NCBI GenBank assembly: GCA_038496445.1 | Contig: JALMLS010000507.1 | Location: forward strand, 715,601-779,600 | Length of the DNA: 64,000 nt | Direction: 5' to 3' | Origin: Trichosphaerium sp. ATCC 40318 | Lineage: Eukaryota > Protista > Tubulinea | Shown here: one piece after another, positions 1-64,000 of the stretch | Position numbering within the stretch: position 1 is the stretch's first letter | Layout: each line of letters opens with the position of its first letter | Notes under the pieces: generated by a model | Told to the model about the DNA's origin: nothing | The model's database searches: none | What the model saw: only the letters and a program-made list of their open reading frames with translations | Translations under genes and position numbers: made by a program

Positions 1-2
1 GA

Positions 3-134
3 TTGTCAGTCTATGACAAACGATTGCTTGAGCATTTAGTATCTTTGAAAAGTATTGAAGTTTGTCAGAAGTCCCAGATCACCAAAGAAGCTTGTGAATC
101 AATTGGTATCAAGTATACACAATCTCATTATTAA
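3..134 (+). CDS. 3' end of an upstream gene (possibly LRR protein), partial
   Basis: Open frame LSVYDKRLLEHLVSLKSIEVCQKSQITKEACESIGIKYTQSHY* from the window edge; weak LxxLxxI pattern. Confidence 0.3.
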   Translation: MSVYDKRLLEHLVSLKSIEVCQKSQITKEACESIGIKYTQSHY

Positions 135-659
135 TATAGCTGTAAAGCTAACGCTATCTAGTATAATAAAATGTATGCGTTTAAATCTACTTATACCTTA
201 ATGAGTCTGCGGAAATCACGTGTAACAGAACGTTGTTAACTATGTACTAACTAGTTTATTATCATACACGAGATCTCTCGTAGCACATTCTTTGTTATTG
301 CATTCTGAAACGTTAAACGGCACACGAAAGATGAGAATACGTGTAAGAGACGTGGTCTTAGTTGCAAGATAACAGCGTAATTTATTAGTTCGTGACATAC
401 GTTATTACATTCCGAGAATACATTTTGTGTATTTCGTCAAAGTTCACAGTGAAGTCTTGGTGGAAATGTTGGTACTGAATATGGTAAGTCAGTGATGTTT
501 CACGTTTACATTAACTTGGTATACTCGAGTTCTCACTAAGCTCGTGCTCTTAGTAGCTCGAAGATGGTTAGTTGAATTCGTCGTGAGAGCGCCAAACCTG
601 CGAAATTTCTCAACTTAAGCTAAGGAGTTTCTTATTGTTCTATTTTTAAAGATACACAA

Positions 660-2340
660 ATGGCAGACAATAAGGAAGCTGAGCGTAGAGAAAAACATAA
701 AGCAGTTGGAAAACACTTTGCTGAGTATCCCTCATTCAACAACGCCAAGAAGAAGGTAGTTAGGAGCGTTCTGAAGCAAGAAGGGGCAGAAGAGGTGACA
801 TGGTACTAAAATACTACTTAGAGGTTTTAGAACTAACGTAAGTGCTCTAGGATAGCGTTGGAGAAAGTCCACGGTTGTAATTTTACCTTCTTGTGTGATG
901 AGTCTCTTCACGTTGTTTGCGCGCGTAGAAACGCTGTTCTAGACCCTGCGGAGACATTTTTTTCGTGGCAGACCGTGCGCATTTGTTTTAGCTTCTCTAG
1001 ATCTACTTACAAGTGTCTCAGATATATAAATCTCATGTTGACGGTGTAAAATCGATTATGAAGGAAGTACAGAGCGAAAGGGAAGTAAAAGCGCTATCTA
1101 TTATTGGAGAGTTCTTTGGTGGTGCTTACCCACACCCTGACGTAGAAGACACAGGAATACAACCCCTTCAGAAGGTTTGTGAATCCTTTAAATATTTTTC
1201 AATGAACGTTTTATTTTTGTACACAATGCTCCGTTTATAGATTTTTTTAATCAAAGTTAGGGTGTGTACTACTCAGCACAGCTTGGATTCTATGCATTTG
1301 ATATTAAACTAACTCTTCCAGATGACACTACTTGTTGGATGGTACGTCTTTTTAAGCAGCCTGTATTATTTTCGGATGCTTTTTTTGACTTATTTTGTAG
1401 GATTATGATAAGGCAATGGCCCTTTTTAAGAAATATGGTTTCTTTTATGCTGAGCCACTTGTGTCTGGTACACTTGATGAATGCTTCGAGTTTGATATTA
1501 AGGTGAGTACTCGAGAATAAGCATTTGATTAAAATATTGACATTTTAATCACAGATAAACAGTACAATCCCTAAAAAACTGGGACTTCCTAAGCTCACTA
1601 TACAAAACCAGATCGAAGGTGTTGTTGTAAAGTCTATTCAGAACTTCGGCGTATGTTGTGCTATTGTAGCTGTAAATTGTCTGTACATTAACAAGTTTTC
1701 TTAGATGAACAGGAAAGGTACTAAGGTTCGTTGTATCTACAAGAGAAAGAATGCGTACGTCTAACTTTTTTTTTGTTTTGTGCCATTAGAGTCATGAAAA
1801 ATCTTTTGGATTGTATCCTTTTTATTACTTGGGTAAAAAACAACTCAAAGACCGACTTCAATGTTGTCAAAATTGTAACGAAGGTCAACATGTTGCAAAA
1901 AAAGAATGACTTTGATAAACTTTTTTGTTGATCTATTTTTAGGAAATTTGCAGAAGTAAACCCGAAGATGACTACAAAGTACGAAAAGAAGGTAAAAGAG
2001 GTATCAGAAGCAATATCAAGATCTTATGAAGAACTTGATAGATATATTAACGAGAACAGACTTGATAATCTCCAGGTACAACTAAGTTCTTAACAAACAA
2101 AAAAAAAACCAAAGTTTACATTATTTTAATAATCGTTTTGCTTAGTCAAAGATTGGACCTGTTACGAATGACAACAAAGTTAAAGCAGGGGAGCTACTAA
2201 GAGATGATGCAATAAAGGATTTCGTTATTGATAACGAGGACATGTGGGCAATTATTCCGGAAGAAAAACAAGCTATTATTAGAAAGAATACTCTATCTAA
2301 AGTGAACGCATTCATTACTGGTTATCTAGCAAAACAATAA
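660..2340 (+). CDS. ATP-dependent RNA ligase, Rnl2 family (T4 Rnl2 / kinetoplastid REL-like), multi-exon
   Basis: Spliced product shows nucleotidyltransferase motifs I (ALEKVHGCNF), Ia (ARRN), III (GEFFGG), IIIa (FYAFDI), IV (EGVVVK), V (YKRKNA..KFAE) and Rnl2 C-terminal YINENRLDNLQSKIG. Confidence 0.85.
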
Positions 2341-2550
2341 ACAATGTCTTGTACTATCATTGCACTAGTTTAATTAAAGTGTGTCTTGTACTGAGTGGAT
2401 GCTCTGTTAACCTAGTGGCTGACTGTACGTGCACAAGAAGGGCAGGGATTTTGGGATTTTTTTACTTTTAGTTGAGAATCTTGCAATCGATCGCTTTTGT
2501 CACTTGGTGCTTCCGCTTTAGTTCTACAACTCCACATGTTACATACACAA

Positions 2551-3690
2551 TTATTTATTCTTGTACATGACCACGTGTTTCCACAAAAACCCGCTAAATA
2601 AAGAGATGTTATGTTTGCTCCCTATGTTGGTTTTTTTTCTCTGAAAAGAAGTCGGAGTTAGTCCCACTTAGCATTCCTTGGTAAGTAATCATTTTCACTG
2701 TTATCATTACAAAAGTAGAGAAATGAGAATCCAATACTAACACAACAATGCCTATGAAGAAAAAAAAGAAGTTAACACCGTGGAAGACAAGAAACGAAAA
2801 AACACTCAAAAAAAAATGGTACAAAGGAGAAAAAAAAAGAGAAAATTAGGATGCCTTTCAGGCGCAACCCGTACCACAAATTGTGCCAAAATCTGTTTAT
2901 CTTATACTGTGAGATAAGTACATAATCATTCTTATCATCAAGCCCTTGAATAAAGCACACCAAACCCAAGAAAAACCAAAACAAACCATAGTATATTTGC
3001 TTATTATATTTAGGCATCTGTAATGTAAAAAGGTAACTTCCAACAAAAAGAATACCAGCAGGTACTATTGGCAGTATTGTATAAGTGACATCCCATGGAC
3101 TGTATTCTTGACACCATAAGCAAAACCACATGAGAACCCATCTAGGTATAGTCAGTGATCGAGCGTCGAGAGATCATTTGGAGAGCGAATTTCTTCACGT
3201 TCAAAATTTTGCAACAAAAACGGAACTTTCGAGAAGTGAAGTGGGTTTTTGACGTAGTTGTCGCAGTACCGTATTGACCATATTGTTTGCTTGTCTCTAA
3301 AGTTGGATAGATGAATAAGAAGCCATTGCATAGACACAACGGCCGCTATATTGTCTAAGCGATGCCACTGACCATCATTCATGCCTAACTGAGCGTGAGA
3401 CGTTATAATTCTGATTGTAAACGCTTTTTAAGCGAGAAGAGTTTTTTTCTGTTCAAAACGCATGTACCTAGCATTCTAGCCTCTGGTACATTACGCTTTC
3501 GCCCCACGTTCAATATTTCAGTAATATGGTACATAAGCGATATAACACCAGCGAGTGAAGAAGTAAATATCTCGTACGCTCCCTTTTTAAGCCCTACGTT
3601 GTACCAGACTATTACTGGTCCAAGGAAAAACGTAATATTTGTAAGGACCGTGTAGGCCATGTCTACTTGCTGTGCTACGCTTAGCGCCAT
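2551..3690 (-). CDS. TMEM8/PGAP6/Myomaker-like (CREST superfamily) multi-pass membrane protein
   Basis: TNITFFLGP, SLMYH, WHRLD and spliced WHNLWH motifs with several hydrophobic helices; start uncertain (3660/3690 or an extra exon near 3805). Confidence 0.7.
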
Positions 3691-4027
3691 CACGGTTACA
3701 AGCTTTACGTAGTAAACACTAATAACGACTATAATTGAGTTGACTGCGCTATTTTGAGTTTCAGATTAACCTCAACGAACTAGAAATGTTGAATACCGCG
3801 AGCATGCTAACACGTGTTGAAGCAATCAGGATCTTAATATAAACTACAAACAATTGAAATGAGTACATTTTTGGAACTATAAGGATAGCTTTTTATTTAA
3901 AGTGCTAAGCGCAGTGTTTTCGATGCAACCGGGAGATTGATCAGGTTTAAACTCTAGAGTGTTTCTAAGCCTCTATGAATAGTGCACCTGAAAATCGAAG
4001 ACGAAGTGAACCTTTTTACATTTTTGT

Positions 4028-7000
4028 TTACAAATTAAAATACTTTGGGACATGTGATCCAAACGACTTTTGTACAACTTTTGTTATCTCTTTCTTACTT
4101 ATTTCTGATAAATCAGTCTTCGCAGCAAGGGCTATATGAAAACCAACACAAGTGCTCCTAATAGAGTTGTTTTAAACAGATAAAAACCAAAAAAAAAGTA
4201 CACCTAAAAATAAAATCCAAACAAACAGTACCTAAACAACGGAATTATTCCCGACAATCTTGCTCTGTCAATCACTTTAGCTTGTTCGCCCAACCAAGGT
4301 AATAGTAGGAACCTTACACGATCACCAGGCCTTCTTTTTGAAGAAATTGGGATAAAATCAGTGCCAACAATCCTAAAAAGAAAAAAGTCATTTTAACACA
4401 TTGCCAAATTCTTTCTAACCGTATAGCAATCAGAACGATACTACTCTCTGTACAATACGCATGGAGGCTTTTCATACTATTAGGCGACTTTCCAAGCTAT
4501 TAGAAATGCGTTAGGGAACAGTAAATATTGATGATCGTGTACCAGTGTTAAGGCTCCTTTAGTGTAAGAAAAAGCGAAAATATTTGTATCGTTGTCTTCA
4601 TCTACAAGTTCTTTCCAAGCTTCTTTAACTTGTCTAAAATCCACTACATGAAGGAAAGGCTTTTTATTCCCCTGCAGGCAACGTTAAAAATATTGTTTGG
4701 GAGCACAAAAATAAGAAGATTATAAGAACCTTTGCTGCTTGTTGGACATTCATTTGATTCTTACTTGTAATGTCTTTTCTTGCTTGTTTTGTTTTTTCTT
4801 GGTATTGTTTACTATCATTATCACCAAGATACATCCTTCTTCGCTCTAAGTAATGGTGAGTGAATGCAATATTTAAATATGTCTATTAAAACCTCGTGTT
4901 TCTTGAAGCTTTTGGTTTTTGAGCTTGGTTGATTTTTTCATTTCGACAGCTTTTTCTTCATCTTTGATAACATGTGCATCTACGTCATAGTATTCTTTGG
5001 GGAATAAAACATCTATTTCTTCATCATCTTCTTCATTAGAAATATATGATAAAGTGTGAGAAGGTTGGTCATCCGTGCTATCTGAAGACTCAGTAATGTA
5101 AGCAAAGTTCTTGTCTCTTTGTTCAGCTTGAAAAAAATTTGTTAGTTTTTGTATTACAAGTCTTTTAACATTGTACATTCACTGCTCGTGTCCGATAAAT
5201 CATCCAGGAGATTTTCCTTCAAGACGCCAGGATTTGAGTAGTTGCTTGCTAAATAACTTTTTGAGCTTACTTTGTGATGTGTAAGCACGTACTTTCACTA
5301 ACACGTAAATTTTCTTTGAAATATGGCGGTTGTAACTTTGTTCCTGTTTTAGCCATAGATTCATTAGCTACATATGCTCTTTTATGTTGTTTCTTCGTCA
5401 TGTGAGCGCGTTTTTTATTAGGAAGGGCGCGTGGTCTGAAAACCAAGTCAACAGGAAGACATTCATTGGTAACTTAAAATGAAAGTTAGACATAGAATAA
5501 AAGTGAAGATTATGTACCGGCAGGGTATATATCAGGAAACAATTTATGCTTTATCTTTGCAATAGATAACTCTTTAACGCTGGCAATCTTTCTGCCGTCC
5601 ATTATGATGTTAATTAAGCTAGGTATCTCTAAACAACTATTTAATAAAAAACTAGTTTTTTATGAAACTAAAGGTACACTCACCTCTCATAATATATGCA
5701 AGTCCAGACTTGTCTAAATAATCCATTGCATTTTTCTCATCGAATACAAGTGTTTCAAAGTACTTCAAATCCTTCAGAACAAGAATAGGCCTCGCTCCTA
5801 TTTTACAAGAATAAGCCTTTTTTTTCTCACAATTTTCGTGTTTTAGGTTAATGTACCAAGACGAATCTTGCCAATGTGTCTAATGTTAGGTCTTGTAGCC
5901 GCAATGTACTCAAGAAATTTTGTTTTGAAGCCTCTGAGATTTGAGAGTTCTATAAACTCTGTTTCTGGATACACTTCATCGAAAGGTAACTTAGAAATGA
6001 GTTCATGTGGCTTCAATGAACACTCTGTTGAAGTACTTGTTGCCAACTTAATATGTTTCAAAGCTAAAAATACAATAAGTTGTGGTGTAAATAGTTTAGT
6101 CACGTGCTTTTGCATTGGAATATTGACAAAACTGTAGATAGCGGTAATTCACTTATATCTTCTAAATCAATATGCTCTAAAGTTGTTGTTTGTCGCAGCA
6201 ATGGTTCAATAGAATCGCCACCTAGTTTATTAAATTTAATTCGAAGATACTTGAGATGCTTAAGCTCGACTAATGGTACTGTAAATTGTCTACAACAAAC
6301 GTAAGATTCAAACAGTATCGCAGTGAATATGTACACTCTAAAGTTAGGACCTATCATGAGCGTAAGGTGTTTGATATTACTGCAATACTTAATGAAATGA
6401 CTTAAGTTACATTCTGCATTAACATTGCTAAAATCTAGTTTAGTCAAACTCTCACGCCATACACAAGATTTCATAGTTTCTTCTGAGAAAATGTCTTGGT
6501 TTTCTCCTTTTCTATAAAGAAACGTAAATAAGTGTTAATATGGGCACAGGACTTGACTTACAAACGAAATTGTGCAATCGCAAGTATCTTTAACTTTGGA
6601 AACATTGTACACAATTTGTTCATATCGTCAACGGTTTTACGTGCACTTGTAGTCTTGAACGAAGTCAGATTTACAAGATGGTCAATGGACTTTAGGATCT
6701 ATAACACGTTTAGAAAAAAACCAACTGGAGAATCCTCAACAAAACAGGTTCATAAAGTATTGACAAAGCAACGTACCTCACTCATCATCAGAGCACCTTC
6801 ACACGAAAAGGAAGTGCATGTGCTAGGCAAACAAGAAAATAAAGGTTCAGCACACCCTACTTTGTACAGTCCGGTTATGTTGAACTCTTCCAAATGAGGC
6901 TAAAGTAGCTAAGTAATAACTTAGGATGAAACCGAGCTAAACTTACAGGAAATATATCACTACAATCTGGAATATTTTTCAAGCTGTTTCTACCCAAATA

Positions 7001-10000
7001 CACGCCTACCACATTTATCATTAGTAATAATACGGGACGATTTTATTTCTTACCCAACTTTGTGAGGTTAGTGCACTGTCCAAGTAGGTGTAAATTTGGA
7101 TCGTCTAAATCTCTGTAAAGAGTTAGCAATGGTCATTTTAATTCTCACGTGCTTGAACCGACAACCAAAGCTAACTAGGTTTGGCAGCGTTTTATCAATA
7201 ACTGCTTTAGTGACCTTGTCAATATCTGGTATAGTAATTTGTTGAATGTTCAAACTCGTTAAGCTTTTAATTGCAAGCAGAGCTTCAAACGGCATCCCTG
7301 GGTTTTTTTTAAGTGAGTATTTTGTGTAAGTACTTGTGACATACATGGCGAGTTCTTAAACTCAAGTGTTTGTAAATTGGGTAAGAGAGTACTAAGCTTT
7401 GGTGTTATGAGATTTTCTCGATTATTAGCGCTTATAATACCACCACAAGGTCGTCGTTTTATTGAAGTAATTCCTTCAAGGCTAAATTATTTTTAGTTCG
7501 AGGAAGTTATATTTGTATAATCTCTTCTCGTACTATGGTTTTAACTTTTTTTGCAACAAGGGAACATGGTGTTGCGCCATAGATACAATTGTGAGATATT
7601 CCAGTTCTCTAAGATAAGAAGGTCAGCGCGTAGGTTACTTCAGTAAAAATAGATACCCATAATGAGGCTGCACATCAAACAACAATCTTAGCATATCATC
7701 AACAGCTGTTTCGTCAATTTGAAGTGCCTAGCAAGTTGTAAGTTATTAGTAACTGATATCAGTGTACATGGACTTACCTTTTCTATGTACCATGCGCATT
7801 TTTCTTGAAGTACTTCTAAAATACCTATCTCTCCATATTTTGGCCAACAACTTCCCATCAATGCATAGTTAACAGTTCGGAATGATGCAAATATTTGCTT
7901 GATTAAAGCCATTATCGCCATTACGTTACCCTTATCAACTTTCTTTGCAGCACGAGGTATTGAAACTAAAGATAACAGTGTTATTTTTCTTACTTACACT
8001 TAATAAGCACGTGCCCAGTAATATAGGATCATTATTTGAAAAGGATGTACGCATAGTACTCATGTGCATTTCAATGCGTTTTACATACCTTAAGGAAAAC
8101 ATTAATTTTTAATATACACGCTCATTAAATCTTACTCCAGGTGAGCAAATGCGTGAGTTATTAAAGTGTCATCAAGTCTGAAAGCTTGCTCAAAACGTTC
8201 TTTGGATTTCTAGACCAGTAAGAAAATAATACGAAAAAATGAGTTCTCCTCGTACCACGATTTTTGAACGCTTAGCAAGTATATAAGCGCTTATGTATAT
8301 CAAATAAGCATTATTAGGTTCTATTTGAAGCCCTAACTGTATATAGTACTCTGCTTTATTTAAGCTAAACTCAAATTAAGATACATTATCAGTTTTCTAT
8401 ACTTACTATTCTTTGACTTGCTCTGTTTTAGATCCACTGCACGATAAAAAGTAGCACTCAGCTTGAATTATGGGTTATAAGGACTTCTATACTTATTTTC
8501 CGTACCTAACTTAGCATAGAGTCGTTCATCACTTTTCAAAAGCGTAATAGCTTGTTCCAATTTCTCTCTAAAACAATGTCAATACTTGAGAAGATGTTTT
8601 TGGATAAAGTCCTACGCTGCCATTTTCAAAGGTTGATAGTACAACGATATAGAAAAGTCATCTGTGTATACTAGTGATTTTGCTTTCTCAATCAGGACGA
8701 ACGCTTGAGATATAGAGAGATAAGGAATAGCTTTAATGCGATACGGCAATTCAACAATATCAAAATTTTGAATAACAGGAACTATTCAACAGAAGTTAGC
8801 AACTGCACAATGCGTTTGTTCTAGATTAACGTACTTGATTGCATTTGAGATGATTCATGCTCTCTTCTAGCTAATTGATCGCGATCTTTTGGTAACAAAG
8901 AATGCACTCTACGGCTTATTTTCATACCTAAGTACAGCATTATTCTTTGTTCTCTTTCCTTATGTACATTACCTAAAATTGCTTCCAAACGCATAAAAAG
9001 CAAACGTATAATAACGTCTGACAACAAACTCCAACTCGCCTCTCTTTGCTGATAAGTAAGTATACTGCCTGAAAAAAACCAGTTAAATAACGGCCAGCAA
9101 AGAGCAGTTCTTACCAAGTGGTAATGTTGGTCTGCTATCGAATTTCTCAATGATCAAGTTCTTTACATCAACATTCCTAAATGGATATTACAAAGAGTCT
9201 TAAGAGTCTATTAGTTCATACCAAAATCTTGAGAATAGGAATCTGTCTGTAGCAAATACAGTAGCATTAAAGTAATCCGCTATGAGTTGCTTATCGTTAA
9301 CCTCTGATCTGTCTTGCATGGAGCTTAATTGAGACCGTAGAATGATGTTGATATTGTCTTTTATCACTCTAAACATTCGTAAATACTAGTGTTCACAGGA
9401 TAAGTTCAACTATGTGCAATTACCTTGCTGCCATTTCTGTTAGAATAACCCTCTTATGTCTGTCGAAAGTTGCGTGGTGATAAATAACACCCAGATGTCT
9501 TATATTTAATCCTACAATAGTGTAAGTCATATTTTGTTATTCATTAAAACATCACCTTGGCCATGCATCGCGTCAACTATTTTGGCAGCAAAGTCTATTT
9601 CTTCCATTGATTTCTCATATTTTGGCCAATCAAAATCAAAGGGACAAAGTAATTTATAACCAGACTCATTCTCAGATGGGTATATTTTGTCTAAGTTCTC
9701 AATTAAACGAGGAACTTGCTTTTTCTGTAAATAAAAACATGCTTCTAAATAAGTCTTGTTAGCAAGGGTACAAGTGTTGTTTCTTTGATTACCTCGTATG
9801 TTTTCTGCGTGTACTTTTTTCAACGGTTCACTAGCATTCCAAAGAGAAAAGGCATCAGAGTTTAGAGGCTTTTGGTTATTCGCTACAGCTTCCAGCCTCA
9901 TCAAGCGAAAATAGATTTGCCTTGGGACACTATGTTGAATAATGTAAGCAGTTTGTTATATAATTGATAGTGCTGAACGTACCCTACAGGTGCTTCACAT

Positions 10001-11524
10001 GGAAGAATGCGTGCAAAGTCTAATATGTAGTATCGATGGTCTTCCCCTTTATGGCCCTCAATATCACCAGGACCATAAATAATCTTATCTGATACTTTAT
10101 GCTTACACAGATTCATTGCTTTACAAACACGTTCCCAATGTCTATGGTAACACATTAGTTTATAAACCATAAATCAGCTAACGACTTACGAAGAGAATAC
10201 TGGGTCGGAGTTAAAAACGTTTCTTCCTCCATCCGATGAACCTAAGAAGAAGGTTATTTCTATGCTGAACAATGAACTGCTTACCATATATAAGAGTACT
10301 CTTGTTTATCGGCAACAAAGCAACTACAGAAATGTCAAAATGACTCATTACACGTGTTATGTAGTACCAGCTATTAATCTGAAGCCACGATAGTCAATAA
10401 CTTGCATGAGCGGTACATGTAAAGGAACTTTAGTTTTCTTAATAAACTGATAAATAGCAATCAAGCCCTAACCAAAGTTAATAACCGTCCGGTATTAAAA
10501 GTTGAACCTTCAGCTCGTGGCCGCCTGACTTCATAGCTTTCTCTTCAGATGGTTTATCGCGACCGTACATCCAAGCTGAAATAGATTTTATATACGTGTC
10601 ATGGACAAACTAACATGTGATTGAGCGTATTTTAATGTATTAATACTTGAGTACCTTGAATAAAATGCCTTTAACAATATACCTAGTAAAGAAATACTGT
10701 TAACAACATCACACAGCATGTAACGTTCACTTACTTATCACCACCGGCAATACCACCAATATTAACCGGTTTTATTGTCTTGTGAGTAACAGGAATATAC
10801 TTTTCTTGGAAGAATTAGCTCAAAAATTCAAAGGTAAATAATTTTTATGCTTACCTCTTATTATTATTTTACCATAAATACCTGCAGTATTCTCAAAGTC
10901 ACTTGCAAGTTCAGTGATACTAGCATACTTTTTCAAGGAGTCTGGTTGATCACTTAGTCTCTGAAACTCTAAACAACATGTAAGATGTAAAAAAACTTTC
11001 TGTTTGAATAAACTAGCTCTACCTTCGTTCCAGTTTCTATGATGGCCCTGTGTAGGACTCACTGGGCTCGAAGAACCTCCACAAGAAGAAGAATTGCTAG
11101 AATCAGAACTCACAGCTTGATAAACGAGAGGAGCGTAGTTGCCTTTTTGGCACGTGAGTCAGGACAAAATATAGCACCGAAGCGTTAAATGACTTTGAAG
11201 CAAAAAGAAGATAGTTTAGGTAACGTTCAGTGCATTGGAGTTAAAGTTTCATGTGAAAAACGTCAAGAATTCGCTAACCTGCGTCACTACTACCGGAGCT
11301 TCTATTTAGACTGTATATTGTTCTTTTTGGTGTAAGTAATAAAGCAGCAAAAAAAAAATTTGCGTACCCGTCAACATCAGGCTCAGCATATCGCTGTTTA
11401 TTGTCATAGTACGCTTCACTAAGAAAATTAATGACACTTTACGCTATTTAAATGCGTACGTGTGAAGTTCGTTTCCATCCGTACCAATGTAAGTGCCATT
11501 ACTTGCATCAGCAGGCTCAGCCAT
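4028..11524 (-). CDS. Large Clu-domain protein with helical/TPR-like region, leucine-rich repeats and C-terminal ADF-H (coactosin-like) domain
   Basis: Clu motifs GGIAGGDKY, AMKSGGHELKGL, VPLMQVIDYRGFRLIA, LIYGSSDGG, GPGDIEGHKGEDHRYYILDFAR (9900-10800); LRRs about 5600-7500; ADF-H-like RVRFLLLPWLGEQAKVIDRARLS (4030-4680). A single gene is inferred from short GT-AG gaps, but two genes are possible. Confidence 0.65.
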
Positions 11525-11637
11525 GTTCAAAGTAACGGTTTGTAGATGAGGCAAAAAACAAGGACTTAAAGAATGTACACTAAGTCAGTAATGACACGCG
11601 ACAATGACTCAAAAAAACAGTTTTATTTACTTTAGAA

Positions 11638-13991
11638 TTACTGTATATCTGATATTGACCCTTTAGTCTCACGGTATGGCCATGCTTCTTTGCGTTTTGT
11701 ATTAGCACGGCTTGATACCAAAAAGAAGGCAATCCAGAACAAGATAAAGAAACCTGAACATTAGGTTAATAAATAACACTCAAAAAATAGGACAGGTACC
11801 TCCTGCCAACGCTGATACGATTATATTATTGATAAGGAAACTAGGAGGAATCCAAACAATGCCTATACCACCCGAGCATGTATAGAATACGCTATCTTTG
11901 GCGACAGTGATCGTGGTGCCGTTGAGTGGAATACAAGCTATTCCAAAGTCAATTTTAATATGTTGAAAAGAAAAAAACTTGTAATTGATTACCATGGTCA
12001 GTGTCAACTTCTTTTGCTAATATTTCCTTGCTGTCGTTCAAGGAAATAGCACGTAGCGTAGTACCACTGAAGAAATAAATACTAGCAGCACCATCAATGA
12101 CTACTGTGCTAGTAACTTCTACTTCCTTTGTCCAAATTTCACTTCCTTTTGGTGTCATGTACTTTGTCATTTTAGTTTCTTTCCAAATAAAGTAGTGCGT
12201 ACTGTAATGTCGTGTTTACTCGCCACTACAATTCCCTTTCCAGGTTGAGTAGCTAACAAAAATGCGTCAGTAATACCAGGTATTGTCTATATAACGTACA
12301 AATATCTGTAATTATGTGTTTAAATGTTTTAGTTGTCAAACTCTTTGGGTCTAAGTCCAACGATGCAAAATGCAAATCTTTACTATCGTCTTCAGCCTAT
12401 TCATACGATAAGTATTCTTTGAAATACATACAAATGTACGTACAAATATTAATTGCTTTTCAATAGCATCCACAGATAGCATATCGCACGGCTTGTCAAC
12501 CTTAACACAGTGTTAAATACTAATAAACTAATTTAGTACGTACTTGACCAATAAGACTGCCATTAAACATAACATACAATCCCTCACCTTCTAGGTAATA
12601 TGAGCCAATTGACTTATTTTAAATCGTTTTGAACCCAGACGTACCTTCATGTGCGCAAATATACGTGTATGTACCATTCTCGTGTGGAGCACTTGCCATA
12701 ATAACTTTAGTATCAGAGGCATTTGCAACTGTATAAAAATCGAGTGTTGTATTAGACAACTCAACACCATTTGTAGCATTAAGCACAGCCAAGTTCATTT
12801 TAGAGTCTCGGTGAGCTACGAATTAATCAGCAACTCCGTCAAGAGAAAGACCAAACAAAAAAAGTGGAAAAGTTTGATCATTTGGTTTTTTTTTTTGAAC
12901 GTACCTAGCACTTCCAAAGTATCCTTTGTTGCTAATAAAGAGTAAACACTACAGTTTTTGCATAGTGTCACAGGATCCTTTTTAGGAAATTCCTTCATGC
13001 TACGGCCAATAGTAGCGTTGAGAGACCAAAGCAACTAGAAATACAATATTAATACTTATTTCAAAAAAAATGTGTTCCACTAGAAGTGACAAGAGCCAAA
13101 AGCGATTTAAACAGGCATAAAAAGGCGTACACCATTATTGTTTTGCTCGGCAAGTATAAGTATTGGTGTGTTGTAAGAACCACCTGATCTACGCTGTGAT
13201 GTTAGATTGAGAACTGCAATCGTGTTTAATCGCTACCTAGCGTAACCCAATGCCCAGTTTACTACATGACCTATTTTTTTGTGAGCATTAATTTGAGAAC
13301 GATCAAATAATCGTACCAAGGTTGTTTCTTGTCCAACGCTTGGAACCAGTGCGTTTGTACGACCAAAAAGTATCACCACAATTACCAAAAGCGCTATTGC
13401 CACCATCAACGAGTATGGCGTTGTTTGTTGAGCATTCTTGATCCTTTATCTCGCTGACAAGCTACTACCTTTTAATTCAGCCCAAAACGCGTATAGTACC
13501 TTGAATTCAGCTTCAGAATCAGGACCAACGTGTAGTGAAGTGCCAGTGCGTTGTTTGTCGTGCTTTGCTGTCTGCCATTCAAATGACGCTGAAATATCCA
13601 CCAACGGAGCAGCTGTAGGGGCAGTTGTTGCTGCAGTTGGCGCAGCTTTACTAGGAGTCATAGTGGGTGTCACTGGCGCTGCTGTTGTAGGCGTAGCGGT
13701 CGGTGTAGTAGGCGCTGCTGTTGTAGGCGTTGCGGTGGGTGTAGTAGGCGCTGCAGTTGGCGCAGCTTTACTAGGAGTCATAGTGGGTGTCACTGGTGCT
13801 ACTGTTGTAGGCGTAGCGGTCGGTGTAGTAGGCGCTGCTGTTGTAGGCGTTGCGGTCGGTGTAGTAGGCGCTGCTGTTGTTGGTGAACCCGTTGGAGAGT
13901 CAGTCGTACTCTCTGGAGTTTGGGCTGGCGATATGCACGCGCACAGCGCCATTAGCGCAAGTAGAACACAAGTATTTATTAAAACACGCAT
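11638..13991 (-). CDS. Type I membrane glycoprotein: signal peptide, Thr/Pro/Ala mucin-like repeats, PQQ/BamB-like beta-propeller, C-terminal TM helix
   Basis: MRVLINTCVLLALMALCAC signal; PTTAAPTTPTAT repeats; propeller-like segments (LWSLNATIG, GSEIWTKEV, VVIDGAASIYF); TM GFFILFWIAFFLVS then short tail ETKGSISDIQ*. Confidence 0.7.
13630..13880 (-). repeat. Coding tandem repeat: 120-bp unit duplicated, built from 36-bp subunits
   Basis: 13631-13680 is nearly identical to 13751-13800; the internal ctgttgtaggcgt(a/t)gcggt subunit recurs at 36-bp spacing within each unit. Confidence 0.9.
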
Positions 13992-14589
13992 AACGTGCGT
14001 CAGGTCTAATTTTTGAGCGTAATATTACATTTTTAATGAAAATCGCCAAACGAATTCCTCTGCCTAGTATTTTTACTCTTTACACTTTAGCTTTCGCTTG
14101 ATGATTCAAAAGATGAACTAGAACTATCAACATCACCTGTGACAGCATTTGTTGCTTCAGGCACGTGTTGTTTCATTTCCTTTGACTCACGTTTCTGAAA
14201 TTTAATTTAGCTCGTTATTTTTTTTAAACGGCCGTCAACGTACTGGCTTTCTATGTCTCCCCCTTCTCCTCCGGAACCATGCGACAGGAATAGCAACAAT
14301 TAAATAAATAAGCGCGATTAGCCCTGCTACAAGCGCTAAGATCCGTACAACTACTACACTTGTAACATTAGTACAAAAATACAGCACGTGTTCATTTTGT
14401 ACATGGTTCTTCAGCGGGTTCCTGCAAGTTTTAAGCTACATAATGACCCTTCATACCAACGTACGCTTAGAGTGGTGTTCATTTAGATGGATTTGACGCA
14501 GTTTTTGTTTCCCAGTTAATTGTAGAAGTTTGATTACAGAATTGGGAGTCTCGTTAATTCCATGGTGTTATTGAACAGGTCAAGGACGC

Positions 14590-17507
14590 ATGAAAAAGAA
14601 GACTACTCGAAAGAGGTGAGGGTTAATGTTTACCCGCAATTTTAGTATTGAACAAAATGTAGAAAGCGCTCTGTGGCAGCTTGCAAGACATGCCGGGAGC
14701 GTCATGTAAAGTGCGATGGCGGCAATCCATGTGGTATTCCAAAAATTTTTGGGTGTTTTAAGTTTTAGAGCGCTGTATGACTCTTCGAATAGGTCGCTGT
14801 AAGAAAAGAAACCTAAAATGCGTTTTTTCAACGCCAAGGAAACGAGGGCCACAAAAAGGTAAATTACATTACATAACAGGATTCACACAGCGCCTTTCAC
14901 GCCGAATCTCTTGTTTACAGCTGGTTCAACAAACACATTGTAAAATATCGTTAGGGCATTTAGAATCTGTCACTGGCGAAATGAAGACCCTACAACAAGC
15001 GCTACGCACGAAAGATGATGAATTAAGTCGTTGGAAAGCTTTGTACCAAGAGAGAGTCGCTGCACAATCCGTACGCATATTTGATTCGCTACGAATACCA
15101 CGTAGCTCTTTTTTACCTTAGCATAGGTTAAATAAATTTTAGATATGTGACTCAACAGGCTTACACTTACAACTCAGCGCATCCTTGGCAACGTACCTAT
15201 CGAATTATAACAATTTTTATGGCCAAATTACTGTACGAACGGACATTTAATTTCAGCGTTGTTTTCAGAACGCTTGTGGCCTCATTGTTTGTTTAGAGTA
15301 TCTTTCCTTGCCATGATTCGAACCAATTTTTGTCATTGTTGTCAAATAGAATGGGTATGGTTATAGCTGATGGGATTAACGGTTTTACCAATCAGTCTAA
15401 AATACATTCAACAGCTTTTTGGTTCAACTCTTTTAACTGACCCCAAATTAGAATCTTCTAACCCAGCAGTGATGACTACAGCAGCAACAGTTTGCTTAGG
15501 TGCTATTCTTGCTTGTACGTCGTCGTTGTGGTCATATCACTGGGTCTAACTAGAAAATAAATAGGGAATCCTCATCATGGTGAGTTTTTTAAAAATGTTG
15601 CTTCACAAATGCTACGCATGTCTTTTGATGAATGTCATCCACAAGTTGCAGCATGTACGTCTTATATATAGTGATAATACTCTTACTCATTATTTTTATC
15701 GATTAGCAATGTGTTTATTGGGTACATACTATCAAGCAAAAGGACAATTAAGCAAATCAAGGCATTACCTTGGGTTAGCTCATTGTACGTATAGGTTTTG
15801 GTCCGTCGCGCTTAATTTCTATTAAAAGCAACTTGTCAACTACTTGTTACGGATAAACATATTGGAGAAACAGAGCCTGATACATTACAATTATTAACAA
15901 TGATGCAGTTATCAATCAAAGTAATATCTGCAGAATTTTCACCTACGAAGTGCGTGTCAATTACACTGTCCTCCTAATAATTCGCCCGTGTAGAGAAGTT
16001 GTGCAAAAACTATTTAATGATATTCTTCCTACCTTGTACACTTTGAAATCACTATACCCAAACAGACAATCGTTAATTATATTGACAGTTTTGGCTAAAT
16101 TGCACTATGTAAGCCTCGAAACAATTGGGATGTTTTTGCTTATGTTATGTTTTAGTTTCAATTGGAGATGAGTAAAGCAGTTCTCATAGACGCTAATGGA
16201 GCATGTACAATAGTACGGTTTTGAAAAAAAATCACGTGATTGTGCTTATGCTAACACGTTTTTTTCTGTAGCAACAAGAGAAGTATGTTAAAGTTTTACA
16301 AGGATTGGAAGATTTGGAATCACTTCTAGATTCTCTTCCAGAGCGTGCTAAGCATGTTGTTTCTTGTTTCAGAATAATGCTTGGTGTAATGAAAGCGTCA
16401 ACTCACTTTAGCTGCGCAAACCTTACGCTGGCAATACAAGTACGTCAATCACGGCAAAGCGTCTCTACCAACCAACAAGTGAACTCACTTTTCTTGATGT
16501 AATCTAAAATTGTTTACGACATCAAGTGGTTCATTGTGAACGCAAAATTTGATCTTTGTGCTGAATACTTACGCCTTTGTTAGGTTGCTAATGAGTCTCT
16601 AAACCTTATTCGAAGTGATGAAGAGCTTGAAAGAATGGCTGCTGCTCATTTACCTGTCGCTGTATCTTTACTACATGATGCATGTTATCTAGCTATCCGA
16701 GGCAATCATCTTGGCTTATTCCACAAAGTACGTCCTTTGTACAGAATGACGAAGTGTTAATGGGCTTTAGACGATTACACACGTGTCAAAACTTGCTTGT
16801 GGTTGGCCACCTGGTGTTCCTGTGGCTTTGGGTCTTATACAACAAGCCAACGACTCCAACATGGATTATGATGAAGCAATCATTGGTGATATTTTAACAA
16901 AGTTAGGGAACACTCCAGTTTGTCTTAAAAAAGACCTAATAGTAGGATGGATGCTTTTAGGCAACTGTACAACTTACGTTTCATGTATTAAAAAGTACGT
17001 ACACATGTCACACTGATATGAGTGTACTAAACCATGCTTAAAGTTTAGAAAAACAAAAGGAAGAACCATCACTCCTTGCACCACTTTCAGTGCCTAATAT
17101 GACAGTGCCTGCTGAAGTCGATCAAACTAAAACGCAGAGTGTTAATTGTAGTAACACTAAACAACCTGTTGAAGTACATAGTCCAAGCAGTAGGGCACCT
17201 TCTAGTCCGTCTATTCAACTGGAAGATTTTGCAGCACAATTTTTAACACCACCTCAACAATCACCATTAAGTAATCATAATACGCTTGATGATAATCTCA
17301 AGAATCATCAATTTTTAAATTCAGAGGAGCAAGTGCTTCATCAACTTGATTTACCTGATCATGCCTTATTGACACCACAAGGTACACGACTTGAAAAAAA
17401 AACTATGATCAAGTTACTTAATCTATTTAGGTGGGGATCTACCGAATTTATTTGAGTATACAGGCCTGGGTGATGATACACAGGATAAATTCGGGTTCAC
17501 TCTTTGA
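14590..17507 (+). CDS. Zn(II)2Cys6 (GAL4-type) transcription factor
   Basis: Spliced ACKTCRERHVKCDGGNPCGRCKKRNLKCVF..RKRGP, then coiled coil, helical middle region and acidic/Pro-Ser-rich C-terminus. Confidence 0.85.
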
Positions 17508-17613
17508 ATTTTTTGTATTACTTCGGGCGGACTGACTGCTACGGGCTAAACTTTTTTTTCGGACGGTCAAAATTAACTTGTATTATAAAATCTGTTGTAC
17601 ATAATTGTGATGT

Positions 17614-20600
17614 TTACATACTTATTTCAGCGAGTACAATTTGTTCCATAGATTTTTTAAGAAAACCATAGGTGCACACGTCTGGAGTTTTGTTTGACGT
17701 GTGACCTCGTCTTATGCTATTCGAGAAAAATATGAGAAAAAGTTTCGAAGGCAAAAGACATACCGTGCAAAAACTGCGACTGGCGCGAAGAGATCAATAG
17801 GACTGCACAATCTAGCTATTATTTTATAATTCCCTTTCAGATTTTGTTGATTATTTGATGGTAGTATGTACTCTTGAGGGCCATAGCCTTTGATTTTTGG
17901 GTGAACTTTAAGTTTAAAAAAACAAGTGGTATATTTTGGGGTTTTTACGTACCTTTGCAATCTGTCGACATTAAACCGCCCATCCTTGTTCTGTTATTAA
18001 AAGAGTAACAATCTTCTCCTGAAGGTTCTATGACATGAAGTTCAATATTCGCTGTAGGGCTATTCCACACAAGCACAACTCTAAAAAAAAACTTAATCTG
18101 GCGCTCGCTCACAAGTTTTTACCTCAGAAAGTGGTCTATTGATTGACCAAGAGTGATCACCTTAGCTGGAGCATAGCCCCTCAGTTTAGTTTCTAGATCC
18201 CGCTTGAATTTGTCTACATTTTTCATGTTGACTCGTTTTATAACCTCAAACAAGTCATTCAATGCTACAAGTTGGATTTGGTGTCTCTGAAATCTATTTT
18301 CCCATCTTGTCTTTAGGACTTCAAGCAGCGCTTCAAACTGTTTTGATGGACTGTCCTGATACGCTGTTGCTAATTCCCTAGACGTTGAATGAGATAAAAT
18401 TAAGTAAATTCTGCACCAATGTGAAAGCGGTTCTTCGGGCAGAAGCTCCAACACTTTAGTAACAATCTTGCAACACCTAGTACTTAGTGTAAGCAGCTAA
18501 AACAATAAACCTTGCTCGCACAATTTTTGTACTTGATCCTTAAATCCTTCTTGGTTGCTAAACAGTACTTGAGATACCCAAGCGCATAATCTGAACTGCT
18601 GAGGATCTGGTGAGGTCGACATCTCCAATAACTGCGAGAGAATTCGCAAACCTATCATTTCTTTACCAACAGAAATACACTCCTTTGTAGCAGCCTTAAA
18701 TCCTGTTAGCTATGGCAATGTAAACTGTTTAAGTACCAGTACGCCCTCAGCGGTATCACATGTAGCTAATAAATCGTCCAAATTAAAAGCTAAACGAAAG
18801 CCTGGGGTTGCGATATCATCCGGCTCTACTTCCATAGGTGTTGGTGCGAGAATTTTCTTGTTTTCTTCTCGCCCTCTAGATGGAATACTTGCTCCTTCTA
18901 TAGAAACGTAAACATACAAACCTTTTTGTAGTGTTCTTACCAAACCCGTATAGAAATATTGGCCTCTGCAACTTCTTTAATCCTGCTACAACATCCTGAA
19001 CAGATACTGTTCTTCGTTTGCTATGTACTGTGTACAAAATAGTATTTCTTAGAACATTCTCCAAAAACAGTTTCAGTACGCATCGTGCCTCTGAGCAAAT
19101 AGCCCAATGCATACGTTTTACGCCAGCACGTCTAGCTAAACGCTTTATACAAGGTTTAGATATACCTACGAGCGCGTGTTAGCTAGCTAAAAAAGCAAAT
19201 CCAGAGCTACCATGTAAATTGTCTCGTAGTATTTTTCTATGTCTCTTTGCACCACCTTTTCCAAGACCTTTTCCAAGTCGCTTGACAGTGGTGTTTATAC
19301 CAGAAAGAGGTTTGGCGCTTTTACTTGAAACTACTTTGCGAGGCCCGAAAATTCCTGCACGTGCTGCTTTTGATGACACAGTTTTACGAGGGTTGGGTGT
19401 AGATATATTTGTTGCCTCTGGTCGCATATTAATATCGCTGGAATGAACTCTTGGTGTAATTTTATCCCAAGCTGAAGGTGTAGGACCAATATCTACTTCC
19501 ATTTGATCGAATTCCAAGTTCTATTGCGGCAGGTGAATACAACAATGAAGTAACCTTGAGTACCTTTTCCCCATTCTGCTGCAACTCTGTATACTTCATT
19601 GGTACTGTCGGCAAGTTGCTCATTTGATCATGGAGCGAGTCAGGTTCTAGGCTTGAAGGCTTTATTGTGTAATACTTATTGTACTCATCTTTTTGTTTGA
19701 AGTCATGGTGTAGAACCTTGTAGAGTATTTATATGAATGTATCTTTAGAAAAACAAACACGCACGTGATCGTTGACTTGTAGATTGGGTGATGTTAAACA
19801 GTTTATTCTTTTCTCAATAAGATTACTGACGTATTGTTTATAACTGCGTTCTTCTTGTTCTTTTGTACCCACTTTTGATGCCATAACATTTAAAAACGCT
19901 TGTCTATCGCAAGTACTTAGCAAAAAAGCATTGGCAAAAGGTGTAAACAAGCTAAAATCGCTCATTTTCAACTATAACTGTTTTGATGTACCGTAGTTGG
20001 GGCCGCGATTTTGGTGGTTCTATATTATGTTGTATATATGAACCAAGTGTACGCAATATAATCATAGAAGTTTGAGAAGTGACAAGCCCATATTTCTTTC
20101 CAAGTGATTCGACTTTGTCAAATTGATGGGATATTTCATAATTGTCAATTTGTTGCTTAGCCCACGTTCTACGAACCAAACCTTCGATGCTGCATTTTCT
20201 GTTTGTCATCCCATGTACGGTATAAACATGATTTATTGTTGTTTCATTCATGTTGTAATACGGATATATGGTATGAACATGTCTCATGTCTTTAACTTTG
20301 CCGGAGATTAAAACGAATGGAGATTGCATTACTTCGCTGTTGTGTGGAGCAACTAGTAAGTTATCGTTAATACAATTTTTAAGGTAATTTGTATACGCAC
20401 ATTCAGTGATGCCACTATCATAATCTGCTCTAACGAATCTCCAACGATTTTCGGGAAGAAGGATTTCACATGCTATTTCAAAATAATTCTTCGAGGTGTT
20501 CCACAAGTCGTAGAATTGGCCTCCACTACTCGTTGATAATCGCTTCAAAATTAGGCTGTTGTATCTCTCACTCCCGGTTATGCAATGAATAGGGCACGCT

Positions 20601-21940
20601 ATATTGTCTGGATAGTAAGAGTCCGGACCGAGAGTGTTAATGCCATCTGAAAAAAGCAGAACAAAGTCGTATTCACTATTTTGTAACACGGGTTCAACAG
20701 AGCTAATATCAGTTGCTCCGTAGCATCTTATATCCCTAACGTGCTAAAACACATTAAGACGGCCGTATATAGTACAAGAATTGTGTACGAAGATTATCTG
20801 ATCAATATCAGCGGAAGAAAAGGTACGTTTGTCCGACAATGTAAGTGAAAACGAAAAAACATCAACTATACAGACTGAGTCCATTATCGTTAGTAGCGAC
20901 CTGAGTGCTATTGTTTCCCTATCACACTATTATTGAGTATTTAAACATACGTTCTTACCGGTGTATAATATCTGAGGAACGAGATTTAGACGCATCCCAG
21001 AGTATTGCAATTTTCTTAAATGAAACATTTTCCTTTTTTTCATGACAATGGTAGTCACACACATAGTCGTACAAGCAAAAATAACTATACCTAGAACCTT
21101 TTTCAACTACAGTTTCATACATGATATCAAATAGATAACTCCCAAGAGTCATATTCACTGCGATGATACCGTCCATGCAAAATGGTAATACCCAATGACC
21201 ATCCAGAACAGCTGTAATACAATCTTTCCTGTCTGACCCTGAAAATGAAAATGCCGGTAGTTTAAGTATGCGCCCTTTATCTGCTCCAATTGTTACTGTT
21301 TGTTTTTTCCCTATTAATACGCGACCAGAAAGCGTAAAACTTTCCAGTTCTTTTTGTGTGTAGATTGGTAATAAGAGGCATAAATCGGAATAATCTAAGA
21401 AAATGTAAATGCGGGTTTAGAATCTTTGTAAGCGCACTTCTTGGCGTAAAGCCTCCTGACACGGTCAATTGGATTTTCTTCCTTGCTCCAGGGAGTATTT
21501 GGTTTATTTTGGCTCTAAACACATTGCCCACTACTACCTCAGCAATGGCAGTGTCACTTTTTTGGAACTGGTCTGTGTTCGCTGAAAAAGTTGAACGAGC
21601 TTTTTTCTTGCTTACAACAGTTCCTTCTACGAGTATCCCATCATACTCCACAGCGTACCCAGATACGTACGAATCTAGTTAACCGTTAAAAAGCGCCATA
21701 ACAAAGATGGTTGTACTTGGAGCAAGGGTGAACTCAAATGAAGCTGTTTGAACGGTTTCAGGTAGTTTGTTGTTAAATTCAAAGGTATAGGTTGTTTCTA
21801 ACGTAGCAGTGAGAAAATGTGGTTATAAAATGCGTTCACACACGTGCTAAAAAGTGGTCTATTTGGAAGTTAATAGCCAACGACACAAGAGGTAATGTCG
21901 CTTTTGTAATGGCATCTACAAGTACTATACGAGCTTCCAT
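17614..21940 (-). CDS. VIT - vWA-like - histone H4-like insert - TPR-like - DUF2135(YfaP) protein
   Basis: VIT (VSGYAVEYDGILVEGTVVSKKKAR); vWA MIDAS-like ILWDASKSR, GATDI, LLFSDGINT; H4-like region 18941-19271; LRILSQLLE / LELLPEEPLS TPR-like; VVLVWNSPTANIELHVIEPSGE..GYGPQEY DUF2135. Confidence 0.8.
18941..19271 (-). other. Histone H4-like domain embedded within the VIT/DUF2135 gene
   Basis: [38 protein letters not shown]...VLKLFLENVLRN...YTVHSKRRTVSVQDVV..LKK..LYGF after removing a 45-nt intron (19166-19210). Confidence 0.9.
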
Positions 21941-22150
21941 TGCATAACTTGGCTTGAACGTCAATATTGTTGAAACGCAACGACCATTTTGATTGGTAAC
22001 TCCGAGATAATAACCGTTGACGTTTGATCAAAATACAACATATTTTGAAAGACGGCGAAAATTGATTGTTTTCAACATACAGATATAGCTGAAAAGCAGC
22101 TCTTTTAAAAGGCCTAATACTTGCTGTTTCGCGCTAGTGTCCAAACAAGG

Positions 22151-25100
22151 ATGAAGGCAAGGAAGCTCTCAACGAAGAAGAGTAGACGTGATGTCAGCGT
22201 TAAAGGTATTATTACACTTTATGCAAGATTTAGACTAGTTTTTTTGCTGTACTAGCTTGCACAGCTGTTAAATACATATTTAAATTCCTTACATGCGAAT
22301 ACTAATTCTTCTAGCAAACAAAAGTAGTAAAGGTACCCAGTTTGGAGCACACGACGAACGCGAAGCACTGGCTCGCGTGCTGACACATTCTAAACTCGGT
22401 TATGTAAATTCTAATGCTATATAGCGAGTGGTGGTAAAATAAGCGTTTCATCGCAAGCGGTACCATCTGAACATGAGATAAATCAATTGTTCAGCAACTT
22501 GTTGGTACGAAAACAAAACTGCACGTTAAAGCGAAACAATACTAACAACGTTAACTCAAGGACAAACTCAATATTACCAAAGCGTCTCAAAGACAGGACA
22601 TGTTTCGTAATTTCTCTACAGCCAAAAAATGGTGCGAAGAACAACACAGCATTTCAACGAGCATGCATATACGCTGTGAACACATTTTCGTTACATAAAG
22701 TCGCGTTAACGAGTGCCTAATTGTCGTAAAAGGGAATTTATTCAAAATTTCAAAGATAAAGAGGAATCAGGCACTACTATGGTAGCTAACTCTGCTTCAA
22801 GCCAAATAGACGCTCTACAAAGTATGATTATTATAGTTTTACTCCAATTACAGCGACTGACGTGTTTTTGTAGAGAAGGTAACCGTCAAGTTACTTCATA
22901 AGTTAGCTGTTTCGCTCAAAACAGAGCCAGTGTCTTTTGTTGAGGAGTTTATAAGTACGTTAAGTGTCATTGTATCTGTTAACGCGTTTTTTTAAAGAGC
23001 AGGCTGGTATTGAGTTTATAACTAGTCTCTTCGATACACTGTTAGAGCAGTGCAATGCACTAAAAGAGCAAAATGTGTACGCGAATTAGATTATTTAAAT
23101 TTAAACTTAATGGACGCAGTAAGAGGATGACAGTTACCTACGGTGCTGGTGATGATATGCCTGGTAAATTAAATGCTGTGGTTGTTGCTCTAGATGGCTT
23201 AATGAGGTTTAACGTGCGTAACGGTTTTCGTGTTTTTTCCTGTACCTTTGAGCTTATGTTTGAATGTAGTCATCTTTGGAGCGCCTAGTACAGTCAGAAA
23301 ACTTTATTTATCACTTGGCAGAGAGTTTGGACTTTATGGTAGAGCAGAGTAGAGGAATTGTGCTGAAGTTAATGGCAGTTATCGCACTTATCAACAAAGC
23401 TTGCTATAGGTTGGAACGAATATGATCTTATGCTCTTACAAATTTCAATAGGGCTGTTTTAGAGTGCCTCAGTGATCAAACAAGGTTGCTTCTAACACTT
23501 CTCATGCAAGGCAGCATGGAATCTAAAGTACTATTTAGAAATTAATCCGAAAACATTTGCTCAGTATCTAAACAATATTTAGGCACATACCATGAAGTGT
23601 ATTAACGTACTGAGTCTTTCAAAAGCGTATGCTTGTCCAGAGCAGAAATATATGCGCGGTTTGTTGTTACAACAAGGGCTAACAGAAGTTGTCATTGTAA
23701 GCATTTAAAATATCCACGTTATTGCTTTTATTCTAAAGACTGCTTTAGGAAATCAAGAAGGGTACAATGTCTGATGAACTTGAACGTCAAGTGGATATCT
23801 TCGAGCTCCTTATGAGGCGCAGAGGAACTAATATTAAGATACAACAGCCAGATATTACAGGCACGATGTTTCATCATATATTTTCACCTTTCTGACCTTT
23901 CATCAGGAAAACCTTTGCAACTGATCGGTATTCTAAAGCAACTGAAGGGTTCTCCACTAGAAAATATCTTTGGTCGCTTCTTGAGGAGTTTACAGTTTGT
24001 ATGCGAAAATGATAACGTAGATGGTGCGTAATTTATTACCAAGTCGCAAGACTATTACTGACACATGTTGCAGCTATCCGTGCAGTAATAGAAAGTGCTT
24101 TGGAGAAGTTTGAGAAAGATGAAGTCGTACCACCTCTTGCTATTAAAACAGAGCTGTTATCTCCTGAGGAAAGTGAATCAGAGACAGAAATAGAAGGCAA
24201 TATTAATTCATCACGTGATTACTTTGTAGTGAACGAGATTCAACAAGTACGAGAGTAGTTATTTAATCACATGACGCCGTATTGACCTTTTTCAAAGGAC
24301 ACACTTCAAAGTAAGGTTGTTGAAACTAATTCACCTGGGTGCTTTGCAAAAGCAGGTTCAAATGAAATTTGGTGTGGAACACTTAGTGGGTTTATTCAAC
24401 GTTGGGAATACAAGGTACGGGATTTTTTAGCCAACAGTCCTTCAGACTTGAATACTGACTTGTTAAATAGACAAAGCGTTTTATTAAGGCATTTAAAGGC
24501 CATGAATCATCTGTTGTTTGTATCCTAGATAGTGGATCCAATGTATGGTCTGGTGATTTGGATGGGCGTTTGGTATTAGTTCTACTTTTGCGATTTATCT
24601 CTTACCGTTTATTAGGTGTTGTGGAATGCTGAAGTACTTTACACATTTGTAAATAATATTCTTGCTAACACTGTTCAAATAGAAACACAAGCCTGTACAA
24701 AAATTTAAGAATTATCACAGTGCTGCTATTACAAGCATTTTATCTGTTCAAGGTAGTATCTGGACATCAGATGCCAGAGGACAGATTAACATTTGGGAAA
24801 AAGTACACTAGCTTTTTTTGAACCTGTTACCTTTGAGACAAACAAATACTTGCGTTACTCATCTAAGACATTTTTTAGACTGGCCAAGATTATTCAAAAG
24901 CACATACTATAAAATTTAAAGATGATACAGCAAGCTCCCTCTGTACTGTCGCAGAAGGAAAGTTGTGGGTCGGAGGATTTGGTAAAATATATGTTGTTTC
25001 TAGTGAAACACGTGAAACTGTGCATATCATTGAAGATGCTCACCCTGGACGCGTATGTAGTATTTTAATTAAATGACTTATTAATAATATACTTTAGATA

Positions 25101-28100
25101 TCGAGCATGGAGCTCGTGAATAACCAAGTCTGGACAACTGGTCAGGATTGCATTAAAATCTGGGATGCTAAAACAATGTCTATTACATACAGCATACGAG
25201 TTCGTGATCTCCAACCATCCGGTTCGAATACGCCTGGCCGTAGGACAATCATTTCCTCTCAGTTCATACACAGTGAAGGCCACATTTGGTGTGGTACCTC
25301 TGACAATAGAATCTTTGTTTGGGATCCTAAGGTACGAGTGTTTAAGCCTTTTTGTTAGTACTAACCTACCTCAAGAACCGACAAATCTTGCAAGAGCTTG
25401 AAACAAACTCAGAAGTTATTTGCATGCTTGCACTTGCCGACGGAACGTGAGTAACAAATTATACAAATCAGTGCTTCTTGTACTTATTAACAAGCATAGT
25501 GTTGCGGCTGGATGTAAAGATAAGACTGTTTATTGGTACAAATATAATAGAGTACAAGATGACTCAAAGACAAAAGAGAAAATTCAGAACACCAGACGTG
25601 AACTTGCTGGTACATTTTCAAAATATCGTGTTTGCTGTGATGATAACGCTTAGCTTAGATAAAACAACAACTATTGCAAATGTGCTTTCTGTAGCGCCTG
25701 CAAGCCCAGGTGCAGGAGGCTTACCGCCTCCACCACCTCCGCCACCACCTCCACCTGGTAAGGCAAGAGGTCTAGGGCCGCCCCCTCCACCAGGAATGCC
25801 TGGTAAAAAGGCCAAGCCTGTACGTTTGAGTCTGTACTCTGAATGCTGTTATTTACTAAATTGCGAAAGGCTGCGCGTAATTTAATGAATAATTTGGATT
25901 GGGTAAAGTTAAATGATCAAAAACTTGATGGCACTATTTGGTCCAAGTTTAAGGTAAAACCTGAAGAGGATGAGTATGCTGTAAAGGAAGAGGAAGAAGA
26001 AAAATCAGAAAAACCTGAAGATCTCTTCGAAATAGATGAATTGCGGAAACTTTTCACTCGTCAGAAAGTAGTACATGAAGGTGTTAGTAGGTTGAAGAAG
26101 AGACAACGTGCTATAGAAAAGACAAAGAACATCTTGCCAGTGAAAAGAGCTAATGATATTTGTACGTCAAACTGATTGTGGCTTACTTCATTTCAACTAA
26201 ACCACGTGCTCTAGGTATTATTTTCTTGTCGAGGTTTAATCGTAAAGAAATGTCTAATGATGATGTCATCACTGCAATCCGTGAGATGGACGATGACAAG
26301 TTCACTATAGAGGACTTACAATATTTATTGGACTATTGTCCAAGTCAACCAGAACGAGCGCTTCTAAAGCCTTTTATAAAGAATCCAGATCCACAACTAG
26401 GAAAAGCAGAGCAGTACTTTTTAAAGGTAATCAGCTTAATGCACTTTGTATTTATTTCTATTTAGCTCATGGATGTGGACCATCTAGAAGATCGTTTAGC
26501 CAGTTGGCATGTCCGTAGGACATTCTACACTGTTATTAATACAACTGGCAAAGTACTCATTACTACTATTTTACTTTGTCTAATGTATAAAACCTAGCGT
26601 GTCAAGGTTCTTTCAAAAGCTTGTGATCAAGTTAAGGAGTCTGCCTCATTGAAAAAGATGCTAGAAATTATTTTGGCATTGGGTAATGTTCTTAATGAGA
26701 ACACGACAAAGGGAAAAGCCCAAGGTTTCAAACTGGGATCTATTATGAAGGTTAGTCTGGTTTTTTTTTAATACCATATTTAACTCACCTCTACTAGCTG
26801 CTAGATTGTCGTATGGCTGGATCTAGACAAAAGACTTTAATGAACTTTCTCGCAGAGACAGTTTACAATAAACATAAATCTCTTCTTGACGTAGCCAAGG
26901 AGTTAAACACAATCCCTGATGCTTCTCACAGTAAGAACAAGTTACTCGTTTTCATCAAACTCATTTTAACCTAGAAAACTTAACTCTCATTTCTGGAGAG
27001 CTTGGAAAACTCAGAGTTGGCCTGCAAAAGGTTAAATCATTCATTGCTGTAGACAATGATATTCCAGCGGAAGATGTTTTCAAGACAGTTCTTACTGTAT
27101 CCCTTTTGTCATTCTTTTTTCTCATTTTGTTTGCAATATTTTTATCCTTAACTTTCAGGACTTTCACCAAGAAGCTACTCAGCTTCTAGAGTCATCAATG
27201 AGGGACTTGAAACTCCTTCAAGAATCGTACGTTACACAAATTAAAAAGAGTTTTAGGTTAAACTAACCGCCACATTTAAAGGTATTCGCGAGTCCTAAAC
27301 TATTTTGGAGAAGCACCATCAACGCAATCTGATGACTTCTTCGGAATTGTATCTACCTTCTTGCAGCAGTTCAAAGTACGTTTGTTTTTGTAGTACTGAT
27401 TGCCATCAAACTAACATTTGATCTTCAAGAAAGCTGTAATTATCATCCCTAAACCAGTTGTAAAGAAAGCGCCAGCCCAACGCGCAACATCAGTACGCTC
27501 GTGTATTCTTTACTATTCTCTTATAATCGTTTAGAACACAGGCAAGGTGACCAGGGTTAATACAAGCAAGAATGCAACGTTAAAGGCCAAAAAGTTAAAA
27601 ACAGAGAATCTCAACGATGAAGATACCGCAGCTTTACTTTTGGACTTGGCACTTTGTAAAGACGAAGAATTCCAAATTGAAGAAGAAGGTACGCCAAAAA
27701 ACAAGTTTTGTAAAAACCCAATCAATCTTGTTAATTCCTTGTAGCAACACCACGTACCAAAAAGAAACGAAAAAAGAAGTCTGGTAGAACTCCTACATCA
27801 CCAAAAAGTCCTGAAACTCCGGAAGAAGAAGCAGCACCTGCTCCTGCTCCTGCGCCGGTAGTGAGCGCATCTACTGCAGGTGAGCACCTTTTATAACTTT
27901 ACGAAGTTTTACTCACTTGTTTTTCGCAGGTGGTATTGATTTAGCACTTCTGGAAGCTTTTGAAGCTGGTGACTTGGATCACTACCTCTTTGAGGAAGGC
28001 GATGAAACCGCAGATGATCCAGAGGCGGTTGAAGAACGTCAAGAACTCAAAAAAATCATATCTAAAAGAGGTGGTTTAACTGCTTCTCCAAAGAAATCTA

Positions 28101-28847
28101 CTAAGGTATGTACACTCCTTAGTTTACACTATAGATTAACGGCAATAGGGTGGATTGGATGATTCGGATATGGATGAAGAAGAAAAAGCAGCGCTTGCAA
28201 TGCTTGGCTCTACACTACAAACCAGTAGCTCAATCGCTGATTTGAAACCTGGAACGAACTACAAAACGCTAAGAAAACGAGTCGGTACCAAGTTGAATAT
28301 AATGAAGGAAGTTTGGGAAGAAGATAAGTTTTGGGAGCAACGTGAAAGAAGTTCAACTGTTTCACGTGCGTTTTCTTACACCTATATGATTACTAGTCGT
28401 TTACCCAGTGTAACTCTCTTAACAGGGTTCAAGAAGAAGTCTCCAAAGGCAGAGCCTGTTTCTCCTCCAAAAAGCGCTAGGAAGCCTCCTACGGCTTCGG
28501 AAGTGCATAAAAAACAAGCCAAGAAGAAAGCACAAAACAAACAACGACGTAGGACAGTTGCTATAGGCGTACGCTTTTAAGGTTTTTTACTACTTAGTGG
28601 TCACTAAATCTCTGTTGTAAAGACATTCAAAGATGGAGTTCCAGGTATACCGAAGGCACAATCATCGTTCAAGCCAAAAAGCAAGTCAAGACGAAGGTCA
28701 GGTAGAGGATCAACACGCTCGTCTAAACGATCGTCTGCAAGAGCCAAAAAGAAAGACAAGGAAGGTGGAACACTGAGGACAAAGAAGAGTAAACGTTCAA
28801 AGCGTGACTCTGAAGAAGAAAGAGCTATGCAAACTACGAAGTTGTAA
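22151..28847 (+). CDS. Formin (GBD/FH3-like - WD40 propeller - FH1 - FH2 - basic tail)
   Basis: FH1 polyproline 25700-25810; FH2 motifs LDWVKL..GTIWS, LGKAEQY, ILALGNVLN..GKAQGFKLGS, YFGE..DDFF; WD-like repeats 24300-25560 (IWCGT, VWSGD, VWTTGQD); start and N-terminal exons uncertain. Confidence 0.8.
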
Positions 28848-29058
28848 AACAGCTCTTTTTTAGTTCCTTGCCGCCTTATGAAATGTTTTACTTTGGTTGT
28901 TGTTCTTAAATAAACCTTGTACAGAAAATACTGCTCACATTACATCATTTAAATATATAGCTATTGAGCGCGTCGTGCACAAAGGAGACAAAGGTGTGAG
29001 TGTGAGTCAAAGAAATTTGATTTGATTTCGCCTAAATTTAACAACAACCCGTTTGGCG

Positions 29059-30238
29059 ATGAGTCTGATCCAGCTAAAAATATCAATTATTGGCGGTACT
29101 TACTCTATATTACGTCTACTTCTTACGTTTCCTTTGTAGATGGCGCAGTTGGGAAAGCACGTGTCCACTTTTTTTTTATTATTTATTTAATCACGTGTTT
29201 TAACGAAGAATTAGACGTGCTTGGCTACTGTACTAAGCGGAATGGATTTTAGCGGTAAATAATAAAAAGAAAAACCTTTAAAATAACTAAACTCTTGCTG
29301 ATATACTAGGATTTAGGTGACTACATGTGCGTAGTTTTGTTGGGCGTTTATTATCTTACTTTTTGAATAAAAGACCTACGGAATTTGATCACTACTCAGT
29401 GTTAGAGTGTATTGATGGCTACTATGTACAAGTAACGCTAACAGACACAGTACGCAAAGTGTTCATGCTTTATTTGTTGAACCTGGGATTAATTTTAGCC
29501 TGGACAATCAGAAGTATTGGCTAACTACAGACCAAAAGCATACGAAGACACAAACGTTTTCTTGATTTGGTACGAACATCAAAAATCCATAAACAAAAAT
29601 TGGCTTCTTAATCTATGACCCTTAGTTTCTCTCTGCTTAATAATGTATCATTGGAAAATGCTGCTGATATGTACGTTATAATTCACGTGTCTCCGAGTTT
29701 GATTAGTGCTAATGGAAACAAATAAAAGATGGTACAAAGGAGTGAAAAAAAAGATGGCTGATGTACCTATTCTTCTTGTTGGTACACAAAAAGACCTTTA
29801 TGATAAGAAAGAGTTCAAGGATACTGCAAGTTTTAGACCAGTATCAAGAGAACAGATAGTAAACATGAAAGCAAAAATAAATGCGAGGGAATTCAGTACG
29901 CAAAAAAGATCTGATCACGTGAAAGACAAAGTTGTATTTTTTTTTCTCACTTTTAAATTTAGTTGAAGTGAGCTCTCTTACTGGCACTGGCATGAAAGAG
30001 TTGTTAGAGAAAGCGTGTAAGCTTGGACTAGAATCACATTTCGAAAGTTTGAGAATTCTGCGTAGTGGGTATGAACAAGCAATTTTTTTTTGTTGAAGTC
30101 TCATCTACTTATACACTTAGGCAAAAAAATCGTCGTCTTGAGTTTATAAGGTCCAACAGCAAAAAGAAAGGGGCTAAACCAAAAACAAGGAGGAGTAAAT
30201 CATCCAGGCCAAGGGCTTCCACATCGAGCAAAACTTAA
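29059..30238 (+). CDS. Divergent Rho/Rac-family small GTPase
   Basis: G1 GDGAVGKT (across a GC-AG intron), switch I PTEFD, G3 DTPGQ, G4 LVGTQKDL, G5-like EVSSL; polybasic tail without CAAX. Confidence 0.85.
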
Positions 30239-30493
30239 GATTCCGTAGTTTGTTCATGGTAATGTACCTCTACATACACAATTGGTAGTAAAAAACAAGG
30301 TTGGTTTTACAAAGGTATTTCACGTTGTCGTTTACACTCATGCCTGACGCGTGATATTAAAATTAATGTACACGTGCTTGAATACATAAAAAAGTTCTAC
30401 ATTTGAGTACATACCGCCAAAGTTGATAAGAAACTCCACAAAAAAGTAGGTCTACCTTAACTTGTGTAAGTCAGACAAATACCCGTAAAGAAA

Positions 30494-33015
30494 ATGGGTG
30501 GTAAGAACGGAAAGGAAGCTGGTGAGGCTACAGCTCACCTAGCACCGACTGTACCAGTATCAAAGCTTCACAAACATACAAACTGTACAAAAACGTCATA
30601 AAATAACGTAACTCGTCCTAGTTTCGCGTGAACAAGTTAATAACTTGCTGGAGAAGTTTAAATCACTTCCATTGAATACTTCCAAGTCAGGGCTTGATTT
30701 TGATGGCTTCAGAGCGCTATTTAACCTACCAAAGAGCTCAGTATCTAGACAATGCTTTAACGTACTCAAAAGACGACATTTTAATAATTTTTGCTTTCTA
30801 CAACAATATGTAACGCCTTTTTAGCTTTTTGACGCAAACGATGATGGTACTGGAGTATTCTCTTGATCTTTCAAACATTTTGACACCATTTCAGGTATTG
30901 TAGACTTTCGAGACCTTGTAGCTGCCCTTTCAGTGTGCCATAAGGGCTCTCTTGAGGATAAACTCGTCTGTACGTTGTTATCTTTAAGAAACGTCAAAAA
31001 CTGCTATCACGTGGGTAACTCACTTTTTTTTTTGGGTAACAGTTTGTTTCAACTTGTGGGACTTGAATAGTACTGGGTATATCTCAAGGGAAGAAATGCA
31101 TGCAATGATTAACTACCTTGTTCGCGTTGGTGACATTCTTCTTCGCGATGAAGACGCAGGTAGACGTATGAGGTACTTGGTCGGTTATTGCTTTCATTGT
31201 AGTAATGTTTTAGTGCTGAGCTTGTGCGCTCTGTTGGTGGTGAGGAGAGCGCAGAGCCAGAGAGGAAAGTCGAACTAGAGCATCAAGAAATTAAAGGAAA
31301 GATGTCCAAGGAGGAAAAAGCTCAGAGGGTAGAGCGTCTTGTTGATGAGATGTTCGAAGCTGCTGACAGAGAACAAAATAACATCGTAAGTCTCAATTTT
31401 TTTTATTGTACCTTTAGACGTCTACAGCCAACTGAACAATCATCTGTTTAGATTTCTTTCAAAGAATTCAAAGGCTGGGCAAAGAAAACACCACTTGTCA
31501 CAGAGTTTTTGAAACACTTTAACGTCTTTCTCGCGGATACTGATGAGAATTATGGAGAAATTAACTTACACTGGATAGTACGCTATAACATTCTACTATT
31601 ACTAGCATTCAACAACGTATTAAAGTATAAATTGTAGGAAGAGAAAGAGAGACTTCTTGAGTACGAATCTCCAAATTGGGATCAAAAAGAGTCAGAATTT
31701 ATAAAGAAAATAGAGTTAGCAGATTTACACAAGCTTGGTAAAATAGGTATATTAGTGATTAGCTTTAATGTACGTATTTAAATCATACTATAGGTTCTGG
31801 TGGTTTTGGTGACGTTTTCTTGGTTCAGTATAAAGATACAGAAGTATACTTTGCTTTGAAACAAATCAAAAAATCTTACTTGAAAGATCGAACAAAGCAT
31901 TATAAACTATCTCAAGTACGCCTTGAGAAGGCCATACTTTATCGCGTCAATCACCCATTTGTCATCACTCAGTACGAACCATATTGCTTTAATTAAGTTA
32001 GCATCATAACACTATACAAGGTACCGCTCATGGGAAGATGATGATCACGTGTTTTTACTTTTTGAACATGTTAGCGGAGGTGACTTGACTGGATTTCTTG
32101 CGTACGCTCAATTAGTCGTATTAGTACACTAACGACCATTCTCAGCGCTTTGGGTAATAAATGTGACCTTAACACGTGCAGATTCTATGCTGCTGAGCTT
32201 GTTCTTGCCATTGAGTATATTCATCATGATTTTCGGGTTGTTCATCGAGATATCAAACCTTCAAATGTACTGGTAAGGAATCTCAAAAAGCGCAGTGAAT
32301 TAATTGATTTGAGCTAATGAAAAAACTTTCAAGGTTAACAAATATGGCCATATTCGCCTTGGAGATTTCGGTATATTTTTTGTGGTTTCTTGTTAGCTTT
32401 CTTTTGTAATTAATTAATTTATTAGGTGTTGCTAAGCATCTAGAGCCAGGAGAGAGGTTGGTTTTGTTCTCTTAAGATGATGTTGTTTTTTGACTTTTTT
32501 ATTTTTTAGAACATACACACTATTGGGTACAACTCAATTTATTTCACCAGAGGCACTCATTGGACGTGGATACGACTTTTCTGTGGATTGGTGGGCTCTA
32601 GGAGTATTCATTTACTCGCTTCTTGTTGGAAAAGGGTACAATCATATTTGTCTCTTACGTTGTTTTAACTTAGTGCTACTAGACCTTTTCAACATGCGAA
32701 CCAAAATGTTGTCTATGAAAAGATTCAATCAGGAAAATTCAAGATTCCTAAAGAATTTGACCAAGATACTATAGATCTAATAACCGGATTATTACAACTT
32801 GATCCTGAAGAGCGCTTAGGATGCGGAAAGAAAGGAGCAAAAGATATCAAAGATCATCCATGGTTCAAAGTACGTTCTATTTTTAACTCTGCCACGTGTA
32901 GTCCTTTGCTTAATACTAGAGAACGTATCCTCACACTGCTACCTAGGATATAGATTGGGATGCGCTCTTAAAGGAACAAGTCACTCCACCATTCATTCCT
33001 AGCACTAAGAAATAA
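30494..33015 (+). CDS. N-myristoylated EF-hand (NCS/calcineurin-B-like) domain fused to a PKA-like AGC Ser/Thr kinase
   Basis: MGGKNGK start; EF loops DANDDG, DLNSTGYISREE, DREQNNIISFKE; kinase GSGGFG, ALKQI, HRDIKPSN, DFG, GTTQFISPE, DWWALG, RLGCG..DIKDHPWF..IDW..PPFIP. Confidence 0.85.
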
Positions 33016-33100
33016 AAAACAACCTTTTTTTTGATTTATATTTATACTTATAAGTTCTTTATTTACATGTTGTTCCCAACAACTTGAGTATACTTGTTCT

Positions 33101-34404
33101 CTACATAGTGTTTACGCGAGGTAAGAATATCTCTGCCAACATACACCTGACACTTCCACCACCGATACTCTCAATTTGTGAGATGTCAAACGACAAAAGT
33201 TTACCATGTCTCGAAAGACGTTTTCTCTGAGACTCCGTAAATCCATTGTATGCGCTTTTTGACATTGCTATTATCTTCTCTCCTTTACTATTATGCACTT
33301 GTAATACGTTCCCACAAAATTGTGTAAGTTGTTCTCTTGAAATATTTATTATATCAATGTTACCATTCGTCAAAGCTGTTTGAACCAAGAATTTCTGTTG
33401 AAAAAAAAAAACGTTAACAGGTAGAAGAAAATATGCTTCTCGTCGAATTTTTTTAAATTTATCACTTGTTTTCGCTCGTTTTAGTGCGTTTATGAGGAAA
33501 GACAGTAAAGGAAAGAAAAAAAGATCGAAAAAAAATATTTCGGTTTGTACCTCGTTATCTGGTACAACATCCAAGCATACGACGGCAAAAGTTGCTCCAA
33601 TAGATAGTAATACATTCGTATGATAAATAGGACCGTTTTTGAACCAAGAGTTGAATGTTATTGTTTTACACCCGTATTCTTTTGTAAATTCGCGTAGTAA
33701 CTCCTCGTTACATCTCTCTGATATTGAAGCGTACGCTGTATTTGTTTTATGATCAAAAACTGCTCTGAAATTAGTAATGGCTTTAAAAGAAAAGCAGGCG
33801 GGGTTTTCAGGTCGCTATCGCGCACGTACCAATGACTCCAGTGCCTTCCAAGGCGACTTCGTTTTCTGCGCCAATATTACCAACTGGGCGAACTTTCGAG
33901 ATTAGAAAGCCATTAGATTTCAGTAGTTTTGTAAGTTGTTCTACTCTACGCTCCTTTTTGATAATTTAGTGATCTCATGATTATAAAAAGCAGTAAAGTT
34001 CAAGTACTATTTCTGATACGTACCCTGCGTCTTGTAGCTGCTTTAAGAGGATATACGTAGAGAATTCCACTTGGGGTTGTTGAAAACCAGTTGTTAGGGA
34101 AAACAGCGTCAGGAGTTACCCTATCGTCCTCCTTTTCAAAGACTAGAACTTCTACGTCATTTTCGCGCAAGGTAGCAACCATTCTGTCAAACTCAAGCAG
34201 TGCTTGCTCCCGGACCTGGCGCGTAGACCGTAACGTCTCAGTGTGCATGAATTCATTATCTTGCCCTGTCTCCTCGTTGTACCCAAAATCTTCCGGCTTC
34301 ATCATAACTACTGTTCCAGTAGTATGTGGGTGCGTAAAACTAGCTTGTCTGGATTGTCACGTCAGTAAACTTTTGACAGAGGGAACGTACTGAATGTTGT
34401 TCAT
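33101..34404 (-). CDS. ctlX: Amidinotransferase/pentein family, CtlX-like citrulline hydrolase
   Basis: FGYNEETGQDNEFM, TPDAVFPNNWFST, LEGTG, IYHTNV, IESIGGGSVRCMLAEIF. Confidence 0.8.
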
Positions 34405-34839
34405 ATTACTTAAAAATATAAGGGTTTTTTTAAACCGTCTTGTGCGTCTGCAGCAAAGTATTTTTCTATATTAATCAACGCGGACAAATTTGTGAACATC
34501 CCGTTCAGAAAACAAACGTTCAAGTAAGCGTTTTGTCTTTCCACGTATGTGCGTCAGTCTTTGCTTCGACAAGAATTGGAAGGCGATACTTGCAAAGTTT
34601 TTCTCCCGCAACGATGACCCATTTTGCCCAAACTGTCAAATAGGCGTCTTACGCAAGTCAAAAAAGCGTCAACCCTCGATATTAGGCAACACTTACTACT
34701 GGAGCGTAGTGTTGGAGTATGTGGAATTACAGTCCATACAATTGGCGTACGCACTGACATTTATTCTCAAATAACGTTATGTAGCCCCTCAAAGCTGTTA
34801 TCACCCTCCACAGGCGTATTACGCGCAATATAATTCTCC

Positions 34840-35433
34840 AAATGGTAGAAAACGCAAAGCCATAGCACAACCTCCTCCAATTCATCCTGGTTGGCAAGGA
34901 AGTCATCAAATGGGTTTCCAGTCTCAAAAACTAGCTGGCAAGCACAAGAATCACGTTCAATCAGTTAGCGCGTATTATCAGCCCACGCAACCGCAAGACG
35001 CTGCGCCAGTACCACAAACGGCTAAAAAACAAAAAACGTCGTATATAACCCAACAGGCAGTTTCTACGCCCACTGACGCTCAAACGAACGACATGCAAGA
35101 AGAACTTCAATTTAACGAAGAATTAGTAGCAAGATTCGCAAAAACGAAATTAAGACGTCAAGAACGTACGTAAAATATTCTTGTATTCCCTCCGTCCGTT
35201 AATAGTTGTATCAAGGAGAACGTAAACGTAAAATTGAAATGAAAAAAGAAGCAAGGGCTCTAACCAAAAGAGGACGCTTTGTGAAGGCGAACGAAATACT
35301 AGAAGTAGATGAAGACAGCGTAGGCTACGGGTACAATATAAGAAAGATGCAATGATAAAGTTTAACCGGTTTTTTTTTAGATCACATTCGGGTGCAATTA
35401 AAAAAATTGAAGATTCATTAGACAAGGACTTTA
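34840..35433 (+). CDS. Hypothetical protein, weak Gemin8 C-terminal resemblance
   Basis: Q/P-rich region then LQFNEELVARFAKTKLRRQER..IKKIEDSLDKDF; 5' and 3' limits uncertain. Confidence 0.3.
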
Positions 35434-37374
35434 ACAGCTTGTGTAAAAAACTAAAGCCAAGTGTATGGCCTGCACTATCTCTATCAGTTTAATAGCTTGT
35501 TTAAACTCCACAAACAATTGAGCCACGCGATAATATTCGGCGTGGTTTAGAAAAAACAGAAATGAGTCAGGATAGTCGAAAAGAGATGAAGAATGTACAG
35601 AAGTTTTAATGAAGAAATAACGGAAGCATATAAGAACAACGAAAGCCATCCTATTACTGACATAAATTGTATATTACAACTACTCAGTCTATTATTTTGG
35701 TTTGCAATTAATTGTTGTACTCTTTGGTAGGAGAAAAAAAAAAGAGGATCATCACTCACACGGAATGTCGGTACGTTGAGGTCCGTTTCAACGGTAGTGG
35801 GGTTTTGTAACGCACCCGTGCAGAGTAACTTTGAAGCCTTCCCTTAGCGACTCATAGCTCTTATGAATTCCATTACGACGCGATCGCCCTCACACCGTAA
35901 CACAATTGCACGCCTTCTACTACAGGATTCCGTCCCGCTGGCGGTTGTGGAATTGGATAATGCTACCCAACTTCCACACTAACAAAAAAATCGAAAATCC
36001 TTTTATAGTTGGATATTTTGATCAAAAATAAATTGTGGTATACAATGTTTTGCTCAAAACGCGATCAAATAGCGTCTAAGCGGTACTATACGTGCGTTGG
36101 AAGGTAGTGGGGAGCGATACGAGGATTTCTAAAACTCATTTAATTGTGTGAAGTATTGTAGTATTCGGATCTTCTGAACTTTCTTGAAACTTACTCTAGA
36201 TCACTAGAAAGCACCTTATAATATTCTCTACACTACTTTGCACGTATTTAGGATTAGTATTAGGATGCTGTGGCAACGGAAATCATTGAAATTTCAGACT
36301 TGTGATTTAACTAAAAAAGAAAGCCTGTTTTGCAAGCATTTACTAATCGTGTACGATCGTTTATATCGCTGGTACGTACTGATAGGTCGTGCTATATGTA
36401 ATATAGTGCTATTTTTAAACAATTCTTTTCACACAAATACGCCAACCAGGGTGGTGCGCATTATTGAGACCACGCTCAGCATATTTAACACAGATGGAAT
36501 TGCATAAAACCAAAATCAGCTTATTATCGATGTAGAAACCGAGCCTAATACCGGTTACAAAGCCTATTAGTTTTCTTGGTGCGTTCAATATTGTGCATCA
36601 TCGCTAGTAGGTCTACGAACCGGTGAGCCGAGGAACAAGGACTGCGGAAAACTCTTCATACGGACAAAACCAATGTTCTTTAGTTCCCAGTATTAAAGCG
36701 TTTCCTAAGCAGTTTTGAAAGACATTTTGGATGACTTGAGTAGCTAGTCTTACCTAAAGCTATCAGATGCAATTTCAGGCGTCCCTGAAGCGTCCAATGC
36801 AGTTCAAGTGTCATTTACGCACCTTTTGTTGTTCTCTACAAAATGCAACCAAAGGTAAAATCGATGGCGGGAATAGTTTCTCGATAAGACACATAGTCGT
36901 GAGTGTGTGCCTGGTATTGATTACATCTTTCTCTCACTCTGGTCCTCACGCTAAAAATACACGTGAAATTAAAACCACTGACTGATACCATATTTACGTG
37001 GAGAAAAGCTCACTATGTTGATATTTCCAGGATCGTTAGCTTCCTTCTTGGCATGTAACCCGAGGGCATCGCGCAGCTCCTAACGCCACGAATAGGAAAG
37101 CACGCCTAGAAATAGAACTTATTACAGCTACGCAGCTGATGGGGGCCTTAACACTGTATTTTAGACGCAAAGTCAGCGGACTAGAATTGAACATGGCAAC
37201 GAATTCTGTTTCTATGCAATTTGTTGCGCGTAGAAGTATTGAAAGCGCAACAGATATTACATTTAGTACAAAATAAGCGTCATAAACACAAATCGCAACT
37301 GCTTGCAAACGCGACGCAAAACTCTACAAGAACTACCCAAAGCGCTTAGATAATTGAACATCTTTTTCACCCAT
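35431..37374 (-). CDS. Hypothetical multi-exon protein
   Basis: Exon-like frames flanked by GT..AG (e.g. EKDVINTRHTLTTMCLIEKLFPPSILPLVAFCREQQK; RVQQLIANQNNRLSS); no recognisable domain. Confidence 0.4.
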
Positions 37375-37808
37375 GCTTCAAGTGTTGACTTCTTTACAGT
37401 AACCTTTACAGTACCAGACATGCTAATGTAGCGCTGTGTTTGTCACCTCAGACACCAACCATAGTGATAGAGTTAGCTTGACTTGGTGGCTAATTGCAGT
37501 ATAGTATTGTTTTGTGATGAAGTGGCAGACGTAGTAATGTTCTTCTCTTCCGGGTGTCTTCATCACCAAAGATTATGTAGAAACCAAGAGTGCTTCCTTT
37601 CTCGACCTGACATATAACTCAAATAAATCCACGAAGTACACAATCACAAACTGAATGCTAAAAGATGGTCAAGTTACTCTACATGTTCAAACTTTTTCTG
37701 AAACAAAAACGTCACGTGCTCACTACAATGCCTTTTTTGACTGACTTACACAAACACTTCAACAAAACTACCCAACGCGTACAGTTTAGATATTCCTTCA
37801 CCTAAATC

Positions 37809-39079
37809 ATGTCTAACAACGCGCTGCCACCCTTTTCTATGCGCGGTAGTCGGTTTCCGCAAGAAACGTACCTGGGGCGTGTTAAATCGTTCCTTCACGT
37901 TGTAGACCCTCGCACACTTGCACCAAAGCTCTTTTTTGGCCGATCTCTTGAAGAGAGCATAACTCTTTTGAAACAGTTTCAAAATGGAACGATAAGCGAT
38001 AAAATAACGAATGCAGAACTATGGGAGGCTAAAAAAATAAAGGATGCAGCAATACATCCTGACACCGGTAACGTCGTGCCAATGCCATTCCGGTACGCGC
38101 AAAACGTTTAAAAACGCAGCACTAACGCAAGAAAGGATGTCTGGGTTTATTCCATTTGGTACACCAATTGTGGTGCGTTATAATTCTCCTTGACACGTAT
38201 ATTAATCGTAAAGGTTGGCATGCTCCTGCCAGGACCAACTACGCTCCAAACAATAATGTGGCAAACTCTAAATCAAAGCCACAATGCTTGTATCAATTAC
38301 TGTAACGGCAACGCTACGCACCCCGCACCCACGCACACTGTGGTGCAATCGTACTTTGGTACGTATTATTGAATTGAACATCAAATGACATTTCTAGCTG
38401 CCGTTTTCGCTGCTGTAGCGATCGCTGTGTCGCTAAATAAGGGAATAGCCGCCGCAAGCAAGTACGTTGGACACTTCTTTCTTAAATTACAGGATGATTT
38501 TAATGTCGTAACACCTTTGTAGACTACCACAAACAACACGGTTTTTTATTCAACGCTTCGTTCCATTTCCAGCGGTTTCACTATCAGGCGTATTGAACGT
38601 TCTACTCATGCGTAAACACGAATTTAACGATGGGATTGATGTAACAGACGAGGTGGGTAACGTTGTAGGCACTTCAAAGATAGCAGCGCGCCAAGCTCTG
38701 TTCGAAACGTCATTATCAAGGTACGACATTTTGACACGACCCTTTCCGCAATAAGCTTGATATAAATAGCCCTGACATGTTCTAGAATAATTTTACCGGC
38801 TCCTGTGCTAATCTGTTCACCTGTTATAATCACACTAGGCGAGAAGTTTTTGCCTATTTTTAAACGATTTCCTATCATTTGTCAAGGCATTGTAGTGATA
38901 TCCATGTTCAGTTGCGCATTACCTTGCGCTATTGCGCTATTTCCACAACGTTCAATGATGAACGGCGTAGTAAGTAATTTTAGTACATTACGTAGTTTAT
39001 TAGATAAAATTGACGTGTTTAGGATATGGAACCTGAATTCCACAAGCACGACAACTTGTATTTTAATAAAGGGCTTTGA
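37809..39079 (+). CDS. SFXN: Sideroflexin (mitochondrial serine/tricarboxylate carrier)
   Basis: [66 protein letters not shown]. Confidence 0.92.
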
Positions 39080-39311
39080 GGGCTTTTATGCTTCCAGACA
39101 ATATCAATTTTGATGTTACGTGCAGTAACGAATCTATTTATCTTCCACGTACCACAAGTCAACTAGAGTTTCGCTTGCTACACTTGACGTATTTAGCTCC
39201 GCCGCTGTCTTTGCTTGGTACTAGCTTAACACGTTAAGACATTTTAAAGTTATATTTAAACTTCAAGGAGTATTTTTATTCTACCACAACAAGATTGCAA
39301 CACGTTAGATC

Positions 39312-40132
39312 ATGGATAAGATTCCTATTTTACGTAGAAGCGATTATTTTGGCTCTGAATCCGAACTGGTGACGCTTCGCGTCGAAGGGAGAGATATTTT
39401 TGCGCATAGCTTAGTTCTTACTATGTGGTCGCCTGTGTTTGGCTCTATGCTTAACACAGACATGAAAGAAGGGCAAAAAAAGGAAATAGTGCTTAAGGTG
39501 CCTAACCGCTATCTTTGTACACCTTTAACTCGTTGTAGGGCAAGTATTTTGACGATGTTTGCGAGCTAATAAAGCAAATGTACCCGCTTCCGCCACCAGT
39601 GACGCTTGACAATATTTTGGCGATTGCTCCACTGGCGCGTGAGTACATGATGATGCCTTTGGTGGAGATATGTGATTCATTTTTAGAAAACGCTTCACCA
39701 TCACCAGGTACGCTCCACGTGAGATTATCTAAGCTTCAGTTTTGGGAGTTTTTTTGACATGTACCTTTAGAAATCATGTTGGCAACTGATATGGCGGGTG
39801 AAGCATTGGAGCACCTCATAAATAATAGGTTCATACAATGGGCCGAAGAAAATATAGAGCTTGTACCCGAGATATGGCGTGCGCTTTCGCCTACAACGAG
39901 GCAAAAGTTGGTCAACTTTTTAGCAAAGCGCTCACCTGTAAAAAAAGAATATTTTCGATTCGCTAAAGAAAGAGTTGCCTCATCTGATGCCTTCTACGAC
40001 AAGCTAGCAGAGTTTGCTAGCTCCAAAGGTCTCATCAAAGTAGGTAGTTTGTACGACGACTCCACAATGATTGTCAAAATACCTTCCTTCGATGCTGCTT
40101 TTCACTTTGAGCCCTTTTTGGGTGAGCCATAA
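39312..40132 (+). CDS. BTB/POZ domain protein
   Basis: LVTLRVEGRDIFAHSLVLTMWSPVFGSML..DMKEG..KEIVL; NILAIAPLAREY. Confidence 0.85.
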
Positions 40133-40693
40133 TAGGCTAAGTAAACCCACACTGTGAACCACTATGTAATAAAAAGTTGTACCAGCGCTTTTGTCTGTTT
40201 GTCTATCCTTACGCTATTTCTCTATTTGTGGACCGCAGACTACAACTTTGCTTCGCTGCTATGAAATAGCTTCACCAAAGCGGATGCGGTCAGTCTGTAC
40301 TCCTTTCGTTGCTTTTGGGTGTTGCACTTTGAAGTTTTTTGAAGTGGACGCCAATAGCTAGTTTTTTGCTTGGCAGCACGAACATTTTGGCCGTAGAACG
40401 GAATTCTTTATCGGTGGCTGAATCCCTTGTTACGAAGAGGAGCTTGCCAAAGTGTTGGGTCTGGGTAAACTACAATTTTTTTCACGTGAAAAAATGGTTT
40501 TCATGAGACCACCCAATGTATATGTACAACGCGTTCATACATGATTGAGATTATGTAGCAGAATGTGTCGCAATATCTGTAGACTGTAAATTTTCAGTGC
40601 AAGTATTTATTCAGTTTTTTTATCGAAAAAAAATACAAGAGGTTTGCAATCACGGAACACTACAAGCAACTTCGAGATTCTGCCACGTTCGAA

Positions 40694-43268
40694 ATGCAGG
40701 AGGACGTGCTGCTATGGGGAGATGAAAACTTACTCTCCGACACAACAGGGGACGAAAGGACATACTCTAACCCTTCTTCGCCTACAACTAAAAGAATGGA
40801 GTATGGCGATACATCTCCTATCGAAATTACAGATGCATTACCCGATGACCGTTTTTCGCAAAGCAATATGGCCCCACCGCTCAGCATTAACTTTGCTGGA
40901 GATACAGGGAGCCAAACTCACGCTCCTCCAAGTCCAGTTCGAGTACACGCAGAACACCAGCGTGCGGCTTTAAATTCAAAGTACGTTTTATGTTTTAAAC
41001 GTAACACAACCCAAAAACGACAATTGAAGCAGTTTTATAAAAAAGTGTTCGTTTGGTTTATGCTAATTTCAGCCACAGCAAAAAACGAACTGCTTCTGGT
41101 AGATCCAAGTCCACACAACCTAAAAAGAAGGCACGAGTAAACAAATCAACAGTTTCTGAAGAAAAGCGACGAAAGCGAGTAAAACTGCTTGAAACGGAGT
41201 TACAGAACATGTTACAAGAGTACAATATTTGCAATGACGGAAAGCGAGTTACACAAGAAAGTCGCATCAAAAGTGCTATTGACCATATTCGCGATTTGCG
41301 CCAAAAGTTAGAGGCTCTACGACACGAAAATGAGTTACTACGGGCACAACAAGGGTTTAACGGGCCAACACACAACGTATCACAGCAAGTCTTACAACAA
41401 ATGCCTCCTGCTATGTTGCACCATCCACACCTCATCCCGGAACCATTTATGACCATGGGTACAGAGCCATTACCAATAAACCAACTACGTATGTCTCATG
41501 GCACTCTCCCAATGCCTGGTGATTTGCAACAACAACACGATATGGGTTCGCTCCCGTTCAATGGCTTGATGCTCGATCCAAGTTTGGGCACGGGCATCAC
41601 GGCCATCAAACAACAAAATCCCCAACAGCTTCTACACCTCCAGCGTTTACCCGCTTCACAAAGTAACATTACATGGTCTTCACGCCCTCTCTTTGCGTTT
41701 ATGGTACGCACTTGTTTGTTTTTGTCTTTTTCATATTTTCCAGAAACATTAAATTAAAACGGAAGAAACGTTCAATTCCTGTGTGGATTTCGGTTTTTTT
41801 CTTTCACTAATTCCCAGTTTCCTCCCTTACGATATTACTAGGTGTTTTTGATCATATTCCCAACTTGTATATTCATGGGCGGACGATACGCTCTACCTGG
41901 GCAACAGGTACTTTTTTTCGGGTTTTTTGGGTTTTGCCGTTTTTACATATTCTAAATCATCTTTGTAGGGTCTTAATGTTGGTGTACACTTTGGTCGTAG
42001 CCTTCAAGGCGTAGAAAGAAATGACTACGTTCTTAGTCATATAGATTCTTTACCAGTTCGCAAATTGGACTCTCTGGTATTACATTACTACAATCTCACT
42101 AAACTTGGCGAAACCTACCCATTTACTGGACTTTCAATTTTCCCAGCTAGTGTTACAATGCAACCTGGAAGTGTTTGCAACCCTGAAGTGTACGACTACT
42201 TTCTTTTTATTATTGACAATTATTGATTTTGTTCTGCAGGCAATGTATGTGGCCTTTTGAATGTGTAAAGGGTCAGTGTATCTTCCCACAGGAAGGCAAT
42301 GACTGCTCAGATAATAATGATTGTGGTTTTTGGATGGGATGTATCAATAAGCGATGCCAGGAATACCACTTTGCCGGTGAATCTTGCCTTGGTGACGACC
42401 AAGTACGTTGTGCCACGTCATTTTTTTTATTCCCAATTAGTCACATTAAGAAAAATACTGACGTTTGCTATTTTTAGTGTTATTCTGGCACATGTTCTTC
42501 TGATAAAACATGTACTGGATCTGTACTGGGAGCAACATGCAACCCTGACTCCAAGAATCAGTGCGGCATGGGTTTGTACTGTTCTAAATCTAAGGCAAGT
42601 TGGGTGCTTTGGTTTTATTGGCGCTAATGTTGCATCAGGGAGAGTGCGTGGAGCGTGTTGATCCTGGCGAACCGTGCTTGGACTTCTCTGAAGAGAGTTA
42701 CTCAAACTATTTGAGTACTTGTAATTCTCCTGGCCTTTGTAATAAGATTTCCGGTACATTTGAAAGTCTAATTTCTTTTTTATTGACTGTTTTTTCAGGT
42801 AAATGTGAAGTTGTCTTTGCTCAACCTGAAGGTGGCAGTTGTGGCGATGTTTTGCATTGCCAATCTCCTCTTGATTGCACTAAAGGCGTTTGTAGAATGC
42901 CTTTAAAGACTTGTAACGAGACACATGGGTACGTCAACGAAAGGTAGCACGTCCAATACTTACAGTATATTTTAGTTGTGGACTTCCTGGCATGTGCGTA
43001 AAGGGTGAGTGTGCTACATACCAAAACCCTGAAGGATGCCAAAATGAACTTCAAGAGTGGCGAGAATGTCTAGCTGAGAACAAATGCTATACAAGGCATA
43101 GTTACAGTTGGTCAGGTATGTACTTTTACATTTAGAAAACCAAAATTTACCCCTTGATTAGGTTGCTCTGCAGTTCGCTGTAAAGCTCAAGAACGTAAAT
43201 TGGAATGTTGCTTTAAGCACGGTTATAATATTCCAATCAGAAAGGGAACTATATGCGTAGCCCGTTAG
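40694..43268 (+). CDS. Membrane-tethered bHLH-ZIP transcription factor with Cys-rich C-terminal (lumenal) domain
   Basis: bHLH-ZIP SEEKRRKRVKLLETELQNML..QESRIKSAIDHIRDLRQKLEALRHENELLR; TM PLFAFMVFLIIFPTCIFM across an intron; many C-x5-C-x4/5-C repeats 42170-43260. Confidence 0.75.
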
Positions 43269-43477
43269 GGTTCCTTTCTGTGGAATTTTTTTTAAAAGTG
43301 TGACTTGCGTTGTAACGCAATGTAAACTACTTTACCTTTTTGGGTGGAGCAGTGCTTACGAGCACTTTGTATATTATGTGCTGTTCAAGATAATAAATTG
43401 TTGTTATGTTGAAAAGTAAAGAGGAGAAACAGTTTGATCCCAAGTTTTACCTGGTAAAAAATCGTTTAGTTAACAAT

Positions 43478-45707
43478 ATGGCGCATGTTCGCACTTGGGA
43501 TCAGACTAGAGTTATTAATTGGGTTATAGATAACGGTTTGGGGCCATGTTTTGATGCGTTTATAAATGCACAAGTTGATGGCAAAAAATTAGTTGCTCTA
43601 GACCGTGAAAAGATAGTAGCGATGGGAATAACCGATGAAACAGCGATTTTAACGCTGCTTTTCAGTATTGAACAGTTGGGCGTTAAGGATATTCCTGAAC
43701 CTCTTGATATGGACTTCTCACGCGTCCCTGCAGTTGCTCCATACCATCGCATTAATAATTCATCGTGTTCATACTGTCGTTCAGGCTCAAACCCTTTATA
43801 TGGTACCTAGCGCGTACGGTTAAGCCTAATTTGACATTTAGGGGTTGATGCACGCCGGCTATTACCAAAAACATTTGAGGATTTGTTGAATCACGGTAAG
43901 TGTCACAATTCTGTTTGTGCTTAGTAAAAGGCAGGATGGACACGCGCTGGGACGTACTTGTACCACCCAATCCTGAAAACTAGTTGTTGCCCACATTATC
44001 AACTACGTGTACGGTGTAGAGATTTCAAGCCCTCACCATCGCAAAAACAGGCTATTTCCAAAATGAATAGGTATCTCAATGGTACTTTACACTAACTTAC
44101 GTACTTGTGCCCTAACTTGTTGCTCAGGAGCCAAGAAAGAACCGCTTAAAAAGCCACAAGAGAGCAAGCGACTTCCTAAGGCCAATGCTACCCGTGCAGC
44201 ATTGCAAGCCATAATTACAACCGCTCTTGAAAGTGCTATCGAAAAGGGTCTCATACCGAAAGTGGAAGGCGTTAAGGTTATACTGACATACAAGCTACAC
44301 AGCAAGACACACCTTATTTATAACGTCGATGACCCTCCTGACGTTCGATCACCACACGTGTTTCGTTGTCCCATAGGTAGCTATAAAGTGAAGTGTTGTA
44401 TCTTGTTAATCTTTTTTTCTAGCAATGACAATTGAAGCGAAAACTCGATCATCAGACTCTGCTTTGTCTCCTGACGACATTGAAACGCAAGCAGTTAAAT
44501 ATGCTAAAATTTTGATCACGTGCTTACCAAAAAATGATGTATTGGCAAGAGTTCAAGTTGAAGACCCAGCCTTCTTGCACTTTGTGTTTTCTGCAAGCTA
44601 CATCGAAAAGAATTTTCCTTTACCAAAGAAAGAACCTTTGAAGAAAGAGACTGGACCAAAAGTTCTTACCGCCAAAAAACGCGAACCCTACGTGCCCCGT
44701 AATGAAAAACCAGTTGAACACGTTCCCGATCATGTACTTAGAAAGGAATGGCATCAAGCAGCTTTTAGGGATGAAGCGTATCAGTTGTGGAGAAAATATC
44801 AACATAACATTCACAAAGAACCTGAAACGAAAACTCAACCCAAAAGTTATACAAGCTTTCTTTGTGACACACCGTTGCTGGCAAGTATTTTTCTTATAAA
44901 CAATGTTGTGGAATAACCAATAAGGGTAGTATGAGCCAGTTGATAGACGTCCAGATGATGTTCTACAAGTGGCTCTGGGCAGTTGGCATTGTCACTACTA
45001 CTTGGATGACAAGTTAGTGGCTGTAGCTGTTTGTACGTTTTTAACATTTTTCATACTGTTACACATCTGATATTAATGTAGTGGATGTCTTACCTACTTG
45101 CCTAAATTCAAAGTACTTCTTTTGGGACACAGATTATAAACACCTCAACCTCGGAATATACTCCGCTCAACAGGAAATAAACATGGTCAATGGGACTCAT
45201 GGCATGGAGTATTACTTTTTGGGTATGATCTAGAGTTAACTATCGTGGTGATAACTTTTTTTAAAATGTAGGATGGTACATACACACTAGTTTGAAGATG
45301 AACTACAAGTCGAAATTTAGGCCTGGAGAGCTCATGTGCCCAGACACTTATACATATGTTGACTTTAAAGATGTGAGACACGTTCTAGATGAAAAAGGCT
45401 ATGCTAGACTTGCACCAGAAGGGGTACGCTCTCAGAGAAGTTTCGGGCTTTTACCGACTGAGTTTGTCTTGTTTAGGTTCCAGAACCACAAGAAATTACA
45501 CTTGAGGATGTTAAAGATGTTCGTATATGTCTCCAAGGTGCTGTCTACCCAGCTAGCGCGTTACCTGCTCTTGCAGCGAATTATGGACTTGACAAGCTTA
45601 ACAGTTACCAAGAAGGACTTTTACAATTTGCACGATGTGCAGGATTGCCTCTAGCCCGCGAAATAATTGTGGTTTTGGATCGCTCAAGAGTAAACATAGG
45701 AATGTAA
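43478..45707 (+). CDS. ATE1: Arginyl-tRNA--protein transferase with N-terminal SAM domain
   Basis: SAM (TWDQTRVINWV..GLG..F..AQVDGKKL..L); ATE_N CSYC, GWTRAGTYLYHP..SCCPHY; ATE_C LWRKYQ..IH, FLCDTPL, GSWH..Y.LDDKLVAVAVVDVLP..LNSKYFFWD, KMNYKSKFRP. Confidence 0.88.
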
Positions 45708-45791
45708 AAAGAATGTTTATTTTTGTAATTGTTATGACTCTGTTTGACTTTAGTTCTATTTATCTTCCCGCCAATCAGCTTATACTGCAGG

Positions 45792-47914
45792 ATGGTTAAC
45801 GTAGAAGGACAAGTTCAATCACAAGTATGTTTAGTTTGACATTTAAACGTTACATGTTTAAAAATTTGTACAGGGCGGAAAAGCGCTTAATAAGGCTGCC
45901 ATAGCCGATAGGAAGCGAATGAACGCTTTTTGGTGCGTTATACTAAACTACATAACTGTATTTTAAATAATATCCAGTAACGATCATGAAAACAAAAAAC
46001 TAATACGTGGTGCCGCTAAATCAAGTAAAAACTTTCGTGTAGCCGGTATGTCACAGTTGAAATTAAAAACTGTAATCAAAAAACAAGAATACTAACGCCA
46101 TATAGATAGTGTTACCAATGAGGATGATATTTTGGCGTCTAATCCAATAAAACGAAAAAAGGCAGTTAAAAAAAAAGAAGAACTTGACCCTCGCGAAGCT
46201 GAGAGGCTTAAGCGTGAGCGCCAACAAATGCGCGTACGTTTTTTTGTAAATTAAATAATATCTGATCGCCTAACTGGTAGTTGTAGGCAAATAGCTTGAA
46301 ACTAGGAGCTGGGTGCCATATATGTCATCGCCACCCTCTGAAAAAAAAGGGCAGTACCACAGAGAGACCATTTGTGCGTCACCGTTGTTTATATATTGAC
46401 CTGCCATACTAGCTAGTACCAGTGTAATTGACAGCGTCTTAGGAGATTTTACATTGCGAAAATCAAGGTTGTAGGCTACGATTTTGTACTATTTGCCTTT
46501 CCGAAAAATACATGGTCAAAGTACGGATTTTATATGAGTTGTGATTGGAGTATAATGATTTTTTTTGAATAGATTCTTGATAAATCAGAGGCTGCTAAGG
46601 AAGACGAAAACGCTTCCGACTCGGAGTCAGAGTCAATCGATTACGAAGGCAATATTTCTGACTCTGAGTCAGAAGTGGAAGAAAAGTCAGAACAAAAGGA
46701 AGAAAAAGTAGAGTGGACTTGTCCCAAATGCTTAGGTACTACTGATTATATACTAGTATAGAATCAATAAGACGTTGATAATAATGTTGCTGTATAATAG
46801 GTATTTGTATTTGTGCAGGATGTAGACGCAGAGCTGTGAGTGTTATTTTTTTAACTGCTTTTTTTTAAAGTATCTAACTTACTTTTGTCTTTTTAGGGTT
46901 TGGAGCCACTACACCGTAGGTATTTAAAATTATGGGATGTTGCCAAGAAGGAAGGATTCTCATCGCTATGGGACTATTTATTATGGAACAAAGAACAACG
47001 TGAAGAGAGGCAGAAGGTATTAAAACATAAAAATTAACCAAGGACTTTTGACGCTTTTTTGCAATTTGTTGTTGATCTAATGTGTCTACCTTGTAGAAAG
47101 AAGAAGAAGAGTTCCGAAATAGTGTGAAAGCAGAAAAAGCAGCCAAATCTCTTGCAAAGAAAGGGATGGAAAGTGATGAGGATGATTCAGACGAAGAATC
47201 TGTAGAAGAAAAATCACCAAAGAAATCAAATAAAAAAATTACAAAGGAAGATGAATCCGGATCGGAAGATCCAGATGATGAGTCAGAAGATAGCTCAGAG
47301 GAAGAACCTGTTGTAAAGAGAAAAATATCTAAACCAGCAAAGAAGAAATCACCAGCGAAAAGTAAGAAGAGTCCACCAAAGAAAGTTGCAAAAAAGACAA
47401 AACAGAAAAAATCTCCACTTACCAAAAAAGCGAAGCCAGTTACCAAACCAAGACGCCTTGTACTCGAAGACAGCAATAGCGACAGTGACGATTTTGAAAA
47501 GAAACACAAAGATGAGGATAGTGGCGCTGAGGAGGATGCTATCATGATTGATCTTGATAGTGACTCTGGGGACGACTTTCAAAAGTCTCCTACAAAGAGA
47601 GCTACAAAGTGTAATAAGTCACCTGGTAAGAAGACAAACACAAAGGCTAGAAAAAAATCTTCTCCAAACGCAAAGGCGAGCAAGAGCCCAAAAAAGACAA
47701 GTCCTAGAAAAAGGTCTCCAAAGAAGATGCCTAAAGAAGTAAAGTGTGGACCAATGGATGCGTTTTTGAAGGCACGTGTTTTTGTTTAATTTATGGGGTT
47801 TACTCATTTTGTTGGTTCTAGAAACGTAAAAGACCGAGGGATTCATGCTGTTCTTCCAGACCTAGTGATGATGCTCCTCCTACCAAAAAACGCAAACAGA
47901 AGGCATCTGTGTAA
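45792..47914 (+). CDS. zf-4CXXC_R1 (CDCA7-like) zinc-finger protein with acidic and Lys/Ser/Pro-rich tail
   Basis: CHIC...C..RFCTICL...WTCPKCLGICICAGCRR; long SPKK-rich histone-H1-like C-terminus. Confidence 0.65.
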
Positions 47915-48112
47915 ATTGTCATTGAAACAATAGCTGTTAAATAAAGTTTTTTCTTATTAAACATTCTCAACTTCAAAAATGGTAAAAGTGTAGCGACCTA
48001 GCGCTAGGCGTTCCGAAGTTACAGACCCCAGAACGTAAATAATAACGAGCAAGCTTCTGTGTAGGATTCACATCAAATTTATTTATAAAGGGTAGCAGTA
48101 ACGTTGTACACA

Positions 48113-48860
48113 TCATTCGCCTTCATATTTTGTTGTAACTTCAAACTGTACACCACGCTCTATGAGAGCCTTTGCTATCTTTGTTATATTACGACTATCA
48201 TCTATACCAGAATGATGTTGTCCTTCAAGCTCAATATCAAGCTTTCTGAGCATCTTAGCCATACTACCTGCACGGTTTTTCATCTCCCCAAGTACTTCCA
48301 TTGAAAAAGGTTTTTTGATATTAACCCATCTATGCAAAAACCTTGGTGGTGTGGCTATACCCTTTCTCTTAGTCTCTTCGTGCAACATCTACCGAAAAAG
48401 TCACGTGATTTAAAGCGGTGTGTATTAGTTGCGTACCTTCATGTCCCAATCACCACAAGATACAACGATATATTTGTTTACTTGCAGGTTCTTTTTTTGT
48501 ACCCAAATAAGAAAATCTTTGTAAACCTTCTCCAGTGGCTCTGCAGCATCAACTGTTTCTTGTTTTATTTGAGTCACTTCTATACACGTTTCATCGAGTG
48601 CTTTAACGGGTCTAGAAGCGATAAGTACACATAAACTTACTATTAGTAGTAGGCTGTTGTAGGCTTGACCAGGGACGCTAGACGTACTTAACGTAGTAAT
48701 GAAACTCGTCTTCAATCTCTAAAGAAGTTGTGTTGAATAAAATGCAAGGAAACTCTATTATCTCCCTCGGGAGAGTGCAAGTAGCTTCAAAATCAATTAT
48801 TAACAGATGTGTAAACTTTTGACGCTTGAGACGCCGTTTTTTGCCTCCTTTCTTACTCAT
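48113..48860 (-). CDS. ERI1/ERI3-family DEDDh 3'-5' exoribonuclease
   Basis: IIDFEATC..EIIEFP, VSCGDWD, HHSGIDDSRNI. Confidence 0.9.
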
Positions 48861-48987
48861 CGAGACCGGATGAAGTAAAGCTGTTGAAACCAGGCAATTT
48901 GTGTTTTTTTGAAACACTATTCAACTAACAGTTCTATTGTTTTCTTTCGGAAAATGTCGTAAACGTTTTTTTGAGATGATTGAGCAT

Positions 48988-51461
48988 TACAAGTGAATGT
49001 CGTGGCGTTGCTCGCCAGGATTTTACCAGATGAGAGTTGACAAACTGTTGCCTGATTGCATGTTATCACATACTCGATTTTTTCATAACACTAACTGTGT
49101 TAAAGATTGGTACTTGTCAAAGGTCACGAGTACTTTATTGTTCCGCGAGCTGATTAAACAGTTGAAAAGGATTGGAGCCAGCCCACTGTTCAAAATTAGC
49201 TTGTAATACTTGTTGTACTTCAAATGGAAACTCTTCAAGCTCAAAGCTGCTTCCATCACTATCACTGTCATCCATCACATCGGAATATTCAGGTGTAGGT
49301 TCAAAATGTACATCCGGAAGCCTTGGTCAATATCCGTTAATTCTTTTTAATACTTCACAATGTTCGTACCTCTCTCTTATCACATCTTTTATGTCAGGCG
49401 TAATGCCCGTGAGTTGCAAGTGAGTTAAATGCTTCAAATAGCGCAAACTATAAAACGTAAGTAAAGCGAGGGTAATACAAATACGCAACTCCTTGTAAGC
49501 AGTCACATCAATTTCTTCACCATGGAGTTCGTATGAAAATGATTCAAGAGAAACCAACCGACCAGGGATATGTTGTATTAAATATTCTGAGGCCAAGTAC
49601 CCTTGATTTGTCTGACATACTATTTAGTAACAAAAAACATCAAAAATGTCTTGCCTTTATATGGAGTCTCTTTAAGCTTGTTAGTCTTAAAAATGATTTT
49701 ACATCAAGTTCATTCCACTCGGTGCATCCCTCACTTGTACGTTTTTTTAGTTTAACGAATGTCAGCTTTTCTCATACCTTGGTCGAAGTACTTGCAAGAA
49801 AGTCAGAGCTGTAACTGTACCCCTGTGAGACAAGTCACCCAAAAATTCATTCCAAAACTCATGTTTCCTAGGGCCTACATCCAAACCTACAATACAATCA
49901 AAAAAAGGGCAATTAGTTTACTCAAGTACTCACTCAAATCTGTGAGCTTGGTCGCAAATGCTAGGTTCCAGGGCGGATATGGTGAAGTACATATTTGACG
50001 GACATTTCTCAGTTTGGATATCGAAAGTGTTTCAATGCCATGCGATAATTCAAGGCAACTCACAGTCAATGAATCAAGCGTAGTGCACTTAGAGAATACA
50101 GAGTAGTCATCTACATGCTCCTCGCATTCTAAATTACGCAAAGTTGTGATACAGATTTCCTAGGGTGAGTTAGAAAGAGGTCACCAAGAATACGTGGAAT
50201 ATAGTACTTTAATGAAAGGCATCTTAGTAAGCAAAGAAACCCTAAAAGCGTCTAAGACTTGAAAGTAGCCAGGAATTTGACCTAGAGCACAATAAGCACG
50301 TGTTTCTTTTTCAACAATTTGTAAAGCGTGCTTTTTTCAGGACATAGAGCACCAGCTTGGAGGGTCATGAGATTTGTTGTTTTATTTAAAAGTGAACGCC
50401 AAGCACTCGAATCTAACATAGAACAAGCCAAGTCACCATCAAGGTCAGGATCTGCAAGAATGACAAGTGATGTGAGATTGTGTGCAAGTGGGAAAAGCGT
50501 AAATATGTCAGCGACTAAACACGCATGATTGAGCCAGAGGGATGATAATTTAGGTAATATGAGTGGACCCTTTATAACAAATACGCCGAGTGTTTGTAGT
50601 CCAAGATGTTTCAGATTTGTAAGTAATTTTAAATTAGTAATAGTTTGTTCATCATCAGTGGTGACCGTAATGTCAAGGTGTTCCAGTTGTGTGAGATGGG
50701 CTTTTTAATGAAAAGGTTAGATGGTACAGAATTAGGGGAGCGTACCTAAGTAATCACCATCGGATTTCTTGTCAATAAGCAAGCCTTGAACTTTTCTAAG
50801 AGTTGTGAACGGATCGTAAGGCAAGAAGAAGAGCCTATTAAATATAGGGCTTGTATCAAGTGGGTCATTGCGAACTAGAGAGGTGTTGTGCGGAAATGAT
50901 ATGCTCTTAAGGCGTGTAAAGCAAGGTAATATAGTTGTGGCAAAGTCTTTTTCACAATAGCCTTCATCAACACAACTGTAAAAAACAAAAATTAAAAACA
51001 CGGAATTCCTATTAAAGCACGTACTAAAATGACTTGTGAAGCTCTTGTTCGTATATGCACATGTGTGTAGAGGCAGGAACAATTTTCAAGTCTTCGATCA
51101 GGCAGGCGTGAGGCTCTATAAACTGACGTAGCATGTTGTGCATCGCCCAAATGTCTGAGTGTCCACGAGAATGCCACTCAATTGTGACATGTAATTTCTT
51201 CAACTGCCCAAACCGATGTACTGGTAAAGTTGCCCATGCTGATATGCGCAAATGTAGGGAATGTACTTGAGCAATCCAGGCTTTTTTCCAGGCTTTGCAA
51301 ACGCGGAAAAAATTCTTTTTTGCGATGGTACAGGCACATACGCTCTTTATAGCGTTAGGAAGAAGCAGCGGATGATCTGCGAGGTAAATTAATAAACAGG
51401 CAGTGTTACATCGCCAATTCTCCTATAAACAGCAAACATACCTCCGTATGGCCCGCGCCAT
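48988..51461 (-). CDS. F-box-like/LRR protein
   Basis: N-terminal FFRVCKAWK; repeated LxxLxL (LTQLEHLDI, LTNLKHLGL, LKHLTHLQL); ends approximate. Confidence 0.6.
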
Positions 51462-52039
51462 ATGCAAGACGTCCACAAATAAAATTGTTTTTTTTTTGTT
51501 GATTTAGATTTACCAGCTAGTAGTTGTTAGCCATAATTACGCGCGTGGCTATATTGACAATACAATTTCTGCTGGCTCGTTTCCGTTTGGCGCATATCAG
51601 CTTGTGCGTATTCCAATCAGACCTTTGACACTCCACATCGCAATATTTTACGCTTTTGCACCTATTTCAACCGATTAGCGTCGTTCGTTTATTTACAGCG
51701 TCACCTCGAACACTTTAATCCTGCTTTATCGCCACAATACGCGCAAGTAGTGCTCATTGCTTATAGGATAGATGCAAGGCCATTGCGGTACTTAAATTAA
51801 ATGTAAAGAATTCTCAAGTCTATTTTGAAACAGTTGCGAAAGGTTTCATTTTTCCCAATTATAGCGCCAAAACTGCGTTTGAGTTGTAATTACGCGTTAA
51901 TAATGGCGGTATATTCCTTACTTTGTACTACTGCGACTGTTTTTCAGTAAAAGTACACTTTGTTGTGAAGGAATACGAAAAATCAGGAAAACATATAGAA
52001 TACGAATTGTATTTACACTAGTGTACAACAATATTTACA

Positions 52040-53227
52040 AGGGTTATGGAAGACAGCCACGGCGAGAGATTGTCTTTTAAAAAAAAATTGCATCATGCGT
52101 TTGTTTCAGCTAAATTACGCGTGTAACTGGGTGAGGGGGCTATGTGTTTGCGCATCTACAAGTACTATTAGGCAAGGCGGTTTACGACAAATCGTAATAT
52201 GTACGTACGAACTATGACTTCTAAAGTTTTAATTATTTCGCCAACAGTTTGCGTATATTGTATTGTTTCTACATAAACATTAGACAAGGACCATTAAATG
52301 CGCGTCGGAGAAATATTTAGCCTTGCCGCGAGATTGCAATACGTTATTCCAGTGAGGAATAAAATACGACTGAGGTTTAGCTCAACTGTTGGCTTTGTTT
52401 TACGTGGTTGGAAAAAAGTAGATACGTACCATTTTGAATGTGTGACGCCAAAGTAACAGTTGTTGGTATGTGGTTAGAAAATATGGTGAGTGCTGTCGTT
52501 ATAATGATGAAAAGCAGACATGTCATTAGCCCGGTGAATACATCCTCCCTCGAAATTTTTACTTTTTGAGGTAGGGCCTTATTACCGTGAGGTTGTTTAT
52601 GTTGTGATCGATCTAACGTCAGATGAGTTCATGTGTCAAAAAAAAAAACTTTTCTACGAGATTTTTTAATGAAATGCAACTAGGAACCGCGTTCAATCTC
52701 TAGTGTATCGATACCAGCGGAATTCGATAGTATGAAGCATTGAAACCAAAATAAAAAGAAAAGGAGAATTTGTTTTCGTAAATTTAAAGTTAAACTCAAG
52801 AAGGTTATTGTAAAATCGTACCTTTACTGGGTCGTGTAGTATTACGCCGCGAGCGAACCTTCCCTGTAACAGCATTGAAGTCTTGACAAGAATTGGCTTT
52901 TTTATCCTTTTGTAAAGCCCCAACCTTTTCCATTGGTAGTGTGCTCACGCCAAGGTATTCGCGCGCCGTATGGACAAGCTCAACTGAGTGCCTTCGACTT
53001 TTCTTCTTCTTACTGTGCTTACTAGTTCTCTTTTTCAAGTAGTTAAATGCTTTGGGCAGAGTAGTTGCCATTGCGTAGTCGTTTGTTGTAAATATGAGGG
53101 GTTTTTGGGAGAAATTAAAGGCCCGATCTGAGTTTTCATTCGGATAAACTGTCTGGCGTTGGAAGAATTTTTGGCCCGCTATTCCACGGGTTTGCGGCCG
53201 TATTTCCGGCGCAGTTTTGATGTCCAT
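52040..53227 (-). CDS. Hypothetical protein with a predicted TM helix
   Basis: Basic exon 52805-53227 followed by exon ..GLMTCLLFIIITTALTIFSN.. ending at a GTACGT donor; 3' end uncertain. Confidence 0.35.
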
Positions 53228-53694
53228 CTCAAACAAATTAGCCGGCTGTGAATTTAACCGATTTCCGAAGCAACCAACTAAATATCCCGAAAAAAGTGCC
53301 TTAGACTATTGTTTTAGGTGTTGGGGGCCAACATTGTTTGTAGTAGTGTCAGAACGTGTAATCCTGTGGGGTTTTGTTCAACTTCCGATTCAGTTAATTA
53401 TAGAAGGTAAAACTAATTTTTTTTATCTACACTGGTTGTTAGACATGCTATGCTTGAAACCAACGCCAATTTAACATCGCTTGGCCATGTACGGTAACCG
53501 TAGGAGGTTGTACTACAAAAAAACTGTTAGCTTAGAGTTTTTCGAGATTTTTATGACATCATGTCAAAAAATATTTCAGAGAAGTGCCCATTAGATGGCT
53601 TAACAGATAAGACCACCTGTCAGCATTGCCATTAGGCTTGTCACTTCAAACAACTGGGTTATAAATATTGAGTTGAACACGTGCATTTAATGTT

Positions 53695-54588
53695 ATATTA
53701 TCAAAGTTGCGTGCTTCGAAATCCTCGGCTGACACTTTTATCCTATTAGCTTGTGAGCCAAATTACGCCCTTGGATTATTGAGTGTACTTGAACGTTTCC
53801 TTGATAGGAAAGAAACAGTATGCGCTATTAGCAAATTTGCGAGGGTAAGAGAACTTGCTGTTCTTCTTCCTGAACTGGCAGCTGCGTTAGCATTTGATCA
53901 AATTTTTGTGTTCTACCTGTAATACTAACTTTCCATTGTTAAAGTACCAATACCCGTACTTGGATAGCTGAGAGTCACCAGATGTATCTATTAAAACTTT
54001 AATAACTTAAGCTCATGCATTATCTGTCTATAGACTGGTGCGGTCGTACTTATGGATCTTATTTGTAGCGAGCAAGAACACTCCCTGTCAAGTGTTAAAA
54101 CGACGCGATTGCCAGGGTCGTTAAAGCCCCATTCGAGACCTTTTTGCGGACAAATAGCTGCCGTACTGGCAAACTGATCATGCGAACTCTTCCAAAAATG
54201 TGGAACCTAAACACACATGTCATTACAGTATTGAAAGATAAAAATAACAATCTATTTTTTGTACTACCTGCTTTTTTTGTTTGTCCTCTGTGATGAACTC
54301 AAATGCGGTCGTAAACCTGGCAGAGCAAACGCGCTAATAGTTGATTAACATAAAACCAGCTTTTGTAAATCAATAGAAAGTGTTATACGCAATACTTACT
54401 CGCCAGAATGCTGGTACTGTTGTCAGCAGTTTGCGAAAATAACGATTTGTTTGAGCAAATCTAATGACTATAAACGCGTTAGGAAACTCTTTCGCAACAT
54501 TAAGACGAGTACGCGTATTAACATCAGCCACTCTAACAAAAACGAATTGCCAAATATCCGTTGGTATTACATCAGTAGCCACTTGCAT
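53695..54588 (-). CDS. F-box-like protein
   Basis: IPTDIWQFVF...FAQTNRYFRKL...FWR; 3' end approximate. Confidence 0.5.
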
Positions 54589-54750
54589 TGCCTCTGAAAA
54601 TCAGTAGATCGTTTTTGCGCGTTTTACGTGGGGATTAATGTAAATACTGATTTGACTTAACGTGTTGTTTAAACTTGACAACTTTTTTCCGTATTTTTTT
54701 TTCAGTTATGATTGTACACAAAAAAGCGTATGGCACATTTTTTTTTTTAT

Positions 54751-57700
54751 TTACTTAAAGCGATACATGACTGGAGGGGTCTTTACAGGCTCATCATCTA
54801 CACAGCAAGCAACAGCCAAGAGTAAGTAATCTTGGTCAACTTTTCCGAAAGTGTCAGCATACACATCGCTTAACTTTCTCTTAAAGTCACGTTCTATCTG
54901 CTCTTTTTGTGCAGGCATAGGAAAGCTCAAGTAGAGCGCTCGGCCCTTACCTGCCTTGATCTCTGCCTCAGACAGGTTCCTACGAGAGATTGTGAGTTTT
55001 TTCATAGTAATGTTTTTGTTTTTGTTTTGGAACGTACATTTTGTTGATGCTGTCCACTTTCACGCCGTGGTGAATTTCAGGAATGGCCTTAACAAATTCT
55101 TCAACAGTAAGATCACCTTTATCCACTACAATTTTGTCCCAGCAAGTAAAACCTTCTGGTACAGGCTTAACAGTGCACATCTCAATGTCAGAGTATTCTT
55201 CTTTCTCCTTAATGGCATTGTCTGGCTCAAACAACTACACAACTTCTGGTTAGTCTATTATTATAATTAAAAAAAAAGTAACGTTTACCTGATAGGTAGA
55301 AGTTCCAAGATTGATGTTTGCACACACGAGCTTCTTTTTGTCTAGTCCCAAAACGAGTTTGTACATTTCAATTTCTACTAGCCCTGTGATCATTGCTGTG
55401 GTAGTAGCAACGGCTGGAACGATCTTGCCAGCAATCATCTTACACTGGTGTCTTGAAGCAGCTTCAATTTCATAGTTGAGTGCTACACAGCAATGTTAGA
55501 AGGACCAAAAAAAGCTTGATCGTAATGTTGTAATTTACCTCGCATATTGGAAGCAGCTGTGATAAAGTCAATGTGAAAGTTTGTGTCATCATCTTTTTCA
55601 AAATCGGCAGGAACAAGTTTCTTCATTGAAGAGATGTCTATCTTAGCAAGGGATTTTGTTAGCTCTTCTAGTACAACTTCATCGTCTTCTTCTTCAGGCT
55701 CAGCTACAACAGGGGCTACCCAAAATTATTAGTACGAAAACTGGCTAGAATTTTTTTGTAATAAACAAACACACCATCTTTGCCTTGCTCCTTTGCTACT
55801 TCGCTCTCGAGTGCTGCAAGTGCCTTTTTAGATGGCTCCCACGCCTTGGCTTTCAGTGACATGCTTTGTACAGCAGTTTTGAAGGCATCAATTTTAGTTA
55901 TTTGTTCAACACCAAAAACGGCAGCAAATAAATTAGCTGTGCAATGGAGGTAATTGAGGTGTAATTCGGAGTCAACAGAAAATTCAGCCACTGTTGGGAA
56001 CTTTTTGGCACTGCAGATAAACGTTAGTAACCCAGTAAGTACAATTTCAGCTCTCTTTTTTTTTTGCTGGGAGTAGACTTGTGCACATACCCTGACCAGA
56101 AAGGACCGGCATCAGCTCCATCTTTTGTTTTCTTTCGTGCATCGGCTGGGAATGCATGAATAAGATCTTTGATACGGTTGCGGTATTGCTGGGTGAATTC
56201 ACCAAACGCCATTTCTATGCATTTGTTGTAATTCATTGATTGCACTTTGGTGATCATATCTTGGATGGCCTAAATCCGATTTTTAGTTTTTTGAAACGTG
56301 ACAGAATTAAACCAAAAAAAAAGAAAATCACACCTGTAGTCGCTCAACACGTAAGCCGGTTGTGCCTTCGCTCTGCAATCCTTTGATGAATGCAGCAGGG
56401 CCTGCAATGTAAGAGTTGAAATCTTGTGCAGGAACCTCAAAGAGATCTGTGAATTGCGCTCTAGCCCACTCAATACAGTGATCGATCAAATGAGGGAAGT
56501 TTCTGAGTGTACACATTGGAATGGTATCTTCCTCATCTAAACCATTTTGTTAATGAATGTTCGTTCCAGTGTAACAATCGAGGTGAAAACCGTACCAGCG
56601 TCCTTGTGCTGACTGTATGAAGGTGTGAGGTGAGGAATAATAATTTCTGTATTTGCTTTGGTGCCAAGTGTACCGGATTCCATCAACGGTTTACCAAAAA
56701 ACACGATCTTGGAGTCTGTGTATCTGGAGAAAAAAAGTTTAGTATTCTTTAGGATTGATTGTGCAAAGTGTGTAATTCTTACTGTCGCGCCTTGACATTG
56801 TCAAGTGCATTGCACACACCATCGAGATCGGTCCAGAAAGCGTCGTTAAAGACGTTTTCTGTATCAGGGCCGACTGGAGTCTCGTGGCATTTTATTGTCA
56901 TATCAGGGTTCATTACACGCGCACGGTTGCTGGCACATACAGATTTTGCTTGTGTGACGTTTTCTTTGCGGAATAAAAATTGTCTAAAATAATCAATTTA
57001 GGAACTTTTGGATAAACTCAAGTAGTATTACGCACCTGTTGAGGTTGGATACTTCAATTGTGTCCATATCAGTAACAGTAACATAACCACCTTTTGCACC
57101 AAGACCCATCAAAGCAAAGCCCTTCAAGTATTCACAACCTGAAAATAATTTAATACGTATAAAAAAAACGTGATAATAATAATAAAAAAAGCAAAAGTTA
57201 AATTACAACGTACCCAAAGCGCCACAGCCAACGAGAAACCATTTTTGTTTAAACAACTTATCTTGGAACGCGCTACCGAAAATAGAAATTTGATGGTCGT
57301 AGCGTGAACCTTGTGGCGTTGCATCTGCAGGCACTTCGTCCTTGAGCAATTCATAGAAGTCGACGTATAACCACTGGTGTAGTGGCATGTACTTTCCCCA
57401 TTTTTTTACAATCTCTTGAGCAAGTAGACCACCCAAAAACGCTAGAACAACTCGTTTAGCCAACATTACAATGCAAGGTGCGTTTCAAAATAATAAGAAA
57501 TAAATTAAAGGCTAACGTACCACACAAGCCAGATAACTCAGCAGCGGCATACAAAGCCATCTTGCGCACTGCATCCTCATCAATGGCCTCAACAACAATA
57601 GCTGTGCCTTCTTCCTTCGCTTTATGTTCCTCAAGAGTGGATTTTGCAATTTCTACACATTTCTCAGCATCCTCCTTGGAATGGAGTTTTGGCAAAGCAT

Positions 57701-60700
57701 TGTTGGCTTCATAAAATTTCCACAAAGCGATCTAAGGGTTGAGTAAGAACTTAGCGCGTAAATTATCTTTGGGTCGTCCAAAGGCAGTTGAAAAAAAAAA
57801 ACCAAAACGGGGAAATATCTGAAATAATACATACCCTTGCAAAGTGAAGCTGGTCAGCTCTAAACCCAAACATCTTTTCGTTCTCAGGGTGTTTAAGGCA
57901 GAACATATCGCTCTTAGTCTTTGGAGCAACCTTTACAAATTAATTAGTCAATGTTTTTTTCACAAACATGAGAAAAGGGTTTTGGTACATACAAGTGATT
58001 CTTCAAGCGATTTGAACTCCAATGAATCTTGTTGTTTGAGCTGCGTAATGAGGCCATTCTTTACCCAAGTACCTGCTGGCTTAGAATCCAGTAGGACCTT
58101 GAATTTTTGTGTTTGTAACACAGTGCGGACTTTCTTTGGGTCTTTATTTGGGATTGTTTTGTACACACGGTGCGCTTTGACGCTTGGCAAGGCATTCAAT
58201 TCAGGCAAACCTAAACATTTCAATTAGAAAATGTAAACCCTTGACAAGAGTCGTGTATACGCGCACCATCAACTTCCTTGAAAGAAACTAAGTCGTCTTC
58301 ATCAAGTTTGTGTTCATCAGCCACAACGGTTACAAGAAGTTCCCAAACTGTTTTCTTTGCTTTTTCTTCGCTGCCTTCCACATCGACCTCAATCTCTACC
58401 TGCTTTGGCTCGGAGATGTGATCAACAACATTCACTCTTTAACCAAACAAGTCAGCGTTTATAATAAATAAAATAAAATAAAATTAAAAACCCACAAAAA
58501 TAAAGACCATTGTTATTACCTTGCAGGTTCACCGTTAGGATCCTTAACAGTATGTTCTGGACCATAGTCGGCAAATATAGAGCATGTAACACCATTGGTC
58601 AAGCCCATCAAAAATAAAATTGGTGTTGGCTGTGAATGACAGAATTTGTTCCAAGCCTTAAGCTTGCTCAAAGGAACTTCGGATGTAACAACAACAGCGC
58701 CAAAGTTTGCAAGGTACTCTTCAGTAATTTCGTCTTCCATTACAGTGACATCAACGTAAGGATTAAGCTTTGAAAGCTCACCAATACAACACAAAGACCT
58801 AATAACGCCTTAATTATATTGAAAAAAAACCACCCAAAAGGTGTTAAACTGTCATTTTAAAAATAATTCGTTTTTTTGTAATTTTACTCGTGCAAGCATG
58901 AAAAAGAATTCACGAGAAAATGAAATCCGCGTACCTCTTTTTACCAACAGAGTCCTTGTCCAGGTAAAAATTTGTACCAAGATCGGCAATTGTGACCGTT
59001 TCGTTATCGTGAATAGTGACAGCGTTTGGTCCTGCCAGAATCAAGTTCTTTGCCGTCTCGATACCAACGCCTTGAAGCACGTAAGTAAAAAAGCAGGTTT
59101 AGAATTCTGTGAACAAGAAAAGAAAAAAGGTTGGGAGTGTGTAAAGACCCTTTTTTTTTTTTTTTTTCCCTTAGAGGGGCGATGAAGCGCATTGACGCAA
59201 GATGTATTCGCCTAAACGAAGCGCCAACACGTCACGTTATTTTTTAGTTTGCTGATCGTGCTATTTGCGCTCAAAGCTCCGCTCAAGATTGATTAATACT
59301 ATAAATACCTTTAACTCCAACAATAAGAACTCGGAGAGTCATTAGATTCTTCATAGTCTCAACACCTACAAATAAAAGTCAGGTTGGTTGTTTAAAATCA
59401 CAAAAGTAAGCGTCGTTAGGTATAACACGCGTTTGTACGCACCGAACGTTCCGATTTGGCGTGAGTACAGGTCCATCTGTTTAGTGGCCTTATTTTCATC
59501 AAAAGCTGCTTCACCGTCCATATCTGCAACACTTAAATTAGATTTTCACTACGAGGAGCCTTTGTGTTTTTTTAAATGTTGAATTATAAAAATAATTTTG
59601 CGCAACTAAAAAATCTGACTGAAAAAAAAAAAAGCGAGCAACCCGCAATATTTTCAAAATGGTGAAGGTTAAAACGACAGAGACGTTGAAACGTTGTTTC
59701 TTGTTAGCGATCGAGGCGACTGGACTGTCAAATGACGACAAGAAGCTATTCACACAAAGTAAAAGTTTAGATGCTGTAGATCATCGCGTTTTGGTGCGGC
59801 TGAGCAAAGTACTACAAAGAATGAAGGGTTTGGAATCAGGAACCCCAATTTTTGTACATGAGCTTTTAGCCGCTTCTAAATTGGTATTGCAGAGTAAAAA
59901 ACGCGTAAAGAAAGCGGTAAGTTATTTTCGTTCGAATTATACTTTGGTTTTTTTTCCTCTTTTTTTTTTTTTTTGTCCATGTAATTTTTTAATGGTTGAT
60001 CAAGAACCCGGAATTTCGAAAGTATATGGAAGGTGTACGCGCAAGGGTACAAAATAAACAGTATGCATCATTAGTACAGGATGTGACATGGACACAAAAA
60101 GAAACTGTGGTCTCCGAAATGAAGGAGTTAAAACAGAGCGCACAGCAATTTAAAGTCGGTCTCAATGTGATTTTGACTGTGTTCACATTGTTTGCTGTTG
60201 GGTATTTTATCTTTGGTTACGCACGTGGAAGACCAACACAAGTAAGGGCAATTCCCACCTCTTTTTTTTTTTTCCCAATTTGAATAATTTTTTTAAACGT
60301 TCAACATTATTTTCTGCAAGTTTGTAATGCTAAAAATCCTGTGTTGGCAACATGCATTTGTGTATTTTTTGATGTTTTCACAACATTTTTTTTTTGTATT
60401 GAGGAGAAAAAGACTCAAAATGAAAGAACAGTTGGTTTGTCGTGATGTAACTGCATGTAGGGGTTAATAGCAGGCACTTTACTCAGTATAACGGGCTTGT
60501 TTGTTGAAATGTGGTTATTTGTCATCAGAGGCGGTAAAATTGACGCTGCGGTGAAAAAACGGGAGAAGATAGCGCGTGACGCGAATTATACGCCTTTTAC
60601 CCGTCCGCGAATAAAGGACGAGTAAAAACGGAGGCCAATAGATTGCCCACTAACAGTAAAAGCGTTTTGTTGGCTTGGTTACACGAAAAGTTTTAAACAA

Positions 60701-60884
60701 ATAAAAAAAAGTTGAAATTTGATTGATTGCGCTTAAAGCAATTTTCTTTGCGTTTTCAGGCCTTTCGAACGTCAGAAGTACCTGGTTTTGCCTTCTTGGC
60801 CGCGTGATCAGCGTTTTCTTCTGTTCGTTTTCTTTTAGTTCCTTGGGTGACCCCATCTATCTCCATATGATCTACAGAAGCCAT
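54751..60884 (-). CDS. UBA1: Ubiquitin-activating enzyme E1
   Basis: [66 protein letters not shown], catalytic [46 protein letters not shown]; core starts at ATG 59521, with an upstream NLS exon at 60782-60884. Confidence 0.93.
59659..60625 (+). CDS. VMA12: V-ATPase assembly factor Vma12/TMEM199
   Basis: [36 protein letters not shown], two C-terminal TM helices ([20 protein letters not shown]; [23 protein letters not shown]). Confidence 0.8.
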
Positions 60885-61061
60885 GTTTGATGGTACGAAA
60901 ACAATTTGCTTTGCTCGTGGTATTCCAGGCAGAGAAAAAAAAAAAAGGTGGGAAAAAAATTGCCAACCAAAATCCAAAAAAACAATTTGTTGAAGTTTTG
61001 AGTTTCTCTTTGTAACAACATTGGGTTGAGGGGTAGAATATACGCGTAACGCTTCCGTAAC

Positions 61062-63364
61062 ATGTTTCTTTTACGTGGCAGAGTTATGCGACCGCATGTG
61101 AGGTACCACACGCAATTTAATTTTTTTTTTAATACGCTTTAATTGTGCATACGCTTTGTTTAATTGTTGTAATAGTAATTTACGCGTTAAAGTACCAAAC
61201 CGTCATCATGCTCAGTTAACTTCGACTGCCGTACGAGGACCCTTCAGTTTTACGGCTATGCAGGTATGGAATGATATCGCATGATTATACGTGTCTGACA
61301 GGCGATAAGGTTCGCAGGCGTACCAAGAAGATGTCACCGGCAAAAAAGAAGTATGCGCACGCTAAAAGAGGTAATTTTTGCGTCAACCATTCAGATTCCA
61401 GCAGAAGCAAAAATTTTTCTTTTGTTTTTTTTTTTTTTTTTTTTTTGGATGAATCCATTGTTGTGTTTACAATGTATTTAACAAGCGAATCGCTTTTTTG
61501 TCGTTTGCTTATAAAACAAAACCTATCCGAGTCGTTCCATTTACTCATCGTTTTGTTCATCTCTAGTGGAGGCTTTGAAACGTTTGGAGGCTGTAGGGAA
61601 AATTGACGATGACGAAAGGGCGATTTCCTCGTTCATTGGGATCCACAGTAGAGTAAGGGACTTTGATATTGCGTACGAGCACATGCTGCGTCTTGGGCGT
61701 ACTTCACTTCCGTTATACAACTTCATGGCTAACATAGTCAACACAAAAAATGATGCTGAAAGGCTTATAAGCCATATGCCCAAACGTGATGCCGATGGCA
61801 TGTTCTTCACCACCTTGCTACGAAGTATTCTCGGTTTTAAAGACGGCAGCGTTGATGACTTGGATGTGTTAACAAAGGTACTCGGTGACAATGGATACAC
61901 TATCCCGTCAAACATGGTTTTAACGTCAATGATCTCTGAGTATGCGAATAATGGGCGAGTGGAAAAAGCCAAGAAGCTTTTTAACTTGATTCGGTTTCGC
62001 AAAATTAGGCCAGACGTAATTCTTTACTCTGCAATGATCGTTGCTGCTGGGATAGAGAGCATAGCTGATGCGGAGAAGTATTTGAAAGAGATGCTCAATG
62101 ACAGGGTTGAACCAGACGTTGCTACATACAAAGCACTGTTACATTCTTATGTGCGCGACAGCACAGAGGCTAGGCACGTGTTGAATTTGATGCGAGATGT
62201 TGTGTATGCTAAGAAGGGGATTGATCATGCTTGTTTAACACGTGTGTACCTTATAAAACTTTACATGAGGCTTGGTACGCTTTTACAGACTCTTATGCTA
62301 TGAATGGAATGATCATTTTTTTTTTTTTTTTTTTTTGTAATATTTGTATTTTTTTTACCACTTACCTAAATTAACAAACTAGGTCGGCAGAGTGATGCGT
62401 TGAAGTGTGCGAAAGAAATACACAACAAACGGATGCTTCCTGATACAAATGGGTACAACGATATTCTTGGTGTGTTGGCCCATTTCAAGCAAATTGAGAG
62501 GATGCGTGGAACGTACCAGTTGATGTTGACACGAGGCGATATGCCCAACTGTTATACATACGCAAGCCTCATTTCAGCGTGTGCATCGGTTAAAATGTAC
62601 AGCGAGGCTGTTGCTTATTATGAAGACATGGTCAACATGGATATACAAGCTGATAGCGTGGTGTACAATTGCCTGTTTCGTATGCTCAGGTCACAATATG
62701 CAGCTGGTGATCCTGCTGACGTCAAGCCACTTAACCAAGCTGTAGAATTCGTGCAAATAATGAAGGACAAGTCCGTCAAATTAGATGTAGTGACATTTAC
62801 AGAGGTTTTGACTATTCATGGTCTTCTTGGTGATTCGCAGGCTGCACAAGCGACCTTGGATGAGATGAACGCAGCTGGCATTCCTCCAACAGTTGAGCAT
62901 TACACAGCATTGATGGACATTTTGTCCAAAGACTTTCCACATGCTGCACTTGATACATACTACACTATGACCAAGGCTAATATTGAACCAACTACAGATA
63001 CGTTTTATGCTCTCATACGCACCTACATTACTGCTGGAGACATGGACGGAGCAATGGGAATACACAATGATATGAAGCGGAGTGACCATTCTCTACCTGA
63101 TACTAACAGTTACTTTATGTTGTTTAAAGGTTTTGAAAAAGAAAAACGGTACAAGGAAGCTTTTCTTTTGGTTGAAGAGATGAGAAAAGAGCAAGTAAGA
63201 GTATCTTTTGAGTTCCAATCTCATATTGACGACTTGGTACAATTAGTTTGTGTTTACATTTTTTTGTTAATGTTTTTTACAATTAGAAAGCTGGCAGCAC
63301 ATTAGACCAACATCAACCTTTTGATACCAAAACATTGGACTTGGATTTGGATTATGTGTATTAA
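61062..63364 (+). CDS. Pentatricopeptide repeat (PPR) protein, probably mitochondrial
   Basis: Multiple 35-aa repeats (PDVILYSAMI, PDVATYKALL, PNCYTYASLISAC, PTVEHYTALM); Arg-rich N-terminus MFLLRGRVMRPHV splices in frame through two short exons. Confidence 0.88.
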
Positions 63365-63845
63365 ATTGTAAATAACTGTAAAATAAAGTACAAACTGTGT
63401 TTGAAACATACAAGATAATGCAAGATAGATATACTTACTGTAAGAATGTGTATTTGGTCAATGTATCTTCTTTATGTGTATATAAAATAAAAGTAGTTGT
63501 GACTTTTGCTTGTACAATAAAATTCTGTCTTTATTAGGAATGTACACAATATGAATTCTATTCACTGATAATGTACACAGTTACAAGATATTTGTGTTTA
63601 CATCAGCAAAAACCTTGTTGTAAGTAGTTCAATGAACAAACTTCCTTACATATTGCTTTATGATTCAAATCATGTAAATTCATCAAATTGGTTTTCCATT
63701 CATAATGTTTGTCATTAAAAAAATATCCCTAAGCCTTAAATAAAAGTATTATATGATGCACATCTTTGTTTATATCTCATGTTTGTAACAAAACTATCGG
63801 AAACAGTAATACACAGTTAATTTCAACAATAAGCTACACAAATGT

Positions 63846-63978
63846 CCTAATCCTAACTCTAATAGGTAGGGTTGTAAACCTAACCCTAGCCCTAATAGGA
63901 AGTTAAGGACTAAACTTTAATTTAAGTCAACAATAAAATAGCAATCGCTAGGGCTACAAACCTAACCCTAACCCTAAA
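63846..63978 (+). repeat. Degenerate (CCCTAA)n telomere-like repeats
   Basis: cctaatcctaa, cctaaccctagccctaa and cctaaccctaaccctaa tracts in an AT-rich noncoding stretch. Confidence 0.6.
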
Positions 63979-64000
63979 TTACAGATTGTAATTAGTATTA

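Follow-up and report, generated by a model that had tools for sequence, protein, structure and literature searches.

The stretch of DNA analysed here, hereafter the window, comprises 64,000 nucleotides from the protist Trichosphaerium sp. ATCC 40318. Its minus strand carries a coding region (17614-21940) of 18 exons and 17 introns, which encodes a protein of 1189 aa in one continuous frame, from the ATG at 21940 to the stop codon at 17616-17614. This is exactly the gene span given by an earlier, sequence-only reading of the locus. All introns are of the GT-AG type (17/17) and measure 39-65 nt. Spliced RNA contigs back 11 of the 17, the gene model being composed of these RNA joints and six predicted introns. 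The RNA-backed introns lie in the 5' part of the gene (21843-21798, 21716-21675, 21437-21395, 20788-20744 and 20400-20353) and in its 3' part (18940-18898, 18521-18477, 18416-18378, 18122-18081, 17952-17888 and 17763-17717).

Within this frame lies most of a histone H4. The sequence-only reading had named three introns of 43, 45 and 43 nt around and within it, and all three exist as GT-AG introns, with RNA splice support for 18940-18898. This 43-nt intron joins the end of the H4 part (...LYGF) to the next exon, and it is spliced in one RNA contig (X1 record 3) with a 21-nt anchor and CT..AC on the plus strand. Unspliced, the H4 frame would extend to a stop at 18876, the read-through product that the earlier reading had set against its own proposal; the RNA contig is spliced there instead. 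The other two introns are predictions, as RNA contigs cover 19084-18941, within the exon of the H4 fold, and leave 19085-20351 uncovered. The 45-nt intron within H4 (19166-19210; GTAGCT...CTAAC...GTAG) splits the codon of G28 and, if retained, leads to a stop at aa 791. Retention of the 43-nt intron that precedes the insert exon (19521-19563) leads to a stop at aa 711. In fact, the retention of any intron lacking RNA backing creates a premature stop, and skipping both H4 exons breaks the frame; the C-terminal module can therefore be reached only through H4. Additionally, exons 8-10 are long open frames of 80, 88 and 113 codons, each with a chance probability of 0.01 to 0.0015, and they chain in frame through typical introns. 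No orthologue of the window gene was found. Very probably, the locus is a single in-frame VIT-vWA-H4 fusion gene.

The protein begins directly at a VIT domain (aa 1 to ~138, exons 1-3, 21438-21940), recognised by Pfam PF08487, which matches exon 3 with E=1.2e-8 and 35.6 bits (cut-off 26.5). A signal peptide is absent. Bacterial homologues are longer by 30-45 residues at the N-terminus and align from residue ~40-70; the window protein lacks this signal-like extension. A hybrid and vWA module follows (19992-21394, from the family alignment and phmmer) with a complete MIDAS, consisting of D272-A-S-K-S (20996-20982), G-A-T-D and S-D-G; DxSxS, GxT and SDG are kept throughout the alignment with 28 family members. 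Beyond the H4 part lies a helical TPR-like module (aa ~910-1071, 18123-18694), for which phmmer aligns q915-1071 with the TPR region of homologues. The homologous part of one relative, P0159, is modelled by AF2 as nine helices at pLDDT 89.5, with TPR matches in the PDB. The protein probably ends in a YfaP-like beta-sandwich, the DUF2135 / YfaP_C region (17617-18080), assigned by motif and homologue model. Its conserved motif NIELHVIEPSGE...GYGPQEY, which agrees with TDIDLWVxEPxGE...GYGPEEY in the family consensus, lies upstream of the region covered by Pfam PF09906, and alignments reach q1141-1165.

On the individual split exons neither the Pfam vWA models nor PF09906 (YfaP_C / DUF2135) gave a match, and vWA, TPR and DUF2135 are assigned by collinear homology. 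With phmmer, the spliced protein searched against 150 family representatives aligns an N module (q15-562) and a C module (q916-1140) in the same order as in the homologues, the best full-length relative being P0159 (E=1.5e-64). The architecture read earlier from the letters is thereby borne out for VIT by Pfam and for vWA and TPR by collinearity, with DUF2135 probable on the latter ground, as is the in-frame position of H4 between the vWA-like and TPR-like regions. The host protein is best explained as an ITIH-like scaffold, probably cytosolic or nuclear, running from VIT through hybrid/vWA and TPR-like modules to a YfaP-like beta-sandwich.

The two conserved modules are separated by a variable loop of 353 aa (aa 563-915, 18737-19991), for which no homologue gives an alignment. 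Across 129 homologues the corresponding loop has a median length of 201 aa, and in the insert-bearing eukaryote members it measures 484-814 aa. Residues ~759-855 of the window protein correspond, with no large gaps, to residues 7-101 of histone H4. The H4 tail (residues 7-28, 19211-19277) forms the end of exon 10 (19520-19211) and is identical to PDB H4 peptides at 19/21 positions over residues 7-27 (E ~7e-6), with K8, K12, K16, K20 and the KRHRK patch kept. The histone fold (residues 29-101, 18941-19165) is exon 11, a 225-nt in-frame unit, and matches residues 30-101 of PDB H4 at 38/72 positions (phmmer, E=2.9e-20; top matches all H4). At ~53% identity, alpha1 and the central alpha2 are best kept and the changes fall in L1 and alpha3. 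The tail is thus significantly better kept than the fold (Fisher p=0.0018). Overall, ~58-61 of 95 residues are identical to H4 (phmmer, PDB H4), in agreement with the 'about 60 of 93' counted earlier by hand. Histone H4 is near-invariant among eukaryotes, usually above 90% identity, and the insert, with 38/72 in its fold, departs from this. Residues 1-6 and the terminal GG are missing, there is no H4-type stop, and the N-terminus of the H4 part lacks an ATG, as the first reading had seen. Farther upstream in the same exon are in-frame ATGs, namely M684 at 19502 and the M of 'INMRPE'. The view that this is a captured, relaxed H4 copy in a bacterial-type protein is borne out; the copy is in frame between the two conserved modules, and RNA shows its 3' junction.

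Just upstream of the H4 part lie two motifs (19311-19391) that resemble residues 16-26 of histone H3 by local alignment, PRKTVSSKAAR (19391-19359) and PRKVVSSKSAK (19343-19311). They are 7/11 identical to H3, a score reached by 41 of 5000 shuffles, which is modest support. The entire insert is bracketed by an exact 11-nt direct repeat, ATGGAAGTAGA, with copies at 19492-19502 (codons M-E-V of MEVD) and 18825-18835 (codons M-E-V of MEVE); ~0.16 such repeats would be expected by chance in the window. The MEV[DE] motif is also present in the loop of a Pyxidicula relative. The insert region amounts to 193 open codons with two working-looking introns.

The H4 case is, on sequence comparison, one member of a family-wide pattern and not a one-off. 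The new finding is that, in the loop where the window protein has H4, its eukaryote relatives have fragments of other host proteins. In Pelomyxa schiedti KAH3743917.1 the loop holds Ras/Rab-like domains (Ras family, E=2.6e-46), the first Rab-like copy having lost its P-loop. Pyxidicula operculata EP01125_P003670/1 and the metatranscriptome mRNA P0159, a full-length mRNA-like contig assembled four times, carry an IF5A-like_N (eIF5A N-domain) insert with the hypusine loop kept. These inserts retain SKTGKHG and are common to two diverged sister proteins. Mastigamoeba balamuthi EP00727_P000162 carries Snf7. P0056 (eukprot gene1486-12103_t), P0196 and P0198 carry actin residues ~5-70, in which the D-loop is kept and DNGSG is lost; between P0056 and P0196, a single orthologue pair, the actin piece is 76% identical and the spacers 30-33%. 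Inserts in the eukaryote relatives are partial or catalytically degenerate with their surface loops kept, those of amoebozoans are flanked by low-complexity spacers, and the insert-bearing relatives are single ORFs on mRNA-like contigs. Histone sequence occurs in 0/270 of the family proteins fetched, so the further VIT+H4 fusions that the sequence-only reading had proposed to look for in related protists were not found in this set.

In bacterial members the same loop holds TonB_C, SusC-type CarboxypepD_reg/Plug pieces, or nothing. The AF2 model of bacterial P0007 places the inserted domain between two stretches of pLDDT<50, and its N-terminus is a helix followed by a disordered stretch. Since the eukaryote members lack the bacterial N-terminal signal-like extension, the inserts would match the compartment, being cytosolic or nuclear in eukaryotes and periplasmic pieces in bacteria. 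The labelled eukaryote members all fall in one 13-row set with SH-aLRT 98 in an ML tree, which came from a quick search and has long branches. The family is patchy and evolves fast; even the closest relatives of the window protein are only ~30% identical. Together, these findings point to a family, so far undescribed, in which pieces of core cell proteins are displayed.

The sequence-only reading had offered H3 pairing, a bait or decoy, and chromatin tethering as roles for the H4 part. Among these, the comparative evidence favours bait or decoy, because the inserts of relatives vary and because the H4 tail was kept while the fold drifted. A chromatin-specific role cannot explain the family, given that the loop of relatives holds unrelated inserts (actin, eIF5A, Ras/Rab, Snf7). 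We infer, with a probability of roughly 45%, that the flexible loop presents the histone module as a bait or mimic. The loop between the N and C modules has captured this histone module, composed of two H3(16-26)-like motifs and then H4 7-101, and would serve as its display site. The H4 tail and the H3 K18/K23 stretch would be presented to binders, modifiers or proteases of histone tails. Most likely these would be produced by intracellular bacteria or giant viruses and, less likely, by the cell itself; the vWA/TPR/YfaP-like body may then report or neutralise the encounter.

A wider and more doubtful generalisation is that of a family of sensors or sponges, distinct from NLRs, that carry baits on the ITIH-like VIT-vWA-TPR-YfaP scaffold in amoebae and, in a periplasmic form, in bacteria, and in which each paralogue displays a fragment of a hub attacked by pathogens. 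The eukaryote baits would be histone tails, the actin D-loop, the eIF5A hypusine loop, small GTPases and ESCRT-III, and the bacterial ones TonB and the SusC plug. Against the bait reading, H4, actin and eIF5A typically have abundant mRNAs, and Ras and Snf7 are likewise conserved housekeeping genes; random cDNA or exon capture in a permissive loop would therefore give the same list of inserts.

The rival that survives best, although we hold it to be rather unlikely, regards the histone module as an address label that targets or anchors the scaffold to the nucleus or chromatin, either by pairing of the H4 fold with H3 or by engagement of histone importins and chaperones through the H3/H4 tail signals. 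The Snf7, Ras/Rab and actin pieces would then send paralogues to other sites. The N-terminal tails of H3 and H4 act as nuclear import signals, so a targeting role fits them as well as a bait role does, and the window protein has no signal peptide. The histone fold is almost complete, with alpha1 and alpha2 best kept, and domains of the Snf7 and Ras/Rab kinds lend themselves naturally to localisation. However, the fold is just 53% identical to a near-invariant protein and altered in L1 and alpha3, the fragments of actin (5-70) and of the eIF5A N-domain would be unable to co-assemble with their own complexes, and Pelomyxa's first Rab-like copy lacks the P-loop.

Less probable is an endogenous pseudo-substrate, in which the displayed tails would titrate, or else recruit, endogenous histone acetylases, deacetylases, methylases or chaperones and so regulate histone supply or modification, not defence. 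It draws on the H4 and H3-like evidence that also underlies bait display, and the action of a Dictyostelium VIT/vWFA protein with an SCF-type ubiquitin ligase in development implies that the fold has housekeeping regulatory roles (PMC10539598). Yet this rival leaves unexplained why such different proteins sit on paralogues and relatives, and envelope pieces on bacterial members, and it sits poorly with a family that is patchy and fast-evolving.

Little probability is also left for a functionless passenger, a fragment of an abundant gene (H4) that was inserted by exon shuffling or repair and persists by keeping the frame. The drift of the fold, the hypervariability of the loop in length and sequence, and the bracketing 11-nt repeat, as after microhomology-mediated insertion, would all fit it, as would the conserved housekeeping nature of the captured genes, of which H4, actin and eIF5A are typically abundant. 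It is countered by a tail that was kept despite the drift of the fold, by the 193 open codons and two working-looking introns, by the conservation of the actin insert relative to its spacers in the one orthologue pair, and by eIF5A inserts that kept the hypusine loop in two diverged sister proteins. Least probable is a mis-joined model of two products, in which an internal start (e.g. M684) yields an H3-like/H4/TPR/YfaP-like protein with H4 near the N-terminus of a shorter protein, not inside a loop, and VIT-vWA is separate: the RNA contigs leave the link from the vWA half to the H4 exon uncovered and in-frame ATGs precede the H4 part in its own exon, but exons 8-10 are long open frames chaining through typical introns, homologues are single proteins of the same module order, and the insert-bearing relatives are single ORFs.

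To our knowledge, histone H4, among the most conserved proteins, is almost never a domain of another protein, and the integrated-decoy principle has hitherto been known from plant NLRs. Legionella and giant viruses have amoebae as their natural hosts. Should the slot serve for display, it would represent a second, independent invention of this principle, and the inserts would point to host proteins under attack; if the sensor or sponge reading is true, their list would be a catalogue of pathogen targets in protists. Even with another function, the family provides a clear and testable example of how pieces of host proteins were captured repeatedly, and under selection, at a single structural position. 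Our literature searches found no published description of a VIT-vWA-H4-TPR-DUF2135 architecture. The earlier reading, which knew of no such protein and named it the best candidate for a new system here, undersells a family whose relatives carry other inserts.

Compared with known systems, the insert resembles canonical H4, with residues 7-101 aligning and the tail lysines and basic patch kept, and it shares RRTVSV and a 15-letter stretch with a stand-alone, divergent H4-like protein, P0269. Canonical H4 stands alone at ~103 aa, with a start and a stop of its own; the insert is part of a protein of 1189 aa. The pairing of VIT with vWA is described (PMC10539598), and the first 600 residues of one family member share the fold of ITIH1 (PDB 6fpy; E=1.7e-21, identity 11-14%). 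Unlike the present family, ITIH1, VWA5A and Dictyostelium Vwa1 lack TPR, YfaP-like modules and inserted host fragments. The C-terminal beta-sandwich in the model of a family homologue matches residues 138-258 of E. coli YfaP (P76462; E=1.8e-8, 29% identity, rmsd 2.0), but YfaP has 258 aa and no VIT, vWA or loop insert. E. coli yfaP sits in the yfaS alpha-2-macroglobulin-like gene cluster. In a comparison with bait-and-trap proteins of the A2M type, the thioester motif CGEQ is absent from the 1189-aa sequence, and fold searches return ITIH1, TPR and YfaP, not A2M; as regards an exposed flexible bait region, the AF2 model of P0007 has the pLDDT<50 stretches on either side of its insert.

Like plant NLR-ID proteins, the family has a host-protein copy built in, with inserts that differ between members and catalytic motifs lost. 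Unlike them, it has no NB-ARC/NACHT NTPase, no LRR and no known helper, no exon having a Pfam match to a STAND NTPase (NB-ARC or NACHT), and an immune role is putative here. The scaffold belongs to a mostly bacterial protein family; close to it are the bacterial VIT-vWA-TPR-YfaP_C (DUF2135) proteins, exemplified by VIT proteins from Kaistella, Flavobacterium, Kordia and Planctomycetota MAGs, with which it shares collinear modules, an intact MIDAS and the same variable loop. It differs from them, at ~30% identity, in being intron-rich, in carrying H4 in the loop and in having no signal-like extension. With the proteins of Pelomyxa, Pyxidicula, Mastigamoeba and P0056 it shares the scaffold, the loop and a partial or degenerate copy of a conserved host protein, which is H4 in the window and Ras/Rab-like, eIF5A, Snf7 or actin in these amoebozoan relatives.

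A single minus-strand gene in the window carries a copy of histone H4 within the variable loop (aa 563-915) that separates its N module (VIT and vWA) from its C module (TPR-like and YfaP-like). The gene runs from an ATG at 21940 to a stop at 17616-17614 and comprises 18 exons, encoding a product of 1189 aa. All 17 of its introns are of the GT-AG type, with lengths of 39-65 nt; the majority begin with GTR and finish with TAG, and several contain a CTAAC-like branch site. The window itself is AT-rich (36-42% GC) and intron-dense. Eleven of the introns are supported by spliced RNA contigs from two public runs that match the window at 99% identity or more. These are 21843-21798, 21716-21675, 21437-21395, 20788-20744 and 20400-20353 in the 5' part, and 18940-18898, 18521-18477, 18416-18378, 18122-18081, 17952-17888 and 17763-17717 in the 3' part. 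The other six (20958-20919, 19991-19952, 19758-19717, 19563-19521, 19210-19166 and 18736-18695) are predicted only; the RNA contigs leave 19085-20351 uncovered, and junctions within that stretch are predictions. Computed retention of any one of the six gives a premature stop, and the exon frames in the uncovered part remain open over 80, 88 and 113 codons, with chance probabilities of 0.01 to 0.0015 each at the window's stop-triplet frequency.

A mechanical dynamic-programming gene model placed several junctions wrongly, and the RNA joints were used instead. Two RNA-supported introns, 20400-20353 (48 nt) and 18416-18378 (39 nt), are stop-free multiples of three, so that ORF-based gene calling reads through them; such read-through occurred in an ORF-based query of 263 aa. 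A six-codon upstream ORF (ATG CAA TGG AAG CTC GTA TAG; 21945-21925, minus strand) overlaps the main ATG at 21940 in a different frame, and an RNA contig extends to at least 21962. On the other side, a convergent neighbour gene lies on the plus strand at 17040-17534 and has a GT-AG intron, 17380-17428, that is seen in RNA. Only about 50 nt separate the end of its transcript contig from the 3' end (17586) of the transcript contig of the H4-bearing gene.

The histone part is divided between two exons. For exon 19165-18941, every PDB match is a histone H4 chain (residues 30-101, E=2.9e-20, 38/72 identical), and the 21 residues that close exon 19520-19211 agree with H4 residues 7-27 at 19 positions. 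The tail is thus preserved significantly better than the fold (19/21 vs 38/72, Fisher p=0.0018). The sequence-only reading had counted about 60 identical residues in 93, and these matches bear out that count. It had also placed three introns correctly, with 18940-18898 seen in RNA, and 19563-19521 and 19210-19166 predicted only, and had rightly seen that the histone has no start of its own, as there is no ATG at the N-terminus and residues 1-6 are missing. There is no H4 stop either. An RNA contig (X1 record 3) spans 19084-18941 and continues for 21 nt past intron 18940-18898, splicing ...LYGF to EGASIPS... and bypassing the stop at 18876; the unspliced read-through to that stop, raised earlier as the case against a fusion, is not what this contig shows. 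An independent canonical H4 gene is ruled out by the missing start and stop and by the onward splicing of the C-terminus. Exon 11 by itself (225 nt) is an in-frame unit, and computed skipping of both H4 exons gives a frameshift with a stop at aa 701.

Directly upstream of the H4 part stand PRKTVSSKAAR and PRKVVSSKSAK. The former shares 7 of 11 residues with H3 residues 16-26, a score reached by 41 of 5000 shuffles, which gives modest support. Descent from a viral histone doublet was also weighed; in the insert an H3-tail-like part precedes H4, and the tail is of eukaryotic type. The entire H3-like and H4 insert (667 nt with two introns, 193 codons) is flanked by two identical 11-nt copies of ATGGAAGTAGA (codons M-E-V) in direct orientation, at 19502-19492 and 18835-18825 on the minus strand; chance would give about 0.16 repeats of this kind over this stretch. 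MEV[DE] is also found ahead of the Pyxidicula eIF5A insert, and the repeat could have been left behind by the insertion or could be a short motif with a function. A word-index search with the H4 exon gave two candidates only, both divergent stand-alone H4-like proteins. The closer, P0269 (L005:858-1211, Logan DRR659772), is about 66% identical to the insert and comes from a stand-alone gene of 117 aa with an extended GK-rich tail. The two have several derived residues in common, including a 15-residue stretch and RRTVSV. The P0269 gene adjoins an oxidoreductase gene.

The protein holding this insert belongs to a large family. With the largest exon as query, HMMER gave 744 relatives, of which not one exceeds 33% identity; the nearest of them suggest an amoebozoan affinity. 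The spliced protein aligns with the best 150 relatives in two collinear blocks, residues 15-562 and 916-1140, the stretch between aligning to none of these 150. VIT was found directly by Pfam, which on single exons gave only VIT and weak histone-fold matches, leaving vWA, TPR and DUF2135 undetected with the exons split. The vWA MIDAS residues are intact and conserved across the family. In the closest relative, the C module was modelled (pLDDT 89.5) as a TPR-like helical repeat followed by a beta-sandwich, the latter matching E. coli YfaP (AFDB Swiss-Prot, E=1.8e-8), in keeping with YfaP_C, the name that Pfam now gives to PF09906; Foldseek against the PDB gave TPR matches only for the C module. 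Modelled over its full length, bacterial P0007 (pLDDT 86.7, pTM 0.80) shows an N half resembling ITIH1 (6fpy, E=1.7e-21) and a loop-inserted domain between two disordered stretches. Named family members come from Bacteroidota, Planctomycetota and other bacteria, and word-index searches with two insert carriers, P0159 (eIF5A) and P0056 (actin), returned mostly bacterial proteins. The gene neighbourhoods of two bacterial members had no partner in common.

Holding host fragments in the loop is a family-wide habit. Across 129 homologues the median loop length is 201 aa, compared with 353 aa in the window protein, and four eukaryote proteins have the longest loops. In Pelomyxa schiedti KAH3743917.1 it contains Ras/Rab-like domains (E=2.6e-46), the first copy without P-loop and without DTAGQE, and in Mastigamoeba balamuthi EP00727_P000162 the Snf7 N-terminal hairpin. 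Pyxidicula operculata transcripts and P0159 bear two eIF5A N-domains with the hypusine loop SKTGKHG kept, and in P0056, P0196 and P0198 the insert is a piece of actin (residues about 5-70) that retains the D-loop and lacks DNGSG. P0056, a eukprot entry, may come from the same genome as the window. P0159 is a 4.09-kb mRNA-like contig recovered in four independent assemblies, so the host-fragment fusions are not assembly artefacts. None of the 270 fetched family proteins carries a histone. P0198, of 1666 aa, continues after its actin piece with long proline-rich runs (PPPPPLP) and an LKK-containing stretch (850-1130), which looks like profilin- or WH2-type actin-binder motifs. In a maximum-likelihood tree, built with a short search and having long branches, the labelled eukaryote members all fall in one 13-row set (SH-aLRT 98), with the two eIF5A carriers as sisters. 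Among 121 bacterial loops there are CarboxypepD_reg (15), Plug (6) and TonB_C (2), all parts of the TonB-dependent transport system (examples are P0108:545-925, P0143:540-925, P0111:570-940 and P0007:566-832); CarboxypepD_reg, with or without Plug, is the N-terminal part of SusC-like transporters. The presence of such pieces at the same loop suggests that the putative display slot is ancestral.

The loop would display host fragments as baits or mimics. This reading is favoured because the inserts come from unrelated hub proteins, have lost catalytic motifs but retain loops that lie at the surface or are modified, and match the compartment of the scaffold. A further reason lies in the biology of amoebae, which harbour many intracellular bacteria and giant viruses. 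The histone module would most likely offer its H4 and H3 tail sequences to binding, modifying or clipping proteins, with foreign factors as the likeliest clients. Four rival readings are less probable. The same presentation of tails would serve an endogenous pseudo-substrate, which differs in the client being the cell's own. As an address label, the module would act through H3 pairing or histone import signals. A neutral passenger fits less well with the better preservation of the H4 tail and with the pair P0056 and P0196 (57% identical overall), where an actin piece 76% identical between spacers 30-33% identical points to selection on the actin insert. In the remaining rival, the gene would give two separate products.

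The architecture had been called undescribed, and literature searches on DUF2135, amoeba integrated decoys and Pelomyxa VIT proteins likewise gave no description of it. The closest publication is on Dictyostelium Vwa1 and on how VIT/vWFA proteins evolved; it notes a clade of bacteria and select protists without mention of inserts (PMC10539598). Compared with the bacterial members, which carry an N-terminal signal-like extension and whose loop may hold envelope baits, the window protein lacks such an extension and holds histone in its loop.

Follow-up and report, generated by a model that had tools for sequence, protein, structure and literature searches.

We identified a gene whose predicted product, judging from its sequence, is likely to be a bHLH-ZIP factor of the ATF6/SREBP kind, tethered to a membrane in type II orientation. 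The gene lies on the forward strand of the 64,000-nucleotide stretch of DNA analyzed here (the window) and consists of 10 exons (40694–43268), whose in-frame splicing is predicted to give a 658-codon open frame. We rate the chances as even that the protein acts as a dormant single-pass transcription factor with a cytosolic N-terminus, which would be released from the membrane by proteolysis. Among described factors, we found none that combines an HLH-zipper, a single helix, and a Cys-rich ectodomain in this way, and no second protein with the whole layout was present among 1.84 billion representatives. See Table 1 for the coordinates of all features.

Table 1. Features of the gene and of its predicted protein, with coordinates in the window.
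Feature	Position (nt)	Residues	Strand	Remarks
Perfect 18-nt palindrome, T6-CACGTG-A6	40477–40494		.	upstream intergenic region, ~205 nt before ATG
Start codon, ATG	40694		+
Exon 1	40694–40980		+	start codon and acidic N-terminus
Exon 2	41073–41703		+	NLS, basic-HLH-zipper, Q/P/L/M-rich linker, membrane-helix residues 1–6
Basic cluster, NLS-like	41080–41139	99–118	+	PKKKARV core
Basic region, helix 1, loop, helix 2, ~2.5 zipper heptads	41146–41352	121–189	+	from Pfam, USF2, and AF2
Low-complexity linker	41353–41676	190–297	+	L/P/Q/G/M-rich
Single membrane helix	41686–41703 and 41842–41883	301–320	+	split by intron 2; by hydropathy
Intron 2	41704–41841		+	138 nt, GTACGC...TAG
Exon 3	41842–41907		+	66 nt; remainder of membrane helix, beginning of predicted lumenal part
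Intron 3	41908–41968		+	61 nt, GTACTT...TAG
Exon 4	41969–42189		+	juxtamembrane region without Cys repeats; carries first Cys of repeat 1
RSLQ	41996–42007	338–341	+	17 residues past helix, exon 4
Cys-rich ectodomain	42176–43256	398–655	+	exons 4–10
Exons 5–10	42240–42402, 42478–42594, 42639–42753, 42799–42928, 42976–43115, 43162–43268		+	Cys-rich ectodomain (shared with exon 4)
Intron 6	42595–42638		+	44 nt, sole GC-AG intron, donor GCAAGT
45-nt intron	42754–42798		+	frame preserved if retained
Stop codon, TAG	43266–43268		+

The N-terminus of the protein is acidic (13 D/E versus 4 K/R in the first 60 residues) and lacks a signal peptide. Next comes an NLS-like basic cluster, with 16 K/R in residues 96–135 and a PKKKARV core that resembles an NLS of the SV40 type. 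Several lines of support from sequence and modeling indicate that the adjoining segment is a divergent basic-HLH domain that runs into a short zipper, a call that is sub-threshold in Pfam but on which the tests agree. The trimmed segment matches the Pfam HLH family (PF00010) at 15.8 bits (E = 0.013, model positions 4–53 of 53) and the whole of exon 2 at 12.9 bits; every HLH score lies under the gathering cut-off of 20.7 bits. Whole exon 2, the trimmed segment, and the single relative described below all span nearly the entire HLH model. A search of solved chains with the trimmed segment shows that the best match is the human USF2 bHLH-ZIP at E = 0.0014, with the next match at 0.5, and a second stretch of the USF2 alignment falls on the zipper. 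AF2 predicts a helix, a loop, and a long helix (helices 29–54 and 61–93, pLDDT about 90); the loop spans six residues and coincides with the conserved NDGKRV. All of the nearest 100 Atlas clusters are HLH families (100/100, score 0.80), as are about 12 of the 30 best matches in a fold search of AFDB Swiss-Prot [(b)HLH proteins, none individually significant]. Foldseek of the HLH model against the PDB gave no match, and an Atlas shape search with the same model was uninformative. Leucine heptads extend helix 2, a bHLH-ZIP feature, with zipper a/d positions read from the sequence as I72, L75, L79, L82, N86, and L89 (exon-2 numbering); the zipper is short and unconserved in the relative. The bHLH-ZIP assignment of the initial annotation is thus upheld by the agreement of the USF2 match, the end-to-end Pfam match, and the AF2 fold, though under the Pfam cut-off, and the Q/M/P-rich region that it placed after this domain corresponds to the linker. 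A bZIP identity was rejected, as the helix is broken at the conserved loop in the AF2 model; Pfam bZIP_2 matched at E = 1.2, confined to the zipper.

We searched the 1.84 billion representatives with exon 2 using phmmer and recovered one true relative, P0002, a 227-residue transcript from the amoebozoan Trichosphaerium that shows no membrane helix and may be partial. P0002 is 54% identical to the HLH-zipper segment, and its best Pfam family is HLH (17.4 bits, E = 0.0039). The second match, P0003, is a repetitive, zinc-finger-like sequence aligned over ~30 residues and was judged spurious. No contig encoding P0002 is on record, and a metagenome scan with the HLH alignment gave 600 pattern matches, 0 of which were confirmed. 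A two-sequence profile found nothing significant among solved chains, and neither did the P0002 HLH alone. The residues that usually read the E-box are His5, Glu9, and Arg13. When the protein is aligned to USF2 and to the Pfam model, Glu9 is retained, as is the Arg12-13 pair, His5 is replaced by Ser, and the neighboring Arg10 is replaced by Glu. The basic region (SEEKRRKRV) contains no Tyr, consistent with the absence of the SREBP Tyr claimed previously.

Hydropathy analysis indicates a single membrane helix. The Kyte-Doolittle (KD) value over 19 residues is 2.33 for the helix and 0.91 for the next best segment of the protein; just one segment thus exceeds 1.0, in agreement with the single TM proposed initially. 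An N-in helix followed by a lumenal domain, the topology of the ATF6/CREB3 type, is predicted, as the strongly hydrophobic segment is alone, no signal peptide precedes it, and there is 1 Cys in the 300 residues ahead of the helix versus 36 after it. Pro313 sits mid-helix. The Pro-bearing helix had been read as a hint of S2P cleavage. Membrane helices often carry a Pro in their middle. According to a review of plant membrane-bound factors, helix-breaking motifs are no commoner in these than in other membrane proteins (PMC9237531). RSLQ, claimed as an S1P-like site, is present beyond the helix, and two other juxtamembrane motifs of the S1P-like forms R-x-x-L or R-x-L-x occur, RYAL (residues 321–324) and RKLD (residues 359–362). 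However, such a motif is no commoner than chance, as 27% of random 40-residue stretches with the same composition contain R-x-[LVI]-x, and 64% of shuffled versions of residues 322–361 do. To our knowledge, Gln is absent from the P1 residues of known S1P sites. The claim of S1P and then S2P cleavage is built on short motifs whose occurrence is at chance level. SPP/SPPL-type proteases likewise cut N-in helices and are equally possible candidates for the release cut. Exon 4 (residues 329–401) contains an NLT sequon and gave no family match and no match among solved chains.

The protein extends 337 residues beyond the helix, 258 of which make up the Cys-rich portion. This ectodomain has 36 Cys (14%), an even number, arranged in about eight 4-Cys units with the pattern C-x5-C-x5-C-x4-C. 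The Cys-rich repeats described previously are therefore present, at a length of 258 residues and not the ~300 claimed. With 36 Cys, the C-terminal part is unlikely to be cytosolic; on sequence grounds, its folding would have to take place in the ER lumen or extracellularly. Weak Pfam matches are DUF7107 (E = 0.016, 16 bits versus a cut-off of 24.6) and EB (E = 0.035–0.08, under its cut-off). Two separate exons led to the same Dickkopf_N/DUF7107/EB Atlas clusters with scores of 0.88–0.90, which we treat as leads. A search of solved chains with the ectodomain exons gave no relative, AF2 of exon 5 alone gave no usable model (pLDDT 50), and a MAFFT alignment of the Cys-rich exons was too poor for use as an MSA.

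In the proposed mechanism, the HLH-zipper would mediate dimerization. A signal at the Cys-rich domain (a ligand, the redox state, or the folding state) would cause a protease to trim the ectodomain, with RSLQ as one candidate cleavage site. An intramembrane protease tolerant of N-in helices, of the S2P or SPP/SPPL type, would then free the N-terminal ~300 residues, and the released fragment would enter the nucleus via the NLS and bind E-box-like DNA. The domain order fits the one-component receptor-transcription factor of the initial annotation, but the S1P/S2P motifs through which it was to be activated are at chance level. Against a dormant transcription factor stand the replaced His5 and Arg10, the sub-cut-off HLH, and a lone relative without a membrane helix. 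A more specific version, which we regard as doubtful, is a one-component receptor-transcription factor that arose independently in an amoeba-like eukaryote. Its Dickkopf/EB-like array of Cys repeats would bind a lumenal or extracellular ligand or sense redox state, and a USF-like bHLH-zipper, released by shedding and intramembrane cleavage, would move to the nucleus and act on CACGTG. CACGTG is four-fold enriched in the window and lies within the palindrome in the gene's own promoter, a putative E-box-type site. The upstream intergenic region is 561 nt long.

A different possibility is that the protein never leaves the membrane. It would then be a permanent membrane or surface protein with Cys repeats for adhesion or ligand binding, and its cytosolic HLH-zipper would merely dimerize or trap partners, for example keeping soluble HLH proteins, such as a P0002-like paralogue, from the nucleus. 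Several Pfam coiled-coil families match the segment as well as HLH does (e.g., ZapB at E = 8.9e-5), the basic region is atypical at the His5 and Arg10 positions, and no cleavage site rises above chance. However, we consider this unlikely, as the lone relative shares the basic cluster with Glu9 and Arg12-13 unchanged (SEEKRRKRVK), and a pure anchor would have no need of an acidic N-terminus or an SV40-like NLS.

The remaining alternatives concern how the gene is read. All of the nine predicted introns except the GC-AG intron 6 have GT-AG ends. The donor motif GTACGY shows a 3-fold enrichment across the window (115 versus 38 ± 6), and inside the gene it occurs just four times, each time as a predicted donor (introns 1, 2, 5, and 8). 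The GC content is 44.6% in exons versus 32.3% in introns, retention of eight of the nine introns would lead to a stop or a frameshift, and the Cys spacing becomes regular across five splice junctions only with the predicted introns removed. Both introns named in the initial annotation, 2 and 3, are present with splice signals in the sequence, and its joining of the bHLH-ZIP to the Cys-rich part by in-frame splicing holds in the predicted frame, which is open over nine junctions. Database searches were run exon by exon. Downstream, an AATAAA (43392–43397, + strand) lies 124 nt past the stop codon and 14 nt ahead of 43406, where the next gene, a SAM-like ORF, has its ATG. Searches with three neighboring genes gave no close relatives, exact look-ups of two ORFs of the window returned no entry, and Rfam gave no match.

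Release could instead occur at the RNA level, with retention of intron 2 or polyadenylation within it giving an HLH protein without a proper helix or ectodomain and the spliced form serving as a reserve or in another role. A retained intron 2 would reach a stop at 41755–41757, 17 codons past the exon 2/intron 2 boundary, an ATTAAA hexamer overlaps this stop, and the read-through tail has only weak hydrophobicity (KD 1.29) and carries a central Arg. Alternative transcripts dropping the membrane helix are known in plant membrane-bound factors (PMC9237531). However, intron 2 pairs the genome's preferred GTACGY donor with an AG acceptor and a tract rich in pyrimidines, and such hexamers arise by chance in AT-rich introns; we find this reading improbable.

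We also considered whether the locus encodes two products, a separate HLH protein and a secreted or signal-anchored Cys-rich protein started internally in exon 2, for example at Met306. This Met is the last codon of exon 2; the next 14 residues are hydrophobic or small and lead to an Arg, a pattern resembling a signal peptide, and several in-frame Met codons are present in the linker. However, the hydrophobic run starts six residues ahead of Met306, a promoter would be required within a continuous 210-codon exon, and neither intron 2 nor exon 3 offers a separate first exon or a usable ATG, which makes two products quite unlikely. Within exon 2, no in-frame ATG lies ahead of helix 1, so the basic region depends on exon 1 for its start codon. 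Exon 3 must join exon 2, as no ATG precedes its hydrophobic stretch and none was seen by eye in intron 2. The membrane helix begins in exon 2, the same exon as the HLH, and the disulfide-rich half has no upstream ATG or hydrophobic segment of its own. A separate gene beginning in intron 2 or exon 3 was rejected, as no usable ATG is present there, and direct splicing of exon 1 to exon 3 was rejected, as a stop is reached after three codons. Finally, a gene-model artefact or decaying gene, whose in-frame exon chain would not be expressed as such, is very improbable: the protein is absent from protein collections, one 44-nt intron is GC-AG, and a 45-nt intron would stay in frame if retained, but 658 codons are open over nine junctions, the splice signals agree with the genome's own enriched donor, splicing restores the repeat register, and the ectodomain Cys count is even.

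As a membrane-tethered factor, the protein can be compared with several known systems. ATF6/CREB3-OASIS and plant bZIP17/bZIP28 are released by S1P and then by S2P. They have the same order of an activation region, a basic DNA-binding/dimerization region, a linker, an N-in helix, and a lumenal sensor, and are described as classes of membrane-bound factors (PMC13294678, PMC9237531). However, the DNA-binding domain here is an HLH-zipper and theirs is a bZIP, the lumenal domain here is an unrelated 36-Cys repeat array, and the S1P-like motif here is at chance level; our sequence searches turned up no homology to these families. SREBP and fungal Sre1 are likewise membrane-tethered bHLH-zippers with an acidic N-terminus, and in vertebrates an HLH with a membrane helix is rare, essentially limited to the SREBPs (PMC13294678). 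Unlike SREBP, which has a two-helix hairpin and a cytosolic SCAP-binding domain, our protein has one helix and a predicted lumenal Cys-rich C-terminus, and it lacks the basic-region Tyr, with USF2, not SREBP, as its best solved relative. The earlier proposal of a single TM and a disulfide-rich ectodomain in place of the SCAP-binding tail fits the one segment above KD 1.0 and the 36 Cys. Membership in the SREBP family was rejected (no Tyr, one helix, no regulatory tail).

Plant tail-anchored bHLHs also combine a bHLH with a single membrane helix but, as far as is known, have little or nothing past it, whereas 337 residues follow it here, and homology is limited to the HLH class. Examples are GmbHLHm1/SAT1, MtbHLHm1;1, and the predicted AtbHLH035, with one C-terminal-side membrane helix (PMC9237531, PMC10532333). 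USF1/USF2 is the closest solved sequence over the basic-HLH and zipper and shares Glu9 and Arg12-13; however, USF is a soluble CACGTG binder, and our protein has low identity to it and differs from it at His5 and Arg10. Notch also has many small Cys-rich ectodomain repeats and a nuclear effector across one helix, but it is type I and not itself a DNA binder. The example of MrfA indicates that membrane-tethered factors occur in Amoebozoa (PMC3828593); MYRF self-cleaves by a phage tailspike-like domain, which is absent here. Dickkopf_N/EB/DUF7107 repeats are likewise short units with regular Cys, often with G-x-x-C and K-G-x-C, but all Pfam scores here are sub-threshold and there is no solved relative.

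Membrane-tethered transcription factors are few, and the bHLH ones in the literature searched are the SREBPs, with their hairpin and sterol sensing, and the plant tail-anchored bHLHs. If the reading as a dormant membrane-tethered factor is true, the design of a sensor domain, one helix, and a DNA binder would have re-arisen from different parts, far from animals and plants. It would also provide a simple, genetically testable path linking transcription to a lumenal or extracellular cue, and it bears on the evolutionary exchange of DNA-binding domains among membrane-tethered factors.

The gene under study is predicted, from translation of the 40000-44000 region, to comprise ten exons that join into a single open frame of 658 codons.

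Predicted exons of the gene for the proposed HLH-zipper protein with a Cys-rich ectodomain
Exon	Coordinates	Strand
exon 1	40694-40980	+
exon 2	41073-41703	+
exon 3	41842-41907	+
exon 4	41969-42189	+
exon 5	42240-42402	+
exon 6	42478-42594	+
exon 7	42639-42753	+
exon 8	42799-42928	+
exon 9	42976-43115	+
exon 10	43162-43268	+

The nine predicted introns range from 44 to 138 nt and include both of those named in the initial annotation, which are present as described. Eight are GT-AG introns and one (42595-42638) is GC-AG with a classical GCAAGT donor. The window contains 115 copies of the motif GTACGY, versus 38 +/- 6 in shuffles; inside the gene it matches at just four places, all predicted donors (introns 1, 2, 5, and 8). 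With this window-wide, three-fold enrichment coinciding with predicted intron starts, the genome seems to prefer GTACGY over GTAAGT as its 5' splice site. Exons have a GC content of 44.6% versus 32.3% for introns, and retention of any intron would introduce a stop or frameshift in all cases except the 45-nt intron 7. Furthermore, five 4-Cys units show regular Cys spacing solely once a predicted intron is removed. The introns are likely real, given the donor consensus, the GC contrast, the retention test, and the restored repeat register. Intron 7 (42754-42798) is in frame and lacks a stop; its retention would add 15 mostly hydrophobic residues within one Cys unit. The last intron has two in-frame AG acceptors 12 nt apart: the proximal one (43162) preserves Cys625 and leaves 36 Cys, an even number, and the distal one (43174) would remove four residues including Cys625.

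Exon 2 as a whole matches Pfam HLH only at E=0.099 and USF2 at E=0.05. Trimmed to 79 aa, it matches Pfam HLH at E=0.013 (model positions 4-53 of 53) and the USF2 bHLH-ZIP at E=0.0014; the second-ranked solved chain has E=0.5. An exhaustive phmmer search of exon 2 against 1.84 billion representatives returned one true relative, P0002, a 227-aa protein of the amoebozoan Trichosphaerium sp. ATCC 40318, found in transcriptome MMETSP0405. P0002 is 54% identical across the basic-HLH block, where SEEKRRKRVK and NDGKRVTQE are unchanged, and its top-scoring Pfam family is HLH (E=0.0039, positions 2-53). AF2, using a two-sequence alignment, gave helices at 29-54 and 61-93 (pLDDT ~90) joined by a six-residue loop. 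The nearest Atlas clusters are HLH families in 100 of 100 cases at a lead-level score of 0.80. Among the top 30 AFDB Swiss-Prot matches, about 12 are (b)HLH proteins, with no single one reaching significance. We consider an HLH fold for this segment highly probable, and predicted sequence-specific DNA binding less so. The basic region retains Glu9 and Arg12-13, has Ser for His5 and Glu for Arg10, and, as the initial annotation observed, lacks Tyr. Helix 2 extends into a zipper of ~2.5 heptads with Asn at one 'a' position. Preceding the basic region is a cluster of K/R residues around a PKKKARV core, and residues 1-60 are strongly acidic (13 D/E versus 4 K/R).

Residues 301-320 have a Kyte-Doolittle value of 2.33, versus at most 0.91 in the rest of the protein, and the N-terminus is hydrophilic. 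There is one Cys in the 300 aa before this helix versus 36, an even number, in the 337 aa beyond it, and the C-terminal part carries two N-x-S/T sequons. Hydropathy, Cys distribution, and sequons point to a predicted type II topology (N-in/C-out). The helix-proximal 77 aa contain no Cys repeats and match no family; beyond them are about eight Cys units, mostly C-x5-C-x5-C-x4-C, often with G-x-x-C in front and K-G-x-C at the end. Pfam matches to the ectodomain are all sub-threshold (DUF7107, 0.016; EB, 0.035-0.08), and two separate ectodomain exons converge on one set of Atlas clusters that carry Dickkopf_N/DUF7107/EB annotation (scores 0.88-0.90). A search of solved chains found no relative of the ectodomain exons, and AF2 on exon 5 gave an unusable model. 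From its sequence, the ectodomain clearly appears to belong to the class of small disulfide repeats.

A 36-Cys domain needs ER entry, and residues 301-320 are the sole hydrophobic segment upstream of it. The first six residues of this helix are encoded at the end of exon 2, which also encodes the HLH. No ATG precedes the hydrophobic stretch in exon 3, and none was seen in intron 2 by inspection. Together, these features argue that the two halves form one protein. Exon 2 in turn requires exon 1, since it lacks an in-frame ATG ahead of helix 1, and a stop just upstream closes the frame. The predicted gene structure leaves only two ways to split the halves: transcription would have to begin within the 210-codon exon 2, or intron 2 would have to be read through to its stop at 41755-41757. 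We keep both as rivals to a single protein. Splicing of exon 1 directly to exon 3 meets a stop and was rejected.

N-in helices are substrates of S2P and SPP/SPPL proteases, not of rhomboids or gamma-secretase, so the predicted topology would narrow the candidates to S2P or SPP/SPPL without choosing between them. The RSLQ site proposed in the initial annotation is present 17 residues past the helix, and RYAL and RKLD are close by. Such motifs fit S1P/S2P processing but do not count as evidence of it, as R-x-[LVI]-x occurs at chance level, in 27% of random 40-aa stretches of the same composition and 64% of shuffles of residues 322-361. In plant membrane-bound factors, helix-breaking motifs are no commoner than in other membrane proteins (review, PMC9237531).

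The gene lies between an upstream neighbour ending at 40132 and a downstream one starting at 43406. Only 137 nt separate the stop codon from the next ATG (43269-43406), and AATAAA lies 14 nt ahead of the latter. Genes in this genome are very tightly packed; here a gene's 3' end and the promoter of its downstream neighbour overlap. Window GC is 38.3% and the gene's introns span 44-138 nt, a suggestive resemblance to the published Trichosphaerium draft genome (37.69% GC, mean intron length 75 nt; PMC10521059). No paralogue of the gene was found within the window, nor a close relative of three other window genes in the protein collection. An ORF at 13446-13991 (-) has a signal-peptide-like start followed by long, mucin-like Thr/Pro/Ala repeats, and the opposite strand carries a Gly/Ala/Val-rich mirror ORF. 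Two long exons at 61566-63305 (+) look like a pentatricopeptide-repeat protein; their sole match (E=9e-4) bears PPR Pfam domains.

The hexamer CACGTG occurs 41 times in the window; shuffles that preserve dinucleotides contain 9.9 +/- 3.7, and none of 100 reaches 41. Most copies are in AT-rich non-coding sequence (e.g., 40483-40488), and the hexamer looks like a widely used regulatory element of this genome. A perfect 18-nt palindrome, T6-CACGTG-A6 (40477-40494), lies ~205 nt 5' of the gene's ATG and is the window's sole TTTCACGTGAAA. It is possibly an autoregulatory or shared promoter element.

The best reading of the gene product is a dormant, membrane-held bHLH-zipper factor. The ER or the plasma membrane would anchor it, and its release would follow when the Cys-rich domain senses a cue. 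The product shares its predicted topology with ATF6, CREB3, and bZIP28, and its DNA-binding class with SREBP and USF. Identity as an SREBP was rejected, as the product has no Tyr, one helix, and no regulatory tail. Identity as a bZIP factor was likewise rejected. Membrane-bound bHLHs in the literature searched are only SREBPs (PMC13294678) and plant tail-anchored proteins (PMC9237531, PMC10532333); on this computational evidence, the predicted domain layout is therefore new among membrane-bound bHLHs, though of the membrane-tethered-factor type.
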